A DNA stretch of 64,000 nucleotides from a virus, in the UHGV virus genome UHGV-0219032; one strand, written 5' to 3'. This document shows, piece by piece, positions 1 to 64,000 of this stretch; the first letter of the stretch is position 1, and each line of letters begins with the position of its first letter. The notes below the pieces were generated by a model, which searched no databases, was not told the origin of the DNA, and worked only from the letters and a program-made list of their open reading frames with translations. The position numbers and the translations under genes are program-made.

Positions 1-108
1 TCAATAACAGTAAAATCAATTCTTTTAATAGCTTCATTAGCTATTCTAACTAATCTTTCATCACATTCGCTTAAATTATCTAAACTTCTTTTACTAAATT
101 TTTTCATT
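1..108 (-). CDS. Peptidase M15-like (D-Ala-D-Ala carboxypeptidase/endolysin-type), N-terminal fragment; gene continues past window start
   Basis: Minus-strand ORF from ATG at 106-108 reads MKKFSKRSLDNLSECDERLVRIANEAIKRIDFTVI. This matches the conserved SxRSL..L.GVHPDL..V..AI....DF.V.EG block of M15A peptidases. RBS aggagg at 112-117. Confidence 0.45.
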
Positions 109-117
109 TATTCCTCC

Positions 118-262
118 TTATTTATTTTGTATTAAATTATCTAATTTTGTTTTTGCTTTTTCAATTATTTCCTTATCTTCACTATTCATACTTGTATTAT
201 GTAATGCAGTTTTAAGAGCAAAAGATATTTCATTTAATGTTATTTTTTCATTTTTAGTCATA
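118..262 (-). CDS. small hypothetical protein (47 aa)
   Basis: ORF MTKNEKITLNEISFALKTALHNTSMNSEDKEIIEKAKTKLDNLIQNK with RBS aaggtgat upstream; tightly packed between neighbours. Confidence 0.3.
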
Positions 263-976
263 TTAATCACCTTGATATATAAATAATTTTTCAACACTCA
301 CACTTCTACTTTTATTATCTTGTGTTCTAGTTACGTTACCACTCCATATACATTTAAAATCATTTGGAGCTTCTAATTCACTAATTAAAATAAAATTATT
401 TTTTGATTTTTCTCTACACCATTGCCAAAATTCATCATGATTAAATGTATTATTATAACCTGTTGTATTTTTATATGGAATATCACAATATATCAAAGCA
501 TTAGATATATTGTTTGCACATTCTTTGTAATTTAAATTTGTAAACTTTACATCTTTTAACTTTTCAGATTGCTTAATTATATTTGAAATACTCTCAATTC
601 TGTAATCTCTCTTAATACCAGTTTTTGTAATGATTTCTCCAGCATAACCACCCCAATATTTGCCATTATATGAATGTAAAAACCCAGCACAACCAATAGT
701 AAAACCATCAAAATTATCTTGATTGTTTTTGATATTATTATATTGTTGTTTGCTAAATAATGGTATTTGTTTATTATCTTGAAGTCCTTTCCATAATTCT
801 ATTAGTGGTTTAGATATATCATTTGCTATTCTATTTTTACATTTTATATCATCTATAATATTACAACCACCACAAAATGGTTCAATATAAGTTTGTATAT
901 CATATGAATCAATTAAATTTTGCAATATTGGTAATATATATTTTTTTATTCTACTTTTACTTCCCATATATTTCAT
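263..976 (-). CDS. DNA adenine methyltransferase, D12/Dam-like class
   Basis: N-terminal IEPFCGGCNI (EPFxGGG-type AdoMet motif) and CDIPY (DPPY-type motif IV). Size 237 aa is typical of Dam-like MTases. Confidence 0.65.
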   Translation of the reverse strand: MKYMGSKSRIKKYILPILQNLIDSYDIQTYIEPFCGGCNIIDDIKCKNRIANDISKPLIELWKGLQDNKQIPLFSKQQYNNIKNNQDNFDGFTIGCAGFLHSYNGKYWGGYAGEIITKTGIKRDYRIESISNIIKQSEKLKDVKFTNLNYKECANNISNALIYCDIPYKNTTGYNNTFNHDEFWQWCREKSKNNFILISELEAPNDFKCIWSGNVTRTQDNKSRSVSVEKLFIYQGD

Positions 977-1155
977 TTTTATACCTCTCTAAATATTTTT
1001 TATCTAAAAATTCCACCCTTTATTTTTATAAGATACCCATTCTTTTCCATTATCATCTAAATATTTTATCTTTTTGGACTTTAAATTTGTAATAATTCTA
1101 TAAACTTTTCCAGCTTCTCTTACATCATTTGTTATTAAGGAAACCGCTAAATGTT

Positions 1156-1383
1156 TTATCTCTTTATCCATAAAGCATAAATTAATATAAATGGAAGAAT
1201 GGGTAAAGTTAAAATAATCACTAATGAAATTAATATTTTAGCTTGATTAATTTCAAATGTTGGCATATGTTTTTTAATTAATTCATCAGACCTTTTATCA
1301 GTTATTAATTTAAATATAAGTATAATAGCAATTATACATGATATATTAATATATAGTTGATATAATAAACCCAAACTAATCAT
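1156..1383 (-). CDS. small membrane protein (~75 aa). The 106-aa track ORF probably starts at the internal ATG at 1383.
   Basis: Two hydrophobic helices; RBS aaggagg 7 nt upstream of internal ATG (MISLGLLYQLY...); upstream part overlaps zinc-ribbon ORF in another frame. Confidence 0.35.
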   Translation of the reverse strand: MISLGLLYQLYINISCIIAIILIFKLITDKRSDELIKKHMPTFEINQAKILISLVIILTLPILPFILIYALWIKR

Positions 1384-1546
1384 TTTCTTCTTCCTCCTTA
1401 TATTTCCATTCTGAACCATAAGCTTGATTATCATAAAATTCATTACCACATTCTGGGCAAATCCAATTTTCTTCATATGGTTCTATCCAGCCATCACCAG
1501 CACTAAAATTTTTAATCATACTTGAGCCACATTTTCTACATAACAT
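1376..1546 (-). CDS. small zinc-ribbon protein (56 aa, CxxC...CxxC)
   Basis: ORF MLCRKCGSSMIKNFSAGDGWIEPYEENWICPECGNEFYDNQ... preceded by RBS ggaggtgaaagat and by a TTGACA-17-TATACT promoter. Not in the ORF track (below length cutoff). Confidence 0.4.
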   Translation of the reverse strand: MLCRKCGSSMIKNFSAGDGWIEPYEENWICPECGNEFYDNQAYGSEWKYKEEEEND

Positions 1547-1572
1547 ATCTTTCACCTCCTTAATATATTATA

Positions 1573-1601
1573 AGTATATAATAAATTTTATTATTTGTCA
1601 A
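1573..1601 (-). promoter_or_regulatory. sigma70-type promoter (TTGACA-N17-TATACT) on minus strand
   Basis: Reverse complement reads ttgacaaataataaaatttattatatact, followed by RBS and zinc-ribbon gene. Confidence 0.5.
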
Positions 1602-1606
1602 GAATT

Positions 1607-2737
1607 TTATTTAATTAATTTTTCAAGATATTCTAAAGATGTTTCTGTTGTATTAAATATTTTTAATAAATCTTTTGGTATATCTTTTAAATATTTATAT
1701 GATAAATGTTCTTCGGTATTTAAACCAATAATACTTCCTTCTCTATTTTGATATCTCATACTCCTAATCATAAATGGTATATTTAAATAAATATATTGAG
1801 ATTTAATATTATTTTTACTTAAATATGGGTATAAATCATTATTAGCTGATATAGGGTCGATTGCATATAGATTTATTTTATTTTTATCAAAAGATGATTC
1901 ATCAGCCCAAGAAACATAACCTTTTGGACTACAATATACAGCTATTGCATTTTTTCTATTTTTCTGCCAAAAATCATCATCAACAAATATGTGAGTGTTA
2001 ATATCATTTGGGTCATCTTCTCTAATAACTCTTGTAGTATAAGATTTTACAGCATGAAATTTATCTGGGTATTGTTCAATTAATTTATTTATAAGTGTAG
2101 ATTTACCACTTGCTGATTTTCCCATAATACATATTATACTACCATTAAAATCATTTTCTTTAATTTCAGAAAGATTATCCATAGTATCTAATAATTTACA
2201 ATATAGTTCCCATGTTTTTGTTGCATCACATAAAGCTGTGTGCATAGCATCATCTTCTTTTGACAAATTAAAATATTTAACCATATTTTCTAAACTAACA
2301 TTTTTTGTAGTAATAATTCCAGCATCTGATAGGAATCTTGCTATTGTACAAGTATCTATATTTCTATAAGATACATATTTTTCCCATTCTTCTTTTCCTA
2401 TATAGTGATGTATAAAACTTAAATCAAATCCAACATTATGACCTATTACAGTAGGTTTTTGATTTTCACATAAAGCATATAATGTTTTAATAAAATGTAT
2501 TACATGTTCAAAAGTATATTTGGCTTCACTATCATGTTGAACTAAATCTATTTTATTTGTTTTTAATGCCCCTATGGAAACATTATATGTATCATATTTA
2601 AATTTAAACTCATTAAATGCTATTGGTTCTAATTTTCCTTTTTCACATAATAATATAGCTAATGTTAGCATTTGATTTCTTTGTGGTACTAATCCAGTTG
2701 TTTCACAGTCTATAACTAAATATTTATCTTTTTTCAT
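1607..2737 (-). CDS. DnaQ-like DEDD 3'-5' exonuclease fused to a P-loop guanylate-kinase-like (dNMP kinase-like) domain
   Basis: N-term VIDCETTGL (Exo I motif) plus later H/D motifs. C-term GKSASGKSTL Walker A followed by SYTTR, as in guanylate kinases. Confidence 0.55.
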   Translation of the reverse strand: MKKDKYLVIDCETTGLVPQRNQMLTLAILLCEKGKLEPIAFNEFKFKYDTYNVSIGALKTNKIDLVQHDSEAKYTFEHVIHFIKTLYALCENQKPTVIGHNVGFDLSFIHHYIGKEEWEKYVSYRNIDTCTIARFLSDAGIITTKNVSLENMVKYFNLSKEDDAMHTALCDATKTWELYCKLLDTMDNLSEIKENDFNGSIICIMGKSASGKSTLINKLIEQYPDKFHAVKSYTTRVIREDDPNDINTHIFVDDDFWQKNRKNAIAVYCSPKGYVSWADESSFDKNKINLYAIDPISANNDLYPYLSKNNIKSQYIYLNIPFMIRSMRYQNREGSIIGLNTEEHLSYKYLKDIPKDLLKIFNTTETSLEYLEKLIK

Positions 2738-2915
2738 TATTTTCCTCCATTTTTGCTTCCATTAATTCTCTTCTTAATCTACTACCTCTTACAAGCCAAA
2801 TATAAAGTGTTGCAAACCATATAGGTGGAAATAAACAACCCATAATAATACTATATTTTCTAGCCTTTTTATTTAATTCTATCTCATTTTCTAAAAATTG
2901 AATTTTATGATTCAT
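2724..2915 (-). CDS. small membrane protein (63 aa)
   Basis: ORF with one hydrophobic segment; start overlaps downstream gene by ATGA-type junction. Confidence 0.3.
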   Translation of the reverse strand: MNHKIQFLENEIELNKKARKYSIIMGCLFPPIWFATLYIWLVRGSRLRRELMEAKMEENNEKR

Positions 2916-3129
2916 TTTACCTCCTTTTTGACAGTTAATTTTATATTATATTTTTTAATATTTTTAATATATTTTTTATATAACAAATTGTCTATTGCAT
3001 TAGGGTATCATTTAGGGGTAATATATACCCCTGTGAGTGCATAGGATTTTATCCTAACTATTTTATATGTCTTACCCTATACTTTATACATTTAAATATA
3101 CCATACTCTTAAAAACGATTTTAGAGACT

Positions 3130-3978
3130 CTAGTAACTTGGTTCATTTTTTATAAAACTATTTAATTCTCTTCTATATAAATTTTTTAAACTTTTGATAA
3201 TAATATCATCTTTATTTAAATTAAATTCTTTTATCATCATATCGGAAAGAATATCAGATAACTCTATTCTCTTTTTTAAATATGATACATAAGCATCATT
3301 GATATTATCATATTCTCCAAGATGATAAGCTATTTGTTTGTTTAAAATTGGGTCATAAAACCAAGTTCTAGCAACATATTTTCCTCCTCTGATAATAACA
3401 CCAGTTTTTCCACTCGTATTTGTGTTATAATGTGTTGCTATAAAATTATTTACTCTTTCTGGAATAAATAAACATGTCTCTGGACTATATATATTTTTAT
3501 CTGATAATAAATCTTTATCAAGTACCCAACCTAATCTATAATTTGATTTATTATAAAACCAATCTGCAAAATTTTGAAAATTATACCAATCTTCATATAT
3601 AGTAACCTGTTTTCTTTGATACGACATAGACCTAGTATTTTTATTTGGATTATGAACTCTTTTTATCATACTTGTCCAAAACCAATAACAATCTTTTTCT
3701 ATTTTTGGTCTATTTCGAGATGTTCCAGTTTTATATTTTCCGTAACCTAAAAAACCAACACCACAAACACTTTTATGATTTCTATTTTTTATAGTTCCAT
3801 TTTTAAAACTACTAATTGAAACTTCTAAAACAACCTCATCTTCAAATTGAACAATAATACGATTTGCTTTATTTGATACTCCTATACATTTTACTGTATA
3901 TCCCTCATTTGTAATTTTACTAATACCTATATATTCATTCCTACTCTTAGCTCTCATAAGATACCTCTTTTTTATCAT
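3130..3978 (-). CDS. putative homing endonuclease (HNH_3-like) with C-terminal AP2 DNA-binding domain
   Basis: C-terminal TGVIIRGGKYVARTWFYDPILNKQIAYHLGEYDNINDAYVSYLKK matches the AP2 consensus (G.....GK..A.....g....lG.fdt.eeAa.aY). Central LDKD..SD.N..PE.C.FIP..VN resembles the HNH_3 motif. Free-standing between ligase and upstream genes. Confidence 0.45.
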   Translation of the reverse strand: MIKKRYLMRAKSRNEYIGISKITNEGYTVKCIGVSNKANRIIVQFEDEVVLEVSISSFKNGTIKNRNHKSVCGVGFLGYGKYKTGTSRNRPKIEKDCYWFWTSMIKRVHNPNKNTRSMSYQRKQVTIYEDWYNFQNFADWFYNKSNYRLGWVLDKDLLSDKNIYSPETCLFIPERVNNFIATHYNTNTSGKTGVIIRGGKYVARTWFYDPILNKQIAYHLGEYDNINDAYVSYLKKRIELSDILSDMMIKEFNLNKDDIIIKSLKNLYRRELNSFIKNEPSY

Positions 3979-5263
3979 CTCTTATTCTTTGAAAAACTGG
4001 AAATTGTAAACTATATTTTTTAGTTTTAGAATCCATACTTTCTTCTTTATATTTTATTTCAACTATTTTTCCAATATAATCATTTGCATTTTTTAAAAAT
4101 AACTCTCTTTGAGAATCAGTATATCCACTACCAACTCTAACTTTATTACCTTTATATTCAACTATAAATCCACCAAAATTATCTTTTAATTTTCCAATTT
4201 CATCTCCATAAAACCAATCGACTATTTTTAAATCAGAAAATTTAAATGTTTTAACTTTAATTAAACCATTATGCTTAGATTTTTTATATAAACAATCTTT
4301 ATATAACATTAAGCCTTCCAAACCACATTCATCATATTGTCTTAATAATTCATTAATCATATTTGTATCGCTACCAATATAATCAACTTTAAGAACTCTC
4401 AAATGTTTTGTCATTTTATCATTAAATGAATGTATAAAATTTATTCTTTCTGATATATATTTCATTGTAAAATTATCATTATCAAATTCATTAATTGGTA
4501 TTATATCATAAATTATAAATAAAATATCTTCTTTTTCTGGAATATATGTTTCTGAATTTACTATTGATAATGTTTTTCTAAAATTATCATTATCAGATAT
4601 ATTTTCTTTATTATTCCTAATTAGTTCTCCATCTATAAAATATTTATCTCCAAATATACTTTTTATTTCTCTAATAATAGTATCAAAACCTATATGATAT
4701 ATACCACTTCTAGCAACTAATTTTCCATGATAATATGATGCTCTAACACCATTTAATTTTTGTTGTAAAGCAAAGATTTCATCTTTTTGTAATGTTAAAT
4801 TATCAAATGGTTTACCACCTTGTATTTCCCAAGTATAAATAAGTTTTTTATTTAAAGCCTTATTAATTCCTTCACCAGTAATTCCTAATTTTAAATTTTG
4901 TATTGATAAATTTTTAATAAAGTCAGATATATCATTTCCATATTGTTCTTTTATTTCATTGATATAGTTTTGGATAGCTCTTATAGAATTATCAGTTCCG
5001 CTACAATTCATAATGAAAAATAAAAAATCATTAAATTCATTAAATGCTCTTATTGTCTCAATAGTATTAAATTTTTTACTTAAAGATTTGCTACCTATAT
5101 TAGTTTTTATTCTAGGGTCAAATTGAATAGATAAAATTACAGTTAAAATATTTAATACATCTTGATTTTGTGTATTATATATTTCTTTTATGTATTCAGA
5201 TTTCAACTTACTACCTTTTAATTCTGATAAATGCTTAATTATCTGATAAACTTTTTGTATCAT
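3947..5263 (-). CDS. ATP-dependent polynucleotide ligase (DNA or RNA ligase), motif I KLNGVR
   Basis: Nucleotidyltransferase motifs: KLNGVR (motif I with N instead of D, as in many RNA ligases), EGLMLYK (IV), LIKVK (V). Confidence 0.55.
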   Translation of the reverse strand: MIQKVYQIIKHLSELKGSKLKSEYIKEIYNTQNQDVLNILTVILSIQFDPRIKTNIGSKSLSKKFNTIETIRAFNEFNDFLFFIMNCSGTDNSIRAIQNYINEIKEQYGNDISDFIKNLSIQNLKLGITGEGINKALNKKLIYTWEIQGGKPFDNLTLQKDEIFALQQKLNGVRASYYHGKLVARSGIYHIGFDTIIREIKSIFGDKYFIDGELIRNNKENISDNDNFRKTLSIVNSETYIPEKEDILFIIYDIIPINEFDNDNFTMKYISERINFIHSFNDKMTKHLRVLKVDYIGSDTNMINELLRQYDECGLEGLMLYKDCLYKKSKHNGLIKVKTFKFSDLKIVDWFYGDEIGKLKDNFGGFIVEYKGNKVRVGSGYTDSQRELFLKNANDYIGKIVEIKYKEESMDSKTKKYSLQFPVFQRIRDDKKEVSYES

Positions 5264-6116
5264 TTTCCACCTCTTTTATTCTATTTATTGCTATATCAAA
5301 ATAATTTTCGTCAAGCTCTATTCCTATAAATTTTCTTTTTAGTTTTTTACAAGCAACACCTGTTGTGCCACTACCCATAGTAAAATCTAAAACCAAATCT
5401 CCTTCTTTTGTATATGTTTTAATTAAATATTCCATTAATTCTAATGGTTTTTGTGTTGGGTGTAAATTATTATTTTTTGAACCATTAATTTTTATAACAG
5501 ATTTTGGGTTTCTATAACCATCATCTTCATTTCTTACATGCTTAACTTTTCCATAATGACATTCATTTCTATCAATAATAGAATTTACACTTTTTCTTCT
5601 ATCAACTTTTGCATATTTATCATAATGTCTATATGTTAAAAAATCCAACATTTCTTTTTTATTATAATTCATAATTTCATCTATCTCTATTACTTTATAT
5701 CTTTGAGGATTATAATTTATTTTTCCGTCTGAAAAAACAACAATATTTTCATGATATTTTAAAGGATTACTTTTTGCACTCATAAAATTTGTTGCATATT
5801 GTTTTTCCCATATCCATTCATATTTAAATTCTGAAATATTACTACATATTAATTGACTTGTAAAAGGTTGTGAACCAAATAAAATTATGGGTGTATTTTC
5901 TTTTCTTAATAATTTTAAACTATGCCACATTTTATCAAATGGAATAATACTATCCCATTTACAAGCTGTTGTTCCATATGGTGGGTCTGTAATAATACAA
6001 TCTATCTTTATATTGTTATCTATTAACAAATCCATAACTTTAAGACAATCACCATTAAATAATCTTATGTCATTTTCCTCATAAAAATTTTTAATCATTA
6101 TTATCACCCTCTTCAT
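5235..6116 (-). CDS. DNA methyltransferase, N6-adenine/N4-cytosine, beta class
   Basis: ITDPPYGT (motif IV) early, FTMGSGTTGVAC (motif I, FxGxG) late: permuted beta-class order. Confidence 0.75.
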   Translation of the reverse strand: MKRVIIMIKNFYEENDIRLFNGDCLKVMDLLIDNNIKIDCIITDPPYGTTACKWDSIIPFDKMWHSLKLLRKENTPIILFGSQPFTSQLICSNISEFKYEWIWEKQYATNFMSAKSNPLKYHENIVVFSDGKINYNPQRYKVIEIDEIMNYNKKEMLDFLTYRHYDKYAKVDRRKSVNSIIDRNECHYGKVKHVRNEDDGYRNPKSVIKINGSKNNNLHPTQKPLELMEYLIKTYTKEGDLVLDFTMGSGTTGVACKKLKRKFIGIELDENYFDIAINRIKEVENDTKSLSDN

Positions 6117-6297
6117 TAATTTTTATACCTTGCCAATTTGCACCACATTGACTGCATGATAATATAACAACTACACCATCTGTATCTTTATCCTAACCAA
6201 AATCTTCTGGTTTAAAATCATTTTGCCAAATTAAAGCTCCGCCACAAAACCAACATTTCATAATAAATCACCATGGAATAATTTAATTATATTTTTA

Positions 6298-6699
6298 TTA
6301 TACATTTGATGTATCATTCATTTCCTCCATTTCCTCTTTACTTAATGTTATTTTTTTGTTACATGGAATACCAAGTAGTCTACAAGTATGTTCATACTTT
6401 TCTCCATGTCCAGAATACCCATATTTTTTCTCTGCTATTATATGAGCTAGTTCATGCAAAATTACCTTAAAAAATAATTTTTTTAATTTAACTTTAGTTA
6501 TTTTTTTATTAATTTCCATTATTTTAGCTGTTCCATTTTCATCAAATCCAGTTCTAGCTAAAAAATCAACATTTTCAACAATTTTAATATCAACTTTATC
6601 AACAATTTTTTTATCAATAATCATTAGTGATATACTATCTATTGTTCTTAATACTAAATCAAAACTCAAATAATCTAAAGTTAAAATATCCATTTTCAT
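6298..6699 (-). CDS. SprT-like zinc metallopeptidase domain protein
   Basis: HELAHIIAEKKYG...HGEKYEHTC : HExxH plus downstream H/C, typical SprT-like. Confidence 0.5.
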   Translation of the reverse strand: MKMDILTLDYLSFDLVLRTIDSISLMIIDKKIVDKVDIKIVENVDFLARTGFDENGTAKIMEINKKITKVKLKKLFFKVILHELAHIIAEKKYGYSGHGEKYEHTCRLLGIPCNKKITLSKEEMEEMNDTSNV

Positions 6700-7057
6700 T
6701 CACCTCATAAACTTTATAAACATTACATACTTTACAAAATTTATCAAATTCTCTTTTTGCATCTTCCAAAGTATAACCTATATTTTTCAAATTTTCTTCT
6801 AATGTTTTTTCTTGTTGATTTATAAAATTATTATTTGTTAAATAATAATAATTCATTTTTATATCTTTCATTAATTTTTGTAGAAAAATACTTCTATCAT
6901 ATTGTCTTTCATCTCTACCACTTCTTCTTTTTATATTTTTTCCACCAGCATGTTTATGGCTACATACTGTTGATTTATTTTTATATGCTCCTTTTAAAGC
7001 TCCACGAATACATTTTTCATCTAAACAAATTGATAATAATTCTTTATTTAATTGCAA
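6659..7057 (-). CDS. hypothetical protein
   Basis: ORF in operon context, basic region KHAGGKNIKRRSGRDER; no recognisable domain. Confidence 0.3.
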   Translation of the reverse strand: MQLNKELLSICLDEKCIRGALKGAYKNKSTVCSHKHAGGKNIKRRSGRDERQYDRSIFLQKLMKDIKMNYYYLTNNNFINQQEKTLEENLKNIGYTLEDAKREFDKFCKVCNVYKVYEVNENGYFNFRLFEF

Positions 7058-7108
7058 CTTAATCCCTCCTTTATTTTTTTAGAGGGATTTATAAATCCCT
7101 CTACATTA

Positions 7109-7474
7109 TTATAATACCATAAAATCCATATCTATGTCAAGAGAATTTTCATTAATTATTAATTTATCTTCATTAATATCCCATTTTTTTAATTCTAAAT
7201 CTTGAACTTTTCCATCTTTAGCTTTAAAATTTTGTAATACATCAAAATATTTTTCTGGAACTTTTAAAGTTGTTGGATTATTTCCTTTTTGAATATCCTT
7301 TTGTTTTGCCAACTCTACATTCCCTAAGAAAATTAACATTTTTTTCATAACATTTTTAATCTCATTATGTTTTTCTATTTTTCTTATTTTTTCCTTATGT
7401 TTTTCTTTTCTTTTTTGTTTTCTAATTATTTCTTTTTCTGCTTTCTTTTTTAAATTTTTTTTAGATATTTTCAT
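7109..7474 (-). CDS. hypothetical lysine-rich protein
   Basis: ORF with RBS ggaggaaaaa; very K/E-rich N-terminus. Confidence 0.3.
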   Translation of the reverse strand: MKISKKNLKKKAEKEIIRKQKRKEKHKEKIRKIEKHNEIKNVMKKMLIFLGNVELAKQKDIQKGNNPTTLKVPEKYFDVLQNFKAKDGKVQDLELKKWDINEDKLIINENSLDIDMDFMVL

Positions 7475-8250
7475 TTTTTCCTCCTATATTTTTTAATCTA
7501 TCTATTGAATATTCAAATTGCTTATCACTTAATTCTATTCCTATATATTGCATATTAATATTTATGCAAGAAACACCAGTAGTTCCTGTTCCATTAAAAC
7601 AGTCTAGTATTAAGTCATTTTCTTTATAATAGAAATCTAATAATTGATTGCATAAATCAGATGAATATGTAGCTTTGTTTAAATCACAAGAACCATCATT
7701 ATTTTTAGCTTCAATAAAATTATAAACATTTTCATAATTTGGTTGACCTGTTTTTCTATAACTTTTTATTTTTTTTATTTGTGTTGAAAGTTAAAAATTC
7801 ATCTTTTCTAACAAATACATATATAAATTCAACAATTCTAGTTCTTTTATTTTTAGACATAGCATTTGGTGTAGCTGTTTTCTTTTTCCAAACTATTATA
7901 TCTGCTAATGTATAATTTGTATCTGTAATTATCTTGGAAACTGTTAATGGCATAGCTTCAGTATTTTCACTACCATATGACATATTCCATAATACACAAG
8001 TATCTTTTTTAAGTAATTTATCAAATCTTTTAAATATTTCACAACACCAAGATGTATATTCATCATTACTCATTCCATCATTATAGACATCATAACCTCT
8101 GTCATCTTGATTTGGTCTTATTATATTATATGGTGGAGATGTTAATACACCATCTATTTGAACATTATTTGCTATTAATAAATCCATTACTTCAATACAA
8201 TCACCATTAAAAAATTTAATATTATTTTCTGAATAAAAATTATTAATCAT
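7461..8250 (-). pseudogene. beta-class DNA methyltransferase interrupted by a frameshift in an A8 homopolymer (T8 on plus strand at 7769-7776)
   Basis: Track ORF 7756-8250 has LTSPPY (motif IV) but stops right after the A8 run. The next frame (7461-7755) encodes LILDCFNGTGTTGVSC (motif I FxGxG). Removing one A joins them into a ~262-aa MTase. Confidence 0.6.
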
Positions 8251-8275
8251 CTATTTCACCTCATTATTATTTTAT

Positions 8276-8303
8276 GTGGAAGCTATTTTTTAATAACTTC
8301 CAC
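8276..8303 (-). promoter_or_regulatory. near-perfect stem-loop at the predicted 5' end of the MTase transcript
   Basis: gtggaagctattttttaataacttccac: ~11-bp arms, one mismatch. Sits between -10 (8311-8316) and start codon (8250). Confidence 0.35.
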
Positions 8304-8310
8304 ATTTATT

Positions 8311-8339
8311 ATACTATCATATATTTATATATTTGTCAA
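8311..8339 (-). promoter_or_regulatory. sigma70-type promoter (TTGACA-N17-TAGTAT) on minus strand
   Basis: Reverse complement ttgacaaatatataaatatatgatagtat, downstream of polymerase gene end. Confidence 0.4.
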
Positions 8340-8347
8340 TATATTTT

Positions 8348-11300
8348 TTAAAATTCTACTTTACTCATAGATTTTATATAAGTATCAAATATTCCAGTTC
8401 CACCTTGCCATTTACCATCTACTAATTGTTTTCTTTCTTTAGTAATTTTATCATTTACAACTATAATATCATTATCATCTAATCCATCTAATATATCCTC
8501 TCTTTTAATTTTATATGTTTCAATCTCTCCATTTCTCATATTAAAACCTTTAAGGAAATATTGACTAGGAAATGGGTGTTCCAATGATAATACAAATAGT
8601 GCATCAAAATCTAACCAATCCATCTTTTTTGATGTTCTACCACATATCATTAGTTCATTTTTCATTTTTTCAACATATTCAAAATCATCTTCTGGATTTA
8701 ATATATTTATTTGTTCTTTAATTAAACTTATTTTTTTATCTTTAGTTTTTTGAGTTACTTTTTCGCTATATTTACAAGATTTATCATTAAAAAATATTTC
8801 AATAATATTCAATAAATATTTCTGTTTACCAAAATTTCTAAAAAAATCAATTTTAATTAATATTGATAAATCTTTTTGAGATAAAGATAATTTGTTTTCT
8901 TTAACAAATATTAATAAATCTAAGAATGTTCCAATATCATTTGGAATACATTTAAGAGCATTATCTGCATTTTTAGATACACCTTTTAATCCAGATAATC
9001 CTTCATATATAATATTTTTATCTTTATCATAAGAATATTCTTGAGAAAAGTTACCAAATACAGGTGATTCAATCACTATATCTGTTTCCTCTTTAATATA
9101 TGTATATATTGATTTTATTTTTTCTCTTTTACTTTTAAATGTATTTAATGATGCTGTTATAAATTCTTTTGGATAATAACATCTAAAATATGCACATAAA
9201 AATCCAGTAATAGTATATGGTCTTGCATGTGCAATATTGAAAGCATAGTTTTCAGCATCTCTCATTATTCTAGCTACATGATTTAAAACTTTATCTGTAT
9301 TTTCTCGAGTTTCTCCATAATGTTCCATAAAATATTTTGGGAATCTTTCCCTTAATTCTACTACTAATTTTTCAGTTCCGCCTTTTTTAGAAATTGTTTT
9401 TCTCGCATAGTCAGATTCAGCATTGGAATATCCACTAAATTCAGTTAAGAAATTCATAATATCTTCTTGATATATTAAATATCCATTATTATATGCAAAT
9501 CTCTTATTGACAATATCACTACCTGTATCATTTATTTTTCCACTAAATAATCCCTCTCTAATAGAATCTCCACATGGTCTAATAACTCCCGATACCGCTG
9601 TTGCGATATCTAACTTTTTCATTTTATCATTATTTTTCAAAGCTCTTTTTAAATGATTAAATGCTTGGTCTTTTTCAAATTGGAATATCATAGTTCCATG
9701 TTTAGAATTTAAAATATGATTCCAAACATTCATATCTTCAAAGTCTATATCATCTGGAGATGGTCTTTTAATACCTAAATATTCACATACTCTATTTATT
9801 GCTCCTATATTAGCTAATCCGAGAGCATCTACCTTTACATAACCCAACTCATCTACCTCTCTCATATCTAATTGAGTTACCCTTCTTCTTCTATTTAATT
9901 GTTTATCAAATGATGTTATGATTCCTATTTCTTTTTCTATATCTAAATCAGATACTAACATTCCACCAGCATGTATTCCAATAGACTTAATAAATCCATC
10001 TAAATCATCTACTTTTGCAAAGAAATCAGCATATTCTTCATCATCTCTATATTCACTAATATTTGCTAATATCTTTTCAACTTCACTTATTTCCATACCA
10101 TAACTTCTACCCATAGAACGAATAGCACCTTTTTCAAGGTCTTTACCAAATGTAATTATTTCAGAACAATTTAAACCATCTCTACCATAAAACCATTCTT
10201 TAGCTTCTTGTCTCCTATCACTTTCTATATCTGTATCAACATCGGGTAAACTTATTTTTTCTGGATTCATAAATCTAAAGAATAATGTTCCAAATTTAAT
10301 AGGGTCTATTTCTGTTATACCCATTAAATATGCAACTATTGAACCATTTACAGAACCTCTACCAAATCCTGGATATATACCATGTTCTCTTAATCCATTA
10401 ACCCAATCTGCAATCATTAACATATATGATGATGATTTAAGATTATGAATTACTTGAATTTCTTGTACAATTTTTTTAGCTATCTCATCAACACATTGAT
10501 TGCTATATACTGATAATTTCTTTTCATTAAATTTTTTTATACAAATTTCTGACATTTTTTTCGTTGCATCTTTATATATATTAGGCATTTTAAATCCTTT
10601 TTCTATGGTATATTCTTCAGCCATATCATATATTATATTTGTATTTTCTAATGCTTCTTTTGCTATTTCTGGAGATATACCAATATTTAATAATGCTGTG
10701 TACATTTCAGAATAACTTTTTAATTCTAAATCTAATCCATCTTCATAAGAGAATGGCATTTTTTCAGCCTTTTGTTTTTCTTTTCTTAATTCTCCAGACA
10801 TTTTATTATGATAATGAACGTCATTTGTAGCTACTATTTTAAATCCATATTCTCTACTTAGTTCAATAATAAAATTATTATGTTCGATTTGCTCTGACAT
10901 ATTATGTGGTTGTATCTCTAAGAAAAATCTATCTTTATTTTGTAACCCCCATTCTAATAATCTTTGGAAAACATAACTATCCTTATTATTTTTTCTTAAT
11001 GCTGTCGCTAAACATGCTGTTGATACCGCTACATTTTTACATTCAAATAATTCATCTATAAAAAATGTTGGTCTTTTATAAAAATGATTATCCTTATAAG
11101 CATTAGATATTAATTGATTTATTTCTTTTCTACCTTCATTATTTAATCCATAAACTAAAATATGATAGTTGTTTTTATCATCTTCATTAGCTCTAGTATA
11201 TCCTTCAAAAGCATGAACATATTTAAATCCACCCTCTTCTATTTCTTTTTTCTTTTTATACCAACCTAAAGTTGCTCCATGTTCAGTTATTATAATACCA

Positions 11301-11431
11301 TGTAATCCTTTTTCTTTTGCCACAGTAATATAATCTTTTGTACTACTTGCACTATCAGTTAGTATATTATTACTTAATTGTGAATGTATGTGCATTGATA
11401 CATATTTCATATTATTTATAATACCTCCCAT
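8348..11431 (-). CDS. dnaE: DNA polymerase III alpha subunit (DnaE/PolC-family, PHP domain N-terminus)
   Basis: N-terminal PHP motif SMHIHSQLS...GIIITEHG; 1027 aa; overall PolIII-alpha architecture. Confidence 0.75.
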   Translation of the reverse strand: MGGIINNMKYVSMHIHSQLSNNILTDSASSTKDYITVAKEKGLHGIIITEHGATLGWYKKKKEIEEGGFKYVHAFEGYTRANEDDKNNYHILVYGLNNEGRKEINQLISNAYKDNHFYKRPTFFIDELFECKNVAVSTACLATALRKNNKDSYVFQRLLEWGLQNKDRFFLEIQPHNMSEQIEHNNFIIELSREYGFKIVATNDVHYHNKMSGELRKEKQKAEKMPFSYEDGLDLELKSYSEMYTALLNIGISPEIAKEALENTNIIYDMAEEYTIEKGFKMPNIYKDATKKMSEICIKKFNEKKLSVYSNQCVDEIAKKIVQEIQVIHNLKSSSYMLMIADWVNGLREHGIYPGFGRGSVNGSIVAYLMGITEIDPIKFGTLFFRFMNPEKISLPDVDTDIESDRRQEAKEWFYGRDGLNCSEIITFGKDLEKGAIRSMGRSYGMEISEVEKILANISEYRDDEEYADFFAKVDDLDGFIKSIGIHAGGMLVSDLDIEKEIGIITSFDKQLNRRRRVTQLDMREVDELGYVKVDALGLANIGAINRVCEYLGIKRPSPDDIDFEDMNVWNHILNSKHGTMIFQFEKDQAFNHLKRALKNNDKMKKLDIATAVSGVIRPCGDSIREGLFSGKINDTGSDIVNKRFAYNNGYLIYQEDIMNFLTEFSGYSNAESDYARKTISKKGGTEKLVVELRERFPKYFMEHYGETRENTDKVLNHVARIMRDAENYAFNIAHARPYTITGFLCAYFRCYYPKEFITASLNTFKSKREKIKSIYTYIKEETDIVIESPVFGNFSQEYSYDKDKNIIYEGLSGLKGVSKNADNALKCIPNDIGTFLDLLIFVKENKLSLSQKDLSILIKIDFFRNFGKQKYLLNIIEIFFNDKSCKYSEKVTQKTKDKKISLIKEQINILNPEDDFEYVEKMKNELMICGRTSKKMDWLDFDALFVLSLEHPFPSQYFLKGFNMRNGEIETYKIKREDILDGLDDNDIIVVNDKITKERKQLVDGKWQGGTGIFDTYIKSMSKVEF

Positions 11432-11946
11432 AATTGTTTTTCATGTTCTGTAAAACTATATTTTCCTTGATACTTCCAATTATTTTTATAATAATAAGAA
11501 GCATTAAATTTTTCATCATTAAAGTATTCTCTCCATTCAGCTCTACTTTTAACCATATTTAATTCAATACATTTATAAAATTTTTCTCTTCCTTTTCCGT
11601 TTATCTTGAAAAATAATGGATTTTCTTCCTTATCAAAGCTATATGGTACATTATTTATACATTTTTTATCTCTTATTCTTTCTCTTATAATTGTAGTTGA
11701 TAATTTAGTTAATTTACATAATTGATTTAAAGTATATGTTTCGCCATTTAATAAATTGTAAATATTTTGATTTTGTTCTTGATAAAAAATATCATTTTTA
11801 ATAATTTCATTAAGTTTATCCATTTCTTCATTACTAAGTTTGTACTCTTTTGCTCTTTCTCTAAGCATATCAATTTCATATTGTTCCAAATTTAATTTTT
11901 GTCCACTTATAAAGCTAAATAAATTCATTAATTCACGAGCTGTCAT
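11416..11946 (-). CDS. hypothetical protein
   Basis: ORF overlapping polymerase start; no recognisable motif. Confidence 0.3.
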   Translation of the reverse strand: MTARELMNLFSFISGQKLNLEQYEIDMLRERAKEYKLSNEEMDKLNEIIKNDIFYQEQNQNIYNLLNGETYTLNQLCKLTKLSTTIIRERIRDKKCINNVPYSFDKEENPLFFKINGKGREKFYKCIELNMVKSRAEWREYFNDEKFNASYYYKNNWKYQGKYSFTEHEKQLWEVL

Positions 11947-12018
11947 ATGTTATTCCTCCTTTTAAATTATAATATAATTATAACAAAAAGAGGTTGAAAA
12001 GTCAACCCCTTAATTTTA

Positions 12019-12612
12019 TTATAATTTTTCTAAAAAATCTTTTCTTGCATTGGTATTATTCCAATATTCTTTTAATTCTTTTTTAAATGCTTCTGTTTCA
12101 TTATATCCACAACAATCAAATTCTGGACATAGACCACCTCTGTAAATACATTCCTTAACACAAACAGTTCTTAATTCTGGTTCATTAGGAGCAACAACTT
12201 CATCTAAAAACTTAGTCCATGCTTCTCTTGTTTCTGGTGAAGCTTTAGTACATAATCTTTTTCTTGATATATAAATAATAGCTTGTGCATTAGCTTCACA
12301 TTCATGGTTTACAGGTTCATCTTGTCTTAAAGCATTTCTATTTATACCAGTTCTATCTGTTCTTCTTGTTGAGACAAAATGTTCAATTCCATGTTTATGT
12401 CTAACAAAATGAACAGACACCCAACTTTTTAAATTTAACCATCTCCAACCAATTATTAATTTTCTAATTGGTGAATGTTCTGATATTAATAATCTTCTTT
12501 TATATTCTGATTCTGGGTATTTTCCTTTATTTAAATTAATAGTATTTAATGTGGCATTTTTAATAGTTTGCCATCTATCAACATAATCTCTCAATTCAAC
12601 TTTAAATGACAA
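12019..12612 (-). CDS. diverged ThyX-like protein (flavin-dependent thymidylate synthase-like) with C-terminal cysteine cluster
   Basis: VRHKHGIEHFVSTRR resembles the ThyX signature RHR-x7-S-xRY (RHK-x7-S). Located between nrdG and folD. Extra CxxC..CC cysteines are atypical. Confidence 0.3.
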   Translation of the reverse strand: MSFKVELRDYVDRWQTIKNATLNTINLNKGKYPESEYKRRLLISEHSPIRKLIIGWRWLNLKSWVSVHFVRHKHGIEHFVSTRRTDRTGINRNALRQDEPVNHECEANAQAIIYISRKRLCTKASPETREAWTKFLDEVVAPNEPELRTVCVKECIYRGGLCPEFDCCGYNETEAFKKELKEYWNNTNARKDFLEKL

Positions 12613-13090
12613 TTTTATCCTCCAATAATTTAGTTATATCAATTCCATTTTTATATATTTTTTGATTAGAAGAACCAAAATATCTATAATCTCCTTTTAA
12701 TTCTTCTTTATAAGCTCCACATATAATATAGTCAACATAACTAGCAATATTTAAATTTTTAATATAATTCCACTCGTAACCACTCCATAACCATATATCT
12801 TTATTTGGATATTTTGTTTTTACATATTCACATAATTCAATAACATCATTTACATTATATGGGGCTAATGGTTCTCCACCTAATATGGATAATCCACTTA
12901 TATATTCATTATCTAATAATTCTATAATTTTATTTTTTGTATTTTCATCAAAATTTTTACCATAATTTTTATCCCAAAGTTGAGAGTTGTGGCAACCATT
13001 ACATTGTAATGGACAGCCACTAACCCAAAGTGTGATTCTAATACCATCACCATTATTAAAATCACAAGTATCTATTTGAGTATATTTCAT
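12602..13090 (-). CDS. nrdG: anaerobic ribonucleotide reductase activating protein (radical SAM)
   Basis: GCPLQCNGCHN radical-SAM-like cysteine motif; size 162 aa; immediately downstream of nrdD. Confidence 0.8.
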   Translation of the reverse strand: MKYTQIDTCDFNNGDGIRITLWVSGCPLQCNGCHNSQLWDKNYGKNFDENTKNKIIELLDNEYISGLSILGGEPLAPYNVNDVIELCEYVKTKYPNKDIWLWSGYEWNYIKNLNIASYVDYIICGAYKEELKGDYRYFGSSNQKIYKNGIDITKLLEDKIVI

Positions 13091-13098
13091 TATACCAC

Positions 13099-15177
13099 CT
13101 ACATTGATTTTCTATCTTTTATTTCTGCCATTTTTGCATCATTAAATGTTCTATCTCCATTTTTTCTACTAAATCCAAGATAACCACATGTTCTATTAAT
13201 TTCAGTAATATTTTTACTTCCACAATGTGGGCAAGTTTCTCCCCAATCAGTTCCAGTTGTTCCACAATCCTCACATTGACAGGCATTAAAATTAACACCT
13301 TGATAGAATCCTAAATCCATTCCTCTTCTAATAATATCTTTTAATGCTTTAATATTTTTAGTATTTGGTATTCTAACATATTGAATGTGTCCGCCTGTAA
13401 CTAATTCAAATATATCTATTTCTTTATCCTGTTTTTCAAAAGGTGTTATTTCTTCGCATACATGACAATGAAATGAATTACTGAAATAATCTTTATCAGA
13501 TACACCTTTTATAGTTCCATATTTCTTTCTAAATTGTTCTACTTGAGTTCCACATAAACTTTCTGCTGGTGTACCATAAAGTGCATATAAGTAACCATCT
13601 AAAATTTTAAATTCATCAACTTTATTTTTTATATATTTAACAGTTGAATAAGCGAAACTATTATCTTCAGAAATAGGTTTTCCTGTTGCCAAAACTGATA
13701 ATTCATTTAAAGCTGTAATACCAAAACTAGCTGTTGCTGATTTTAATATAGGTTTTATTTTATCAGTTGGTTTTAAATTACCACCATATGCACCACCCTC
13801 ACAAAACATTAGTGGGTTAGAACTTGCTTCAGCTTTTCCTAAATATTCATATCTTTGAATATGTAATTCTCTTATCATTTGTAAATAATAATCTAAAACC
13901 TCATAAAATGGTTTATTTTCATATTTAGCTTTCATGTATATCATTGGTAAATTTAAACTAATAGCTCCTATATTAAATCTTCCAATAAATTGTAATTCTC
14001 CATTTTCATCTCTATAATCTGATAAATAAGCTCTACAACCCATAGGACTGACCCACTTACCTTCTCTTTTATGTAATTTTGGAGATAAGAAATCTGGGTA
14101 CATACATTTAGAAGAGCATTGTACTGCTAAATCAAATAACCATTCATATTTTTTACCTTTTCCATGTATATCTGGATTATATAAGAAAACAAGTTTAGGG
14201 AATATAAGATTTTTCTTATGTCCTTTATCTCCATGTCCTTCCATTCTAACTTCAAGTATTGCTTTGCATATATCAGCTTCTAATTGATTTTGAACATCTC
14301 CAAATGTTAAAGTAGTAAATGGATATGAACCTCTAGCACTAACAACTGTATTCATTTTTATTTCAAAACCTTGTAGAACTTGTTTTAATTCTATATATAC
14401 TCTTTGTTTAACTAATTCTAAACACTCTATATCCGACATATTAGAAATTTTACGTATATATTCATATTCTTTACGAATAGACATTTCATAATATTTTACA
14501 AGTATATTATGTACTTCTGGAATTGTATGACCTCCAAAATGTTGTGCGGATATAATTTGAACTATATCTCCCATTTGTCCAACCGCTGTTCTTATATCCT
14601 TAGGTTCAGTGTACTTAATATCCTCAAGTTTAAAACCACCATTCAATATAGCTTTCATATCACACAATGTACAATTATATTGCGGAAGCAACATATCAGA
14701 CAAATCATGAATATAAATATATCCATCTTTCATAGATTGAATAACATCAATAGGCAAAAACATTTTTTGATACATTTCTTTAGCAAATATTTTAGCTATT
14801 TCAGTTCTTTTTGTAGATATATACCTAGTATTACTATTACTGTTACTTCTATCAACTTCAGTAAGCATTGAATGTACTTGTCTTTCTATATCATTGATAG
14901 TAGAATAAACAAATTCTTTTTTATAATTTCTATAATCTTTATATGATTTTGCAACTGATGGAGCAATTAAATCTAAAGACTTTTCAACATAACTATGAAT
15001 AGTATCTACTGAAATATTAGCATTATCACCTATCCATTCAACAACATTATTACATATTTCTTCTTCCTGAATATTTGATAATACATATCCTATTCTTTTT
15101 GCTGATTTTCTAATTGCTGATTTTATTTTATCTTCATTATAATCTTCAATAGTTCCATTCTTTTTAATTACTTGCAT
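13099..15177 (-). CDS. nrdD: anaerobic ribonucleoside-triphosphate reductase
   Basis: N-terminal ATP-cone (VIKKNGTIEDYNEDKI), C-terminal zinc ribbon CQCEDCG...CPHCGS and glycyl-radical motif RTCGYLG. Confidence 0.85.
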   Translation of the reverse strand: MQVIKKNGTIEDYNEDKIKSAIRKSAKRIGYVLSNIQEEEICNNVVEWIGDNANISVDTIHSYVEKSLDLIAPSVAKSYKDYRNYKKEFVYSTINDIERQVHSMLTEVDRSNSNSNTRYISTKRTEIAKIFAKEMYQKMFLPIDVIQSMKDGYIYIHDLSDMLLPQYNCTLCDMKAILNGGFKLEDIKYTEPKDIRTAVGQMGDIVQIISAQHFGGHTIPEVHNILVKYYEMSIRKEYEYIRKISNMSDIECLELVKQRVYIELKQVLQGFEIKMNTVVSARGSYPFTTLTFGDVQNQLEADICKAILEVRMEGHGDKGHKKNLIFPKLVFLYNPDIHGKGKKYEWLFDLAVQCSSKCMYPDFLSPKLHKREGKWVSPMGCRAYLSDYRDENGELQFIGRFNIGAISLNLPMIYMKAKYENKPFYEVLDYYLQMIRELHIQRYEYLGKAEASSNPLMFCEGGAYGGNLKPTDKIKPILKSATASFGITALNELSVLATGKPISEDNSFAYSTVKYIKNKVDEFKILDGYLYALYGTPAESLCGTQVEQFRKKYGTIKGVSDKDYFSNSFHCHVCEEITPFEKQDKEIDIFELVTGGHIQYVRIPNTKNIKALKDIIRRGMDLGFYQGVNFNACQCEDCGTTGTDWGETCPHCGSKNITEINRTCGYLGFSRKNGDRTFNDAKMAEIKDRKSM

Positions 15178-16004
15178 TAATCCTCCTTATAAAACTTATA
15201 TACATTTTTAAATAATGATAATGTTGTAAGTATTCCAACACCACCAGGAACAGGTGTATAATTAATATTTGGATAATCTTTTTCAATTATATCTAATATT
15301 GGATATAATTCGCCATGTAATTTACCATTTTCTCCAACAAAAATACCAGTATCTATTATTGTTTTATTTTTAAAACATCTTAATCCATCTAAAACATTAG
15401 AAGTTAAATAATTATCTTTTCCTGTTGCTAGAATTATTATATCATTATCAAAAAATGATTTTTGTATATCTAATGGTGTTGATTTTGATGTTAAAATTTT
15501 TAAACTAGCAACCTTATCTATTAATAAACTAGCTAAAGGTTTTCCTACTAATTTTCCTCTTCCAATTATTGCTACATTTAAATTACATAAATTATCTCCA
15601 TGTAAATAATACAAATAATCTATAATACCTTTTGGTGTTGCTGGAACTACACCATTTATATTTCCATTATATATATCTCCATATTGAAAAAATCCATCTA
15701 CATCAAAACCATAATCTAATTCTTGATTCTCATACTCGATTAATAATTCTGTATTATCAACAGGTAATTGTAATATACAAGGATTATACATATGGAATCT
15801 AGGTGGAAATAAACCATCAACAACTTCAACATTAACACCCAACTCTTGTCCTACCTTAATTTTATTTTTAAGGTAGGATTTAGTTGCTCCATTTTTATCA
15901 TTAGAATAAATAGTTAATGTTGGATTTTGTTTTTCTATTTTTTTAAAATTTTCTTTTAATATCTCTTTTTCTTTTTCAACATACTCTCTAACATTTAACT
16001 TCAT
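15177..16004 (-). CDS. folD: bifunctional methylene-THF dehydrogenase/methenyl-THF cyclohydrolase
   Basis: VAIIGRGKLVGKPLASLL (Rossmann), TPVPGGVGILT near C-terminus: FolD hallmarks. Confidence 0.7.
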   Translation of the reverse strand: MKLNVREYVEKEKEILKENFKKIEKQNPTLTIYSNDKNGATKSYLKNKIKVGQELGVNVEVVDGLFPPRFHMYNPCILQLPVDNTELLIEYENQELDYGFDVDGFFQYGDIYNGNINGVVPATPKGIIDYLYYLHGDNLCNLNVAIIGRGKLVGKPLASLLIDKVASLKILTSKSTPLDIQKSFFDNDIIILATGKDNYLTSNVLDGLRCFKNKTIIDTGIFVGENGKLHGELYPILDIIEKDYPNINYTPVPGGVGILTTLSLFKNVYKFYKED

Positions 16005-16013
16005 AATTATCTC

Positions 16014-16523
16014 CTATTTTCCAGTTGAACCAAAACCATTAGAACCTCTATTAGATTCATTTACTTCAGATACTATTTTTATATTTTTATATTTTCTAAT
16101 AGCATTTATAACAACTTGAGCAATTCTTTCTCCTTTTTTAATATCAAATCCAATATCACTTGAGTTATTTAATATAACACCTATTTCTCCTCTATAAGCA
16201 TTATCAATAGTTCCTAAGATAGCAACCTTTGATTCTTTTAATGAAGCTCCACTTCTTGGTCTTAATTGTGCTTCAATAATTTCAAGATATTCACCTTTAT
16301 CTTCTGGTTGTGGTAATTCTAAATATACACCAGTTGTTATTAAAAATGTTTTATGAGGATTAATTCTTACAGATTGTCCTTCATTTAATAAAACTTTTTG
16401 ACCTAATTCATGATTTGGTTTTACCTCTCTATAACCTAATGCACATACATCATATCCACTATCAGTTTCATGAGCCGAATTAAACATAGCTCCATTATCT
16501 AATTTTACTTTTATTTGTTCCAT
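16014..16523 (-). CDS. dut: dUTP pyrophosphatase
   Basis: dUTPase motifs SGYDV, RPRSGASL, GTIDNAYRGEIG, RIAQVV, C-terminal RGSNGFGSTG. Confidence 0.85.
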   Translation of the reverse strand: MEQIKVKLDNGAMFNSAHETDSGYDVCALGYREVKPNHELGQKVLLNEGQSVRINPHKTFLITTGVYLELPQPEDKGEYLEIIEAQLRPRSGASLKESKVAILGTIDNAYRGEIGVILNNSSDIGFDIKKGERIAQVVINAIRKYKNIKIVSEVNESNRGSNGFGSTGK

Positions 16524-16579
16524 ATTTATACCTCCTAAAAATATATAATATTTATTATATCATATTTTAAATTATTTTT

Positions 16580-17578
16580 CTATAATTTTATCATACAATT
16601 TTCAAATAATTTTTCAAATATCTCCTTTCCCATATCAGTAGGAGAATTTTTACTATCTATTGGTAAATATTCTTTTTTCTCATCATATATAGCATATACT
16701 TCCATATCTGGAAACCATGATTTTATATCATTAGCTCTTTTAATATATTCTATAATATGTTTATCCTCATCATAAGCTAACACAACAACTCTTATACCTA
16801 AGTCATATAAAAGATTTATTTGGTTTTTATCAATATGAGACATACCAACACTTACTATTGGTCTAAATCCAAATGAATGAGCTTGTAAAGTTGATTTTTC
16901 GGCTTCAACTAAAACACAATATCCACATTCTTTAATATATTTTTGATTTTCATATAAACCATATAAATGTTCCCTTTTATTAAAAGGTAAAAGTGAAATA
17001 TATTTATATTTATAATCTTTTGAAATTTTCCAATTTGCTCTAGCTGTATTACCAACTATTTCACCTTTTAAATTTCTCCAAAGAATAACTACTCTATCAC
17101 TTTCTTCATCATATCTTATATCAAATTCACATTGGGTTGCTAAATTAATACCATCATTTCTAAACATAGTTGAAATGATAGGTTTATATTTTGATATTTC
17201 AACTTCAGAATAAATATTATCCCCTTTTATAAGATTTAATTTATCATTTAAATCTTTAAAAATACAATTATCATTTCTTTTAACAACATTTATGTTTTGA
17301 TTAGATATTCCTAATTTATTCTTTAAATCTATAATGGCATCTTTAAAACACATTCCAGTTTTATTCATTATTGCTGTTAGAATGTCTCCATGAGTATCAT
17401 CAGACCATCTAACATAAGATAATGAATTAATGTCTATTTGACAAGAACCTTTTGATTCATCATCAAATGCAAACATTACTCTTTTATTATTAGAATGTAT
17501 GTTTGAAAAACCATAAGACCTTATTATATCTTCTATTTTATTTGTATCACCACATAATAAGGCTTTTACAGCTTCCAT
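16580..17578 (-). CDS. DnaG-like primase, Toprim domain
   Basis: Toprim signatures VLVEAEKST (E) and LAYDED (DxD). Confidence 0.45.
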   Translation of the reverse strand: MEAVKALLCGDTNKIEDIIRSYGFSNIHSNNKRVMFAFDDESKGSCQIDINSLSYVRWSDDTHGDILTAIMNKTGMCFKDAIIDLKNKLGISNQNINVVKRNDNCIFKDLNDKLNLIKGDNIYSEVEISKYKPIISTMFRNDGINLATQCEFDIRYDEESDRVVILWRNLKGEIVGNTARANWKISKDYKYKYISLLPFNKREHLYGLYENQKYIKECGYCVLVEAEKSTLQAHSFGFRPIVSVGMSHIDKNQINLLYDLGIRVVVLAYDEDKHIIEYIKRANDIKSWFPDMEVYAIYDEKKEYLPIDSKNSPTDMGKEIFEKLFENCMIKL

Positions 17579-17604
17579 TTATTCCTCCCTAAGTAAAAGG
17601 GGCA

Positions 17605-18798
17605 TTATGCCCCCACATTATATCCAAAATTTATATATATCATATTTAATGTTTTATCACTTTGTGCCATTAAAGCATCTAATAAATTATCTTTTTTACT
17701 TTCTGCCATTAAAGCATTAAAATATTGATTACATTGTTCTATATTTTCACTTGGTAAACTATTTAACATTTTATCATAATAATCTATAAATTTAACTATA
17801 TCATCTTTTCTTTTTTCTTTTTTATCATCTTCTTTCATAACATTTATATTAAGAAGTAAATCACTAGCCTTTTTAGCATCTTCTTCTTTGGCTTTTTCTT
17901 CATAATTTGTTATTCCAGCTGACTTAGACATTTCTCTTTTAAATATTTCAAAGTATTCATCAATAGCTTTTTCAAAAGATGTTGCATCTATTAATTCTGG
18001 AACATTTACAAATGGAGATTTACAACCTTTATATAACCCATCAGAACTTAATCTAAGATATTTATTTGATGCTGATAAATTATTAATAGATTTACCTTGT
18101 TTTGTTGTTCCAACATTAACAACCTTTTCTTCTTTAGTAATAAAGAAAGATATATCAGCATCTTGTAAAAATGTTCTAGCATCATATTTTTCTCCACTAT
18201 CAGTAGATATAATTTGATATTCAGCACCTGTTGTTGGGTCTGTTTGAGATTTTATTCTAGCTTGAGTTATAGCATCAACTATATATCCAGCATTTCTTAA
18301 TTTTTCAACCACATCTTTTTTACTAACTTCTATTGATTTAGATACTGGAGAACCATAACCACCAAAACAAGCATTAAATGATTGCAACTTACCATTTTCT
18401 TGGAAATTTAATCTAATAACTTCTTGTTGTGCTAATTCTTCCATTTTAGTTGTAGTATCTATTCCTATTCTTTGAATTGGGAAATTTGGGTCATCTTTTT
18501 TAGCTTTTACTAATAAATCTACTATTTCTTTTAATTCTTCCCATGTTTCAACTTTTTCTTTTTTAAGACCAGTTTTTTTATCTATTGGTCTAATAACAGT
18601 CAAATTACCTAAATGTTTATATCTCGCTTCTAATGGTATAATAGCTACAATTTTCTTCCCAGCTTCTTGATTAAATTTTTGAGCTAAAACATTATATAAA
18701 GGTGATTTACCTACTCCAGACTCTCCAACTATTCTAAAAGAATAGCTATTTAGTGATACTTGTACTTGATTATCTTCCATTAAATCATATATATTCAT
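17605..18798 (-). CDS. P-loop ATPase, AAA_24/Sak4-like (RecA-fold), probable recombination/replication ATPase
   Basis: Walker A GESGVGKS near N-terminus, Walker B-like IGIDTT; neighbourhood of nuclease and resolvase. Confidence 0.4.
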   Translation of the reverse strand: MNIYDLMEDNQVQVSLNSYSFRIVGESGVGKSPLYNVLAQKFNQEAGKKIVAIIPLEARYKHLGNLTVIRPIDKKTGLKKEKVETWEELKEIVDLLVKAKKDDPNFPIQRIGIDTTTKMEELAQQEVIRLNFQENGKLQSFNACFGGYGSPVSKSIEVSKKDVVEKLRNAGYIVDAITQARIKSQTDPTTGAEYQIISTDSGEKYDARTFLQDADISFFITKEEKVVNVGTTKQGKSINNLSASNKYLRLSSDGLYKGCKSPFVNVPELIDATSFEKAIDEYFEIFKREMSKSAGITNYEEKAKEEDAKKASDLLLNINVMKEDDKKEKRKDDIVKFIDYYDKMLNSLPSENIEQCNQYFNALMAESKKDNLLDALMAQSDKTLNMIYINFGYNVGA

Positions 18799-18857
18799 TT
18801 GTTCCCTCCATTTTTATTATTTGGGTATCATATATTTCAATGATACCCATTATATTA

Positions 18858-20075
18858 TTATTTTTTCATTCCTAAAGTAAAACTTGGAACTTTTGGTATT
18901 CCATTTGTAGGTGTTGTTGGTGGTGTAAACACCTTAGCACTTACAGTAGTTGGAGCATTTTTCTTTTCACAATTTAATTGTTCTTGAGTAACTTCTACTT
19001 CATCTACATTATAAGGTATAGCATCTACTACTATAATTTTATCACTTGTTCTTTTAATTCCTCTTTCTTTCTTAATATCATCTAATGTTTTCATTTGAGT
19101 TTGTAAGTAGAATTTTTCTTGCATTGTTAATTCTTCTTCTTTTAAATCTCCATCTTTTTTATTAGATTTTATATGTCCAATAAATCTAGCAACATAATAT
19201 TTAAATTCTTCTAATTCTACTTCTGTTAAAGCTTTTGTAGTTGGGTCAACAATAGCTCTATAATTTAATAATTGAGTCATATAATTATAAATATTTTCTG
19301 TTTCTGGATTAGAAAAATCTAGCATTTCAACATTTAAATTAATTTCATCTCCAGATTTAATTAATCCTATTGATTTAGTTTCACTATCAACAGTAATAGG
19401 GAATAACATACTAATAGGAATCTTTTTAACTTCTTGTTGTGCTACATCAGAAAATGGTATAGATTTAATAGCACCTTTAGTATATACAACATTTAAGTCA
19501 ATCTTTAAATCATCTACTTCATTTTCATAAGCATTTCTAACATTAGATGGTTTATATTTAATTTGTAAATTTCCCTCATATGTAGATACTTGAGCATTTC
19601 CAGATACATGAACTCTTTTTCCATTTAATTCATTTCTATGTTCTTCAATCCAATCTATTAAATGCCCCATATCAAGTGTTTCAAATTTTAAATCTCCACA
19701 TTCAAATTTTATTACTAGGAAATTTTCACATTGTTCTATTGTTTTTGGGTCTTTTCCTAAAGCATAATCAATTCTAACAGTCTCTTTGCTTCCTTTAGCT
19801 CTAAACATACAAGTTCTTGCAACACCTAAAGTTACATAATCATCTATTGCAAGATATTCTCTATCACCATTATCTGTTTCAATAAAACAATTTATAGCTC
19901 TTGATGTATATTGATTACCATTTTTATTTAAACCATTTTTAATAGTTTTAAATCCATAATTAGTTGTTTTTACACCATTTTTATCATTAATAGTTTCTTT
20001 TTTTGGTTGCTCTGGCATTATATTAAACATTCCTACAAAATCAAATCTTTGATACATCATCTCTAATGGTTTCAT
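18858..20075 (-). CDS. hypothetical protein (possible ssDNA-binding/recombination partner)
   Basis: Conserved position between ATPase and nuclease; no motif recognised. Confidence 0.3.
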   Translation of the reverse strand: MKPLEMMYQRFDFVGMFNIMPEQPKKETINDKNGVKTTNYGFKTIKNGLNKNGNQYTSRAINCFIETDNGDREYLAIDDYVTLGVARTCMFRAKGSKETVRIDYALGKDPKTIEQCENFLVIKFECGDLKFETLDMGHLIDWIEEHRNELNGKRVHVSGNAQVSTYEGNLQIKYKPSNVRNAYENEVDDLKIDLNVVYTKGAIKSIPFSDVAQQEVKKIPISMLFPITVDSETKSIGLIKSGDEINLNVEMLDFSNPETENIYNYMTQLLNYRAIVDPTTKALTEVELEEFKYYVARFIGHIKSNKKDGDLKEEELTMQEKFYLQTQMKTLDDIKKERGIKRTSDKIIVVDAIPYNVDEVEVTQEQLNCEKKNAPTTVSAKVFTPPTTPTNGIPKVPSFTLGMKK

Positions 20076-20242
20076 TATTCACATACCTCCACACTTTTAT
20101 CTTTTTCTTCTTGTTCTTTTTTAATAATTGATAATCTTTCTTCTAAATTTTCTTTATTTAAATATGGGTGCTTTCTACCCATTTTTTCATATTTAGCAAC
20201 ACTTTGTAAATCTTTTAAAATATTAATTTCTCTTTTATCCAT
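20075..20242 (-). CDS. small hypothetical protein (55 aa)
   Basis: ORF MDKREINILKDLQSVAKYEKMGRKHPYLNKE... with RBS ggagg; stop overlaps next ATG (TAATG). Confidence 0.3.
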   Translation of the reverse strand: MDKREINILKDLQSVAKYEKMGRKHPYLNKENLEERLSIIKKEQEEKDKSVEVCE

Positions 20243-20250
20243 AATTCCTC

Positions 20251-20409
20251 CTAAATTCTACCTCTTTTATAAAAATAACTTGATGGGATTCCTTTAGCAA
20301 AAGTTCCATATCCATTATTTTTAAATTTAAATTCTACACCTTGACTTTTCCATTCTCTTATTTTCTCCATCATTGTTTTTTCTTTTTTAACTTCTTTCTC
20401 TTTATTCAT
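20251..20409 (-). CDS. small hypothetical protein (52 aa)
   Basis: ORF MNKEKEVKKEKTMMEKIREWKSQGVEFKFKNNGYGTFAKG... with RBS aggagg, downstream of consensus promoter. Confidence 0.3.
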   Translation of the reverse strand: MNKEKEVKKEKTMMEKIREWKSQGVEFKFKNNGYGTFAKGIPSSYFYKRGRI

Positions 20410-20441
20410 ATTAACCTCCTAAGTTTTCCTTTGATAAATAT

Positions 20442-20470
20442 ATAATATCATATATTTTATTTTTTGTCAA
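20442..20470 (-). promoter_or_regulatory. sigma70-type promoter (TTGACA-N17-TATTAT); -35 overlaps TGA stop of upstream gene
   Basis: Reverse complement ttgacaaaaaataaaatatatgatattat. Confidence 0.5.
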
Positions 20471-21819
20471 GAATTTTTTATATCTTCACAATATTCTTTA
20501 TAATATTTGCAAATATATTCACCATTGTTATCAGTAGCATGTCCACATAAGTTATGGCAATAAAATGGGTCATTATCTATATCTCCAATAGGTGGATAAT
20601 AAAAATCTATGTTTTTATCATCTTTTACATCTGGAATATTTTGCATTTCATTATATGTTGATATGATATAATTTTCCATTTCATCATATATATCTTGAGT
20701 TAAATTATATTCTAAATAATAATCTTTTGCAAATATGTTAAATTTTAATAATATATTTTTAACATCATCTGTAAAATAATCAAAACTATAAGTTTGCTGT
20801 AATATATTTAAATTATAATTTATACTATCTTCACTCAATCCACATTTAATTAATAATTCTTGTAATTTTTTACCAACTTTTTCAAAAAGTTCATTTTTTT
20901 GATATACAATAATATTATTATTTAAATCTAAAAATTCATTAACATCAAATTGTAAACATTTTGAAATCATTTCATCTTTTTTTAATTTTTCAGTAACACC
21001 ATTTTTTTCTAAAAAATCTTTTAATTCTTTAGCTGATTTATTTTTTAATTGCGGCAAAATATTAGGAAATGATACTTCATAATATTTTAACATATTCCAT
21101 CTTACCATTTTAACAGGTATTCCAGTTCTTTTAGTGTACATATAAGCATACATAACTAACTGTCTACCTTTTTCTAATAATTCGCCAGATTTAAATTTTG
21201 TAGATGTTTTAAAATCATCTATTATTGCATATTTTCCATTTTTATCATTAAACCCTAATATTAAATCGGCATATCCTTGTAATGCTAATTTATCTGGAAT
21301 CATTATATCAAATAAAAATGTTTCTAATAATATTTTATCAGCTTTTGGAATTTGATAATTTTGTAAAAAAATTCTAATACATTCTATATAATTCTTTTCT
21401 ATTTTATCACTAGGAAATTTTAATATAGATGTAGCACCAACTTTTGGTATTTTGCTATCTTTATAGATAAATTCAAACTTATCTATCATTTGTTGTCTAG
21501 TACATTTTCCTTTGATAAAATCCTCAAGAACATCATGTATTATTCCACCTAACTTTGAATACACATTATCTTTTCCTCTTTTACCATGTCTTAAATTACC
21601 TTTTTCATCTATCCATTCTTGTATATAAGATAGATAATATTCATACTTACAATTATTAAAAGTTGAAAATTCTGAATAAGAACCAACTTTATAATTATTA
21701 TCTCTTAATAATTTTTTAATAGCTTTTGTTTCTTCAGTATCTTTACTTTTTGGTTTTATATTGATACTTGGAAGTTTAGCTATTTCTTTTTTTGGAATTT
21801 CTATTTTAGGAATTTCCAT
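20467..21819 (-). CDS. PD-(D/E)xK nuclease, RecB/Cas4-like, with C-terminal cysteine cluster
   Basis: GYADLILGF...IIDDFKTS (D..D.K core), C-terminal YCHNLCGH...CKYYKEYC. Confidence 0.5.
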   Translation of the reverse strand: MEIPKIEIPKKEIAKLPSINIKPKSKDTEETKAIKKLLRDNNYKVGSYSEFSTFNNCKYEYYLSYIQEWIDEKGNLRHGKRGKDNVYSKLGGIIHDVLEDFIKGKCTRQQMIDKFEFIYKDSKIPKVGATSILKFPSDKIEKNYIECIRIFLQNYQIPKADKILLETFLFDIMIPDKLALQGYADLILGFNDKNGKYAIIDDFKTSTKFKSGELLEKGRQLVMYAYMYTKRTGIPVKMVRWNMLKYYEVSFPNILPQLKNKSAKELKDFLEKNGVTEKLKKDEMISKCLQFDVNEFLDLNNNIIVYQKNELFEKVGKKLQELLIKCGLSEDSINYNLNILQQTYSFDYFTDDVKNILLKFNIFAKDYYLEYNLTQDIYDEMENYIISTYNEMQNIPDVKDDKNIDFYYPPIGDIDNDPFYCHNLCGHATDNNGEYICKYYKEYCEDIKNS

Positions 21820-21846
21820 TTTACACCTCCATATTTAATATACATA

Positions 21847-21875
21847 ATTATACCATAATGATTTAATTATGTCAA
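21847..21875 (-). promoter_or_regulatory. sigma70-type promoter (TTGACA-N17-TATAAT)
   Basis: Reverse complement ttgacataattaaatcattatggtataat. Confidence 0.55.
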
Positions 21876-22627
21876 GACCAATCTACACGATTTTTTAAAA
21901 ACCATATAGCTATTGCTGTTGCTTCGGCTGTATCTTCTTGCATATTAATACCAGTAATATCCTTAATCATATTAATGGCACTTATTTTTCCAGCTGTTCT
22001 AGTTTTTAATATTCCAAAATGAGACTTCCAAACTGATGGAGATACTAATTCATATTTTATTCCCATTTTTGATAAATGATATAATAATGCTCCTTGAATA
22101 TTAGATAATGCTATTAATACACTAACATTTTTTGTATCATCAGTTTTTAAAAATACATCTTCAATTACAACATAATTAATATTATTTTCTTTAATTCTAA
22201 ATACAATTTCATCTATCATTTTTTCTATTCTTTTATATCTATTATTATCATTTTTTTGAATTAAACCATAATTCACTAGATTATCCTCATTAAAACAACA
22301 ATAACCAGTTTTCTGTGTAGACATATCCAAAGCCATAACTTTTAAATTAAAACTTGGAACTAATTGCATTACTGAACTTAATTCAGTTTTACTTTTTGTC
22401 TTATTAATTTTTTTATTTGGTTCAACTTTTGGTGTTCTAAAACTATATGTAACAGTATTTGACCTTATTTGTTCATAAGGAACTGTTTTAACCCTACCAC
22501 ATTCAGCAAATCTAACTTTATATTTATGTTTTCCATCTATTTCACCTTTGTATTCCTCAACCTTATATATGTGTCCATCTTTAGTTTTGAATACTTGGTT
22601 TACATAAGCATCATAATTAATTTTCAA
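21872..22627 (-). CDS. RuvC-like Holliday junction resolvase
   Basis: KVMALDMSTQKTGYCCF (catalytic D), VVIEDVF (E/D), later TAEATAIA: RuvC/RNase H-fold pattern. Confidence 0.55.
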   Translation of the reverse strand: MKINYDAYVNQVFKTKDGHIYKVEEYKGEIDGKHKYKVRFAECGRVKTVPYEQIRSNTVTYSFRTPKVEPNKKINKTKSKTELSSVMQLVPSFNLKVMALDMSTQKTGYCCFNEDNLVNYGLIQKNDNNRYKRIEKMIDEIVFRIKENNINYVVIEDVFLKTDDTKNVSVLIALSNIQGALLYHLSKMGIKYELVSPSVWKSHFGILKTRTAGKISAINMIKDITGINMQEDTAEATAIAIWFLKNRVDWS

Positions 22628-23291
22628 ATAATATATCCACTTCCTTTTTATATATTTCTTTTATATATTGAACTATTCTATAATCCACTCTTCTTCTACT
22701 TCCATCATTTTTTAAATCCCAAAATCTATCTGGAATTAAATATGATTTTGAATATTTTTTTAATGTGTTATTTTTAAAATAATCGTATATATTTTTTATA
22801 TCATCATATTTGTTAATATCACAAACTAAAGATAAAGACTCCAAAGCTTCATTAATTACCATAACATAATTTACTTTATTATTTTTAATTAATATAGAAT
22901 TTAAATTCAATCTTCTAATTTTTGCATTAAAATATAAATAAGCGTGGAGCAATAAATGTTTCTTTTGAAATCCTATTTTTTTAAATTTTTCTATTTCATC
23001 ATCTTTTAAAAATAATAAATTATCATAATGTTTACTCTTTGAAAATCCACGTAATTTTCTATAAACATCTATTAAATAAAACTCAATAGCTATTTTAATA
23101 CCATTATTATTTCTTAATTTATTTAATTTATCTTTAGTTATAAAATATACAATAATATCTTGTTTTATATCATCAATAGAATAAGAGCAATTTTTACTAT
23201 TATAAATTTTAATTATACTATTACATATTCCACGTGTATATGGTTCTTGTAATTTATTATCTAGTATTTCCAAAAAAACATTTATCTCCAT
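22617..23291 (-). CDS. hypothetical protein
   Basis: ORF only. Confidence 0.3.
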   Translation of the reverse strand: MEINVFLEILDNKLQEPYTRGICNSIIKIYNSKNCSYSIDDIKQDIIVYFITKDKLNKLRNNNGIKIAIEFYLIDVYRKLRGFSKSKHYDNLLFLKDDEIEKFKKIGFQKKHLLLHAYLYFNAKIRRLNLNSILIKNNKVNYVMVINEALESLSLVCDINKYDDIKNIYDYFKNNTLKKYSKSYLIPDRFWDLKNDGSRRRVDYRIVQYIKEIYKKEVDILFEN

Positions 23292-23308
23292 ATATTAATA
23301 ATGGGAGT

Positions 23309-23683
23309 CTAAGCTCCCATTTCTTCCTCCCTATAATTAAAAATTCTTTTTCTTTTTTCTATTAATTTATTTCTACTATCAGATAAAGAATTAATTGTAT
23401 CATCACATTCATCTAATATTATATTTTTTCTTACAGTTAATTTATAGATAATTTTATCTAAAATTTCAACTCTTTTTTGGGTCATGAGTTCTATATCCAT
23501 AATCTCTTTATCTATATTTTTTTCTCTATCTATAAATTTGTTATATAAATTATCTATTGATTTATCAATTAATTCATTTTCTTTTATATTTTTGAATTTA
23601 AATAATCTGTTGATTAATAATATAATTTTTTCTGTGATATTAATTTTCAACAACCTCCTCTTCATAAATACTATCATAAGCAT
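23309..23683 (-). CDS. hypothetical protein
   Basis: ORF only; coiled-coil-like. Confidence 0.3.
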   Translation of the reverse strand: MLMIVFMKRRLLKINITEKIILLINRLFKFKNIKENELIDKSIDNLYNKFIDREKNIDKEIMDIELMTQKRVEILDKIIYKLTVRKNIILDECDDTINSLSDSRNKLIEKRKRIFNYREEEMGA

Positions 23684-23966
23684 TAAGATGAGCTTCTGGT
23701 AATGATTGGTATAAATCTTCTATAATACTCATCAAGCAATCCCTAGATATTTTTGCCACATCTCTTTCTGTTAATTTTCCATCAAAATAACTACTATCCA
23801 TAAGGATTATACCTTCAACCTTTTCTAAGGTATCTGGAGATAATCCAAACTTTTTCATAATTGGATTTAATTTTTTATTTTCAACTATTTCTAATGCTGT
23901 TTTAATCGCCATATTGTTCTCCCCAACCACTAGCCATAGAAGCATTTGCCTTATCATTTTCTTCAA
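23640..23966 (-). CDS. hypothetical protein
   Basis: ORF only. Confidence 0.3.
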   Translation of the reverse strand: MKKMIRQMLLWLVVGENNMAIKTALEIVENKKLNPIMKKFGLSPDTLEKVEGIILMDSSYFDGKLTERDVAKISRDCLMSIIEDLYQSLPEAHLNAYDSIYEEEVVEN

Positions 23967-24831
23967 TTAATTTTTTATTTTCCATTATTTTAGACACAGT
24001 AGTTATTTTATATTGTAATCCCATAATTTCTGAAGTAGTTAAATCAATATTATTGATTTTTACTATTTGTCCATTTGAATTTCTCTCTATATAATAACCA
24101 TCAATCATTTCTATATTATCTATTGGTTGAATTGGTGTTTCTTCAGATTTATTATTTTGAACACTCGCTCCTAATTGATTTTGTAACCAAGCTAAATCTT
24201 TAGCATTATTAGGGTTGAAATCAACCTTATTATCTGATGGCTGTTCAATAGCTTTATCATTATTTATTGATTTAGAAATATTTTTTAATAAATTTCCACT
24301 AGGTGAATTATAATTATCTGGAATAATATTTTTTGCAACATTTAAAGGATTTATTTTTTCTTCTTTTACTTCATGTATATGTTGATCTGGAACATATCTT
24401 GATTCAACATATATTTTTGGTTGCTCTGATAATTTATTTTCTAATTCTTTAATTTTATTATTTAATTCAACATTTTCATTTACTAATTTATTATTTTCTT
24501 TTTCTAATCTTTCTATTTCGCCTTGTAGATAATCAATATCACTTGTATCTTGTTGTATTCCTAGAATTTGAGTTTTTAAATCCTCATTTTCAGCTTTTAA
24601 CATATTATTTTCTTGAATTAATTTTTCGTGTTCAGATTTAATTCTCTCTAATTCAGATTTTACTTTTTCAATATTTTCCACATCAACCTTAAAACTAACT
24701 GTTTGTTCTTTTTTATCATCTTTTGGTAATAAACCAAAATCATTCATATTTTTTAATAAATTAAATAGTTTTTCAACTCCTTCATTACACTCCATTTTTA
24801 AACCATTTGGCATTTCTATTTTACAATTCAT
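23902..24831 (-). CDS. hypothetical coiled-coil protein
   Basis: Long heptad-like E/K/L-rich stretch (residues ~55-135). Confidence 0.35.
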   Translation of the reverse strand: MNCKIEMPNGLKMECNEGVEKLFNLLKNMNDFGLLPKDDKKEQTVSFKVDVENIEKVKSELERIKSEHEKLIQENNMLKAENEDLKTQILGIQQDTSDIDYLQGEIERLEKENNKLVNENVELNNKIKELENKLSEQPKIYVESRYVPDQHIHEVKEEKINPLNVAKNIIPDNYNSPSGNLLKNISKSINNDKAIEQPSDNKVDFNPNNAKDLAWLQNQLGASVQNNKSEETPIQPIDNIEMIDGYYIERNSNGQIVKINNIDLTTSEIMGLQYKITTVSKIMENKKLIEENDKANASMASGWGEQYGD

Positions 24832-24862
24832 TTTATTCCCTCCATTTTATTTAACTTTTATT

Positions 24863-24933
24863 TGAGAACAATAGGATTCGAACCTATATCCTTTACATAA
24901 AAAATGTATATTTTACCTTTAAACTATATTCTC
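24863..24933 (-). tRNA. tRNA, probably Lys (anticodon UUU), minus strand
   Basis: Hand-folded cloverleaf. Acceptor gagaata/tgttctc (with G-U), D-stem gttt/aaat, T-arm atagg-TTCGAAT-cctat, anticodon region tacat-ttttt(t)a-tgta. No encoded CCA. Confidence 0.5.
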
Positions 24934-24983
24934 ATACAAGACCCCAACTAAAGGGTCTAAATAAATAAACTAAATTTATCAAA

Positions 24984-25361
24984 TTATTTTTTATCTATAC
25001 ATGAACCATATATTTCATCATAATTATTTCCAACATAACATGATTCATCATTTTGTATTTCAACAATTTCAATTCCATACTCTTTAGCACAAGTATGTTC
25101 TATTCTACAACCTCTATATTTATCCCAACCTTTAGCAAATACAACTATATCAGCATTTGATAAAACTTGTAATGATTTACCTAAAAACCATAATGGTTTT
25201 GCATCATGTGGACAACCCTCAAAGAAACTATCTAAAATTTCAATTTCACCAAATTTTTCATTTAAATATTTAATAATTTTATTTCTTTCATTTTTAATTT
25301 CTATATCAGTTTTATCTTTCATTGGTTGACTTATAAAAACCTTTTTCATTAAAACCTCCAA
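24984..25361 (-). CDS. nucleoside 2-deoxyribosyltransferase-like protein (DUF4406/DUF1937-like)
   Basis: LWFLGKSL..L.NADIVVFAKGWDKYRGCRIE: pattern recalled from this family. Confidence 0.3.
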   Translation of the reverse strand: MEVLMKKVFISQPMKDKTDIEIKNERNKIIKYLNEKFGEIEILDSFFEGCPHDAKPLWFLGKSLQVLSNADIVVFAKGWDKYRGCRIEHTCAKEYGIEIVEIQNDESCYVGNNYDEIYGSCIDKK

Positions 25362-25426
25362 TCATATTTATATTTTAGGGTGTTGATATTTCACAACACC
25401 CATAAGAACTATTATTTTTTATTCAT

Positions 25427-25528
25427 TCCATTTCTTTCTCTAATAGTTCCCCATACAAATCCAGCAATTAATCCTATAACTAAACCTATTGCTATAAATC
25501 CAGCAGATGTCAAGGTAACACCCCCTTT
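25427..25528 (-). CDS. possible small membrane peptide (33 aa, TTG start)
   Basis: TTG preceded by aaagggggtg RBS; hydrophobic TSAGFIAIGLVIGLIAGFVWG; followed by GC-rich hairpin 25378-25401. Confidence 0.25.
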
Positions 25529-25550
25529 CTAATAAATATAATTATTTATA

Positions 25551-25826
25551 TTAATTAACTGATTCTTTTAATTCTTTTGATGGAGTAAATTTAATTTTCT
25601 TTCTAGCTGGTATTTGAACCTCCTCACCTGTTTGTGGATTTCTACCAACTCTAGCTTGTACATCAACTACTTCAAATTTTCCAAATCCAGTAATTGCTAA
25701 TGGATTATTATTAACAATACCATCTCTTATAATTTCAATTACACATTCAGCAATTTTAGTAGCATCTACTTTTGTTTTAGCTAATCCTTTTTCTACAATT
25801 TCTTCTACAAACTCTTTTTTAGTCAT
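25551..25826 (-). CDS. hup: HU/IHF-family DNA-binding protein
   Basis: GFGKFEVVDVQARVGRNPQTGEEVQIPARKKIKFTPSKELK: canonical HU arm motif; 91 aa. Confidence 0.85.
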   Translation of the reverse strand: MTKKEFVEEIVEKGLAKTKVDATKIAECVIEIIRDGIVNNNPLAITGFGKFEVVDVQARVGRNPQTGEEVQIPARKKIKFTPSKELKESVN

Positions 25827-25890
25827 TTATGACCCTCCTTATTTATTTTTGATATTTTAATTATAACATATTTTTAATTATTTTTCAAGT

Positions 25891-26448
25891 TTATTCACAA
25901 TATATTTCTAATTCAGAATCACTAAAATTTGTATTATCATTTATATCATTAGTGATTGGTATTTTTCCTTGTATTTGTTGATAATATGTTTCAAATTTAG
26001 TTGAATTAAATAATGTTTCTGGTCTTAAATACATATCCATATTAGTACCTAACCAATGTTCAACTTTTAAATCAATAACTTTCAACATATCATCATAAGA
26101 TACACCTTCTTTTAATCTAGCTTTAATAAATTTTAAGTTTGAATTGGTAAATCTATAATTTTTTCCAGCTTTTGAATTTAAATATAATAATACATTTTTT
26201 GAATCATTATCAAATATTAAATCATTGTTTGATTTTTGTTTTAATATCTTTTTAACCCAATCTCCAACTATATTAAATTCTTCTTGTTTTAATACTTTTT
26301 TAATTTTTCTAGCTTCCATACTACTTTGAATTTGTAAATCTTCCAATGTTAATTTGTTATAATTTTCTCCATGTTGAGCAATTATAATAAATAACATCTT
26401 TGATTCAGTAGAGAAATTAGTATGCAAAATATCACTTAAATCTAACAT
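25891..26448 (-). CDS. hypothetical protein
   Basis: ORF only. Confidence 0.3.
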   Translation of the reverse strand: MLDLSDILHTNFSTESKMLFIIIAQHGENYNKLTLEDLQIQSSMEARKIKKVLKQEEFNIVGDWVKKILKQKSNNDLIFDNDSKNVLLYLNSKAGKNYRFTNSNLKFIKARLKEGVSYDDMLKVIDLKVEHWLGTNMDMYLRPETLFNSTKFETYYQQIQGKIPITNDINDNTNFSDSELEIYCE

Positions 26449-26455
26449 ATTCCTC

Positions 26456-26716
26456 CTATCTTAAAATACCTATTCTATATAAGAATTTTATAAAACTACA
26501 AAATAAACCATCTGTACTATGTAAATCTGAAAATCCACCAAAAGTTGTTTGTTTATATACTTGATTATATAATGCCTTTTTAGGATTTTTTATTACACCC
26601 ATACCTTTTTTACCATATAATGGGTCTATACTTCTTTTAAAATTTCTTTTTACTTGAGATGTAGTAGCTCCCATTATTGATTTCTTTAAACTTGGTTTTC
26701 TCATACCTATTTTCAT
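26456..26716 (-). CDS. hypothetical basic protein
   Basis: ORF with RBS aaggag downstream of consensus promoter. Confidence 0.35.
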   Translation of the reverse strand: MKIGMRKPSLKKSIMGATTSQVKRNFKRSIDPLYGKKGMGVIKNPKKALYNQVYKQTTFGGFSDLHSTDGLFCSFIKFLYRIGILR

Positions 26717-26749
26717 ATTAACTCAACTCCTTATATATTTCTTAATTAT

Positions 26750-26778
26750 ATTATACAAGGAGTTGAATAATTTGTCAA
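26750..26778 (-). promoter_or_regulatory. sigma70-type promoter (TTGACA-N17-TATAAT) with -10 bracketed by a 10-bp inverted repeat
   Basis: Reverse complement ttgacaaattattcaactccttgtataat; IR tcaactcctt (26723-26732) / aaggagttga (26757-26766). Confidence 0.55.
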
Positions 26779-26785
26779 GAATTAT

Positions 26786-29326
26786 TTAGAATGATTTTTC
26801 TTGAATACTCTCTGTAAAACCAACCTCAAATAATGTTCCAAATTCTCCATTAAATTGATAAATAGTTGGAACTATTTTTGCACCATATCTATTCTTAGGC
26901 AAAAAGAATACAAGATATTTTTTATTACTTTCTAGCTCTTTAAACTCTTTTACGTATTTTCCAGTTATTTCATCTTTTTTTATTTTAAATACTTTAATTT
27001 CATTCTTTTGACCTGGATATTCATCTGGGTATAACTCTCTTCCAGTTATTAAAATATCTAAAATTTCAACTATTTGTTTAGAGCCAGATAGACAAGATTC
27101 ATCATATATTCTTTTCATGTTTTGCTTTAAATATGATGCTATTTGATAAGATGCCATAACATGAACATTTAATTTTCTAGCTAACTCATATATATTTCTT
27201 GATTGCTGAACCAGTTTACCAACAGCAAGTTTATCTCCAGCATCTTCTGATTTCATGGTGTCTATTAAAAATTTAGTAAATCCCTTATGTGAGAATCTTC
27301 TCATAAGAATATTAAATTCAGCTATACTATATCTACTTACACAATATAAAACTAATTTATCATTATAAGTAACATCAATATATCTTTGAGCTTCGGCAAT
27401 TTTCATCATATATTCTTCATACTTTTCTTTTTCTTTTGTTTTTATCATATCCAATTCATTTAATTTTGTTCTGGTTAAATCATAATACTTTAAGTGTTTT
27501 GTTAATGTTCTTATTAATAACATATCCTTAAAATCATCTATTGCTGATTCATTGGAGTATATAAAAACTTTTTCTCCTTTATCTAAGAAATCTAACATAA
27601 TTTCATTATAGTTAATTGTAGTATTATGAGTTACAATCATATTATCTGTTAGGTATGTATGAGTTGGAGAATCAACCATTATACATTGCATTTCTTTTTC
27701 TCCAATATATTCTATGTTAGTTATAGCTAATAAATCTGTTCTTCTTTTTATCTTTCTATTTTGTGGAACTCTTGATTTATGTTTATCAGAATAAAATATT
27801 TCATCATAAGTTGAAATATTAACTATATAGCATTTTCCAAATTTATAATCTCTATTATCCTCTGTGTATGTTGCTCTATACCCCAATGTATGACACAATT
27901 GAATAATATCATCTCTTAACCTAATTGACGTGGTTGTTATGTTTTTATTCCCGCTGATAGAATTTACACAACCATCTGTATCGAATAATCCTCTTAATAA
28001 ATCCATTCTCTGCTCTATCGAACCACTCATGTACTCAATAGGTATAAATTTTTCATGACTTCCCAATCCGAAAACTTGCAATCTTTTTAACTCTCTAATT
28101 ATGTCATTTTTTAATGGGTTGGTCTGATTGCTAATATTATATGTATAGTTATTTGCATTATTTTTTGTAATTTTATAACCCATAGGTAATCTCTGTTTTA
28201 TTCTCTCAACAATATCTAACTCATTACAAGAAAATTCAATTCTAGTTTTTATACTTCCATCTCCTAATAGACAGCCAAAGATATATGGGTCTATAAAATA
28301 TTCTTTTTGTGTATATTGTAATGGTTTATTAACAGGAATAAAAGTCTGATATGTATTTCCAGATATAATTTTTCTTTTCATTATTTCTTTTAATGTTTGA
28401 ACTCTCCAATCATATTTCCCATTCTTTAATCTCCATAAATTATTATTTACCCATAAATGCTCATCACAACACTCGACAGTTGAGCCATCTTTGAATGTAA
28501 TTTTATATGATGGTTTCATACCCTGAGGGAATATTCCAGTTACATTATGAAGTTCTCCATTCATATCGTATATTTTATCGCCAATTTTAATATCTCCCAT
28601 TCTAACATAACCATTTTTCGTAAACACAAGACTATCAAGAGGTTGTGCTTTACCATTATTCGTTGGCATAGCCAACATAGACATATTACCATTGTGCATA
28701 CCTCTAGTAGCTTTACTAATTGAGAATAGATTATAAGACATTCCTCTACCGACACCATTAATTTTAGATTGTATATAATCATTATCTATTCTTAATATAA
28801 CAGGTTTAGTAGTGCTTACATCATTACAATCTCTAGCTGTTTCCAATGTATCTTCAATCTTAAAAATAATATCTTCCAACGATTTTGTTTCTATATCATT
28901 ATGTAACATACATATAGCTTCATACAATCCTCTATAAGTAGCTAATTTAGCATTAGCTTTCATTAATCCCTCAAAATGTGTTTCAAAGTTATTTGGAGAG
29001 AAATTTCTTCTTAAAGAATTTAAATGACCCATACCATTTAATGATATAAAATCATTTTTAAATTGTTCCCCTAATCTACTTAAAGCGGATTGTACACTAC
29101 CAGTATCAAATTCTGTTGCTTTATGATTATACATATCATTTAATAAATCATAATATGCTAAACCATCTTTTGTATGGAATAGATTTCTTCTACCTTGTAC
29201 CTCAACCATTAAAGATAAATCATTAACTAGAGTTCCTATTACTCTAGCTTCATGGTCTGGAATTTCACTACATAAATGTTGTGGGTATTCTATTTGCATA
29301 TTATTATACGTAAATGTTAAATTCAT
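26786..29326 (-). CDS. DnaB-like replicative helicase precursor containing an intein with LAGLIDADG endonuclease domain
   Basis: Extein Walker A LAMPTNNGK|...|TT (spliced PTNNGKTT). Insert has intein blocks and two LAGLIDADG motifs (YIFGCLLGDGS, RGLFDTDGCV). It ends MIVTHN followed by T. Confidence 0.65.
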   Translation of the reverse strand: MNLTFTYNNMQIEYPQHLCSEIPDHEARVIGTLVNDLSLMVEVQGRRNLFHTKDGLAYYDLLNDMYNHKATEFDTGSVQSALSRLGEQFKNDFISLNGMGHLNSLRRNFSPNNFETHFEGLMKANAKLATYRGLYEAICMLHNDIETKSLEDIIFKIEDTLETARDCNDVSTTKPVILRIDNDYIQSKINGVGRGMSYNLFSISKATRGMHNGNMSMLAMPTNNGKAQPLDSLVFTKNGYVRMGDIKIGDKIYDMNGELHNVTGIFPQGMKPSYKITFKDGSTVECCDEHLWVNNNLWRLKNGKYDWRVQTLKEIMKRKIISGNTYQTFIPVNKPLQYTQKEYFIDPYIFGCLLGDGSIKTRIEFSCNELDIVERIKQRLPMGYKITKNNANNYTYNISNQTNPLKNDIIRELKRLQVFGLGSHEKFIPIEYMSGSIEQRMDLLRGLFDTDGCVNSISGNKNITTTSIRLRDDIIQLCHTLGYRATYTEDNRDYKFGKCYIVNISTYDEIFYSDKHKSRVPQNRKIKRRTDLLAITNIEYIGEKEMQCIMVDSPTHTYLTDNMIVTHNTTINYNEIMLDFLDKGEKVFIYSNESAIDDFKDMLLIRTLTKHLKYYDLTRTKLNELDMIKTKEKEKYEEYMMKIAEAQRYIDVTYNDKLVLYCVSRYSIAEFNILMRRFSHKGFTKFLIDTMKSEDAGDKLAVGKLVQQSRNIYELARKLNVHVMASYQIASYLKQNMKRIYDESCLSGSKQIVEILDILITGRELYPDEYPGQKNEIKVFKIKKDEITGKYVKEFKELESNKKYLVFFLPKNRYGAKIVPTIYQFNGEFGTLFEVGFTESIQEKSF
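27623..28648 (-). mobile_element. intein (about 342 aa, begins with Ala; LAGLIDADG homing endonuclease domain) within helicase P-loop
   Basis: Boundaries inferred: AQPLDSLVFTKNGYVRMGDIKIGDKIY (N-terminal splicing block) to ...IVTHN|T. Confidence 0.6.
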
Positions 29327-29353
29327 TATATCACCTCATATTAGAAAAGGCTC

Positions 29354-29713
29354 TTATTGAGCCTTTATTTCCAATAATTTTTTATATATTTCTACCAATT
29401 TATCATCAAATTTTAACTTTTTAAATTCTTCAATAGATAAATCTTTTTCTGGTTCACAATAAGTTTTATTAATGTGTTCAATAAGTGCTTCTAATTTTTC
29501 AATATTATCTACATTAATAATTTTATCATCTTCTGTATGATTTAATATAGCTATAAAATCAATACCCATGCCAGTTCTACTTAAAATAACTTTACTTGTT
29601 CCATTTTCAATAATTTCTCTTAATCTTTCATAATCATTACATACAATGGTAACTAATTTTAAATCCTCTCTACCTTCAATATTTGAAAATTTTAAATCTA
29701 ATAATTTTTGCAT
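29354..29713 (-). CDS. hypothetical protein
   Basis: ORF only. Confidence 0.3.
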   Translation of the reverse strand: MQKLLDLKFSNIEGREDLKLVTIVCNDYERLREIIENGTSKVILSRTGMGIDFIAILNHTEDDKIINVDNIEKLEALIEHINKTYCEPEKDLSIEEFKKLKFDDKLVEIYKKLLEIKAQ

Positions 29714-29760
29714 AATTATACCTCCTAAGTTTTATTTTTATTATATCATATTTTTATATT

Positions 29761-30939
29761 TTATGCAACACATTCTTCTGTTTCTGAATCTTCATATAAT
29801 TTAACTTTTAATTCAAATCCTTTTATTTTACAATATTTCTTAATAAATGAATATTCTTCTTGATTTGGATTTCTATTATACATTCCTTTTATTTGAACAA
29901 TAGCATTATCACTTTCTCTATATTCCATTGTTATGAAAGATTCTTCTGGTTTTTCTCTCATAAATAAAATATGACATTTATTATCAATAACATGTTCTAT
30001 ATAACTTTTTACACAATGATGTAAATTTTCTCCTTCTTGTTTAACTTCATATGTTGTATATGGAATAGATACAAAATATTTTTTATCATTATATATAAAA
30101 TCTTTTTCAGTATATTTACTTCTAAATAAATTTTCATCATAAGTTTCCCTAAAAATACTATATTGTTTAGAAATTATATCATGATTTGATTTTAAATATT
30201 TTGGGTATTTTTCTATTGATTTAATAGATTTATATGTTCCATCTGATTTTCTAAGCATCTGTTTTTTCATTCTATAATAATCTATTAAAAAGCTAGTTGC
30301 ATTATCCCAATTTATATTTTCATATTCACGAATATAATTTAAATATTTAATTAAATGTATATGATTATAATTATATTCATTAATTAATCTTGATATACGG
30401 TGTACATAATCTTCATAATAATTAGACATAAAGTTTTCATTTAATTCAATATGAGCCATAACTATTTTATGAAATGTTTTATTATATATAGAATTAATAT
30501 CACTAAGTTGATAATTAATTTTACCTAAATATTTTAATATATTTTTAGGGCAATTTTCATATTCTTGACCTTCATAATGATATATTGAAAATTTAGTTAA
30601 TTGAGATAAATCAATACCATAAGACATTAATGATTCAAAATTCGAGTGATATTTTATTTTTGATAATAAATTACCTATACTATTAATGTTCCTTCCAGTT
30701 TGTCTACAATGTTTTCTTATTAATTTTAATAATTGATATAAAATTTTATCATTTTCAAATAATTTTTCAACTTCATAAATTCTCATATTTTTAAAATACA
30801 TAGCTAAACTTTTTCTTTGTTCATATTCTTTTTTTCCTTTTGGTATTACCCACATAGTTCCATCTTTTAAACTAAATTTTGCTTTACCTCTGTTTTCATC
30901 TTCAAAATATAAAATTCCATTTTCTTTTCTTAATTCCAT
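29761..30939 (-). CDS. PcfJ-like protein
   Basis: C-terminal EGENLHHCVKSYIEHV...ILFMRE...IVQIKGMYNRNP resembles the PcfJ family core (recalled, not searched). Confidence 0.35.
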   Translation of the reverse strand: MELRKENGILYFEDENRGKAKFSLKDGTMWVIPKGKKEYEQRKSLAMYFKNMRIYEVEKLFENDKILYQLLKLIRKHCRQTGRNINSIGNLLSKIKYHSNFESLMSYGIDLSQLTKFSIYHYEGQEYENCPKNILKYLGKINYQLSDINSIYNKTFHKIVMAHIELNENFMSNYYEDYVHRISRLINEYNYNHIHLIKYLNYIREYENINWDNATSFLIDYYRMKKQMLRKSDGTYKSIKSIEKYPKYLKSNHDIISKQYSIFRETYDENLFRSKYTEKDFIYNDKKYFVSIPYTTYEVKQEGENLHHCVKSYIEHVIDNKCHILFMREKPEESFITMEYRESDNAIVQIKGMYNRNPNQEEYSFIKKYCKIKGFELKVKLYEDSETEECVA

Positions 30940-31017
30940 TTTAATCTTCTCCTTATCTCACTTCCGACACAAATGATACAACAGAACATTTGAGGTCTCC
31001 GCTTTATTGATACTGTA

Positions 31018-31046
31018 ATTATACAACAAAAATTATTTTATGTCAA
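31018..31046 (-). promoter_or_regulatory. sigma70-type promoter (TTGACA-N17-TATAAT) for leftward operon
   Basis: Reverse complement ttgacataaaataatttttgttgtataat. Confidence 0.55.
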
Positions 31047-31337
31047 TATATTTTTTAAAATTATTTTATGACCTTTTAAAATCCATTTTAAAGAGTTTAT
31101 ATTTAATAGTAGACTAATTTATTATTGAAATGTTTGTAGGGGTGTTATCTTTGGGATAGTAAGGTGTCAGTTTAAATTTATGTGGTAAAATACTCCCGGA
31201 TTTTTTTACTTAAAATCAAAAATCTTTTCACAAAAAGTTTTTGCATTTTTAAGTGGAAATATTAGTTTTCTTTTAGTAATAATATTAGTATTGACAGCGT
31301 ATTACCTTGTCTATCTAAGGGAAAACGTGAAATCGGG

Positions 31338-31393
31338 TCACACTTAGTTACCAAAAATCACACTTAGTTACCTTTAAATCACACTTAGTTACC
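31338..31393 (+). repeat. three direct 15-bp iterons (tcacacttagttacc) spaced 20-21 bp
   Basis: Exact copies at 31338-31352, 31358-31372, 31379-31393, just upstream of the rightward promoter. Confidence 0.8.
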
Positions 31394-31421
31394 AAAGATA
31401 AAAAATACATAAATCATTATA

Positions 31422-31450
31422 TTGACAAAAATGTAATATTATGCTATAAT
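31422..31450 (+). promoter_or_regulatory. near-consensus sigma70 promoter: TTGACA-N17-TGcTATAAT (extended -10)
   Basis: ttgacaaaaatgtaatattatgctataat; drives rightward operon starting 31481. Confidence 0.65.
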
Positions 31451-31480
31451 AATTTTATAGAATAATATTGGAGGGAATAT

Positions 31481-31723
31481 ATGAGTAAAATTATTAAAAG
31501 AGTATTTAGCAAATCGAAAGCAAATGATTTAATTTCTATGGGTAATACTCTGTTAAAAACAGAAAAAGATTATATAAAACCAAAAAGAGAAATTTATATA
31601 TTTGAAAGAACTGATAAATTAATCAAAGATTTGTCCGCTCTTCATAATATATATATAAAAAATAAAACAATAGGAGTGCGAAATGAAAAATATAATAGTG
31701 GAAAATTATTTAACAATTCATAA
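31481..31723 (+). CDS. hypothetical protein (80 aa)
   Basis: First ORF after promoter, RBS ggaggg. Confidence 0.35.
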   Translation: MSKIIKRVFSKSKANDLISMGNTLLKTEKDYIKPKREIYIFERTDKLIKDLSALHNIYIKNKTIGVRNEKYNSGKLFNNS

Positions 31724-32498
31724 AGAATTAATAGGAAAACAAATTAATTTATCAAAACCAAATTCTATATTATTATTTATGGAAGTTTGTAGAATAAAAC
31801 AAATGGAGATTAAAGCATTACAAAATAATTTCCAAAAAAATATAGATAATGATTTAATAATTAATAAGAGTAGATTGGAAAATATAATTGATAAAGCATT
31901 AATAAAACAAAATATAAAAATTCAAAATCTTATTGATGATTTTAATAATGGCTCATACTTCATAAATAAAGATGGAGAGATTATTGAAATCATAGAATTT
32001 ATAAATTTTTATAAAAATACTGGAGAAATTGAAGTAGTATTTAATATGGAAAATTTTATAAAATATTTTATAAATATAAAAGACAATTTTACAAAATTAC
32101 CATTAGAATATTTTAAGGGGATTAAAAGTAAAAATGTTACTATGTTGTTAATGTATATAATGAAATATAGTAATGTGAAAAATGTATTTATACCAAATAG
32201 TGATTTATTATTTTTATTAAATATAAATAAAAATAATAAATTATCTCACTTGAATCAATCTATAAAAAGAGTCATAGAACAAATTAAAAAAATAAATTTA
32301 GATGAGTTAAAAAAATTAAATATAGAAAAGAATAAAAATAATAACTTTGATATTAAATTTTCTAGTTTTGAAATAAATATTATAATGGAAAATAAAAAAG
32401 ATATAATTATTAAAAAAACAGAAAATAAAAAAGATGAAAATTGCAATTTTACAGAGAGTGAATTAGCAATTTATACAGGAGGTTATAATGATAATTGA
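31683..32498 (+). CDS. hypothetical protein, candidate iteron-binding replication initiator (Rep_3-like?)
   Basis: Position directly downstream of iterons; N-terminus VENYLTIHKELIG...SILLFMEVCRI loosely resembles plasmid Rep N-termini. Weak. Confidence 0.25.
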   Translation: MKNIIVENYLTIHKELIGKQINLSKPNSILLFMEVCRIKQMEIKALQNNFQKNIDNDLIINKSRLENIIDKALIKQNIKIQNLIDDFNNGSYFINKDGEIIEIIEFINFYKNTGEIEVVFNMENFIKYFINIKDNFTKLPLEYFKGIKSKNVTMLLMYIMKYSNVKNVFIPNSDLLFLLNINKNNKLSHLNQSIKRVIEQIKKINLDELKKLNIEKNKNNNFDIKFSSFEINIIMENKKDIIIKKTENKKDENCNFTESELAIYTGGYNDN

Positions 32499-32790
32499 TT
32501 CAAAAATTAAAGGTGTTGTATGGATAAACAATTCAAAGAATAGCAAATATTCAAATGGTATTATTTATGCTACATGTGGAAAACAAATTAAATTTATTCA
32601 TTTTAAAGAGACAGATGATTTGTATGTCAATTTAAATAAAGAAGAAGATAAATATGATACTTATGTTGGAAAGGCTAAAATTTTTGGTTTTAAAAATAAA
32701 CTAAAAAATAAATTAACAAGTCCAGATTTCTACCTAACAAGAATAAGTATTGAGTTTATAGATGTTGGAAATATAGAGGAAGAAATATAA
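32488..32790 (+). CDS. hypothetical protein (100 aa)
   Basis: ORF with RBS aggagg. Confidence 0.3.
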   Translation: MIIDSKIKGVVWINNSKNSKYSNGIIYATCGKQIKFIHFKETDDLYVNLNKEEDKYDTYVGKAKIFGFKNKLKNKLTSPDFYLTRISIEFIDVGNIEEEI

Positions 32791-32878
32791 CTATTAATTA
32801 TAATATGTACTTGAATAGTAAATAAAATTATGATATAATTAATTTGCATTTATATTTTAGAAGAATAATATTCAAAGA

Positions 32879-32905
32879 ATTAAGAGAGAGAAATCTCTCT
32901 TTTTT
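32879..32905 (+). terminator. rho-independent terminator
   Basis: agagagagaaatctctct followed by ttttttc. Confidence 0.55.
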
Positions 32906-32960
32906 CTTTACTTTTAATATAAAATATGGTATAATATTGTAAAATATAGGAGGTATAAAT

Positions 32961-35522
32961 ATGGGATTAACAGAGGAACAAAAGCAAATATTAAGTTGCA
33001 CAAACAATGGTTTAATTATTGTAAATGCTCTAGCTGGAACAGGAAAAACAAGTACACTATTAGAATGGTGCAAACAAAAACCACATCTAAAAATACTATA
33101 TTTGGTCTTTGGCAAAGCTATGAGTGACGAGGCTAAAAAAATGTTTAAGGATTTAAAAAATGTTCATGTTAAAACTACTCATTCTTTGGCATTTAAAAGT
33201 TTTGGAGTTAAATATAAATCAAAATTAACTCAATCATATAGAGCAATAGATTGTATGAGAGATTTAGATTTGAATGGTGATTATGATACAGCTAATAGTG
33301 TATTATCATTATTTAATAAATTTTTATCTAGTGATAGTGATGATATATATAAATTTACACAAACTATACTTAGAGGATATGGAATTAGAAATGAACATAA
33401 AATTAATAGCTTATCTAAATTATGTGATAAGTTATGGAAAAAATCTATTGATTTAAATGATGACACTCAAGTAGTACATGATTTTTATTTAAAGTTATAC
33501 CAAATGTCAAAACCTAATCTTGGATTAGAATATGATGTTATGATGGTAGATGAGTGTGTACATGGTGATATGTATGTTGTTACAGATGAAGGAGATAAAA
33601 AGATAAGTGTATTACATGATAAATTTCAAAGTGGAAAAAATGTACCTAAAATTTTAAGTTATAATGAAAATCTTGGTATATATGAATATAAAGATATGAA
33701 TTTTTCAAAAGTTACACATAACAGAGAAATATTAACTATAAAAACAGAAGGTTTAAATATTATAAAAGTTACTGGAAATCACCCAATACTTACACAGAGG
33801 GGATATGTTGAAGCAGACCAATTAATATGTGGAAGTGATTATGTATTTTTAGATACACCACAAAACCAAAAAACAAAAATCGTATTAAATGACGACCAAA
33901 CACAAATAGTTATTGGTAGCTTTTTGGGAGATGGAACTATTGACAAAAGAAGTCAATATAATACTTATAGAGTGAGTTTTACACATGGAGAAAAACAAAA
34001 AAAATATTTAGAGTGGAAAACAAAAATGTTTAATATAGATGGTATAAAAAATATAAAAAGTGGATATACTGGTAAGAATAATATTTATCAAAGTAATCCA
34101 AGTAAAACATTTATCTTAAATGAAGATTTAATTAGATTATGTCATGATATGGATTCGAGAGCTTTGGCAATATGGTATATGGATGACGGTAGTTACTCAA
34201 ATGAAAGCGGTTGTTGTGCAATACATTCTAATGCTTTTGGAAAAGATGAACATTTATTGTTTCAATTTATATTAAAAAATAATTTTGGAATACATGCAGA
34301 AATTAGCATAACTAAAGGTTATTATTATTTACGTTTTAATAAATCAGAATCTCAAAAATTACTTATGTTAATTAAACCATACATGCACGAAGATTTATAC
34401 TATAAAAATCCATTATGTTATCATGATAATTTTCAAAAATATCAATGGAATAATAAATTTAAGGCATATGGTGGTAATTTCATTATATCAATAGAATCAT
34501 CTGAATATGGTGATGTTTATGATATAGGTGTAGAAGATAATCATAATTTCATTATAAAATCCACACCAAGTAAATGTAGTAGAAAAACAACTGGTGTTAT
34601 AGTTCATAATTGTCAAGACAGTACACTAACTATTAAAGGTATAATAGACTCATCAAAGGATAAATTAAAACAAGTGATACTCATAGGAGACCCACACCAA
34701 AGTATATTTCAATTTAGAAACTGTGTTAATTTAATTGAGATATATTCAAAAGAAGCTACAAATTATGATTTAACAGGAAGTTTTAGGGTAAATCAAAATA
34801 TAGCTAATATGTGTAATATGCTATTGGATATGTTTAAAAGAAAAAAAGTTCACATGAATGGATATAATAAAAATCAAAAAATATATTCTGATAAAGGTTT
34901 AAATTTTGAAAATATGCAAAGTCAATTCAACATTATAACTAGAACTAATGCAACTATATTGGCTCATGCCATAGAAGCATCTATGAGAGGTAAATGGCTT
35001 TATTTTGAAGGTGGATATAATAGTTATCCATTTCAATTTTATAAAGATTTATATTGGTTTAGAGCAACAAATCAAACATATAATAAGGAACTTAATAAAT
35101 TTAAAGATTGGGAAGAGTTACAACAATATGCAACTGAAGCTGATGATATAGAATTATTAACAGGAATAAAATTTATTAATATGTATTCAAGTAAAGTTGA
35201 TAGTTTACCTAATGCTATTGATAATGTAAAAAATTATGTTGTATCTAAGAGAGAACAAGCTAATTTCTGTTATTGTACAGCACATAAAAGTAAAGGTTTA
35301 ACTTTTGAAACACCAACATTAATTGAGAAAGATTTTCCTCATTTAATAGATTGGCAAAAAACAATGACTAATATTATATCTATGTCTCATATTTATCCAG
35401 ATGCTTTAGATAAATTTCTAAAAGATATTGAACAAGATGTAAACCTTGCATATGTAGCTATTACTCGTGCTAAGGGTGATATATATTTAAATGAAGATAT
35501 GGTTAAATTTTTTAATTTATAA
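32961..35522 (+). CDS. SF1 UvrD/PcrA-like DNA helicase precursor containing an intein with LAGLIDADG endonuclease domain
   Basis: Walker A NALAGTGKTSTL. Motif II split: MMVDE|C...intein...VHN|CQDS (spliced VDECQD). Intein has SFLGDGTIDK and LAIWYMDDGSYS motifs and a C-terminal block GDVYDIGVEDNHNF...VIVHN. Confidence 0.65.
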   Translation: MGLTEEQKQILSCTNNGLIIVNALAGTGKTSTLLEWCKQKPHLKILYLVFGKAMSDEAKKMFKDLKNVHVKTTHSLAFKSFGVKYKSKLTQSYRAIDCMRDLDLNGDYDTANSVLSLFNKFLSSDSDDIYKFTQTILRGYGIRNEHKINSLSKLCDKLWKKSIDLNDDTQVVHDFYLKLYQMSKPNLGLEYDVMMVDECVHGDMYVVTDEGDKKISVLHDKFQSGKNVPKILSYNENLGIYEYKDMNFSKVTHNREILTIKTEGLNIIKVTGNHPILTQRGYVEADQLICGSDYVFLDTPQNQKTKIVLNDDQTQIVIGSFLGDGTIDKRSQYNTYRVSFTHGEKQKKYLEWKTKMFNIDGIKNIKSGYTGKNNIYQSNPSKTFILNEDLIRLCHDMDSRALAIWYMDDGSYSNESGCCAIHSNAFGKDEHLLFQFILKNNFGIHAEISITKGYYYLRFNKSESQKLLMLIKPYMHEDLYYKNPLCYHDNFQKYQWNNKFKAYGGNFIISIESSEYGDVYDIGVEDNHNFIIKSTPSKCSRKTTGVIVHNCQDSTLTIKGIIDSSKDKLKQVILIGDPHQSIFQFRNCVNLIEIYSKEATNYDLTGSFRVNQNIANMCNMLLDMFKRKKVHMNGYNKNQKIYSDKGLNFENMQSQFNIITRTNATILAHAIEASMRGKWLYFEGGYNSYPFQFYKDLYWFRATNQTYNKELNKFKDWEELQQYATEADDIELLTGIKFINMYSSKVDSLPNAIDNVKNYVVSKREQANFCYCTAHKSKGLTFETPTLIEKDFPHLIDWQKTMTNIISMSHIYPDALDKFLKDIEQDVNLAYVAITRAKGDIYLNEDMVKFFNL
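33555..34610 (+). mobile_element. intein (about 352 aa, Cys1...Asn; LAGLIDADG) inserted in helicase motif II
   Basis: Starts CVHGDMYVVTDEGDKKISVL, ends TGVIVHN; +1 residue Cys. Confidence 0.6.
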
Positions 35523-35562
35523 TTGACATAACATTTTTCTCGTCAGTATTATGTGAAAGAGA
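35516..35562 (+). promoter_or_regulatory. 47-bp conserved promoter/leader element, copy 1 (TTGACA-N18-TATTAT)
   Basis: Identical to 41893-41939: tttataattgacataacatttttctcgtcagtattatgtgaaagaga. Confidence 0.55.
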
Positions 35563-35610
35563 TAAAATCTCTTTTAAATTTATCCGTTCTTTTTCTTTTG
35601 ACAACTCTCT

Positions 35611-35660
35611 TTTTGTTGGTGATGTTCGGATAGAGAAAATTTAAAACATCACCAACAAAA
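35611..35660 (+). repeat. perfect 16-bp-arm inverted repeat (ttttgttggtgatgtt / aacatcaccaacaaaa) with 18-nt loop
   Basis: Between promoter element and tRNA cluster; no flanking U-run. Confidence 0.6.
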
Positions 35661-35770
35661 AATTATTTGAAAAAATATTAAAATTATGATATAATAATTT
35701 TATAATAAAAAAGCCAAACACACACTTTAACTTATATAATTCTCTGATACTACTTTATGTAGTATCAAAA

Positions 35771-35846
35771 TGGGTTGTAGCTCAATAGGTAGAGCATTGG
35801 TCTGTTAAACCAAATGTAGAGGGTTCGATTCCCTCCAACCCAGCCA
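35771..35846 (+). tRNA. tRNA-Asn (GTT), CCA encoded
   Basis: Cloverleaf folded by hand. Acceptor tgggttg/caaccca, anticodon loop ctgttaa, T-arm gaggg-TTCGATT-ccctc. Confidence 0.75.
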
Positions 35847-35851
35847 AATAT

Positions 35852-35939
35852 GGTAGGTTATCCTAAATGGCTAAGGAGCTGGTCTTGAAAACCAGTAAAT
35901 GTGAAAGCATGTAAGAGTTCGAGTCTCTTACCTACCTCC
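35852..35939 (+). tRNA. tRNA-Ser (TGA), long variable arm, CCA encoded
   Basis: Acceptor ggtaggt/acctacc, anticodon loop cttgaaa, long extra arm, T-loop TTCGAGT. Confidence 0.7.
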
Positions 35940-35943
35940 ATAA

Positions 35944-36032
35944 TATGTAGTTGGTGGAATTGGAATACACGTGGTGCTTAGAACACCATTCTTAAAAAGA
36001 TTGAGAGTTCAAATCTCTCACTACATACCAAT
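35944..36032 (+). tRNA. tRNA-Leu (TAG), long variable arm, CCA encoded
   Basis: Acceptor atgtagt/actacat, anticodon loop cttagaa, T-arm gagag-TTCAAAT-ctctc. Confidence 0.7.
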
Positions 36033-36034
36033 AG

Positions 36035-36106
36035 ATGTGTAGTTTAATGTAAAACATCAGACTCCAAATCTGAAAGTTATGGGTTCGAGTCCTATCGCAT
36101 CTGCCA
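36035..36106 (+). tRNA. tRNA-Trp (CCA), CCA encoded
   Basis: Acceptor agatgtg/cgcatct, anticodon stem tcaga/tctga with loop ctccaaa, T-loop TTCGAGT. Confidence 0.7.
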
Positions 36107-36199
36107 TAAAAGTTATTAATGAAAGGTACATACAGCAATTAATTAATTTTCTATAAATAATGGTTTTAGGGATAGAATAGAATATAGTACCTTGAAATT

Positions 36200-36751
36200 T
36201 TGGGTTTTAACTGTATTATAAGGGAAGTGATATATATTAATAATATAGTTTATATAAAACATTTTGATAATGGTAAGAAATATATTGGTATAACAAATAA
36301 TTTTAAAAGAAGAATGTATGAACATATAAAAAGTGCATATAAAAATAATAGTAAACTTCCTGTACATAATGCCATGAGAAAATATAATCATACAACAGAA
36401 ATTGTATTTATGAGTAACTGTTATGATGATGTTTTAAAAATGGAAAAGATTATTATAAAAAATTTTAAAGATATTGGAATTGATTTATATAATATTACAG
36501 ATGGAGGAGAAGGAAGTTTAGGATTAAAAGTATCAAATGAAACAAAATTAAAAATTAGTAATTCTTTAAAGGGAAATAATAATCCACGTTCAAGAACTAA
36601 AGAACATTATGCTATAACTCCAACTATGAGAAATAATTTTAAGACTACATGTAAACGTATGGGTTGGGATTTTAATTATTTTATTGAAGTATATAGCGGT
36701 CAAAATAGTCATGAACATAAAAAGTATTATTATATTGAAAAATTTATGTAA
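36200..36751 (+). CDS. GIY-YIG homing endonuclease with NUMOD3-like motif, inserted in tRNA cluster (start codon uncertain, TTG/GTG)
   Basis: VYIKHFDNGKKYIGITNNFKRRMYEH (GIY...YIG...R...E), NITDGGEG; ETKLKISNSLKG (NUMOD3-like). Confidence 0.7.
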   Translation: MGFNCIIREVIYINNIVYIKHFDNGKKYIGITNNFKRRMYEHIKSAYKNNSKLPVHNAMRKYNHTTEIVFMSNCYDDVLKMEKIIIKNFKDIGIDLYNITDGGEGSLGLKVSNETKLKISNSLKGNNNPRSRTKEHYAITPTMRNNFKTTCKRMGWDFNYFIEVYSGQNSHEHKKYYYIEKFM

Positions 36752-36755
36752 AACC

Positions 36756-36801
36756 GGCTGTTTAAGTACATAACTTGGTTCGATTCCAAGAACACTCACC
36801 A
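36756..36801 (+). other. orphan 3' half of a tRNA (T-arm + acceptor 3' strand + CCA) with no matching 5' half nearby
   Basis: cttgg-TTCGATT-ccaag aacactc a CCA. The required 5' acceptor gagtgtt is not found within 700 bp upstream. Confidence 0.5.
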
Positions 36802-36804
36802 TAT

Positions 36805-36877
36805 GCCTATATAGTTCAGTTGGTAGAACAAGGGTGCAGAAACACCCATGTCGCTGGTTCGACTCTAGTTATAGGCA
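36805..36877 (+). tRNA. tRNA-like gene with aberrant anticodon arm (6-nt loop cagaaa closed by gggtg/caccc); possibly Phe-like or a pseudo-tRNA
   Basis: Good acceptor gcctata/tataggc, D-arm gttc-agttggta-gaac and T-loop TTCGACT. Anticodon region does not fit a 5-bp stem plus 7-nt loop. Confidence 0.45.
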
Positions 36878-36979
36878 ACACTCGGTTGGTAGACCCGTAA
36901 AACTACCAAATTGCTCATATACCAAGTGTATAATGAGATACCAGCTCGACAATGTCAGAACTGGCTTTTATAATTAAAT

Positions 36980-37053
36980 GGGGATTTCGCCTAAAAGTAG
37001 GGCAATAGTCTGCAAAACTATTTGAAGCGGGGCAGTACCGCTAATCCCCTCCA
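36980..37053 (+). tRNA. tRNA-Cys (GCA) with non-canonical T-loop (ggcagta), CCA encoded
   Basis: Acceptor ggggatt/aatcccc, anticodon stem atagt/actat with loop ctgcaaa. Confidence 0.6.
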
Positions 37054-37057
37054 AAAA

Positions 37058-37132
37058 TGTGGGTTAGAGTAGTGGTTACTCATTAGTCTCATAAGATAAT
37101 TTAGGTCAGTTCAATTCTGACACCCGTAACCA
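37058..37132 (+). tRNA. tRNA with CAT anticodon (Met/fMet or Ile2), CCA encoded
   Basis: Anticodon loop ctcataa, D-arm gagt/actc, T-arm gtcag-TTCAATT-ctgac. Acceptor has two G-U pairs; anticodon stem one mismatch. Confidence 0.55.
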
Positions 37133-37136
37133 ATGT

Positions 37137-37225
37137 GATAGTGTAACCCTAATAGTAAGGGAACAGTTTGCTAAACTGTGAGTAGTGTTTTACACGTGTT
37201 GGTGCAAGTCCAATCGCTATCGCCA
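37137..37225 (+). tRNA. tRNA-Ser (GCT), long variable arm, CCA encoded
   Basis: Anticodon stem acagt/actgt with loop ttgctaa, extra arm gtgt-ttt-acac, acceptor gatagtg/cgctatc. Confidence 0.6.
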
Positions 37226-37229
37226 ATAT

Positions 37230-37304
37230 TTCGAGATAGCCAAGCGGTAAGGCAACGGATTTTGACTCCGTCATGCGAATGTTCAAATCATTCTCTCGAA
37301 ACCA
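37230..37304 (+). tRNA. tRNA-Gln (TTG), CCA encoded
   Basis: Acceptor ttcgaga/tctcgaa, anticodon stem acgga/tccgt with loop ttttgac, T-arm gaatg-TTCAAAT-cattc. Confidence 0.7.
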
Positions 37305-37771
37305 TTTTTAATTATATAATTAAATATGGAGAACCCTTGCCATAGTGGGATATAGGGTATAAAATCCCAACAAATAAACCTTATTAGTTAAGGATATATG
37401 AAACGTACATCAGCAATATAATTTTATTATGTAAAAAATATATCAATTACAAATTTCTTATTAAAAGATTTCATAAATTATCACCTCCATAAAGTTATAT
37501 AGTACGTTGTTAAGAATATATTAAATGAACGTCAGCAAATAAATATTTCAGATGAAAAAGGGTTTTAATAGAACAAATGAAGATATATGATTATAATAAA
37601 AATAATCACAACAATTTTATGTTCATTGTTTATATTCTAATTAAATTAAGGAGTGATATTATGAATTTTAATTCATTATTAATGTTTATAACTTGTAACC
37701 ATGATATTACTAATGTTATGGCTTACATATTATCAAATATATTTTAATTATATATGGAGGTATTTTAAAAT

Positions 37772-39082
37772 ATGAGAGAGTTGCAAAAAATATTTGCCAA
37801 AAAGAAAACAGAAAATGGAGATGATTCCTATAAGACAACAGGTAATAAAATGATAGATTTATTGTTTATGACACAATATTTCAGAAATCATTTAAACCAT
37901 GCTCATATAGGTGATAGTGAAAAAGAAAAATTATTTGCTAAATTTATTAGAGACCCAAGATATGGTATTGGAGAAAGAGATTTAGGTAGAGTATTAATGG
38001 CTCAAGCTAATATATCTCCAATGGAAGTATTAGAATGTGGTAGAGCTGATGATTTGATTTATATGTCTATTGAAAGTGGAGATAATAAATATATAAATCA
38101 TTTTATTGAATTGTTAAAGAATGGAGATTATCATATGAAAAAATGGTCTCCTAGATTAACAAGTGGTAATAAATCAAAACAAATAGCTAAGTTTATTAGA
38201 AAACAATTAAAATTGACTGAAAAAGAATATAGACAGTTAATTAAATGTGATACAACAGAAATGAGAGTTTGTCATCATACTCCAGTTAAAGATTATTCTC
38301 AAGTTCCATCATTAGCATTTTTAAAACATAAAAATACATTCCTTAAACAAGATGAAGAAAGATTTAAAAAGTTTATGGAAGAAGTTAATAATGGTACTAA
38401 GAAAATTAAAACATCAACAACAACACCATATGATGTATTTAAAAAATGTGTTAAAAATAATTATTATGGAGAAATAAGGGTTGACAAAGATGCAAATATA
38501 TTATTTAATTCATTACCACAAATAAATGTTGGTAGTATTTTACCAATAATTGATAATAGTGCATCAATGTATGATGAATGTGATTCTCAAGGAAAAGCAA
38601 AAGCAATAGGACATTATGTTGCTAAAAACTCAACATATATGCCTAACTATGTTGTAACATTTAGTTCAAATCCAAAATTATTAAAATTAGGTAATACATA
38701 TGAAGAAGATATGAAAAAATTAACTTCATATGATGATTGTTCTAATACAGATTTTGGTAGAGTTATGAATTTATTAGGTCAACTTGAAGAAGATGTACCA
38801 GATTATTTATTGGTATTATCAGATATGGAATTTGATATTGGTTCTAGTGCATCTAAAACTAAAACAATGAAAAAATTTAAAGAAAAAGGTATTAAAACTA
38901 GAATTATTTGGTGGAATTTTAATACTAGAAATACAACTTCACCAGAGATGGATTATGAAGGAAATATTTTTATAAGTGGTTATTCTCCACAATTATTAAA
39001 ATTCCTAGAGAGTGGTTTTAATGCTGAACAATTTTTAGATAAGCTTTTAGAAGAATATCAAAATAAAATAGCAAATAAATAA
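37772..39082 (+). CDS. von Willebrand factor A domain protein (DUF2828/TROVE-like N-terminus)
   Basis: N-term ENGDDSYKTTGNKMIDLLF... (DUF2828-like), MIDAS DNSAS (DxSxS) at ILPIIDNSASMYDE. Confidence 0.45.
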   Translation: MRELQKIFAKKKTENGDDSYKTTGNKMIDLLFMTQYFRNHLNHAHIGDSEKEKLFAKFIRDPRYGIGERDLGRVLMAQANISPMEVLECGRADDLIYMSIESGDNKYINHFIELLKNGDYHMKKWSPRLTSGNKSKQIAKFIRKQLKLTEKEYRQLIKCDTTEMRVCHHTPVKDYSQVPSLAFLKHKNTFLKQDEERFKKFMEEVNNGTKKIKTSTTTPYDVFKKCVKNNYYGEIRVDKDANILFNSLPQINVGSILPIIDNSASMYDECDSQGKAKAIGHYVAKNSTYMPNYVVTFSSNPKLLKLGNTYEEDMKKLTSYDDCSNTDFGRVMNLLGQLEEDVPDYLLVLSDMEFDIGSSASKTKTMKKFKEKGIKTRIIWWNFNTRNTTSPEMDYEGNIFISGYSPQLLKFLESGFNAEQFLDKLLEEYQNKIANK

Positions 39083-39086
39083 AATA

Positions 39087-39117
39087 AAGGGGTACATTTG
39101 CTACCCCTTATTTTTTA
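39087..39117 (+). terminator. rho-independent terminator
   Basis: aaggggtacatttgctacccctt + attttttat. Confidence 0.55.
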
Positions 39118-39133
39118 TAATAGGAGGATAAAA

Positions 39134-39913
39134 GTGAAATTACAAAAAAGAGGTTATCAACATTATTATATAAATCAAGAAGATGTACCAAAGGATTTAG
39201 GAGCTGATACAGCTATAATTTACGAAACACCAAGTAGAATATATGGGTATGATGATTTATTTAGTTTAGCTACAATGAATATAAAAGGTATAAATTATCA
39301 AAATATTAATAAAGAAAATTTAACTCATAACTTGGTATTTTGTTGGAAACAAATAGAAAATTTAAAAAGAGAATTAGCAAGTGAAAAAATTAAAAATGAA
39401 ATATTAACAAAGAGATTAGCTGATTATAATATTCAAACATCTTTAACTCCAGAGGAAATAGAAGAATATGAATTTATGTTATCAGAAATACTAACTAGAG
39501 AAATTAAAAAAATAACAGATGAACCATCAGTAATTAATCTTAAAGAAGAAATCACAAATAGAGTAAGAGCTGAATTAGCTAAGGTAGAATATGAAACTAA
39601 AAATTCATACAAATATAATATAGTAAGAATTAATAATGCTTTAAAATATAATGATATACTTTTAGATAATGTTATGAATGGTAAAAGTAGAGATTTATCT
39701 ATTAAAGATAGAGCTAAGGTAATTTTAGATATTCAAAAGGCTAATAGGGATAATATTATTCAATTAAAAGAAATTTGTAAGGAATTAGGTATTAATTTTA
39801 AAGATACCCAAAATCCACAAATAGAGAATGAAAATGTAACACCAGAAAACCAAAATAATAATAGTCAATCAAGTAAAATAGATTTAGGTTCATTTTTAAA
39901 TTTAAATAAATAG
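39134..39913 (+). CDS. hypothetical coiled-coil protein (possible small terminase subunit by position); start moved to GTG with RBS aggagg
   Basis: Track ORF begins inside terminator; GTG at 39134 has RBS ataggaggataaaa. Confidence 0.3.
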   Translation: MKLQKRGYQHYYINQEDVPKDLGADTAIIYETPSRIYGYDDLFSLATMNIKGINYQNINKENLTHNLVFCWKQIENLKRELASEKIKNEILTKRLADYNIQTSLTPEEIEEYEFMLSEILTREIKKITDEPSVINLKEEITNRVRAELAKVEYETKNSYKYNIVRINNALKYNDILLDNVMNGKSRDLSIKDRAKVILDIQKANRDNIIQLKEICKELGINFKDTQNPQIENENVTPENQNNNSQSSKIDLGSFLNLNK

Positions 39914-39922
39914 GTGATAATT

Positions 39923-41884
39923 ATGCTAGATAGACTTTCAGATGGAGAATTAAATCAACTTAAATCTATTGAAGTTGTTATTAATGATATTAAATGTGGA
40001 ATGAATATAAACGAAAATATAAAATTATTATCTATTAGGCATAATATAACAAAATCTTATTTACAAGATATTAGAAAACCATTTTTACATGAAGATGATT
40101 TAAGATATATTGAAGATTTAAATAATAGGATATGGCAAATATTAGAACCAGTTTATGATAACTTATCACAATTAGCTTTGGAACATATGCACCAATGGTA
40201 CAAAAGGGTTAGAAAAGCTAGTGGAGAAGTTGACCCAAAACTATATCAATATCAATTAGATTTAGCATTTTGGTTACTTTCAGCTATAATAAAAAATGAA
40301 TTGCCAGATGCTCTATATACATTATTGGTAAGTAGAGGAAGTGGAAAAACATTTACTCTTTCTGTTGTCGCTGTATTTCTTTTATTACATTGGGAGAATT
40401 ATATTCTACATAATTCATCAACAGATTGGGTTTTAATAGTAACAGCTCCACAAGACGACCAATTAGCATCATTTAAAAATTATATTAATGAATTAATTGA
40501 TGTTTCAAAAAGTATAGGTATAATTTCTGATTCTTACAAAATATCATCTGAAATGAATTTAGTTCAAACTAAAAGAAATGATAAAGAACTTAATATAAAT
40601 AGAGATAATGGGGCTAAATATGGAATAGTATATTTTAGATTAGGTTCTCAACAAGTAGAATCATTACATGGAAATTTATTACTTTCAGATGAAAGTAAAT
40701 TCTTAACTAAACAAGCAATTCAAACATCTATGCTACCAGCTGTTGGAGGTAGAAGTGGTATATTTGTTATGCTATCTTCAGCTCATAATAAATGGTCTCA
40801 ATACCAAGAATATGTAGAAATGAATATGGAATTAGATTTAGAGGATTATCATAATCTCGGAACTAGATGTATTATGAGCGGTTCAAATGAAACTAGAGAT
40901 TTATGTTTTAATGGTAGAAGATTATTTATTCAACATTGGTCTCAAATGATTAGATATAATAATAAATATGCAATAACTATTCAAAGAGCTTTAAATGCTG
41001 TGGATAATAATAGAGATGAGGAATCATTTGCTACACAATATGATAATAGATTTTTGGCTGTAAAATCAGCATCATTCTTTGATATAAGAGCATTAAAAGA
41101 AATGAAAACTGTATTCCAACATTATGATGCTCATAAATATCTAAATAATTATAATTATTGTATTATTGCTGGTGTAGACTTTGCTATTACTGGGGATATT
41201 TCAGATTTTACTATTAAAGCAGTACCAAATACATGGGGAACTAATAGAGAGTCTATATTATTATTTAAATATGTATTAAATCCAAGTAAAGATAAAAATA
41301 TAGATGCTATAATTAATCAATTACATATTATATTTAAATATGTAAAATTATATAATATTTCAGCAATTATATTTGATGAAACTGGATTAGGCAAATCATC
41401 TCCAGAATTATTCAAAGAAATTTTAAGAAAAAATAATTATACAAAATTATCAGAAAATAATGTATATGGTTTTGAATTTAAAGCAAAGAAGAGAACAGAT
41501 TTATTGGAATTTTATTGGGGTAGAATCCAGGCCGGAAAAGAAATTATGCCAAATATTCCAAAAGAGTGGGAAGATGAAGATACATTAAAAAGATTATATA
41601 TGGAAGCTGTAAATAAAATTGATGAGAAATCATGCTATATTAGACATATACATGAACATGCTATGTTTTCAAGAAATGAAATTAAGAATGATAACATGGA
41701 AGTAGTAGTAGAATATAGACAAGCAAATTATAAATATTTACATGATGATAGTATAATGAGTAGTTCTATGTGTTCATATATATTATATCTAAATCCAAAT
41801 ATACATTCTTTGGGAGAACAAGCACAAATAACAACTTTAAAAACAGCTCAAATATTAAAAAATAGATTTAGAAGAGGTAGATAA
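39923..41884 (+). CDS. terL: terminase large subunit
   Basis: Walker A LVSRGSGKTF, Walker B-like region, C-terminal RNase H-like nuclease motif IIAGVDFAITGD. Confidence 0.7.
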   Translation: MLDRLSDGELNQLKSIEVVINDIKCGMNINENIKLLSIRHNITKSYLQDIRKPFLHEDDLRYIEDLNNRIWQILEPVYDNLSQLALEHMHQWYKRVRKASGEVDPKLYQYQLDLAFWLLSAIIKNELPDALYTLLVSRGSGKTFTLSVVAVFLLLHWENYILHNSSTDWVLIVTAPQDDQLASFKNYINELIDVSKSIGIISDSYKISSEMNLVQTKRNDKELNINRDNGAKYGIVYFRLGSQQVESLHGNLLLSDESKFLTKQAIQTSMLPAVGGRSGIFVMLSSAHNKWSQYQEYVEMNMELDLEDYHNLGTRCIMSGSNETRDLCFNGRRLFIQHWSQMIRYNNKYAITIQRALNAVDNNRDEESFATQYDNRFLAVKSASFFDIRALKEMKTVFQHYDAHKYLNNYNYCIIAGVDFAITGDISDFTIKAVPNTWGTNRESILLFKYVLNPSKDKNIDAIINQLHIIFKYVKLYNISAIIFDETGLGKSSPELFKEILRKNNYTKLSENNVYGFEFKAKKRTDLLEFYWGRIQAGKEIMPNIPKEWEDEDTLKRLYMEAVNKIDEKSCYIRHIHEHAMFSRNEIKNDNMEVVVEYRQANYKYLHDDSIMSSSMCSYILYLNPNIHSLGEQAQITTLKTAQILKNRFRRGR

Positions 41885-41892
41885 TACCTCTT

Positions 41893-41939
41893 TTTATAAT
41901 TGACATAACATTTTTCTCGTCAGTATTATGTGAAAGAGA
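41893..41939 (+). promoter_or_regulatory. 47-bp conserved promoter/leader element, copy 2
   Basis: Identical to 35516-35562; followed by RBS agagagg and ATG at 41946. Confidence 0.55.
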
Positions 41940-41945
41940 GGTATT

Positions 41946-42287
41946 ATGAGAAAAGAAATATATGATTATCAAATTTTATATTTTGATAAAGAATATAAAA
42001 ATAAAATAATTAAATATGTTGTTGATAAAATTGTGAATAAGGAAAAAGCTGAAACAACATTTATTTTTATATCAGAATTAGATAAGGATAATCGTGCAAT
42101 TCTTGATTCAATTACATTACCTTATGCTATTGTGGAAAATATAAGAGTTTTATCTTTTTATTTATCTGATGATAATATAGTTAAAAAAGATGAACAAATT
42201 GATATAATGAGACACAATATATCTTATAGAAAAAACAATTATAATAGATTTTTTAAAGTTATGGGAGGTGGAAGAAAATTTATCTAA
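41946..42287 (+). CDS. hypothetical protein
   Basis: ORF after conserved element. Confidence 0.35.
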   Translation: MRKEIYDYQILYFDKEYKNKIIKYVVDKIVNKEKAETTFIFISELDKDNRAILDSITLPYAIVENIRVLSFYLSDDNIVKKDEQIDIMRHNISYRKNNYNRFFKVMGGGRKFI

Positions 42288-42394
42288 ATGGACAATTATT
42301 AAATAAAACTAGAAATCAAATAGAAGCAATAAAAAATAAAGTAATTTATAGTAACTATTTAGATGATAGATATAGAATATTCTCTGAAAGATTT

Positions 42395-43714
42395 ATGGAT
42401 AGAGATACATTAAATTCCAATGAAGCTTTACCAAAAGAAGCATTTTATCCCACTAATGACTTTAAAGATGTTATTTCTGAAATTACAAATCAATTACCAA
42501 CAAACTTTAATATAGTTGGTAAAGAATCTGAATTTTTAAGAAGGGTTTTGGTAGATGGTTCTCATTTTAAAAGTATGATAAATGCTGTTTATGAAGAAGG
42601 TTTATTATCAAAATCAGCTTTTGTTTTAATGAAACCAAAATTATCAACTACAAGTGAAGATTTAATGGTTGTAGATTTTGAAGTTCTACCATATGAAAAT
42701 TGTTATCCAGAATATGATATTTTTACTAATGAATTAAATAAATTAACTTATCAAGAAGAAAGAATATATATGGATGTAGATGAGGAAATTAAATTTCTTT
42801 ATACAGTTATATATACAAAAGATAAAATACAAACATTCATTAGGGATTATTCTGGAAAAAGAATTGCAAATTTGCCAGATAATCAAATTGTTGAAAATCC
42901 ATTTAAAAGTATAAACTTATTACCAGTTGTGGAGTTTAAATGTATTAAACAAAAAAATGATAAGGCTTTTGCAAGTAAATTAATAGAGATACAATTACAA
43001 TTAGATAATCTTAATACAAATATTGAAAATTTAATTAATATGCACTCTAATCCAATTTACATTATAAAAAATACTAGAAGAATGTGGAATGGTTTTTTAT
43101 TAGGTGCTGGACAGATATTAACATTACAAGATGATGAAGATTTTGATATAAAAAGGTCTGATATGCAACTTGTAGCACTTGATACTAGATATAATATGAA
43201 AAGAGATGAAATATATAAAACGTCTGGATTAGTTCCACCATCATTAAGAGAGAAAATGTATGGTACGGATTCATCAAAGGTTGTTAAAATTGCATCATCT
43301 GAACTAATTGGTGTAGCTAGAATATTAATGAATAATTTTAAAAAACCTTTATTATCAATAGTTCAAGTTTTATTAAGTTTAAATGGAAAAACTTTTACTA
43401 ATGAAACTATATCACCACCCGAAGAAGTATTACCATATGATTTAGAAACAGTTTTTGCAACAATGGCTGTTGGTATGAATTTAGGTCTTGTAGATGATGA
43501 ATGGTTTTGGAATAAATATATGCCAGAGATTTCTGAAGAACAAAAAGAAAGAATTAGAGATTCATACAAAGAAAGATATGGTAGTAGTGAAACAAATAAT
43601 AATAGTGCATTAAATGTTGATAATAGAGCTAAAGTACCAGATAAACCAATGGGAAATAAAGAACAAGCAAATACAAGTAAAGAAGATAGAGATGGAAAAG
43701 TTAAAAAAGAATAG
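42395..43714 (+). CDS. putative portal protein
   Basis: Position after terminase, size 439 aa, acidic C-terminal tail; no motif-level proof. Confidence 0.35.
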   Translation: MDRDTLNSNEALPKEAFYPTNDFKDVISEITNQLPTNFNIVGKESEFLRRVLVDGSHFKSMINAVYEEGLLSKSAFVLMKPKLSTTSEDLMVVDFEVLPYENCYPEYDIFTNELNKLTYQEERIYMDVDEEIKFLYTVIYTKDKIQTFIRDYSGKRIANLPDNQIVENPFKSINLLPVVEFKCIKQKNDKAFASKLIEIQLQLDNLNTNIENLINMHSNPIYIIKNTRRMWNGFLLGAGQILTLQDDEDFDIKRSDMQLVALDTRYNMKRDEIYKTSGLVPPSLREKMYGTDSSKVVKIASSELIGVARILMNNFKKPLLSIVQVLLSLNGKTFTNETISPPEEVLPYDLETVFATMAVGMNLGLVDDEWFWNKYMPEISEEQKERIRDSYKERYGSSETNNNSALNVDNRAKVPDKPMGNKEQANTSKEDRDGKVKKE

Positions 43715-43722
43715 GAGGAAGA

Positions 43723-44286
43723 ATGGAGAATAAAAAAATAAAATATTGGTTACATGCTGATGAAGATGATAAAAAAGAGCCAGATAAAAAAGAACCAGAA
43801 CAAAAGAAAGAACCAACTTTTAATGAAGATGAGTTCTTAAAAAAAATAATGGAAGCTGTGGATAAAAAATTAGAAGGAATTAAAATTAATCCTCAAGAAC
43901 CAGAAAAAAAGAAAGAATCAGAAAAGGAAGATAAAGAAATTCAAAATAGAGACCCAAGAGTTGATGATATAATAGAAAATCTCAAGGCTCAAAATCAATT
44001 ATTCTTAATGAATAAAAAAGAAGAATTGAAATCAAAATATAATTTATCAGATGAAGATGTAGCTGAAATAAATACTTTAGAAGATTTAAATAAGTATGAA
44101 AAAATTTATGCTAAATCTTTTGAGAAAGCAAAAGAAACATATTTATCAGAGGAAACAATAGCTAAAGAATTAGCAAAAAGAAAAAAAATGATTGCTGATA
44201 TGGATAATAAACCCGGAGAAGAAGCTATGAAAAAACAACATGATAATATGACTAAAGAAATATTTAAACTTATTAATAAAAAATAA
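43723..44286 (+). CDS. putative scaffolding protein (acidic, K/E-rich, coiled coil)
   Basis: Composition and position between portal and capsid candidates. Confidence 0.35.
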   Translation: MENKKIKYWLHADEDDKKEPDKKEPEQKKEPTFNEDEFLKKIMEAVDKKLEGIKINPQEPEKKKESEKEDKEIQNRDPRVDDIIENLKAQNQLFLMNKKEELKSKYNLSDEDVAEINTLEDLNKYEKIYAKSFEKAKETYLSEETIAKELAKRKKMIADMDNKPGEEAMKKQHDNMTKEIFKLINKK

Positions 44287-44297
44287 AGGAGGACTAA

Positions 44298-44717
44298 ATG
44301 GCAAAATTAACAATAGTTGCAGTTCAACATGAATGTGGAGCTGAAGGTTTAAGAGGACAAGGTTATCCAATAATTGCAAAGGCTAAATTAACTAAAGGTC
44401 AAATAGTAACAGCTGGTGGAGAATTAGCAAGTGCTACTGATGCAAATAAACCACCTTTTGGATATGTAGGTTGGGATACAGGAGAAAGAATGGGAGAGGT
44501 TGCAAAAGACCAAATATTTAGAGCTGTAAGGGAAGCTTGGGTAGAATTAGATACAGCAAAACCAGCTGGAACTAAAATATATCTATCTGACACAGCAGGA
44601 GAATTAGCTGATGCTCAAGGAACAACACCTATGATAGTTGGTTATTACATAGCTGACCCAGAAAACCCAACATCAAATTCAACAATGGCAATATTAGATT
44701 TTTCAAATTTATATTAA
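44298..44717 (+). CDS. hypothetical head protein (Ala/Gly-rich; possible decoration or head-maturation protein)
   Basis: Strong RBS aaggagg, codon usage and GC noticeably higher than neighbours (highly expressed structural gene pattern). Confidence 0.3.
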   Translation: MAKLTIVAVQHECGAEGLRGQGYPIIAKAKLTKGQIVTAGGELASATDANKPPFGYVGWDTGERMGEVAKDQIFRAVREAWVELDTAKPAGTKIYLSDTAGELADAQGTTPMIVGYYIADPENPTSNSTMAILDFSNLY

Positions 44718-44731
44718 TATAGGAGGAATAA

Positions 44732-45796
44732 ATGGCACAAAAATTTAGTATAAAACAAGATATATTTAAATTTTTAACTGAAAAGCAAAAAGCAGACCAA
44801 TCAACAGGTATGTTAGCATATTCTGATTATGATATGTGGTTTGAAGCTTTATCAAGTATTGAAAAAATAGATTTAACATTAGCTATGATTAACAATTTAG
44901 AAAGATTAGACCCAATGTTAGATTCAATTAAATATGAAACAGAATCAGCACAAGTTGTAGAGGAATATATGGTCGCTAAGTTCAATCAAGGTAACTGGGA
45001 TGTAGCTGGTAAAGCATATAAACCTATTTTACAAGATTTAAATATTCCATATGATGATTATTCTTGTGGTGTAGAAATTTCAGAAAAAATGGCTCTAAAA
45101 AATGAGAATGGTGTAATTAATAGAGTTTTAGGTGCTATTATACCAGCATATCAAAGAATGTTAAGAGGTATGGCTTTAAGGGCTGTTATGATATTACCAT
45201 CTGATGAATCTAAATATACTCCATGTTTCTGGAGAAATACATCTGGATTCTCAAGTGCTGAAAATAAATTAACTCCACACCCAAATGGATTACTTAAATT
45301 TACTAATGCTGAAACACATTATATTGGTAAAAACACTTATGAAAAAGATATGATAAAAGAATTAGATAAGAAAATTAGAAGTAAGGGTTATGGAACAAAT
45401 GGTGTTGTTATAGTTGCATCAGATAGTACATGGGATAAATATGAAGCAGTTTATACAGCAGATGATATGAAAAAAATAGATTTAGTATCTATGACTGATG
45501 AATTTGCTCCAAAAATTGGTGAAATGACTTTAGTTAGATTCCCAGATACAGATTTCCCAGTTGATTATTTCTTTGCATATGACCCAACAGTAACTTTCTT
45601 AGCTCATAAAATTTCTGATAATAAGAACACAAAAGGATTAATGAGAATGTTCTCAACTTTTGAAGAAGCTAGAACATCACATAGAGCTGATTTCAAAGTA
45701 TTTGAAAATGGTATGGGTGTAGTAGAAAAAGGTGCTGGAGCTGTAATGTATGTTGGAAATACAACATATCAAAATCCAGATTTATCAGCTCTTTAA
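44732..45796 (+). CDS. putative major capsid protein
   Basis: 354 aa, strong RBS, followed by terminator hairpin; position in head module. Confidence 0.4.
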   Translation: MAQKFSIKQDIFKFLTEKQKADQSTGMLAYSDYDMWFEALSSIEKIDLTLAMINNLERLDPMLDSIKYETESAQVVEEYMVAKFNQGNWDVAGKAYKPILQDLNIPYDDYSCGVEISEKMALKNENGVINRVLGAIIPAYQRMLRGMALRAVMILPSDESKYTPCFWRNTSGFSSAENKLTPHPNGLLKFTNAETHYIGKNTYEKDMIKELDKKIRSKGYGTNGVVIVASDSTWDKYEAVYTADDMKKIDLVSMTDEFAPKIGEMTLVRFPDTDFPVDYFFAYDPTVTFLAHKISDNKNTKGLMRMFSTFEEARTSHRADFKVFENGMGVVEKGAGAVMYVGNTTYQNPDLSAL

Positions 45797-45811
45797 TAAT
45801 CAATAAAATAT

Positions 45812-45836
45812 GGGGTAGGCAACTACCCCTAATTAA
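45812..45836 (+). terminator. rho-independent terminator-like hairpin after capsid gene
   Basis: ggggtag-gcaa-ctacccc followed by taattaaaat (weak U-tract). Confidence 0.4.
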
Positions 45837-45851
45837 AATAATGGAGGTAAT

Positions 45852-46562
45852 ATGGATTTAGAATTAGAAAATTTAACAGTTAAAGAATTAAAAGAATTAG
45901 CAGATAATAAAAATATACCATATGAAAATAATATAAAAAAAGATGATTTAATTTTATTATTACAAAATTCCGAACCACAAAAAACTTATTCTTTAAATGA
46001 TGTTATTGCTGAAATTAAAGAAAATGAAGAAATAATCAAATCAAAAAAATATAGAAATGATGAAATTGTAAAAAATAATAAATATTTAGATTCAAGAATT
46101 ATGGAAGTTAAAACATTAACTGATATAACACCTGAAGATAAAAAATCAAGAATAGAACATTTTAATAAAATTAAAGATGAAAACTCAAGACAATTTAATG
46201 AAAATACTAAATTAATATCTGAATTAGAATTAAAGTTAGTAGATTTAAATGCTACAAAAATGGATTTAGGTGAAAGTTCTATTAAGGAACTTAAAAAAGA
46301 ATATAATAAAATCCAAAAAGAAATTTCTTTATATCCAGAAACTATGGCAAAAGAAGTTGCTAGAATGTCTAATGAGTATTCTGAAAAAGTAAATCATGGT
46401 AGAGAATTAGAAAATAAAATTATGGAATTATGTAATTTATTTGCTATTCCATATACTAAAGATATTGTAGCTCAAGGAAAATTAACTATTTCAGAGAAAA
46501 CTCAATTAGTAAATAGACTAAAGGATTTATCAAAAATAAATGCTCGTTTAGCATCTAGGTAG
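45852..46562 (+). CDS. hypothetical coiled-coil protein
   Basis: ORF, heptad-rich. Confidence 0.3.
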   Translation: MDLELENLTVKELKELADNKNIPYENNIKKDDLILLLQNSEPQKTYSLNDVIAEIKENEEIIKSKKYRNDEIVKNNKYLDSRIMEVKTLTDITPEDKKSRIEHFNKIKDENSRQFNENTKLISELELKLVDLNATKMDLGESSIKELKKEYNKIQKEISLYPETMAKEVARMSNEYSEKVNHGRELENKIMELCNLFAIPYTKDIVAQGKLTISEKTQLVNRLKDLSKINARLASR

Positions 46563-46570
46563 GTGATTAT

Positions 46571-46816
46571 ATGTCTGATATAATTAACACTAAAAGACCC
46601 ATAGAGGAAATTATAGAGGATATTAAAAAAATAAAATCAGAAATGGCAAATACCAATTCTTCAGAAAAAATTGATGATATGGCTATTACATATAGAAGTA
46701 TTGATGAACTAAAAGATATACTTATCATATTGGAAAATGAACTAAAAGATGCTCAAGGTCAAGATACTCAAAAATGGGTCTCTGGAGTTAGAAGAGGTTT
46801 TGGTACATGGAGGTAA
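46571..46816 (+). CDS. hypothetical protein
   Basis: ORF. Confidence 0.3.
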   Translation: MSDIINTKRPIEEIIEDIKKIKSEMANTNSSEKIDDMAITYRSIDELKDILIILENELKDAQGQDTQKWVSGVRRGFGTWR

Positions 46817-47244
46817 ATGTAGTTCAAAAAGATGATAGAAGAAAAATTGATAAAATTTTAGTCAACTTTGAAGATTGTAATTTTGAAGATTATATTGGTT
46901 TAATATCATCTATTAATCCTGTTGAAACACAAAGAGGTATATATAATGAATATGGAACAGCAAATGCTCCAGCTAGACCTTTTATAGAACCAACTTATTT
47001 AAAAAATGAAAAATATTTGATTCAACAAGTTCTTAAAAATTTAAAAAAATTTGAATCTCCAAAAGTATTTATTTCAAAATTAAGTGGTGAAATGGTAGAG
47101 AAAATTAGACATAAAATAGATATTATGAAATATCCAAAATTGGCACCATCTACTGTGGCAAGAAAAGGTCATGATAAACTTTTAAAAGATACATATGAAA
47201 TGTATAATGCAATTAAAACAGTTAGGAGGGTTATTACAAAATGA
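46807..47244 (+). CDS. hypothetical head-tail joining protein
   Basis: Position; overlapping start/stop with neighbours. Confidence 0.3.
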   Translation: MEVNVVQKDDRRKIDKILVNFEDCNFEDYIGLISSINPVETQRGIYNEYGTANAPARPFIEPTYLKNEKYLIQQVLKNLKKFESPKVFISKLSGEMVEKIRHKIDIMKYPKLAPSTVARKGHDKLLKDTYEMYNAIKTVRRVITK

Positions 47245-47609
47245 AATTTAATATAAAAATGATACAATTAGTAAAAGATAACTCTCAACCATTTAGTGTT
47301 ACTAGAAAACAAAATGGAAGTATTAATGAAGATGGAAGCTATGATGGAGGACAAGAAATTACTTTTTTAAGTAATTTTATGGTAACAACAGCAAAAAAAG
47401 AAGATGTAAATTTATTAAATATTGGTAATACAAGTTATCAATTAGTAAAAATTAGACAAATGAAAGATGATACAAATTTAATAAAAGAAAATGATGAATT
47501 TGTATTTAATGGATTTAATTTTAAAGTAATTAAACCTAAATTATATATGGAACATTTTTCTGATTTTTATACATGGTTTGCATTGACAGAGGTTGATGCA
47601 AATGATTGA
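47241..47609 (+). CDS. hypothetical head-tail joining protein
   Basis: Position; translational coupling (ATGA overlap). Confidence 0.3.
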   Translation: MKFNIKMIQLVKDNSQPFSVTRKQNGSINEDGSYDGGQEITFLSNFMVTTAKKEDVNLLNIGNTSYQLVKIRQMKDDTNLIKENDEFVFNGFNFKVIKPKLYMEHFSDFYTWFALTEVDAND

Positions 47610-48171
47610 TAATAGAAAGTTAACTGGAGATATAATTCAAGAAGTTAGAGATTTAATCAAACAAGATATTCAAATTATTAATGGTATAGATTTAAAAAAA
47701 ATTCCAGAAAAAACATTAAGTTTTCCAAGAATGATTGTAGATTTGATAGATTATAATGATTCTGAATATGATTATGTAAATAAACATAATAAATATAATC
47801 CGGAAACTGATAAAATAGAAATGGAAATAGAAAAAATACCAAAAGTAACATATAGATTTAGGATTTATAATAATTCTAAAAATAATATTGATATATGGAA
47901 TATAATTGCTGATATACATAGATATTATAGTAATCCATATCAAAAAAAATTAAATGGAAATATACAAATTATTTCAACGGATATGATAAAAGATGTATCA
48001 TCTGGGGTAGATTATGATTATGTTTTAGGTTATCAATTTACAATGGATTTTATAATGAGTGAGAAATTTATTATGAGTCATGATTATGCTACATCATTAA
48101 ATGTAAAATTAAATATAAATTATGAAAATAAACAAATTGATTCAGTTGAATTACAAATTGATAAAAAATAG
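47593..48171 (+). CDS. hypothetical tail completion protein
   Basis: Position. Confidence 0.3.
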   Translation: MMQMIDNRKLTGDIIQEVRDLIKQDIQIINGIDLKKIPEKTLSFPRMIVDLIDYNDSEYDYVNKHNKYNPETDKIEMEIEKIPKVTYRFRIYNNSKNNIDIWNIIADIHRYYSNPYQKKLNGNIQIISTDMIKDVSSGVDYDYVLGYQFTMDFIMSEKFIMSHDYATSLNVKLNINYENKQIDSVELQIDKK

Positions 48172-48180
48172 GAGGAATGT

Positions 48181-49179
48181 ATGGCAAGTATCATAACTAT
48201 TAATTTTGAAGATAGAACAAAACCTCTTTCAGAGGTTGGTTTAAATAAGATATGCCTATTTACAGATTCAGTAGATATTGATTATAAAGAAGGAAATGAA
48301 ATAACAGCATTTTCAGAATTAAGTTCTGGAATGGAAGGTTATAAGGCTCTTGAATTAATATTTGCTCAAAACAAACAAGATGTTGCTGTATTTGGAGTAT
48401 CTGAAGTAACTCATTTAACTGTTAAAGATGAGTTGGATAAAATTGCTGATAAAGATTTCTTCTTTATAGTAACAAATATTAAAGATAATGATTCTTTAAA
48501 AGCTATTGGAGAATGGGCATCAGCTCATGATAAAATTGCAGTTTTAACACCAGATGTTGCTAAATCAGCGCAAGAAATGAAAACTTTAGCTGAAGGTTTA
48601 AATTCATCTAATGTTGCAATATATGCTCATGCTGGAAATCCAGCTGGTTCTGGAATGGTATATTTAAACTGTGGAATAGCTGGGTTAATGTCTCCAAAAG
48701 AAGCTGGTAGTGCAACATGGGCATTAAAATCACCAAATTTAATACCAAATATATTTTTCCCACTAGCTGATGAAAATACATTAATCAAGGCAAATGTTAA
48801 TGTATGGGCTAATGAATTAGGTAGAGGTGTTACTAAAGGTGGAAAAACAACTGATGGTTCTTATGTAGATATTACTCAAGGAAAATATTGGTTAAAAAAT
48901 AAATTAACATCAGCCTTAGCTTTATTATTAATGAATAGAGACAAATTACCATTTACATCAGAAGGTAAAACATTAATAACTGGAGCAATAGAAGAAGTTA
49001 TTACAGCTGGAGATAGACAAGGTATTATAGTCAGAGATGAAACTACAATTTATGTTCCAGAGCCATTAGAATTATTAACAAATGATAGAGCTAGTAGAAT
49101 CTGGAATGGAATCGAAATAGAAACTAGAGTTATGGGTGCTGTTGAATCTATTTCATGTAAATTCATATTAAATGTTTAA
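48181..49179 (+). CDS. putative tail sheath protein (short DUF3383-like type)
   Basis: 332 aa immediately upstream of a ~136-aa tube-like gene and chaperone/TMP genes; PBSX-like order. Confidence 0.4.
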   Translation: MASIITINFEDRTKPLSEVGLNKICLFTDSVDIDYKEGNEITAFSELSSGMEGYKALELIFAQNKQDVAVFGVSEVTHLTVKDELDKIADKDFFFIVTNIKDNDSLKAIGEWASAHDKIAVLTPDVAKSAQEMKTLAEGLNSSNVAIYAHAGNPAGSGMVYLNCGIAGLMSPKEAGSATWALKSPNLIPNIFFPLADENTLIKANVNVWANELGRGVTKGGKTTDGSYVDITQGKYWLKNKLTSALALLLMNRDKLPFTSEGKTLITGAIEEVITAGDRQGIIVRDETTIYVPEPLELLTNDRASRIWNGIEIETRVMGAVESISCKFILNV

Positions 49180-49198
49180 GATTAAGGAGGTTTAGTTC

Positions 49199-49609
49199 AT
49201 GGCTAGAATTTACAACCCAAAAGAAGTAATATGTTCAGTTGCTGGGGTAATAGTTGAAGGGTTTGCAGAGGGAACATTTTTAGAGGTAACTACAACAGAG
49301 GATATGCACACTTACTCTGGTGGTTCTGATGGAAATGGAACTTTTAATAGAAACCCAAATCAATCTGGAACTATAAAGTTTACTCTACAACATAATGCAA
49401 AATCTGTAAATATACTTTCTTTATTAGGAGGTTTAAACAGTATGCCAATACCTATTATTATTCTTGATAATAATGAGGGTGGACAAAAAGTTTTAGGAAT
49501 TGACTGTTTACTTCAAAAACAAATAGATGTTGCTAGAGCCAAAGAAATTGGTAGTGTTGATATAACATTTATTGGTGAGAAAGTTTTAGTAGTACCTATT
49601 GGTGGATAA
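49199..49609 (+). CDS. putative tail tube protein
   Basis: 136 aa following sheath candidate, strong RBS aaggagg. Confidence 0.4.
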   Translation: MARIYNPKEVICSVAGVIVEGFAEGTFLEVTTTEDMHTYSGGSDGNGTFNRNPNQSGTIKFTLQHNAKSVNILSLLGGLNSMPIPIIILDNNEGGQKVLGIDCLLQKQIDVARAKEIGSVDITFIGEKVLVVPIGG

Positions 49610-49638
49610 AATTATAAGAGAGTTTAAGGAGGAAAAGA

Positions 49639-50175
49639 ATGGCTAATAATATAGATATAGCAAAGGAATTAGGATTAAATAAAGATTATACAAGTTTTAA
49701 ATTAGGTGATAAAAATTATATTATGAGAAAACCTACCGCTATGGAAGCAATAGAATTAGAGGATAGAAATGCTGAATTAGATGGTAAAGTTGATATATAT
49801 GGTTATATATCTGATATATTAAAATTTGTATCTCCACAAATATCAATTAATGATGTGATTAAACAAAAAGATAGTGTAATAGTAGTTGGAGAACATACTT
49901 TACACTTTAATAAAGTAACAATAGAACAAGGATTTAAAACAATTCTTTCTACATCAAAAATTGGTACAAATTCTGATGGAGAAAAAGTTATGAAACTTAA
50001 TAGACATGAAACTATTAAGAAAATTATAGAATTAGCTCATAAAGAAGATGAAAGTATAACACTTGATTGCTTTAAAACAAAAGATGAGTTAAATGAAATA
50101 TTAGAAAAATTCCAAGCATTATTTGATATAGAACAGGCTATGGAAGTGTATAATACCTTTCAAAGCATTGAATAA
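49639..50175 (+). CDS. tail assembly chaperone (G-like)
   Basis: Position directly before TMP; overlapping second ORF in +1 frame. Confidence 0.45.
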   Translation: MANNIDIAKELGLNKDYTSFKLGDKNYIMRKPTAMEAIELEDRNAELDGKVDIYGYISDILKFVSPQISINDVIKQKDSVIVVGEHTLHFNKVTIEQGFKTILSTSKIGTNSDGEKVMKLNRHETIKKIIELAHKEDESITLDCFKTKDELNEILEKFQALFDIEQAMEVYNTFQSIE

Positions 50176-50389
50176 ACTTAAATATACATTTATAGATACA
50201 GAAACAAAAGAAATTAAAATTGCCTATGATATGTATAAAAATGAGGTAAAAAATAATTTCTATAAATATATTTTATATTCAGTTGGAAAGGGATATGGAG
50301 ACTTAAAAATGGCTAAAGAATTATCTTTAGATGATTTAATAGAGGCATTTCAAGCCCTAGTATTATTCAATGAACAATCTAAGGGATAA
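50168..50389 (+). CDS. tail assembly chaperone extension (T-like), probably expressed by frameshift from 49639-50175
   Basis: No RBS, TTG start in track. +1 frame open from 50132 and overlapping upstream ORF end. Confidence 0.35.
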   Translation: MNKLKYTFIDTETKEIKIAYDMYKNEVKNNFYKYILYSVGKGYGDLKMAKELSLDDLIEAFQALVLFNEQSKG

Positions 50390-50439
50390 GATATGGGGAT
50401 AATAGAAATATTATCCCTTTTTTAAATAGGAGGTGTATA

Positions 50440-52584
50440 ATGGCAATAGAAACAATTAGAGACCTTGCTTTTAAAATATCTATGAGTGTAGAATTATCTA
50501 AGCTAAAAGAAGCAGATAAGGCTGTTGATGCTTTTAAAAGTAAAGTTATTGGATTACAAAAAGATGTTTCTCAACAAATGAGTATTATTAATAAAAAATT
50601 TAATAATTTTAGCACTCAAAAAGCTATCCAAAAAATTAATGATATGACAAAAGCAACAGATAAGCTTAGAGAAACTATGGGTGGGGTAGTTGGAACTCCA
50701 TTGGAACAAACTAAACAAACAAGAACAACTAGACAAAGTAGAAAAAGAAAACCAGAGCCACAATTTACATTACCACATTTAGGTAGATTAGCTAGTTGGA
50801 GTAAAAAAACTACACTTGTAAGTAGTTTAGCTATGGCTGGGTATTACTCTATGTTACTTAAAGTTAGAAATGTTGGATTACAAATTAATACTAATAGTGA
50901 AAAAAATGAAAAATTAATTCAAAAACAAAGAGAAGCAACAAAAGGTTTAGTTAGTTCATTAAAAAATGTTAGAGATTTTGTAGGAAAAACTAATTTTGAT
51001 ATTATTGGTGGAGTAAAAGGTTTAAGTAAAATGGTAAGCTTATCATTAATTATGGCTGGTATTATGAAAGGTATTTCATGGGGTCAACAAGCTTATAATA
51101 AATCTTTACAAGTATATGCTGATATGACAGATGGTTTAGTAAGACAAGAAGCCTTTTATGCCAATGCTTTAAAATATAGAGAAAAAATTATGGGTGAAGC
51201 ACTTAATACTGGTGCTAATTCTTATGAGGAATATAGACAAGTTGCACAAAAATCACTAGCTGAAACTAGAAAAAATATAGCTTTAGTTGCAAAAGAAGGT
51301 GTAGTTGGTGCTAAATCTTTAACTATTATGACGGGTCAATTAGCTTCTTTCCAAATAGATACTGATGCTTGGTTTGCTGGAGAACAAGGAGCTAGACACA
51401 TTAATGCTTTAGCTGACTTAATGTCATCTATTCAATCAAAAACTGGAAGTAGAGATGAAGCTTTAAGAACAGCCAATATGATAGGTAAAGCTGTAACAAT
51501 GGGTCATTTTGGACAATTACAAAGATGGGGTATTGTTCTTAGTGATGAACAAAAAGAATTAATTAAAACTGGTACAACAGCAGAAAGATTAAGTGCTATT
51601 ATGCAAGGTTTAGAACAAAACGTTGGTAACTTTAACAAAGAGATGTCAAAAACACCTCAAGGTAAATTAATGCAAGTACAAAATAAAATAGGTACTCAAT
51701 ACTACAAACTAGGTAAATATATGATTTTTTTAAGAATACAAATGTTAAAATTGTATAATGCTTGGTTACCTACAATATCTATTAGTGTTAGAATGGTTGG
51801 TTCTATAATTGGTGTTGTAGCAAAATTATTAGAAAAAATAGGTGATTTATTTTCATTTGTTTTAGCTCCAACTGAAGAATTAACAGCTGGTATGAAATTA
51901 TTAAGACATGCAATTTTAGGTGTTGGTGGTGCATTATTGATAGCATTTGCTCCATTTTGGGCTATTGTTGGTGGAATACTATTATTGATAGAAGATTTTT
52001 GGACATACTTAAATGGTGGGGAAAGTGTTATAGGTGATGTTATAGAATGGTTTGGAGATTTATGGGAAAAAATTGTTAATGTATTTGAATCAATAAAAGA
52101 AAAAGTAATTTCTGTATGGGATATTATTAAAAGTAAATTCTGGGAATTTATTGATTGGGTGAAAAAATGGTATAAAATAATCAAAGAGAGATTCTTTGAG
52201 TTTATTATAGATGTTCAAAGTAAAATATTAAGTATTTTCTTGGATATTGGAAATAAAATTAAAGAATTTTTTAATGATAAATTTCAATGGATTACATCAA
52301 AGATTGATTGGATAAAAGAACAATTCAAGAAAATTCAAAAATTAAATCCATTTGCAGATGATGACCCAAGTTTACCACAAGCAACTCCAAATGATATTAC
52401 TAATAATAATCCTAATGCACTAACACAACAATTAGCAAATATATTGATTCAAAATGGTGCTATTCAGATAGATATGAGCAATTCAAATACAGATTTAACA
52501 GAGGAACAAATTTCTAAAGCTGTTGAAGATGGATTTAATAAAGCTCTAATTAAAGCATCTATACAAGAAGGAGTTGTTTTCTAA
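50440..52584 (+). CDS. tail tape measure protein
   Basis: 714 aa, coiled-coil N-half, hydrophobic segment (LLIAFAPFWAIVGGILLLI), W-rich C-terminal repeats; position. Confidence 0.6.
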   Translation: MAIETIRDLAFKISMSVELSKLKEADKAVDAFKSKVIGLQKDVSQQMSIINKKFNNFSTQKAIQKINDMTKATDKLRETMGGVVGTPLEQTKQTRTTRQSRKRKPEPQFTLPHLGRLASWSKKTTLVSSLAMAGYYSMLLKVRNVGLQINTNSEKNEKLIQKQREATKGLVSSLKNVRDFVGKTNFDIIGGVKGLSKMVSLSLIMAGIMKGISWGQQAYNKSLQVYADMTDGLVRQEAFYANALKYREKIMGEALNTGANSYEEYRQVAQKSLAETRKNIALVAKEGVVGAKSLTIMTGQLASFQIDTDAWFAGEQGARHINALADLMSSIQSKTGSRDEALRTANMIGKAVTMGHFGQLQRWGIVLSDEQKELIKTGTTAERLSAIMQGLEQNVGNFNKEMSKTPQGKLMQVQNKIGTQYYKLGKYMIFLRIQMLKLYNAWLPTISISVRMVGSIIGVVAKLLEKIGDLFSFVLAPTEELTAGMKLLRHAILGVGGALLIAFAPFWAIVGGILLLIEDFWTYLNGGESVIGDVIEWFGDLWEKIVNVFESIKEKVISVWDIIKSKFWEFIDWVKKWYKIIKERFFEFIIDVQSKILSIFLDIGNKIKEFFNDKFQWITSKIDWIKEQFKKIQKLNPFADDDPSLPQATPNDITNNNPNALTQQLANILIQNGAIQIDMSNSNTDLTEEQISKAVEDGFNKALIKASIQEGVVF

Positions 52585-53201
52585 TGATAAAAATACTATG
52601 TTTTAATAAGGAATATATTACTGGAGATTTACCAGATATTGAATTATTACTCCAATCTGTTAAAAAATTTGATGTAAGTAGTGATAATGAGTTAAGTAAA
52701 AGAAGAATAGAAACAGGATTTGAGGTTACAGACCATTCATATATTAAACCAAAAAAAATATCTATGAGTGGTATTGTTGGAGATGTAAACAAAAGACCTA
52801 GTACATTAATTGGGTCTTTTGGAATACCAACAATAGGTTGGACTATTAGTAAAACTTATATTGAAGATTTAAAAAAGAATATGGAGAGAATTAGAAATGA
52901 TAAATTATTTGTAGTAATTTATAATACAAAAGATGGAAAATATTATGAAAATTATTTATTAGAAAAATTAAACATTTCTGATTCATATGTATCTAAACAT
53001 GGTTTTGAATACTCTATGACATTTCAAGAAGTTATGATTAGTCAAATAGGTGAAATTATTACATCAATAAGCTCAAATGCTCCAGCACAAAATGGTTCAA
53101 AAGGTCAAGGTGGTGCTAGTAATTCCAAAAATGGAAATGTTAGTTTACTAAAAAATGGAGTAAGATATTTAAAAGAAAAAATTAATTTTATTGGAGGGTA
53201 A
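52584..53201 (+). CDS. hypothetical tail protein (XkdP-position)
   Basis: Position after TMP. Confidence 0.3.
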   Translation: MIKILCFNKEYITGDLPDIELLLQSVKKFDVSSDNELSKRRIETGFEVTDHSYIKPKKISMSGIVGDVNKRPSTLIGSFGIPTIGWTISKTYIEDLKKNMERIRNDKLFVVIYNTKDGKYYENYLLEKLNISDSYVSKHGFEYSMTFQEVMISQIGEIITSISSNAPAQNGSKGQGGASNSKNGNVSLLKNGVRYLKEKINFIGG

Positions 53202-53204
53202 TTT

Positions 53205-53549
53205 ATGTTATTGGATTTAGATTTTGGGGATATTTCTAATATTAAAAGATTATCCCCATTAAAAGAATTTGATTTAAATGGATTAATAATATCAATTAGA
53301 TTATTTTATAATTTAGTTGATGATTGTTTATATATGAATATGTATGATTCAAGTGATAATGTAATTGCTAATGGTATTAAATTAGTTCCAAATGTTAATT
53401 TTATTGCAAAATTAAATTATAAATTTGATAGGAATTTTATGCTATTTATAGCAAGTACAAATGAAAAAAATAATTATAGTGATGTTACTGTTGATAATTT
53501 TGGAAAAGATATGGTGATGATGTATGCAGAAAATGTGGAATCAGATTAG
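53205..53549 (+). CDS. hypothetical tail protein
   Basis: Position. Confidence 0.3.
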   Translation: MLLDLDFGDISNIKRLSPLKEFDLNGLIISIRLFYNLVDDCLYMNMYDSSDNVIANGIKLVPNVNFIAKLNYKFDRNFMLFIASTNEKNNYSDVTVDNFGKDMVMMYAENVESD

Positions 53550-54396
53550 GGAAGTTGAAATATTATATGATGATAACAATGCTTATAAAATAACATATAA
53601 TGAAATTGATATAAATTTTAAAATAACTTTTACAAATGATAAAAACTCAAATGTTTGCGAGGTAAATTTATACAACCTATCAATGACTACTATTAATAAT
53701 ATAAAAAAAGGTGCATATATCAAAATAAAAGCTGGTTATGAGGATTTTAATGGTTATATTTTTACTGGTAAAATTGATGATGTATCTACTGAAGAAAATA
53801 AGGGAGATAGAATCACAACATTAAATTGCACTCCAGATGCTACATCATGGAATAATGAATTTGTTAATAAAAGTTGGTCTAGGGGAACAAAAGCCAAAGA
53901 TATAGTTGAACAAATTGTTCAAATGGTTGGTTGGAGTATTGGAATGTTGGAAATAAAAGATTTACAATATAATGGTGGAAAAGTATTTAGAAAATTAGCT
54001 AGAAGCTGTTTAGAGGAAATAGCAAAAGATACAAATAGTTTATTATATTTTAATAATGGTATTATATATATGTACCCAGCTAATAAAATTTTTAAGAAAA
54101 CTATTGTATTGAGTCCATTAAATGGTTTAATAGAAACACCAAAAAGAGAAGTTTCTCAAAAAAATAAATCAGAAAGCTATAAAATAAAAAGTGCTTTAAG
54201 ATATGATTTTCAAGAAGATGTTATAATAAGAATTGAAAATTCAAAATATATTGACCCAGTTGATTTAAAAATAATTAATGGTGTACATCATGCAACAGAT
54301 AATGATTTTTATACTGAATTAGAATGTAAAAAAGTTTCAGATATATCAAAAGATATGGAAGAAGATAGTGTAGTGGAAGAAACAGAAATAGTATAA
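53524..54396 (+). CDS. baseplate hub/late-control-D-like protein (XkdQ-position)
   Basis: Position and size (290 aa). Confidence 0.3.
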   Translation: MQKMWNQIREVEILYDDNNAYKITYNEIDINFKITFTNDKNSNVCEVNLYNLSMTTINNIKKGAYIKIKAGYEDFNGYIFTGKIDDVSTEENKGDRITTLNCTPDATSWNNEFVNKSWSRGTKAKDIVEQIVQMVGWSIGMLEIKDLQYNGGKVFRKLARSCLEEIAKDTNSLLYFNNGIIYMYPANKIFKKTIVLSPLNGLIETPKREVSQKNKSESYKIKSALRYDFQEDVIIRIENSKYIDPVDLKIINGVHHATDNDFYTELECKKVSDISKDMEEDSVVEETEIV

Positions 54397-54449
54397 ATTG
54401 ACATATGTTTTGTTACGTCAATATTAAGTAGGTAGGAGGTATTATTTTT

Positions 54450-55199
54450 ATGATTAATAAAATTATAAATCTTATTAATGGTATGATACAAAAAAGTAAA
54501 AATGAATTACATACTTTTGCACTTGGTAAAATAGAATCATTTGATACTGTTAATATGAGAGCTGAAGTTTATTTATTAGAAAATATAAGATATAAAAATA
54601 AATATTATCCTTCTAATACTATTGTTGATTGTTTGGTACAATTTCCAAAAACTGATTCTTTTTATATAAGATTTCCTTATAAAAAAGGTGATAAAGTCGC
54701 AGTAGCATTTTGTGAATCAAATATAGCCGAAATAATGCTTACAGGTGAAAGAACAAATCAAACATTAACTAGGAGACATGCCGAAGATGATTTAGTTATT
54801 ATTGGTGGTTGGATTTCTGAAAATAATGATATTAGGTGTACATCAGATAATACTAAGGATATAGTAATAGTAAACACAAAACATAATTCTATGATTACAT
54901 TTACTGAAGATAATAATATTAATATAACTAATATTAATAATATAAATGTTCAATGTGTTAATGCTAATGTAGATGCCAATACAACAACTATTACAAGTCC
55001 TACCACAACAATTAATGGAGAAACAACAATTAATGGCAATACAAGTATAAATGGAAGTTTAAATGTAAGCCAAAAAGTATCAACTCCTACTGTGAGTGCT
55101 GGTAATAGTTTAACAGTTGCCGGTAAGGAAATGAAAGGTCATACTCATAGTTATAAACCGGGAGAAGGAACACCTACACAAACAGGTCAACCAACATAG
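54450..55199 (+). CDS. baseplate central spike protein (gpV/gp5-like) with C-terminal beta-helix repeats and HxH apex
   Basis: Repetitive NINITNINNINVQCVNANVDANTTTITSPTTTINGETTINGNTSINGSLNV then GHTHSY. Confidence 0.4.
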   Translation: MINKIINLINGMIQKSKNELHTFALGKIESFDTVNMRAEVYLLENIRYKNKYYPSNTIVDCLVQFPKTDSFYIRFPYKKGDKVAVAFCESNIAEIMLTGERTNQTLTRRHAEDDLVIIGGWISENNDIRCTSDNTKDIVIVNTKHNSMITFTEDNNINITNINNINVQCVNANVDANTTTITSPTTTINGETTINGNTSINGSLNVSQKVSTPTVSAGNSLTVAGKEMKGHTHSYKPGEGTPTQTGQPT

Positions 55200-55207
55200 G
55201 AGGTATT

Positions 55208-55594
55208 ATGGCAACAGCAAAAATGATATTTAATGATGAAAATTCATCTTGTGATTTATATATAAATGGTGAAGGGAAAGTAGAAATTATTTCTGAAAAT
55301 AAAGAAATTGCTCAATCATTAAAAGATGAATTAGAATCAAATATGAAACAATGGTATTTGGGATATTATTGGGGATTAAAAATGCTACAAGATGATGGTA
55401 GTGGTATTTTTGATAGAAAAAATATAACAGATGATGAAATTCAACAAGAATTTCAGAGAGTTATATCTAAGAATAAAAATATTTATAATACAAATTTTAC
55501 AAAAATTGAAAGAAATGATAGAAATATGTATATAGAAATTGAAATACAAACAAAATATGGAACAGAACAATTATCTATATCTTTAATAAGTTAA
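55208..55594 (+). CDS. baseplate protein (XkdS/gp25-like position)
   Basis: 128 aa preceding baseplate J-like gene. Confidence 0.3.
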   Translation: MATAKMIFNDENSSCDLYINGEGKVEIISENKEIAQSLKDELESNMKQWYLGYYWGLKMLQDDGSGIFDRKNITDDEIQQEFQRVISKNKNIYNTNFTKIERNDRNMYIEIEIQTKYGTEQLSISLIS

Positions 55595-55603
55595 GGAGGT
55601 TGC

Positions 55604-56755
55604 ATGGAATTAGATAAAAATGGATATAGGGTTGCAACCTATGAGGAAATTTTAAATGAGATAAATAATGATATAAAATCTCAAATTCCAGAATTATCCT
55701 TAGATGATAGTAACCCTTTAATAAAAATTAATAAAAAAATGGCTGATTTATTTCATAGAATGAGTTTAGCTGGAGCAAGTACATATAAATCTTATTCAAT
55801 AGATGAAGCTAGTGGTAATGCTTTAGATGATAGAGTATTTTGGTTAGGATTAACTAGGTTAAAAGAAACAAAATCTTCTGGTATAGTTGAATTTACTGGC
55901 GAACCAAATACAATTATTCCATCAAACTTTAGAGTATCAACAACTACAAATAAAATTTATTATACTTTAAATAATGTTACCATAGGTAAAGATGGAAAAG
56001 GTACTTCAGCCGTAGAATCTTTATATGGTGGTAGTGAATATAATGTTGAAGCAAATACCATTACAAGAATAGTAAACCCATTAAATGGGGTAAAAAGTGT
56101 TATAAATAAAAAAAGTATTACTGGTGGAACGGATATTGAAAGTGATGCTAGATTAAGAACCAGATATTATAATACTTTATTGGGTCTAGGAAAATCAACT
56201 ATTGTATCAATAGAAAATACAATATTAGATAATACAACAGCTACAAAAGTTAATATTGTAGAAAATGATACAGATGAAGAGGATTTAGAAACAGGATTAC
56301 CACCACATAGTTTTGAATGTTTTGTTTTTGGTGGAGAAGATGAAAATATATTAAGACAAATATATGAAAGTAGACCTGTTGGTATAACTTGTGTAGGTGA
56401 TATTTCTCAACAATTTGATGGTTATAATTCAAAATTTAGTAGACCAGAAAATGTTGATATGAATTTTAAAGTAAAATTAATTTTATCACCGTCTAATACT
56501 ATTCCAAATGTTAAGGATATTGTAACAAACAATATTATAGAAGCAATTAATGCTATTGAAATTGGTGGAAAAATAGATTATACATTATTCATATCAGCTT
56601 TTTATAAAAATACTTATGACTCAATTAGAAGTTTTGAAAATTTTGAGTTTTATATTAACATAGGTGAGAAAAAAGGTTTAGGAGATTTTATTCAACTAGA
56701 AAATAATCAAATAGTTGGTATAACACCACAAAATATTAACATTGAGGTGGAATAA
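55604..56755 (+). CDS. baseplate J-like protein
   Basis: 383 aa, position between small baseplate protein and DUF2313-sized gene (PBSX XkdT-like). Confidence 0.4.
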   Translation: MELDKNGYRVATYEEILNEINNDIKSQIPELSLDDSNPLIKINKKMADLFHRMSLAGASTYKSYSIDEASGNALDDRVFWLGLTRLKETKSSGIVEFTGEPNTIIPSNFRVSTTTNKIYYTLNNVTIGKDGKGTSAVESLYGGSEYNVEANTITRIVNPLNGVKSVINKKSITGGTDIESDARLRTRYYNTLLGLGKSTIVSIENTILDNTTATKVNIVENDTDEEDLETGLPPHSFECFVFGGEDENILRQIYESRPVGITCVGDISQQFDGYNSKFSRPENVDMNFKVKLILSPSNTIPNVKDIVTNNIIEAINAIEIGGKIDYTLFISAFYKNTYDSIRSFENFEFYINIGEKKGLGDFIQLENNQIVGITPQNINIEVE

Positions 56756-57417
56756 TGGTTAAAAATGAATATGTAACATTAGAAGAAGTTTTAGAATCTT
56801 TACCTCATAAATTTCAAAAAGGTAAAAATGTAAGAATTATATTTGAAGCTTATTTAAAACAATATAATAAAATATTAAATTCTTATGTTCAATCAAATTT
56901 AATGTTTAATATTGATAAAGCTGTTGGAGACCAATTAGATAGAATAGGTAAGAACTTTCTTGTTTCTAGGGGTAATGATAATGATGATGATTATAGAGAG
57001 AATATTAAATTAGCATGGGTTGTTTTAAAAGCTAGTGGTAATGTTTATAATTTAAATACTATTTTCTTAGAATATTTAGGATTAGATAAAGATGTAATTT
57101 CAATATATGAAAAAGGAAATGCGAATATTGTATTGGAGTTAAGTAGAGATAGTCCAACTCCAAATATCATATCAGCAATAAACTCTATTATTGCTTTTGG
57201 AAAACCTGTCGGTGTAGGATTTTCAATAGAACCATTTACTAATGTCATTATATTAGATACATACCAACAATCTATATTTGATATGTTAATTGATAGATGG
57301 AATAATAGATTTATGAATGATAATTTAGTAATGCAAAATGAATTACATATGTATAATACTTATTATATGAATGTAAGTGTTGATAAATATGATGATGTAG
57401 AAATTGAAATATTATAG
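56755..57417 (+). CDS. tail protein (XkdU/DUF2313-like position)
   Basis: 220 aa; ATGG overlap coupling with upstream gene. Confidence 0.3.
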   Translation: MVKNEYVTLEEVLESLPHKFQKGKNVRIIFEAYLKQYNKILNSYVQSNLMFNIDKAVGDQLDRIGKNFLVSRGNDNDDDYRENIKLAWVVLKASGNVYNLNTIFLEYLGLDKDVISIYEKGNANIVLELSRDSPTPNIISAINSIIAFGKPVGVGFSIEPFTNVIILDTYQQSIFDMLIDRWNNRFMNDNLVMQNELHMYNTYYMNVSVDKYDDVEIEIL

Positions 57418-57429
57418 GAGGAATAAAAT

Positions 57430-57828
57430 ATGCCAATAGTAAAAACAGATAATGGAAGAGAAAAAAGATTAAAAGCATATAAGGGTACAATTTCAGCTCT
57501 ACCAAAAATTACACATGTTGCTGTTGGAGATGGTGGAAAAGAAGCTGATGGTAGGTTAAAAAATCCAGATTCTTCAAGAACATCTTTGTATAATGAAATT
57601 ACAAGGGTTGCTGTATCTTTTGAAGATATAAATAAATTTACAGCAAAATTTATTGGAGTATTAAACTCTGGAACAACAACAGCATTAGTTGGAAAAGATA
57701 TAAATGAAATGGCTCTAGTAGATTCTGAAGGTACATTAATTACCATAGAGACATTTAGTCTATTTGGAGATGGAGGATTTCCAAAAAATTCAATAGTAAA
57801 TTTAAAAACTCAACTTACTGTTGAGTAA
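57430..57828 (+). CDS. hypothetical tail protein
   Basis: ORF with RBS aggagg. Confidence 0.3.
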   Translation: MPIVKTDNGREKRLKAYKGTISALPKITHVAVGDGGKEADGRLKNPDSSRTSLYNEITRVAVSFEDINKFTAKFIGVLNSGTTTALVGKDINEMALVDSEGTLITIETFSLFGDGGFPKNSIVNLKTQLTVE

Positions 57829-57842
57829 TATGGAGGTGTATA

Positions 57843-58811
57843 ATGGGAGTTGTCTATTTAAAAATTTTTGATAGAGAAGATAGAGAGAATGGATATTATA
57901 TAGGAATAACAAATGATTTTAAATCAAGAATGAACGGTCATAATTCTTATGCCTATACTAGAAAATCTCAATTACCAGTTTATAGAGCTATGAGAAAATA
58001 TAACCATAAAACTGAAATATTAGCAGAAATAGATGATTATGATTTATTAAAACAAATGGAGATTGAAGCTATTAAATTATTTAGAGAATATGGTATGAGG
58101 TTATATAATTTAACAGATGGTGGAGATGGCACAGTAGGTGTAAAATTATCAAAAGAAGTTATTGAAAGAAGGGCTAGTAAATTAAGAGGTAAGAAAAGAG
58201 ACCCAGAAATTATTAAAAAGATTGCCACAGCCAATACCGGAAAGAAAAGAACTTTAGAAGTAAGGTTAAAATTATCAAATATTCATAAAGGAAAAGTTAT
58301 ACCAAGAGATATAGTTGAAAAGATTAGACAAAAAAATATAGGAAAAACTAGAAGTGATGAATTTAAACAAAAAGTAAGAGAAAGACTTTTAGGTGTAAGT
58401 TTATCAGAAGAACATAAATTACACATATCACAAAGTCATAAAGGTAAAAAACTTTCAGAAGAACATAAATTAAAAATAAAAAATTCAAATAAAGGAAGAA
58501 AACCAACAGAATTAAATATAAAAATGAGAACTTTAGGTTGGAAGAAATATTATGAAAATGGTGTAAAACTTTCGGAGGAACATAAAAATAATATTAAAAT
58601 TGGCATGAAGAAAACTCAAAAATATGGCATAGAACATCATAGTACAAAGCCAATTAATTATTATGAAGATAAACCAATAAGAAAATATGATTTTAAATGT
58701 AAATGTAAAAAATTAAATTATAATTTTGAAGATTTTGAGGAAATATTTGCATTTAAAAGAAATGGATATAATTTATATTATTATAAGTATAAGGGAGGTT
58801 TAGATGAGTAA
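57843..58811 (+). CDS. GIY-YIG homing endonuclease with tandem NUMOD3-like repeats, inserted between baseplate and tail-fibre genes
   Basis: VYLKIFDREDRENGYYIGITNDFKSRMNGH (GIY-YIG), NLTDGGDG; repeats LSEEHKLHISQSHKGKK / LSEEHKLKIKNSNKGRK / LSEEHKNNIKIGMKK. Confidence 0.7.
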   Translation: MGVVYLKIFDREDRENGYYIGITNDFKSRMNGHNSYAYTRKSQLPVYRAMRKYNHKTEILAEIDDYDLLKQMEIEAIKLFREYGMRLYNLTDGGDGTVGVKLSKEVIERRASKLRGKKRDPEIIKKIATANTGKKRTLEVRLKLSNIHKGKVIPRDIVEKIRQKNIGKTRSDEFKQKVRERLLGVSLSEEHKLHISQSHKGKKLSEEHKLKIKNSNKGRKPTELNIKMRTLGWKKYYENGVKLSEEHKNNIKIGMKKTQKYGIEHHSTKPINYYEDKPIRKYDFKCKCKKLNYNFEDFEEIFAFKRNGYNLYYYKYKGGLDE

Positions 58812-61017
58812 ACTTAATCTAAATGATGGTAAATTTAGACCCAGTATAGACGGAATTGAAAATGGTAAGACTAGCCAAGTTACAGGTATGAACTCCATAT
58901 TGAATCTAATTATGGGTAATATTAATTATTTAAAAAGTTTAGTTGATTCTAAAGCTAATAAAACAATTCAAGTTATAGCAGGAAATGGATTAGTAGGTGG
59001 CGGTGATTTATCTACTAATAGAACACTTAATATAGCTAGTGCTGATGATGGAATAACTGTTAATGCTGATAATATTAAGTTAAATATAGTAGACAATGCT
59101 ACAACTGATAGTGCAACTAGAGCTGGGAGTGCTAAGCAGATTAAATTATTGAGCGAGAATAAACAGAATAAGACTGATAGTGGATTACAGACTGATAGTA
59201 AGGAGATAGTTGGAGCTATTAATGAGAATATTTGGTATATGAGAGCTAAACATTTAACAGTACCACAAAGTTACAATAACTTAAAAAAGGGTGGATTATA
59301 TTATAGCACAGGTTCACAAAGTGGTTTTACAGACTTACCAAAAGATTATACTCATGGACTATATACTTTAGTTTTAACTCGTACAAATAATGACGGTACA
59401 CAAATTTCATTTTCTGATTATACAAGTAAGATGTGGACTAGAAGAACAGGGGGAGAATGGGTCGAGATATTGACATTGGATAATAAATATTTCTTAGGAA
59501 CTTCAGGAATATCTTCTGTAACTTATATACAAGATAGTGGAACAAAAACTCAAGGTCAAGGTTATATAGATAAAAGCACAGGTCAAGTATATTTATGTTT
59601 AGAAACAAATACTGATACTACTATTACCGATAAGTTTATGTCTATAACTAATGTTGAGTTGGGAAAGAAAGTAGAAAGTGGATTTTGGAAATTAAATGCA
59701 AAAATAATAAATGATGGAAATTTTGATATATTAGGGGTATATGAACCAGGATTCTATATGCCGGATTCGGATGGTATACAAGCTAATTGGCTGAATAAAC
59801 CATACGTAGACGTTCTGTGCTATGGTTTATTATATCAAAAACAAAATGGAAATAGACGTTCTGTGCTATATATAGGTTCGGATGGCAGAGTATATACTAA
59901 TGTTCAACTTGATAATGGTAGCTCAAGAACATGGACTGGATGGAAAAAGGCAATAACAAATGATGAAATAATAGATAATCTCACAACATCAGATAAAAGC
60001 AAAGTTTTATCTGCAAATATGGGTGTTGAATTAAACATAAATAAATCCGACAGGCGTAATAGAATTTCAGACGATGTTTCAGAGAAATCAAAATATGTTA
60101 AACTTGGAACTATAGGTATTAATATAGGTAATGGTAGAAATTTATTTTCATGCATTATGATAGGTGGCGATAATTTTGGAGACCGTAATAGTTACAAAAT
60201 TAGTTTACAAGTTTCAGGAAGGGGTAGTACTCAAAATAATGTATATATTGATGCAATAGATGCTATAAATTTATCAGGTATATCTCGTTCTATCGATGGT
60301 TATTTCATAGCTAAACCTATAAGTAGCAATCAGATGGAGATATGGTATAGAGGAGAGAGATATAGTAGAGGATTTAGTTTAGAAGCTATTTACAATAATG
60401 GTTTTACTATAAACAACCAAATGTCATGGATAGACGACGATGAAGGAACTATAGTAGAAACAGGAGTATATAAAATATTTAAAATAAAACAAGTTATGCA
60501 TGAAAACAACAAACTTTTCTTAGGAAACTCAGGTGTTTCATCAATCCTCTATATCCAAGATGCAGGACAAAAAACAGCAGGGAATGGATATGTAGATAAA
60601 ACTACAGGACAATTATATTTGTGTAAAACTACAAATTCAGATACAAGTGTTACAAGTAATTTTGTGTTGGCTACTAATATTGAAATAGCCAAAAGACAAC
60701 ACTTTACGAAAACAATGCTATTTGATGAACCCACAGGTCTCGGAGCCGGTGCCATTACACTTTCAGATAATTGGGAGAATTATGATGAATTTATAGTATA
60801 TGGTTCTAATGATAATGCTGATCATGTAGGGACTCACAGATTTAAAAAAGAAGATATTGAATATTCAATCTCTAAAGGTCAAAGATATATGATATATGGG
60901 GAAGCTAACTATTATTGGTTAGCTGAAATTACTACTGGAAGCAAAACTTGGGCTTCTGGCAACAAATGGGAAAATTGCGCAATTTTTAGAATAATTGGAA
61001 TAAAATATGGAGGGTAG
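58804..61017 (+). CDS. tail fibre protein with internal ~63-aa duplication
   Basis: Repeats at aa ~226-288 and ~567-629 (FLGTSGISSVTYIQDSGTKTQGQGYIDKSTGQVYLC / FLGNSGVSSILYIQDAGQKTAGNGYVDKTTGQLYLC); position after baseplate. Confidence 0.5.
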   Translation: MSKLNLNDGKFRPSIDGIENGKTSQVTGMNSILNLIMGNINYLKSLVDSKANKTIQVIAGNGLVGGGDLSTNRTLNIASADDGITVNADNIKLNIVDNATTDSATRAGSAKQIKLLSENKQNKTDSGLQTDSKEIVGAINENIWYMRAKHLTVPQSYNNLKKGGLYYSTGSQSGFTDLPKDYTHGLYTLVLTRTNNDGTQISFSDYTSKMWTRRTGGEWVEILTLDNKYFLGTSGISSVTYIQDSGTKTQGQGYIDKSTGQVYLCLETNTDTTITDKFMSITNVELGKKVESGFWKLNAKIINDGNFDILGVYEPGFYMPDSDGIQANWLNKPYVDVLCYGLLYQKQNGNRRSVLYIGSDGRVYTNVQLDNGSSRTWTGWKKAITNDEIIDNLTTSDKSKVLSANMGVELNINKSDRRNRISDDVSEKSKYVKLGTIGINIGNGRNLFSCIMIGGDNFGDRNSYKISLQVSGRGSTQNNVYIDAIDAINLSGISRSIDGYFIAKPISSNQMEIWYRGERYSRGFSLEAIYNNGFTINNQMSWIDDDEGTIVETGVYKIFKIKQVMHENNKLFLGNSGVSSILYIQDAGQKTAGNGYVDKTTGQLYLCKTTNSDTSVTSNFVLATNIEIAKRQHFTKTMLFDEPTGLGAGAITLSDNWENYDEFIVYGSNDNADHVGTHRFKKEDIEYSISKGQRYMIYGEANYYWLAEITTGSKTWASGNKWENCAIFRIIGIKYGG

Positions 61018-61019
61018 TT

Positions 61020-61697
61020 ATGTATATACATTATAGAGGAACTAAATTAATCACAAAATCTGGTAGACCAGATGAAGTCAATGAAGCAATACTTATGGGG
61101 GATTACTTAGATAAATCCCCTACATACACAGAAGATGGGCAAGAAATACCTTTTGTAATGCCAACTAGAGATGAAATGATAAAACAATTTATATTTCCAG
61201 ACTGGCAACAAGGCGACATCTTAGTTATAGCAGACCAGCCACTTAAATACCCTAAACTTCAAGGCGATACTCTAGTTGAAATGACTAGAGATGAAGTTTG
61301 TGAAAGTGGAGATTTAAGTATATTAACTGATGGTGAGGTTTATCAAGATGGTAAGATAACTTATAAAGCACCACCAGAAGATATGTTAAAACCTAAATGG
61401 ATTTATCCAGATTGGATAGAACAAGCAACTGAAGATGAAATAAATCTACATTTAGTTGAAACACAATATAATGAGTATGAACCACTAGATACGTACTCTA
61501 CAGTTGAACAAATGAAAAGGCAAGACCCAGCACTTGCTGAAGAATATGTGGATATGATGATTGAACTTAGAGAATTGAGAACAAGTATGCAGGACAATAA
61601 TGACAGTAAATATAAAGTTAGAACTAGAAGAAGTGTATTTAGTATTCATGAGCCTAGTGAAAAACTAAAGTTATTCAAAGAAAAATTTAGTAACTAA
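61020..61697 (+). CDS. hypothetical protein (possible fibre assembly/chaperone by position)
   Basis: ATGT overlap with fibre gene stop. Confidence 0.3.
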   Translation: MYIHYRGTKLITKSGRPDEVNEAILMGDYLDKSPTYTEDGQEIPFVMPTRDEMIKQFIFPDWQQGDILVIADQPLKYPKLQGDTLVEMTRDEVCESGDLSILTDGEVYQDGKITYKAPPEDMLKPKWIYPDWIEQATEDEINLHLVETQYNEYEPLDTYSTVEQMKRQDPALAEEYVDMMIELRELRTSMQDNNDSKYKVRTRRSVFSIHEPSEKLKLFKEKFSN

Positions 61698-61722
61698 ATA
61701 ATATATATAAAGGAGGATTAAC

Positions 61723-61971
61723 ATGATTAACTTATTTAGAAAATTAATTTTATGGTGTGCTTATAAAAGATATAAAAGATTAGATACACCAAGAACATTT
61801 GAAAAAATGGAAAGATTTGGAGTATTGGAGGATTATAAGTATTTTATGAGTGATTGTGAATATTATTTATTAGGTGAAGATAATATTAAAACACTTAGTG
61901 ATACAATATCTATTCCTAAACCAAGTAAAAAATTGGAAGATTTTAAAAATAAATTTGGAAAATTTTTCTAA
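61723..61971 (+). CDS. hypothetical protein
   Basis: ORF with RBS aaggagg. Confidence 0.3.
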   Translation: MINLFRKLILWCAYKRYKRLDTPRTFEKMERFGVLEDYKYFMSDCEYYLLGEDNIKTLSDTISIPKPSKKLEDFKNKFGKFF

Positions 61972-62036
61972 AATATTTTCACATTTATATCTAATTTTGT
62001 AGAATTATAAGTGAGAGAGATATAAGGAGTGATAAT

Positions 62037-62516
62037 TTGTTGTTAAAGTTGCTAGATAAATTAATTAAAAAATATTACATAAATATTCAACAAATTATAA
62101 ATAACAGCGATAACGACATGGGAGACATTAAAAACGAAGCATACATAATTCTACATGAAAATTATGATAAGATATTAAAAAATGATAAAATATTTATTAA
62201 TGAATTAAAAACAAAATGTTTAAAATTTAATAAATATGGAAAAAGAATTGAAAGTTCTAAAAGATGGGAATATTTTAACCAAAAAGAAGAACAAATGAAT
62301 GATAATACAAATAAATACTCAAATTTAAATGAGGATAATTTATGTTTGTTATTAGATATTAAAAATTTTATTGGAGAAAAAGATTATAATTTCTTATTAG
62401 ATTATTATGCTTTGGGGTATAAAGAAACATCTATAAAATACAAAATATCTCCAAGTTTAACAAGAAAAAGGGTTAGTTTATTGATTGATAAAATAAGGAA
62501 GGAAATGCAAGTATGA
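62037..62516 (+). CDS. possible sigma-factor-like/HTH regulator
   Basis: C-terminal LGYKETSIKYKISPSLTRKRVSLLIDKIRKEM resembles sigma70 region 4 HTH; non-ATG start. Confidence 0.3.
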   Translation: MLLKLLDKLIKKYYINIQQIINNSDNDMGDIKNEAYIILHENYDKILKNDKIFINELKTKCLKFNKYGKRIESSKRWEYFNQKEEQMNDNTNKYSNLNEDNLCLLLDIKNFIGEKDYNFLLDYYALGYKETSIKYKISPSLTRKRVSLLIDKIRKEMQV

Positions 62517-63106
62517 TAATAGATGATTCATTAGGTAAAATTACATTTCAATGTAAGCATTGTGGAAATGATGATTTAAGGTATATGCAATTTGCATCTT
62601 TAAATAATCAAAGCCCACAATATAAAAACAATTTATACCGTCAAAATTGGGATTACGAAACTACTCCAAAAATACCTATTGGAATACATATAAAATGTGC
62701 TAAATGTGGTAAAGATACATTTATTATTCCAAATTATTATGGAGGAACTGAATGGGGAAATGATATACCACAACAATGTATGACACATGTTCAATTTCAA
62801 CAACCAGAGTATAGTGATATAAAATATATTATTAATCCAGATGGATTTTTGGATAGAATTGTAGTAACATCTCAAAATAAATATATTTCTATGATTACAG
62901 AGGAAGTTTTACCAGATGGTATAAATAATTTAATTATAGATAAAGCACAATATGAAACTTTATTAGGAAGAGGATTAAAAGAAGTAACAAAAGTTACAAA
63001 TAACAATGAGAATATTATTATTCAACCAGAAAATAAAAATAATGTTGAGGTAGTTACACCACCTACAACAACACATGGAAATAGTAAAAATTCTAATAAA
63101 AAATAG
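62513..63106 (+). CDS. hypothetical zinc-ribbon protein
   Basis: CKHCGN...CAKCGKDT near N-terminus. Confidence 0.3.
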   Translation: MIIDDSLGKITFQCKHCGNDDLRYMQFASLNNQSPQYKNNLYRQNWDYETTPKIPIGIHIKCAKCGKDTFIIPNYYGGTEWGNDIPQQCMTHVQFQQPEYSDIKYIINPDGFLDRIVVTSQNKYISMITEEVLPDGINNLIIDKAQYETLLGRGLKEVTKVTNNNENIIIQPENKNNVEVVTPPTTTHGNSKNSNKK

Positions 63107-63109
63107 GAG

Positions 63110-63403
63110 ATGTTAATTATGAACAATAATATAAATAAAGAATTAACACAAATGGCTATGCAAATATTTGGACAAGAAAATTTCCAAAATATGGCACAGA
63201 AATTTGAATCTATGTCTGAACAAGAAAGACAAAATTTATTTAGAACAATTAGTCCAATGCAACAAAATCAATTAATGCAATTTTTTCAAAGCAAAGGATT
63301 AAATATATCTCAATTTATGAATGGTGGGGGAATGAATCAAATGCAAGGTCAAGGTCAAAATATGATGCCTATGACACCTACACCTAGAAAATTTAATTAC
63401 TAA
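63110..63403 (+). CDS. hypothetical Q/M-rich low-complexity protein
   Basis: MQQNQLMQFFQSKG...GGGMNQMQGQGQNMMPM. Confidence 0.3.
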   Translation: MLIMNNNINKELTQMAMQIFGQENFQNMAQKFESMSEQERQNLFRTISPMQQNQLMQFFQSKGLNISQFMNGGGMNQMQGQGQNMMPMTPTPRKFNY

Positions 63404-63503
63404 ATTAATAATACCAAAACTAATATTCTAGGCATTTAGTAGAGGTTTTATTATATAAAATAAAATTAGATGGTGATGTAGCCATCAACAAGGAGGATTA
63501 TAT

Positions 63504-64000
63504 ATGGAAATGAATATGCCTGTAACTCCAGCTATGTTTGGAAACAATGGTGGATTATTTGGAAACGGAAGCGATTGGTTAGGATTTATATTCCTTGCTA
63601 TGATTTTCGGTTGGGGTGGAAATGGATTTGGATTTGGAGGAAGAGGTGCTGGAACTGGTGTTTTAGCAACTGATAATCTAATTTCAAATGAATTTAATTT
63701 CAACACTTTAAACAATGGAATTAGAGGATTAGAAAGAGGACTATGTGATTTAGGTTACTCTTTAGCTCAACAAGAAGGTCAAACTAGAGAAGTTATTGCA
63801 AGTTCAACATTTGCTTTAGATAAGGGAATTACAGCTCTAGGTTCACAAATGGCTGACTGTTGTTGCGGTATCAATAGAAACATAGATGCTGTTAGATATG
63901 AAAATGCAAAAAATACTTGCGACATCATAACTAATGCAAATATGAATACTAGAGACCTAATTGAAGCTGGTAATGCTAATACTCAAAGAATCATAGATAT
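63504..64000 (+). CDS. hypothetical glycine-rich protein with hydrophobic N-terminal segment, 3' end beyond window
   Basis: RBS aaggagg then MEMNMPVTPAMFGNNGGLFGNGSDWLGFIFLAMIFGWGGNGFGFGG...; open to window end. Not in the ORF track because it is unterminated. Confidence 0.4.
   Translation, partial: MEMNMPVTPAMFGNNGGLFGNGSDWLGFIFLAMIFGWGGNGFGFGGRGAGTGVLATDNLISNEFNFNTLNNGIRGLERGLCDLGYSLAQQEGQTREVIASSTFALDKGITALGSQMADCCCGINRNIDAVRYENAKNTCDIITNANMNTRDLIEAGNANTQRIID

What the first reader, a model, noticed from the sequence alone, without database searches (positions are those of the whole stretch)
36107..36900. GIY-YIG homing endonuclease gene embedded in the tRNA cluster, followed by an orphan tRNA 3' half and a tRNA-like gene with a malformed anticodon arm
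After four well-formed tRNAs (Asn, Ser, Leu, Trp) comes a GIY-YIG/NUMOD3-like HEG at 36200-36751. Directly after its stop is a T-arm plus acceptor 3' strand plus CCA (36756-36801) with no 5' partner within 700 bp. Next is a tRNA-like gene (36805-36877) whose acceptor, D and T arms are fine but whose anticodon region only folds with a 6-nt loop. This looks like the scar of HEG-mediated invasion or recombination within a tRNA array. Alternatively it is a tRNA-derived processing or recognition signal.
Basis: partly seen in the sequence, partly recalled or inferred. Interest (0 to 1): 0.65.

Follow-up and report, generated by a model that had tools for sequence, protein, structure and literature searches.

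The report
Homing endonuclease splitting a phage tRNA-Tyr gene
A selfish endonuclease gene has landed inside a phage's tyrosine tRNA gene and left its two halves on either side, a new example of a known kind of event; the odd tRNA-like gene next to it is older, unrelated to the insertion, and may be a non-decoding RNA linked to a Ro60-like protein encoded nearby.

Summary
ARAGORN and Rfam confirm the four tRNAs. Pfam confirms a GIY-YIG/NUMOD3 endonuclease; its likely CDS is 36227-36751.

The "orphan 3' half" (36747-36801) is nucleotides 33-76 plus CCA of a long-variable-arm tRNA-Tyr(GTA). It matches the intact tRNA-Tyr of an endonuclease-free relative (L003/L004) at 53 of 55 positions. That relative carries tRNA-Asp and tRNA-Tyr where the window carries the endonuclease.

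The closest endonuclease copy (77% aa, dN/dS 0.15) sits in a more distant phage (L013). It has the same junction in the tRNA-Tyr anticodon loop. A decayed tRNA-Tyr 5' part lies upstream of both copies (window 36202-36226).

I conclude that the ORF sits inside a tRNA-Tyr gene and spreads by homing. It resembles T4 SegB, but it splits a tRNA gene rather than lying between genes.

The tRNA-like gene X (36805-36877) is not a scar of this event:
- Its ortholog in the endonuclease-free relative also has an abnormal anticodon arm (9-nt loop against 6-nt here).
- Its body and 3' trailer are far better conserved than neutral DNA.
- It alone in the array lacks an encoded CCA.

X is probably a non-decoding tRNA-like RNA. 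The neighbouring DUF2828 protein is predicted to have a Ro60 fold, which suggests a Y-RNA-like role. That role is untested.

The parts
35771..36106 (+). Four canonical tRNA genes (Asn-GTT, Ser-TGA, Leu-TAG, Trp-CCA), each with an encoded CCA
   Evidence: ARAGORN; Rfam tRNA 50-75 bits
36123..36194 (+). 'Shell' element E1: AAGGTAC-ATACAGCAA...(about 48 nt AU-rich interior)...GTACCTT-G. It belongs to a stem-plus-ACAGCAA motif family enriched around DUF2828 genes. Its 3' end overlaps a promoter-like -35 box.
   Evidence: Sequence; conserved in L003; family statistics; promoter-like site 36192-36219
36202..36226 (+). Degenerate 5' remnant of tRNA-Tyr (about nt 1-26). It now serves as the endonuclease 5' UTR and ribosome-binding site.
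   Evidence: Three-way alignment. 21/27 identical to the L013 remnant. The L013 remnant GGGTGTT is a perfect complement of its own acceptor 3' strand AACACCT. Only 16/30 identical to the L003 tRNA-Tyr.
36227..36751 (+). GIY-YIG/NUMOD3 homing endonuclease CDS (GTG start, 174 aa). The stop codon TAA overlaps the GTA anticodon of the split tRNA-Tyr.
   Evidence: Pfam; PHROG homing endonuclease; gene call of 174 aa; catalytic residues invariant in the family alignment; dN/dS 0.15 against the L013 copy
36747..36801 (+). 3' part of tRNA-Tyr(GTA): nt 33-76 plus CCA. It comprises anticodon-loop nt 33-38 (the GTA anticodon included), the anticodon-stem 3' strand, the long variable arm, the T arm and the acceptor 3' strand.
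   Evidence: 53/55 identical to the intact tRNA-Tyr of L003. That L003 gene folds as a type II cloverleaf with a CTGTAAA loop.
36805..36877 (+). X: a tRNA-like gene with normal acceptor, D and T arms, a 5-bp anticodon stem with the 6-nt loop CAGAAA (no U33), and no encoded CCA (ACA instead)
   Evidence: ARAGORN 'tRNA-???'; Rfam 47.6 bits; ortholog in L003/L004 with a 9-nt loop
36878..36975 (+). Conserved trailer of X. HP1 is 36886-36909 (TTGGTAG/ACCCGTAAAA/CTACCAA). HP2 is 36914-36937. HP3 is 36941-36964, followed by a T-run. It overlaps a promoter-like site for the downstream tRNAs.
   Evidence: First 41 nt identical to L003. Three compensatory pair changes in HP2 and HP3, read by eye from the aligned sequences. 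Promoter-like site 36946-36974.
36980..37304 (+). The rest of the array: tRNA-Cys(GCA) with a non-canonical T loop, Met(CAT), Ser(GCT) and Gln(TTG), all with encoded CCA
   Evidence: Rfam tRNA 40-66 bits. ARAGORN misses Cys and Ser(GCT).
37772..39082 (+). DUF2828/DUF7788 protein with a predicted Ro60-like fold (helical-repeat ring plus vWA domain with a MIDAS motif)
   Evidence: Pfam. AlphaFold2 pLDDT 85.5. The Foldseek top 11 PDB hits are all Ro60/Rsr. D261, S263, S265, T326 and D351 are invariant.

Best explanation
A free-standing GIY-YIG homing endonuclease ORF sits inside a phage tRNA-Tyr(GTA) gene. It lies between about nt 26 and nt 32, at the 5' side of the anticodon loop, and there is no intron.

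The tRNA's 5' third has decayed and now provides the ribosome-binding site. The 3' two-thirds survive almost unchanged as the 'orphan half'.

Inferred mechanism. The enzyme cuts intact tRNA-Tyr genes of co-infecting relatives. Repair then copies the ORF with its 5' remnant. On the 3' side the crossover falls in the resident tRNA-Tyr sequence. On the 5' side, where homology is poor, the join was made at a TGGGT microhomology. That join deleted the resident tRNA-Asp and the resident 5' half of tRNA-Tyr. The split site makes the carrier immune to its own enzyme.

The neighbouring tRNA-like gene X is a separate and older element. It is a conserved, non-decoding, CCA-less tRNA-like RNA with a structured 3' trailer. 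It is probably released by RNase P and RNase Z. Its role is not known. The leading idea is a partnership with the Ro60-like protein encoded 0.9 kb downstream.
For: Presence or absence. L003 and L004, two independent assemblies with DUF2828 87% identical to the window, have Trp-E1-Asp-Tyr(GTA) and no endonuclease. Homology to the window runs up to 36206 and resumes at 36747.

Same junction twice. The closest endonuclease (77% aa, 76% nt, dS about 1.07, dN/dS 0.15) is in phage L013. It is directly followed by CTGTAAATCCGG...CCA and preceded by GGGTGTTTTGGC. Both junctions are identical in three assemblies.

Asymmetry. The window's 3' part is 53/55 identical to L003 but 44/56 to L013. The 5' remnant is 21/27 identical to L013 but 16/30 to the L003 tRNA-Tyr.

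Intact enzyme. GIY-YIG, R29, E73 and N89 are invariant.

Precedent. SegB sits in T4 and T6 tRNA clusters, cuts within tRNA genes, and SegB-tRNA colocalisation is widespread (PMC2330249, PMC13096335).

Evidence for X:
- The L003 ortholog has a 9-nt loop.
- The differences are concentrated in the anticodon arm and the adjoining variable-loop indel; I count only three substitutions in the acceptor, D and T arms.
- The first 41 nt of the trailer are 100% identical.
- Spacer and post-array DNA are only 71-72% identical.
- X is the only array member without CCA.
- A CCA-less tRNA-like gene occurs in four further relatives. Three of them have odd anticodon arms or anticodons: L005, L007 and L009. In L008 the CCA-less call is an ordinary-looking tRNA-Ser(TGA), and a separate tRNA-like element has a truncated anticodon arm. 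L013 has none.
Against: No enzyme activity, target site or homing was tested.

Only two independent endonuclease-bearing lineages are available. An ancient single insertion, followed by gene conversion of the 3' flank, cannot be separated from repeated homing.

The left-junction reconstruction assumes that the recipient array looked like L003.

Other members of the endonuclease family lie between protein genes, not in tRNA genes.

For X there are no expression data. Only one close orthologous pair (the window against L003/L004) supports the conservation argument. The trailer's conservation may partly reflect a promoter.
Confidence: 0.75

Rival explanations
1. Both the fragment and X are damage from one endonuclease-mediated event.
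For: They lie next to each other and next to the endonuclease.
Against: The X ortholog in endonuclease-free L003/L004 is equally abnormal and follows tRNA-Ser(TGA), not tRNA-Tyr.
Confidence: 0.05
2. X is a decaying tRNA pseudogene, perhaps derived from tRNA-Phe(GAA), and has no function.
For: The loop CAGAAA differs from a Phe loop CTGAAAA by one substitution and one deletion. U33 is absent and no CCA is encoded.
Against: The body of X (acceptor, D and T arms) differs from its L003 ortholog at only three positions by my count, and the adjoining trailer is 100% identical over 41 nt, against 71-72% for flanking non-coding DNA. Three compensatory changes occur in the trailer hairpins. CCA-less tRNA-like genes recur in relatives and at distant DUF2828 loci.
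Confidence: 0.15
3. X is a decoding tRNA with a non-standard anticodon loop, acting as a frameshift or doublet-decoding suppressor.
For: ARAGORN reports a 2-nt anticodon. Loops of 6 and 8 nt also occur in L009, L072 and L088.
Against: U33 is absent. The loop length and sequence are not conserved in the ortholog that has an almost identical body (6 nt CAGAAA against 9 nt CTAATAACA). Loops of 4 to 13 nt are seen in relatives.
Confidence: 0.04
4. The endonuclease lies in a self-splicing intron, or the two halves are rejoined, so tRNA-Tyr is still made.
For: Bacterial group I introns with endonuclease genes do insert in tRNA anticodon loops (PMC3984707, seen only as a title and abstract). 6 of 7 acceptor pairs can still form between 36202-36208 and 36791-36797.
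Against: The ORF fills the whole interval, leaving no room for a ribozyme core. No intron family appeared in Rfam at E <= 10. The D arm is destroyed in both copies: there is no pairing and no GG in the D loop.
Confidence: 0.03
5. The tRNA-Tyr 3' fragment is retained for a function of its own. Candidates are a 3' stabiliser or processing signal for the endonuclease mRNA, or a decoy for tRNA-Tyr-cleaving defence nucleases.
For: The T arm plus acceptor strand is 22/22 identical between the window and L013 even though dS is about 1.07 in the adjacent ORF. Septu cleaves the tRNA-Tyr variable loop (PMC13096335), and the fragment keeps that loop.
Against: The same conservation follows from recent descent from functional resident tRNA-Tyr genes. 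Only two lineages are available and there are no expression data.
Confidence: 0.15

Closest known systems
T4/T6 SegB, a free-standing GIY-YIG homing endonuclease in the tRNA gene cluster (PMC2330249; PMC13096335)
   Same: A GIY-YIG enzyme embedded in a phage tRNA array. It is present or absent among relatives, and tRNA genes are lost on the recipient side. SegB cuts inside tRNA genes.
   Different: Only 29% identity over 113 aa of the catalytic domain, so it is not an ortholog. SegB lies between intact tRNA genes, whereas here the ORF interrupts a tRNA gene. The junction is at the anticodon loop, not at the T-loop/CCA site that SegB recognises.
Genes split by homing endonuclease insertion ('genes in pieces', for example phage Aeh1 nrdA split by mobE; recalled from memory, not checked here)
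   Same: An endonuclease ORF is inserted within a gene without an intron or intein.
   Different: Those cases involve protein genes whose pieces still work together. Here a tRNA gene is split and its 5' piece has decayed.
Group I introns with endonuclease genes in bacterial and phage tRNA anticodon loops (PMC3984707)
   Same: The insertion point is in the anticodon arm of a tRNA gene.
   Different: No ribozyme sequence and no Rfam intron match. The tRNA cannot be restored.
Ro60/Rsr with tRNA-like Y RNAs: YrlA, D. radiodurans Yrn1, Thermus phage phiLo Yrl1/2 (PMC4201824; PMC12135203)
   Same: A Ro60-fold protein gene lies next to several small structured RNAs, some with a tRNA-like domain. Yrn1 is described with a 5-bp 'anticodon' stem and a 6-nt loop, as X has.
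   Different: The protein belongs to Pfam DUF2828, not TROVE. It gave no sequence-level match to Ro60 in the PDB. The Rfam YrlA match is only 17.5 bits against a cut-off of 69. X has free acceptor ends and no long terminal stem.
T4 rnaC and rnaD (species 1 and 2 stable RNAs) in the tRNA cluster (annotation of NC_000866)
   Same: Small stable non-tRNA RNAs are encoded within a phage tRNA array next to segB.
   Different: Sequence relationship was not tested. The function of the T4 RNAs is not given in the annotation.

Membership tests
GIY-YIG homing endonuclease (free-standing, Seg-like) | GIY-YIG catalytic domain with conserved Tyr, Arg, Glu and Asn | tested here: met
   Pfam PF01541 E 5e-9. 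Y9, Y19-G21, R29, E73 and N89 are invariant among 16 homologs.
GIY-YIG homing endonuclease (free-standing, Seg-like) | Accessory DNA-binding module (NUMOD3 or similar) | tested here: met
   PF07460 E 7.5e-6
GIY-YIG homing endonuclease (free-standing, Seg-like) | Present or absent at the same locus in related genomes | tested here: met
   Absent from L003/L004. Present with the same junctions in L013-L015.
GIY-YIG homing endonuclease (free-standing, Seg-like) | Site-specific cleavage of the endonuclease-free allele, and homing | not testable with these tools
   Needs purified protein or phage crosses
SegB orthologs | Sequence orthology to T4 SegB | tested here: not met
   29% identity over 113 aa, E 6e-5 for the pair
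Canonical decoding tRNA (for X) | Cloverleaf with acceptor, D and T arms | tested here: met
   Rfam tRNA 47.6 bits; ARAGORN structure
Canonical decoding tRNA (for X) | 7-nt anticodon loop with U33, and an anticodon conserved among orthologs | tested here: not met
   6-nt CAGAAA in the window and 9-nt CTAATAACA in L003
Canonical decoding tRNA (for X) | 3' CCA encoded, as in the rest of this array | tested here: not met
   ACA follows the discriminator. All nine other members, the fragment included, encode CCA.
tRNA-Tyr (for the fragment) | Homology to an intact tRNA-Tyr(GTA) with a long variable arm | tested here: met
   53/55 identical to L003 4836-4890
tRNA-Tyr (for the fragment) | Complete cloverleaf | tested here: not met
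   nt 1-32 are replaced. The remnant has no D arm. No 5' half elsewhere in the window.
Group I intron in a tRNA gene | Ribozyme core flanking or containing the ORF | tested here: not met
   No Rfam intron match at E <= 10. The ORF occupies the whole insert.
Ro60/Y RNA system | Ro60 fold (helical-repeat ring plus vWA/MIDAS) | tested here: met
   The Foldseek top 11 hits are all Ro60/Rsr, E 1e-7 to 3e-5, TM about 0.5. MIDAS residues are invariant. The structure is predicted, not solved.
Ro60/Y RNA system | Membership of the TROVE sequence family | tested here: not met
   Pfam gives DUF2828 and DUF7788 only. A PDB profile search finds no Ro60.
Ro60/Y RNA system | Adjacent RNA with a terminal stem, an internal loop and a tRNA-like domain (Y RNA architecture) | tested here: inconclusive
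   Met by the 'shell' elements at distant DUF2828 loci. X itself has no terminal stem. The window's shells E1-E3 have no tRNA-like interior. The Rfam YrlA match is far below its cut-off.
Ro60/Y RNA system | Physical binding of the RNA by the protein | not testable with these tools
   Needs RIP-seq or EMSA

The most novel reading that the evidence does not exclude
The DUF2828 proteins form a large phage family: more than 1000 homologs at E < 1e-10, and 128 confirmed relatives in IMG/VR, of which the best 80 loci were examined. They may be divergent Ro60 proteins with their own, undescribed class of Y-like RNAs.

These RNAs would be 60-170 nt 'shells'. Each has a covarying 7-9 bp terminal stem and an ACAGCAAAA loop motif. 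Some carry a CCA-less tRNA-like core with a free-varying anticodon. They are arrayed next to the protein gene on the same strand.

In this window, X plus its HP1 trailer and the shells E1-E3 would be that system's RNAs. The tRNA array would be their home, which would explain why a tRNA-targeting endonuclease sits among them.
Probability: 0.3. Interest if true: 0.75.

Novelty: new variant of a known kind. Interest (0 to 1): 0.5.

Why it matters
It shows at base-pair resolution how a homing endonuclease reshapes a phage tRNA array. The endonuclease ORF interrupts a tRNA gene, turns the gene's D-arm region into its own ribosome-binding site, and deletes a neighbouring tRNA. This fits recent work showing that SegB-type enzymes drive tRNA-array change under pressure from defence systems that cleave tRNA-Tyr.

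It also separates two things that look alike in raw sequence, a true scar and a conserved non-decoding tRNA-like RNA.

Finally, it points to a testable link between tRNA-like RNAs and a widespread, uncharacterised Ro60-like phage protein.

Tried and rejected
Searches that gave nothing useful:
- blastn of the cluster against 50,697 phage records found only generic tRNA similarity.
- The single DUF2828 protein and exact fragment patterns found nothing relevant in IMG/VR; one hit was a coincidental match in a coding region.
- No 5' half of tRNA-Tyr elsewhere in the window; matches were at chance level.
- Searching X and the fragment alone against phages was uninformative.
- A PDB sequence-profile search with DUF2828 found no Ro60; only the fold search did.
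- The HP1 pattern found nothing in genome contigs.
- A literature search on phage tRNA-like genes with odd anticodon loops found nothing relevant.

Checks that weakened or ruled out an idea:
- The Rfam YrlA hit across the fragment and X (17.5 bits, E 2.8) is not significant.
- HP1 as a preQ1-type riboswitch: no PreQ1 family hit at E <= 10, only a weak DUF2815-RNA hit at E 0.28.
- Other endonuclease homologs (47-64% identity) are not in tRNA arrays, so the family as a whole is not tRNA-specific.

Methods that failed:
- My regex for mini-shell hairpins was faulty and mostly picked up tRNA-Cys anticodon loops, so I discarded it.
- RNAalifold did not call the shell stem because the 3' strands were misaligned. 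I read the stems directly from the sequences instead.
Full report
**What is there**

The window is a 64-kb stretch of an AT-rich phage-like metagenome contig, ENA ERZ27275819 k141_63003. Between a UvrD-like helicase gene and a DUF2828 gene lies a + strand tRNA array.

The array runs in this order:
- Asn, Ser(TGA), Leu(TAG), Trp
- a 93-nt spacer
- a GIY-YIG/NUMOD3 ORF
- a tRNA 3' fragment
- a tRNA-like gene, X
- about 100 nt of hairpins
- Cys(GCA), Met, Ser(GCT), Gln

ARAGORN misses Cys and Ser(GCT). Rfam finds both, at 44.8 and 43.7 bits.

The ORF matches Pfam GIY-YIG (E 5e-9) and NUMOD3 (E 7.5e-6). The public gene call starts at GTG 36227 behind AAGGGAA, giving 174 aa.

**The orphan fragment**

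A search with the DUF2828 protein found graded relatives. L003 and L004 come from two different samples. Their DUF2828 is 87% identical to the window's, and their tRNA clusters are identical to each other. They have no endonuclease.

After Trp and the homologous spacer, they carry tRNA-Asp(GTC) and then a tRNA-Tyr(GTA) with a long variable arm. That tRNA-Tyr lies at L003 4803-4890. Rfam scores it 49.9 bits under the tRNA-Sec model because of the long arm. Its loop is CTGTAAA, and RNAfold gives a cloverleaf.

Pairwise alignment shows that homology with the window runs to 36206 (..TTTTGGGT) and resumes at 36747 (TGTAAAACCGG...). The fragment 36747-36801 is 53/55 identical to nt 33-76 plus CCA of that tRNA-Tyr. 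The stop codon of the endonuclease (ATG TAA) is built from the anticodon loop.

**The same junction in a second phage**

The closest endonuclease homolog, P0122, is 77% identical in protein sequence. It lies in a more distant DUF2828 phage, L013. The same arrangement is seen in three assemblies, L013-L015.

It is also followed immediately by a tRNA-Tyr 3' part: TAA|CTGTAAATCCGG...CTTGGTTCGATTCCAAGAACACCTACCA. It is preceded by GGGTGTTTTGGCTGTACTATAAAGGAAATG. GGGTGTT is a perfect complement, with G1-U72, of that copy's acceptor 3' strand AACACCT. The stretch aligns 19/30 with nt 1-30 of the L003 tRNA-Tyr.

The window has the corresponding remnant at 36202-36226. It is 21/27 identical to L013 but only 16/30 identical to the L003 tRNA-Tyr. 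The D arm no longer pairs in either copy, so no functional tRNA can be rebuilt. The ORF therefore sits inside a tRNA-Tyr gene. There is no room for an intron ribozyme and no Rfam intron hit.

**Is the endonuclease alive, and how did it move?**

Between the two copies, dS is about 1.07 and dN/dS is 0.15. The catalytic residues are invariant across 16 homologs. The ORF has therefore been kept functional.

The flanks behave differently on the two sides:
- The window's 3' part is the resident type. It matches L003 at 53/55 positions and L013 at 44/56.
- The 5' remnant is the type that travels with the endonuclease.

This is the pattern expected if the cassette, meaning the remnant plus the ORF, homes into resident tRNA-Tyr genes. 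In that model the 3' crossover falls inside the tRNA and the 5' join is untidy. In the window, TGGGT is shared by the L003 tRNA-Asp start, the L013 remnant and the window junction. A join at that microhomology would delete tRNA-Asp and the resident 5' half. These steps are inferred, not shown.

More distant members of the endonuclease family lie between protein genes. The tRNA-Tyr site is therefore specific to this sub-lineage.

**What is already known**

T4 segB is a GIY-YIG endonuclease gene lying between tRNA genes. SegB recognises the T-loop motif GGTTCRANTCC and cuts inside tRNA genes. Its homing removes tRNA markers from the recipient (PMC2330249).

A 2026 paper shows that SegB drives amplification of tRNA-Tyr against Septu, a defence that cleaves tRNA-Tyr. 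It also shows that segB-tRNA colocalisation is widespread (PMC13096335).

The window's enzyme is only 29% identical to SegB, over the catalytic domain alone. This finding is thus a new instance of a known phenomenon. The unusual feature is that the ORF interrupts a tRNA gene rather than lying between genes.

**The tRNA-like gene X**

X has a 7-bp acceptor stem, a 4-bp D stem and a 5-bp T stem with a TTCGACT loop. Its anticodon arm is GGGTG/CACCC with the 6-nt loop CAGAAA. It has no U33, and ACA follows the discriminator instead of CCA. All nine other array members encode CCA, the tRNA-Tyr fragment included.

The ortholog in L003/L004 follows tRNA-Ser(TGA), not tRNA-Tyr, and there is no endonuclease nearby. 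Its arm is ATGGG/CCCAT with a 9-nt loop CTAATAACA.

Conservation between the window and L003:

| Region | Identity |
|---|---|
| X overall | 86% |
| First 41 nt of the X trailer | 100% |
| tRNA-Leu | 90% |
| tRNA-Trp | 76% |
| Spacer | 71% |
| Post-array DNA | 72% |

Reading the alignment by eye, the differences in X cluster in the anticodon arm and the adjoining variable-loop indel. I count only three substitutions in the acceptor, D and T arms. Trailer hairpins HP2 and HP3 show three compensatory pair changes: A-U to G-C in HP2, and U-A/C-G swapped to C-G/U-A in HP3. I read these by hand from the aligned sequences.

A CCA-less tRNA-like gene also occurs in L005, L007, L008 and L009. Those in L005, L007 and L009 have odd anticodon arms or anticodons; the one in L008 looks like an ordinary tRNA-Ser(TGA). 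L008 carries, in addition, a separate tRNA-like element with a 4-bp stem and a tetraloop. L013 has none without CCA. It does have, in the position that X occupies in the window, an odd tRNA-like gene with a long anticodon arm that encodes CCA.

X is therefore not a scar, and it is not a decoding tRNA. Its body and trailer appear to be under selection while its anticodon loop is free to vary. A CCA-less end is the expected RNase Z substrate (established knowledge for Firmicutes). Cleavage there would also define the 5' end of the trailer. That is inference.

**The neighbourhood, and the most novel reading**

The DUF2828 protein folds with good confidence (pLDDT 85.5). Its top 11 PDB matches are all Ro60/Rsr, among them a Thermus phage Ro60. 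The MIDAS residues are invariant. Sequence methods do not see the relationship. Ro60 proteins work with adjacent Y RNAs, some of which are tRNA-like (PMC4201824, PMC12135203).

I surveyed 80 IMG/VR DUF2828 loci:
- 40 have tRNAs within 3 kb.
- A single CCA-less tRNA-like gene recurs, either among CCA-encoding tRNAs or alone 144-620 nt downstream of the protein gene.
- Most of those tested are enclosed in a 'shell': AAAG-S-nACAGCAAAA-[core]-S'-UUGnUUAA. The stems are perfect over 7-9 bp and differ in sequence from locus to locus.
- A pattern search found 199 shells on the protein-coding strand, in 66 of the 80 loci. That compares with 38 on the other strand, 24 in shuffled sequence, and 3 in 129 kb of control loci.
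- 89 of the shells lie within 1 kb downstream of the gene.
- 15 of the shells enclose a tRNA-like gene called by ARAGORN, and none of those encodes CCA.
- No Rfam family matches the shells at gathering threshold.

The window has three such shells: E1 36123-36194 (inside the finding's coordinates), E2 37401-37509 and E3 37524-37628. Their interiors are not tRNA-like.

HP1, the hairpin directly after X, loosely resembles a shell without an interior. It also occurs as an exact 23-mer in unrelated marine phage contigs.

I rate the idea that these RNAs are Y-like partners of the DUF2828 protein at about 0.3. The architecture and the linkage fit. Binding is untested, X lacks a terminal stem, and the shells could instead be regulatory or processing elements.

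**Verdict**

The core finding is a well-resolved new variant of the SegB-type situation. The tRNA-like RNA and its link to a Ro60-like protein are the parts worth following up.

Noticed in passing
window 36123-36194, 37401-37509, 37524-37628; L057-L136: There is a repeated 'shell' element: AA-[5-7 nt stem]-nACAGCAA...[60-170 nt]...[complementary stem]-TTG. It is strongly enriched, and strand-specific, around DUF2828 genes: 199 hits on the coding strand against 24 in shuffled sequence and 3 in control loci. Some shells enclose CCA-less tRNA-like cores.
   Followed up: yes
window 37772-39082: The DUF2828/DUF7788 protein is predicted to have a Ro60 (TROVE-like ring plus vWA/MIDAS) fold, although there is no detectable sequence similarity. 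About half of 80 homologous viral loci have tRNAs within 3 kb.
   Followed up: yes
window 36886-36909; L005 5716-5739; L011, L012, L137-L146: The hairpin TTGGTAG-ACCYGTAAAA-CTACCAA follows X. It occurs as an exact 23-mer in unrelated marine phage contigs, sometimes just upstream of a ribosome-binding site and inside larger conserved non-coding regions. The flanking CGG..CCG and CAG..CTG covary, which would allow a pseudoknot. The loop resembles a tRNA-Tyr anticodon loop. There is a weak sub-threshold hit to Rfam DUF2815 RNA.
   Followed up: partly
window 37328-37349; L003 about 5535-5560; L007 about 5660-5720; L009 about 5660-5770: A second hairpin motif, GGAGAn-stem-(A/T)GCCA(T/A)AG(T)-stem, has covarying stems (CCC/GGG, CCTA/TAGG, TCTCA/TGAGA). 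It is repeated one to three times upstream of the DUF2828 gene.
   Followed up: no
window 36980-37053; L013 4669-4742: tRNA-Cys(GCA) has a 4-bp T stem and a T loop without the TTC motif (GGCAGTA; AGCGTTA in L013). The stems covary (GCGG/CCGC against TCGG/CCGA). ARAGORN misses the window copy.
   Followed up: partly
L005 about 5541-5620; L013 4579-4662: A second class of odd tRNA-like genes has a 6-7 bp anticodon stem and an 11-13 nt loop that starts TGCC. The L013 copy encodes CCA and occupies the position that X has in the window.
   Followed up: no
window 32961-35522: The UvrD-like helicase carries a LAGLIDADG intein (853 aa). L003, L004 and L007 have intein-free versions of 501-502 aa. This is a second mobile element within 1 kb of the array.
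   Followed up: partly
window 37661-37747: A 28-codon ORF (MNFNSLLMFITCNHDITNVMAYILSNIF) with its own ribosome-binding site lies just upstream of the DUF2828 gene. It is conserved in L003 with mostly conservative changes.
   Followed up: no
window 37480-37489: The sequence ATCACCTCCA, which resembles the 3' end of 16S rRNA (anti-Shine-Dalgarno), lies inside shell E2. Similar CCTCC stretches occur in the corresponding elements of L003, L005 and L007.
   Followed up: no
window 24862-24934 (- strand): A lone tRNA-Lys(TTT) without encoded CCA lies 11 kb from the array, on the opposite strand (Rfam 56.3 bits).
   Followed up: no
window 36791-36797 and 36877-36883: The 7-mer AACACTC ends the tRNA-Tyr acceptor strand. 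It recurs as the discriminator plus the first trailer bases of X.
   Followed up: no
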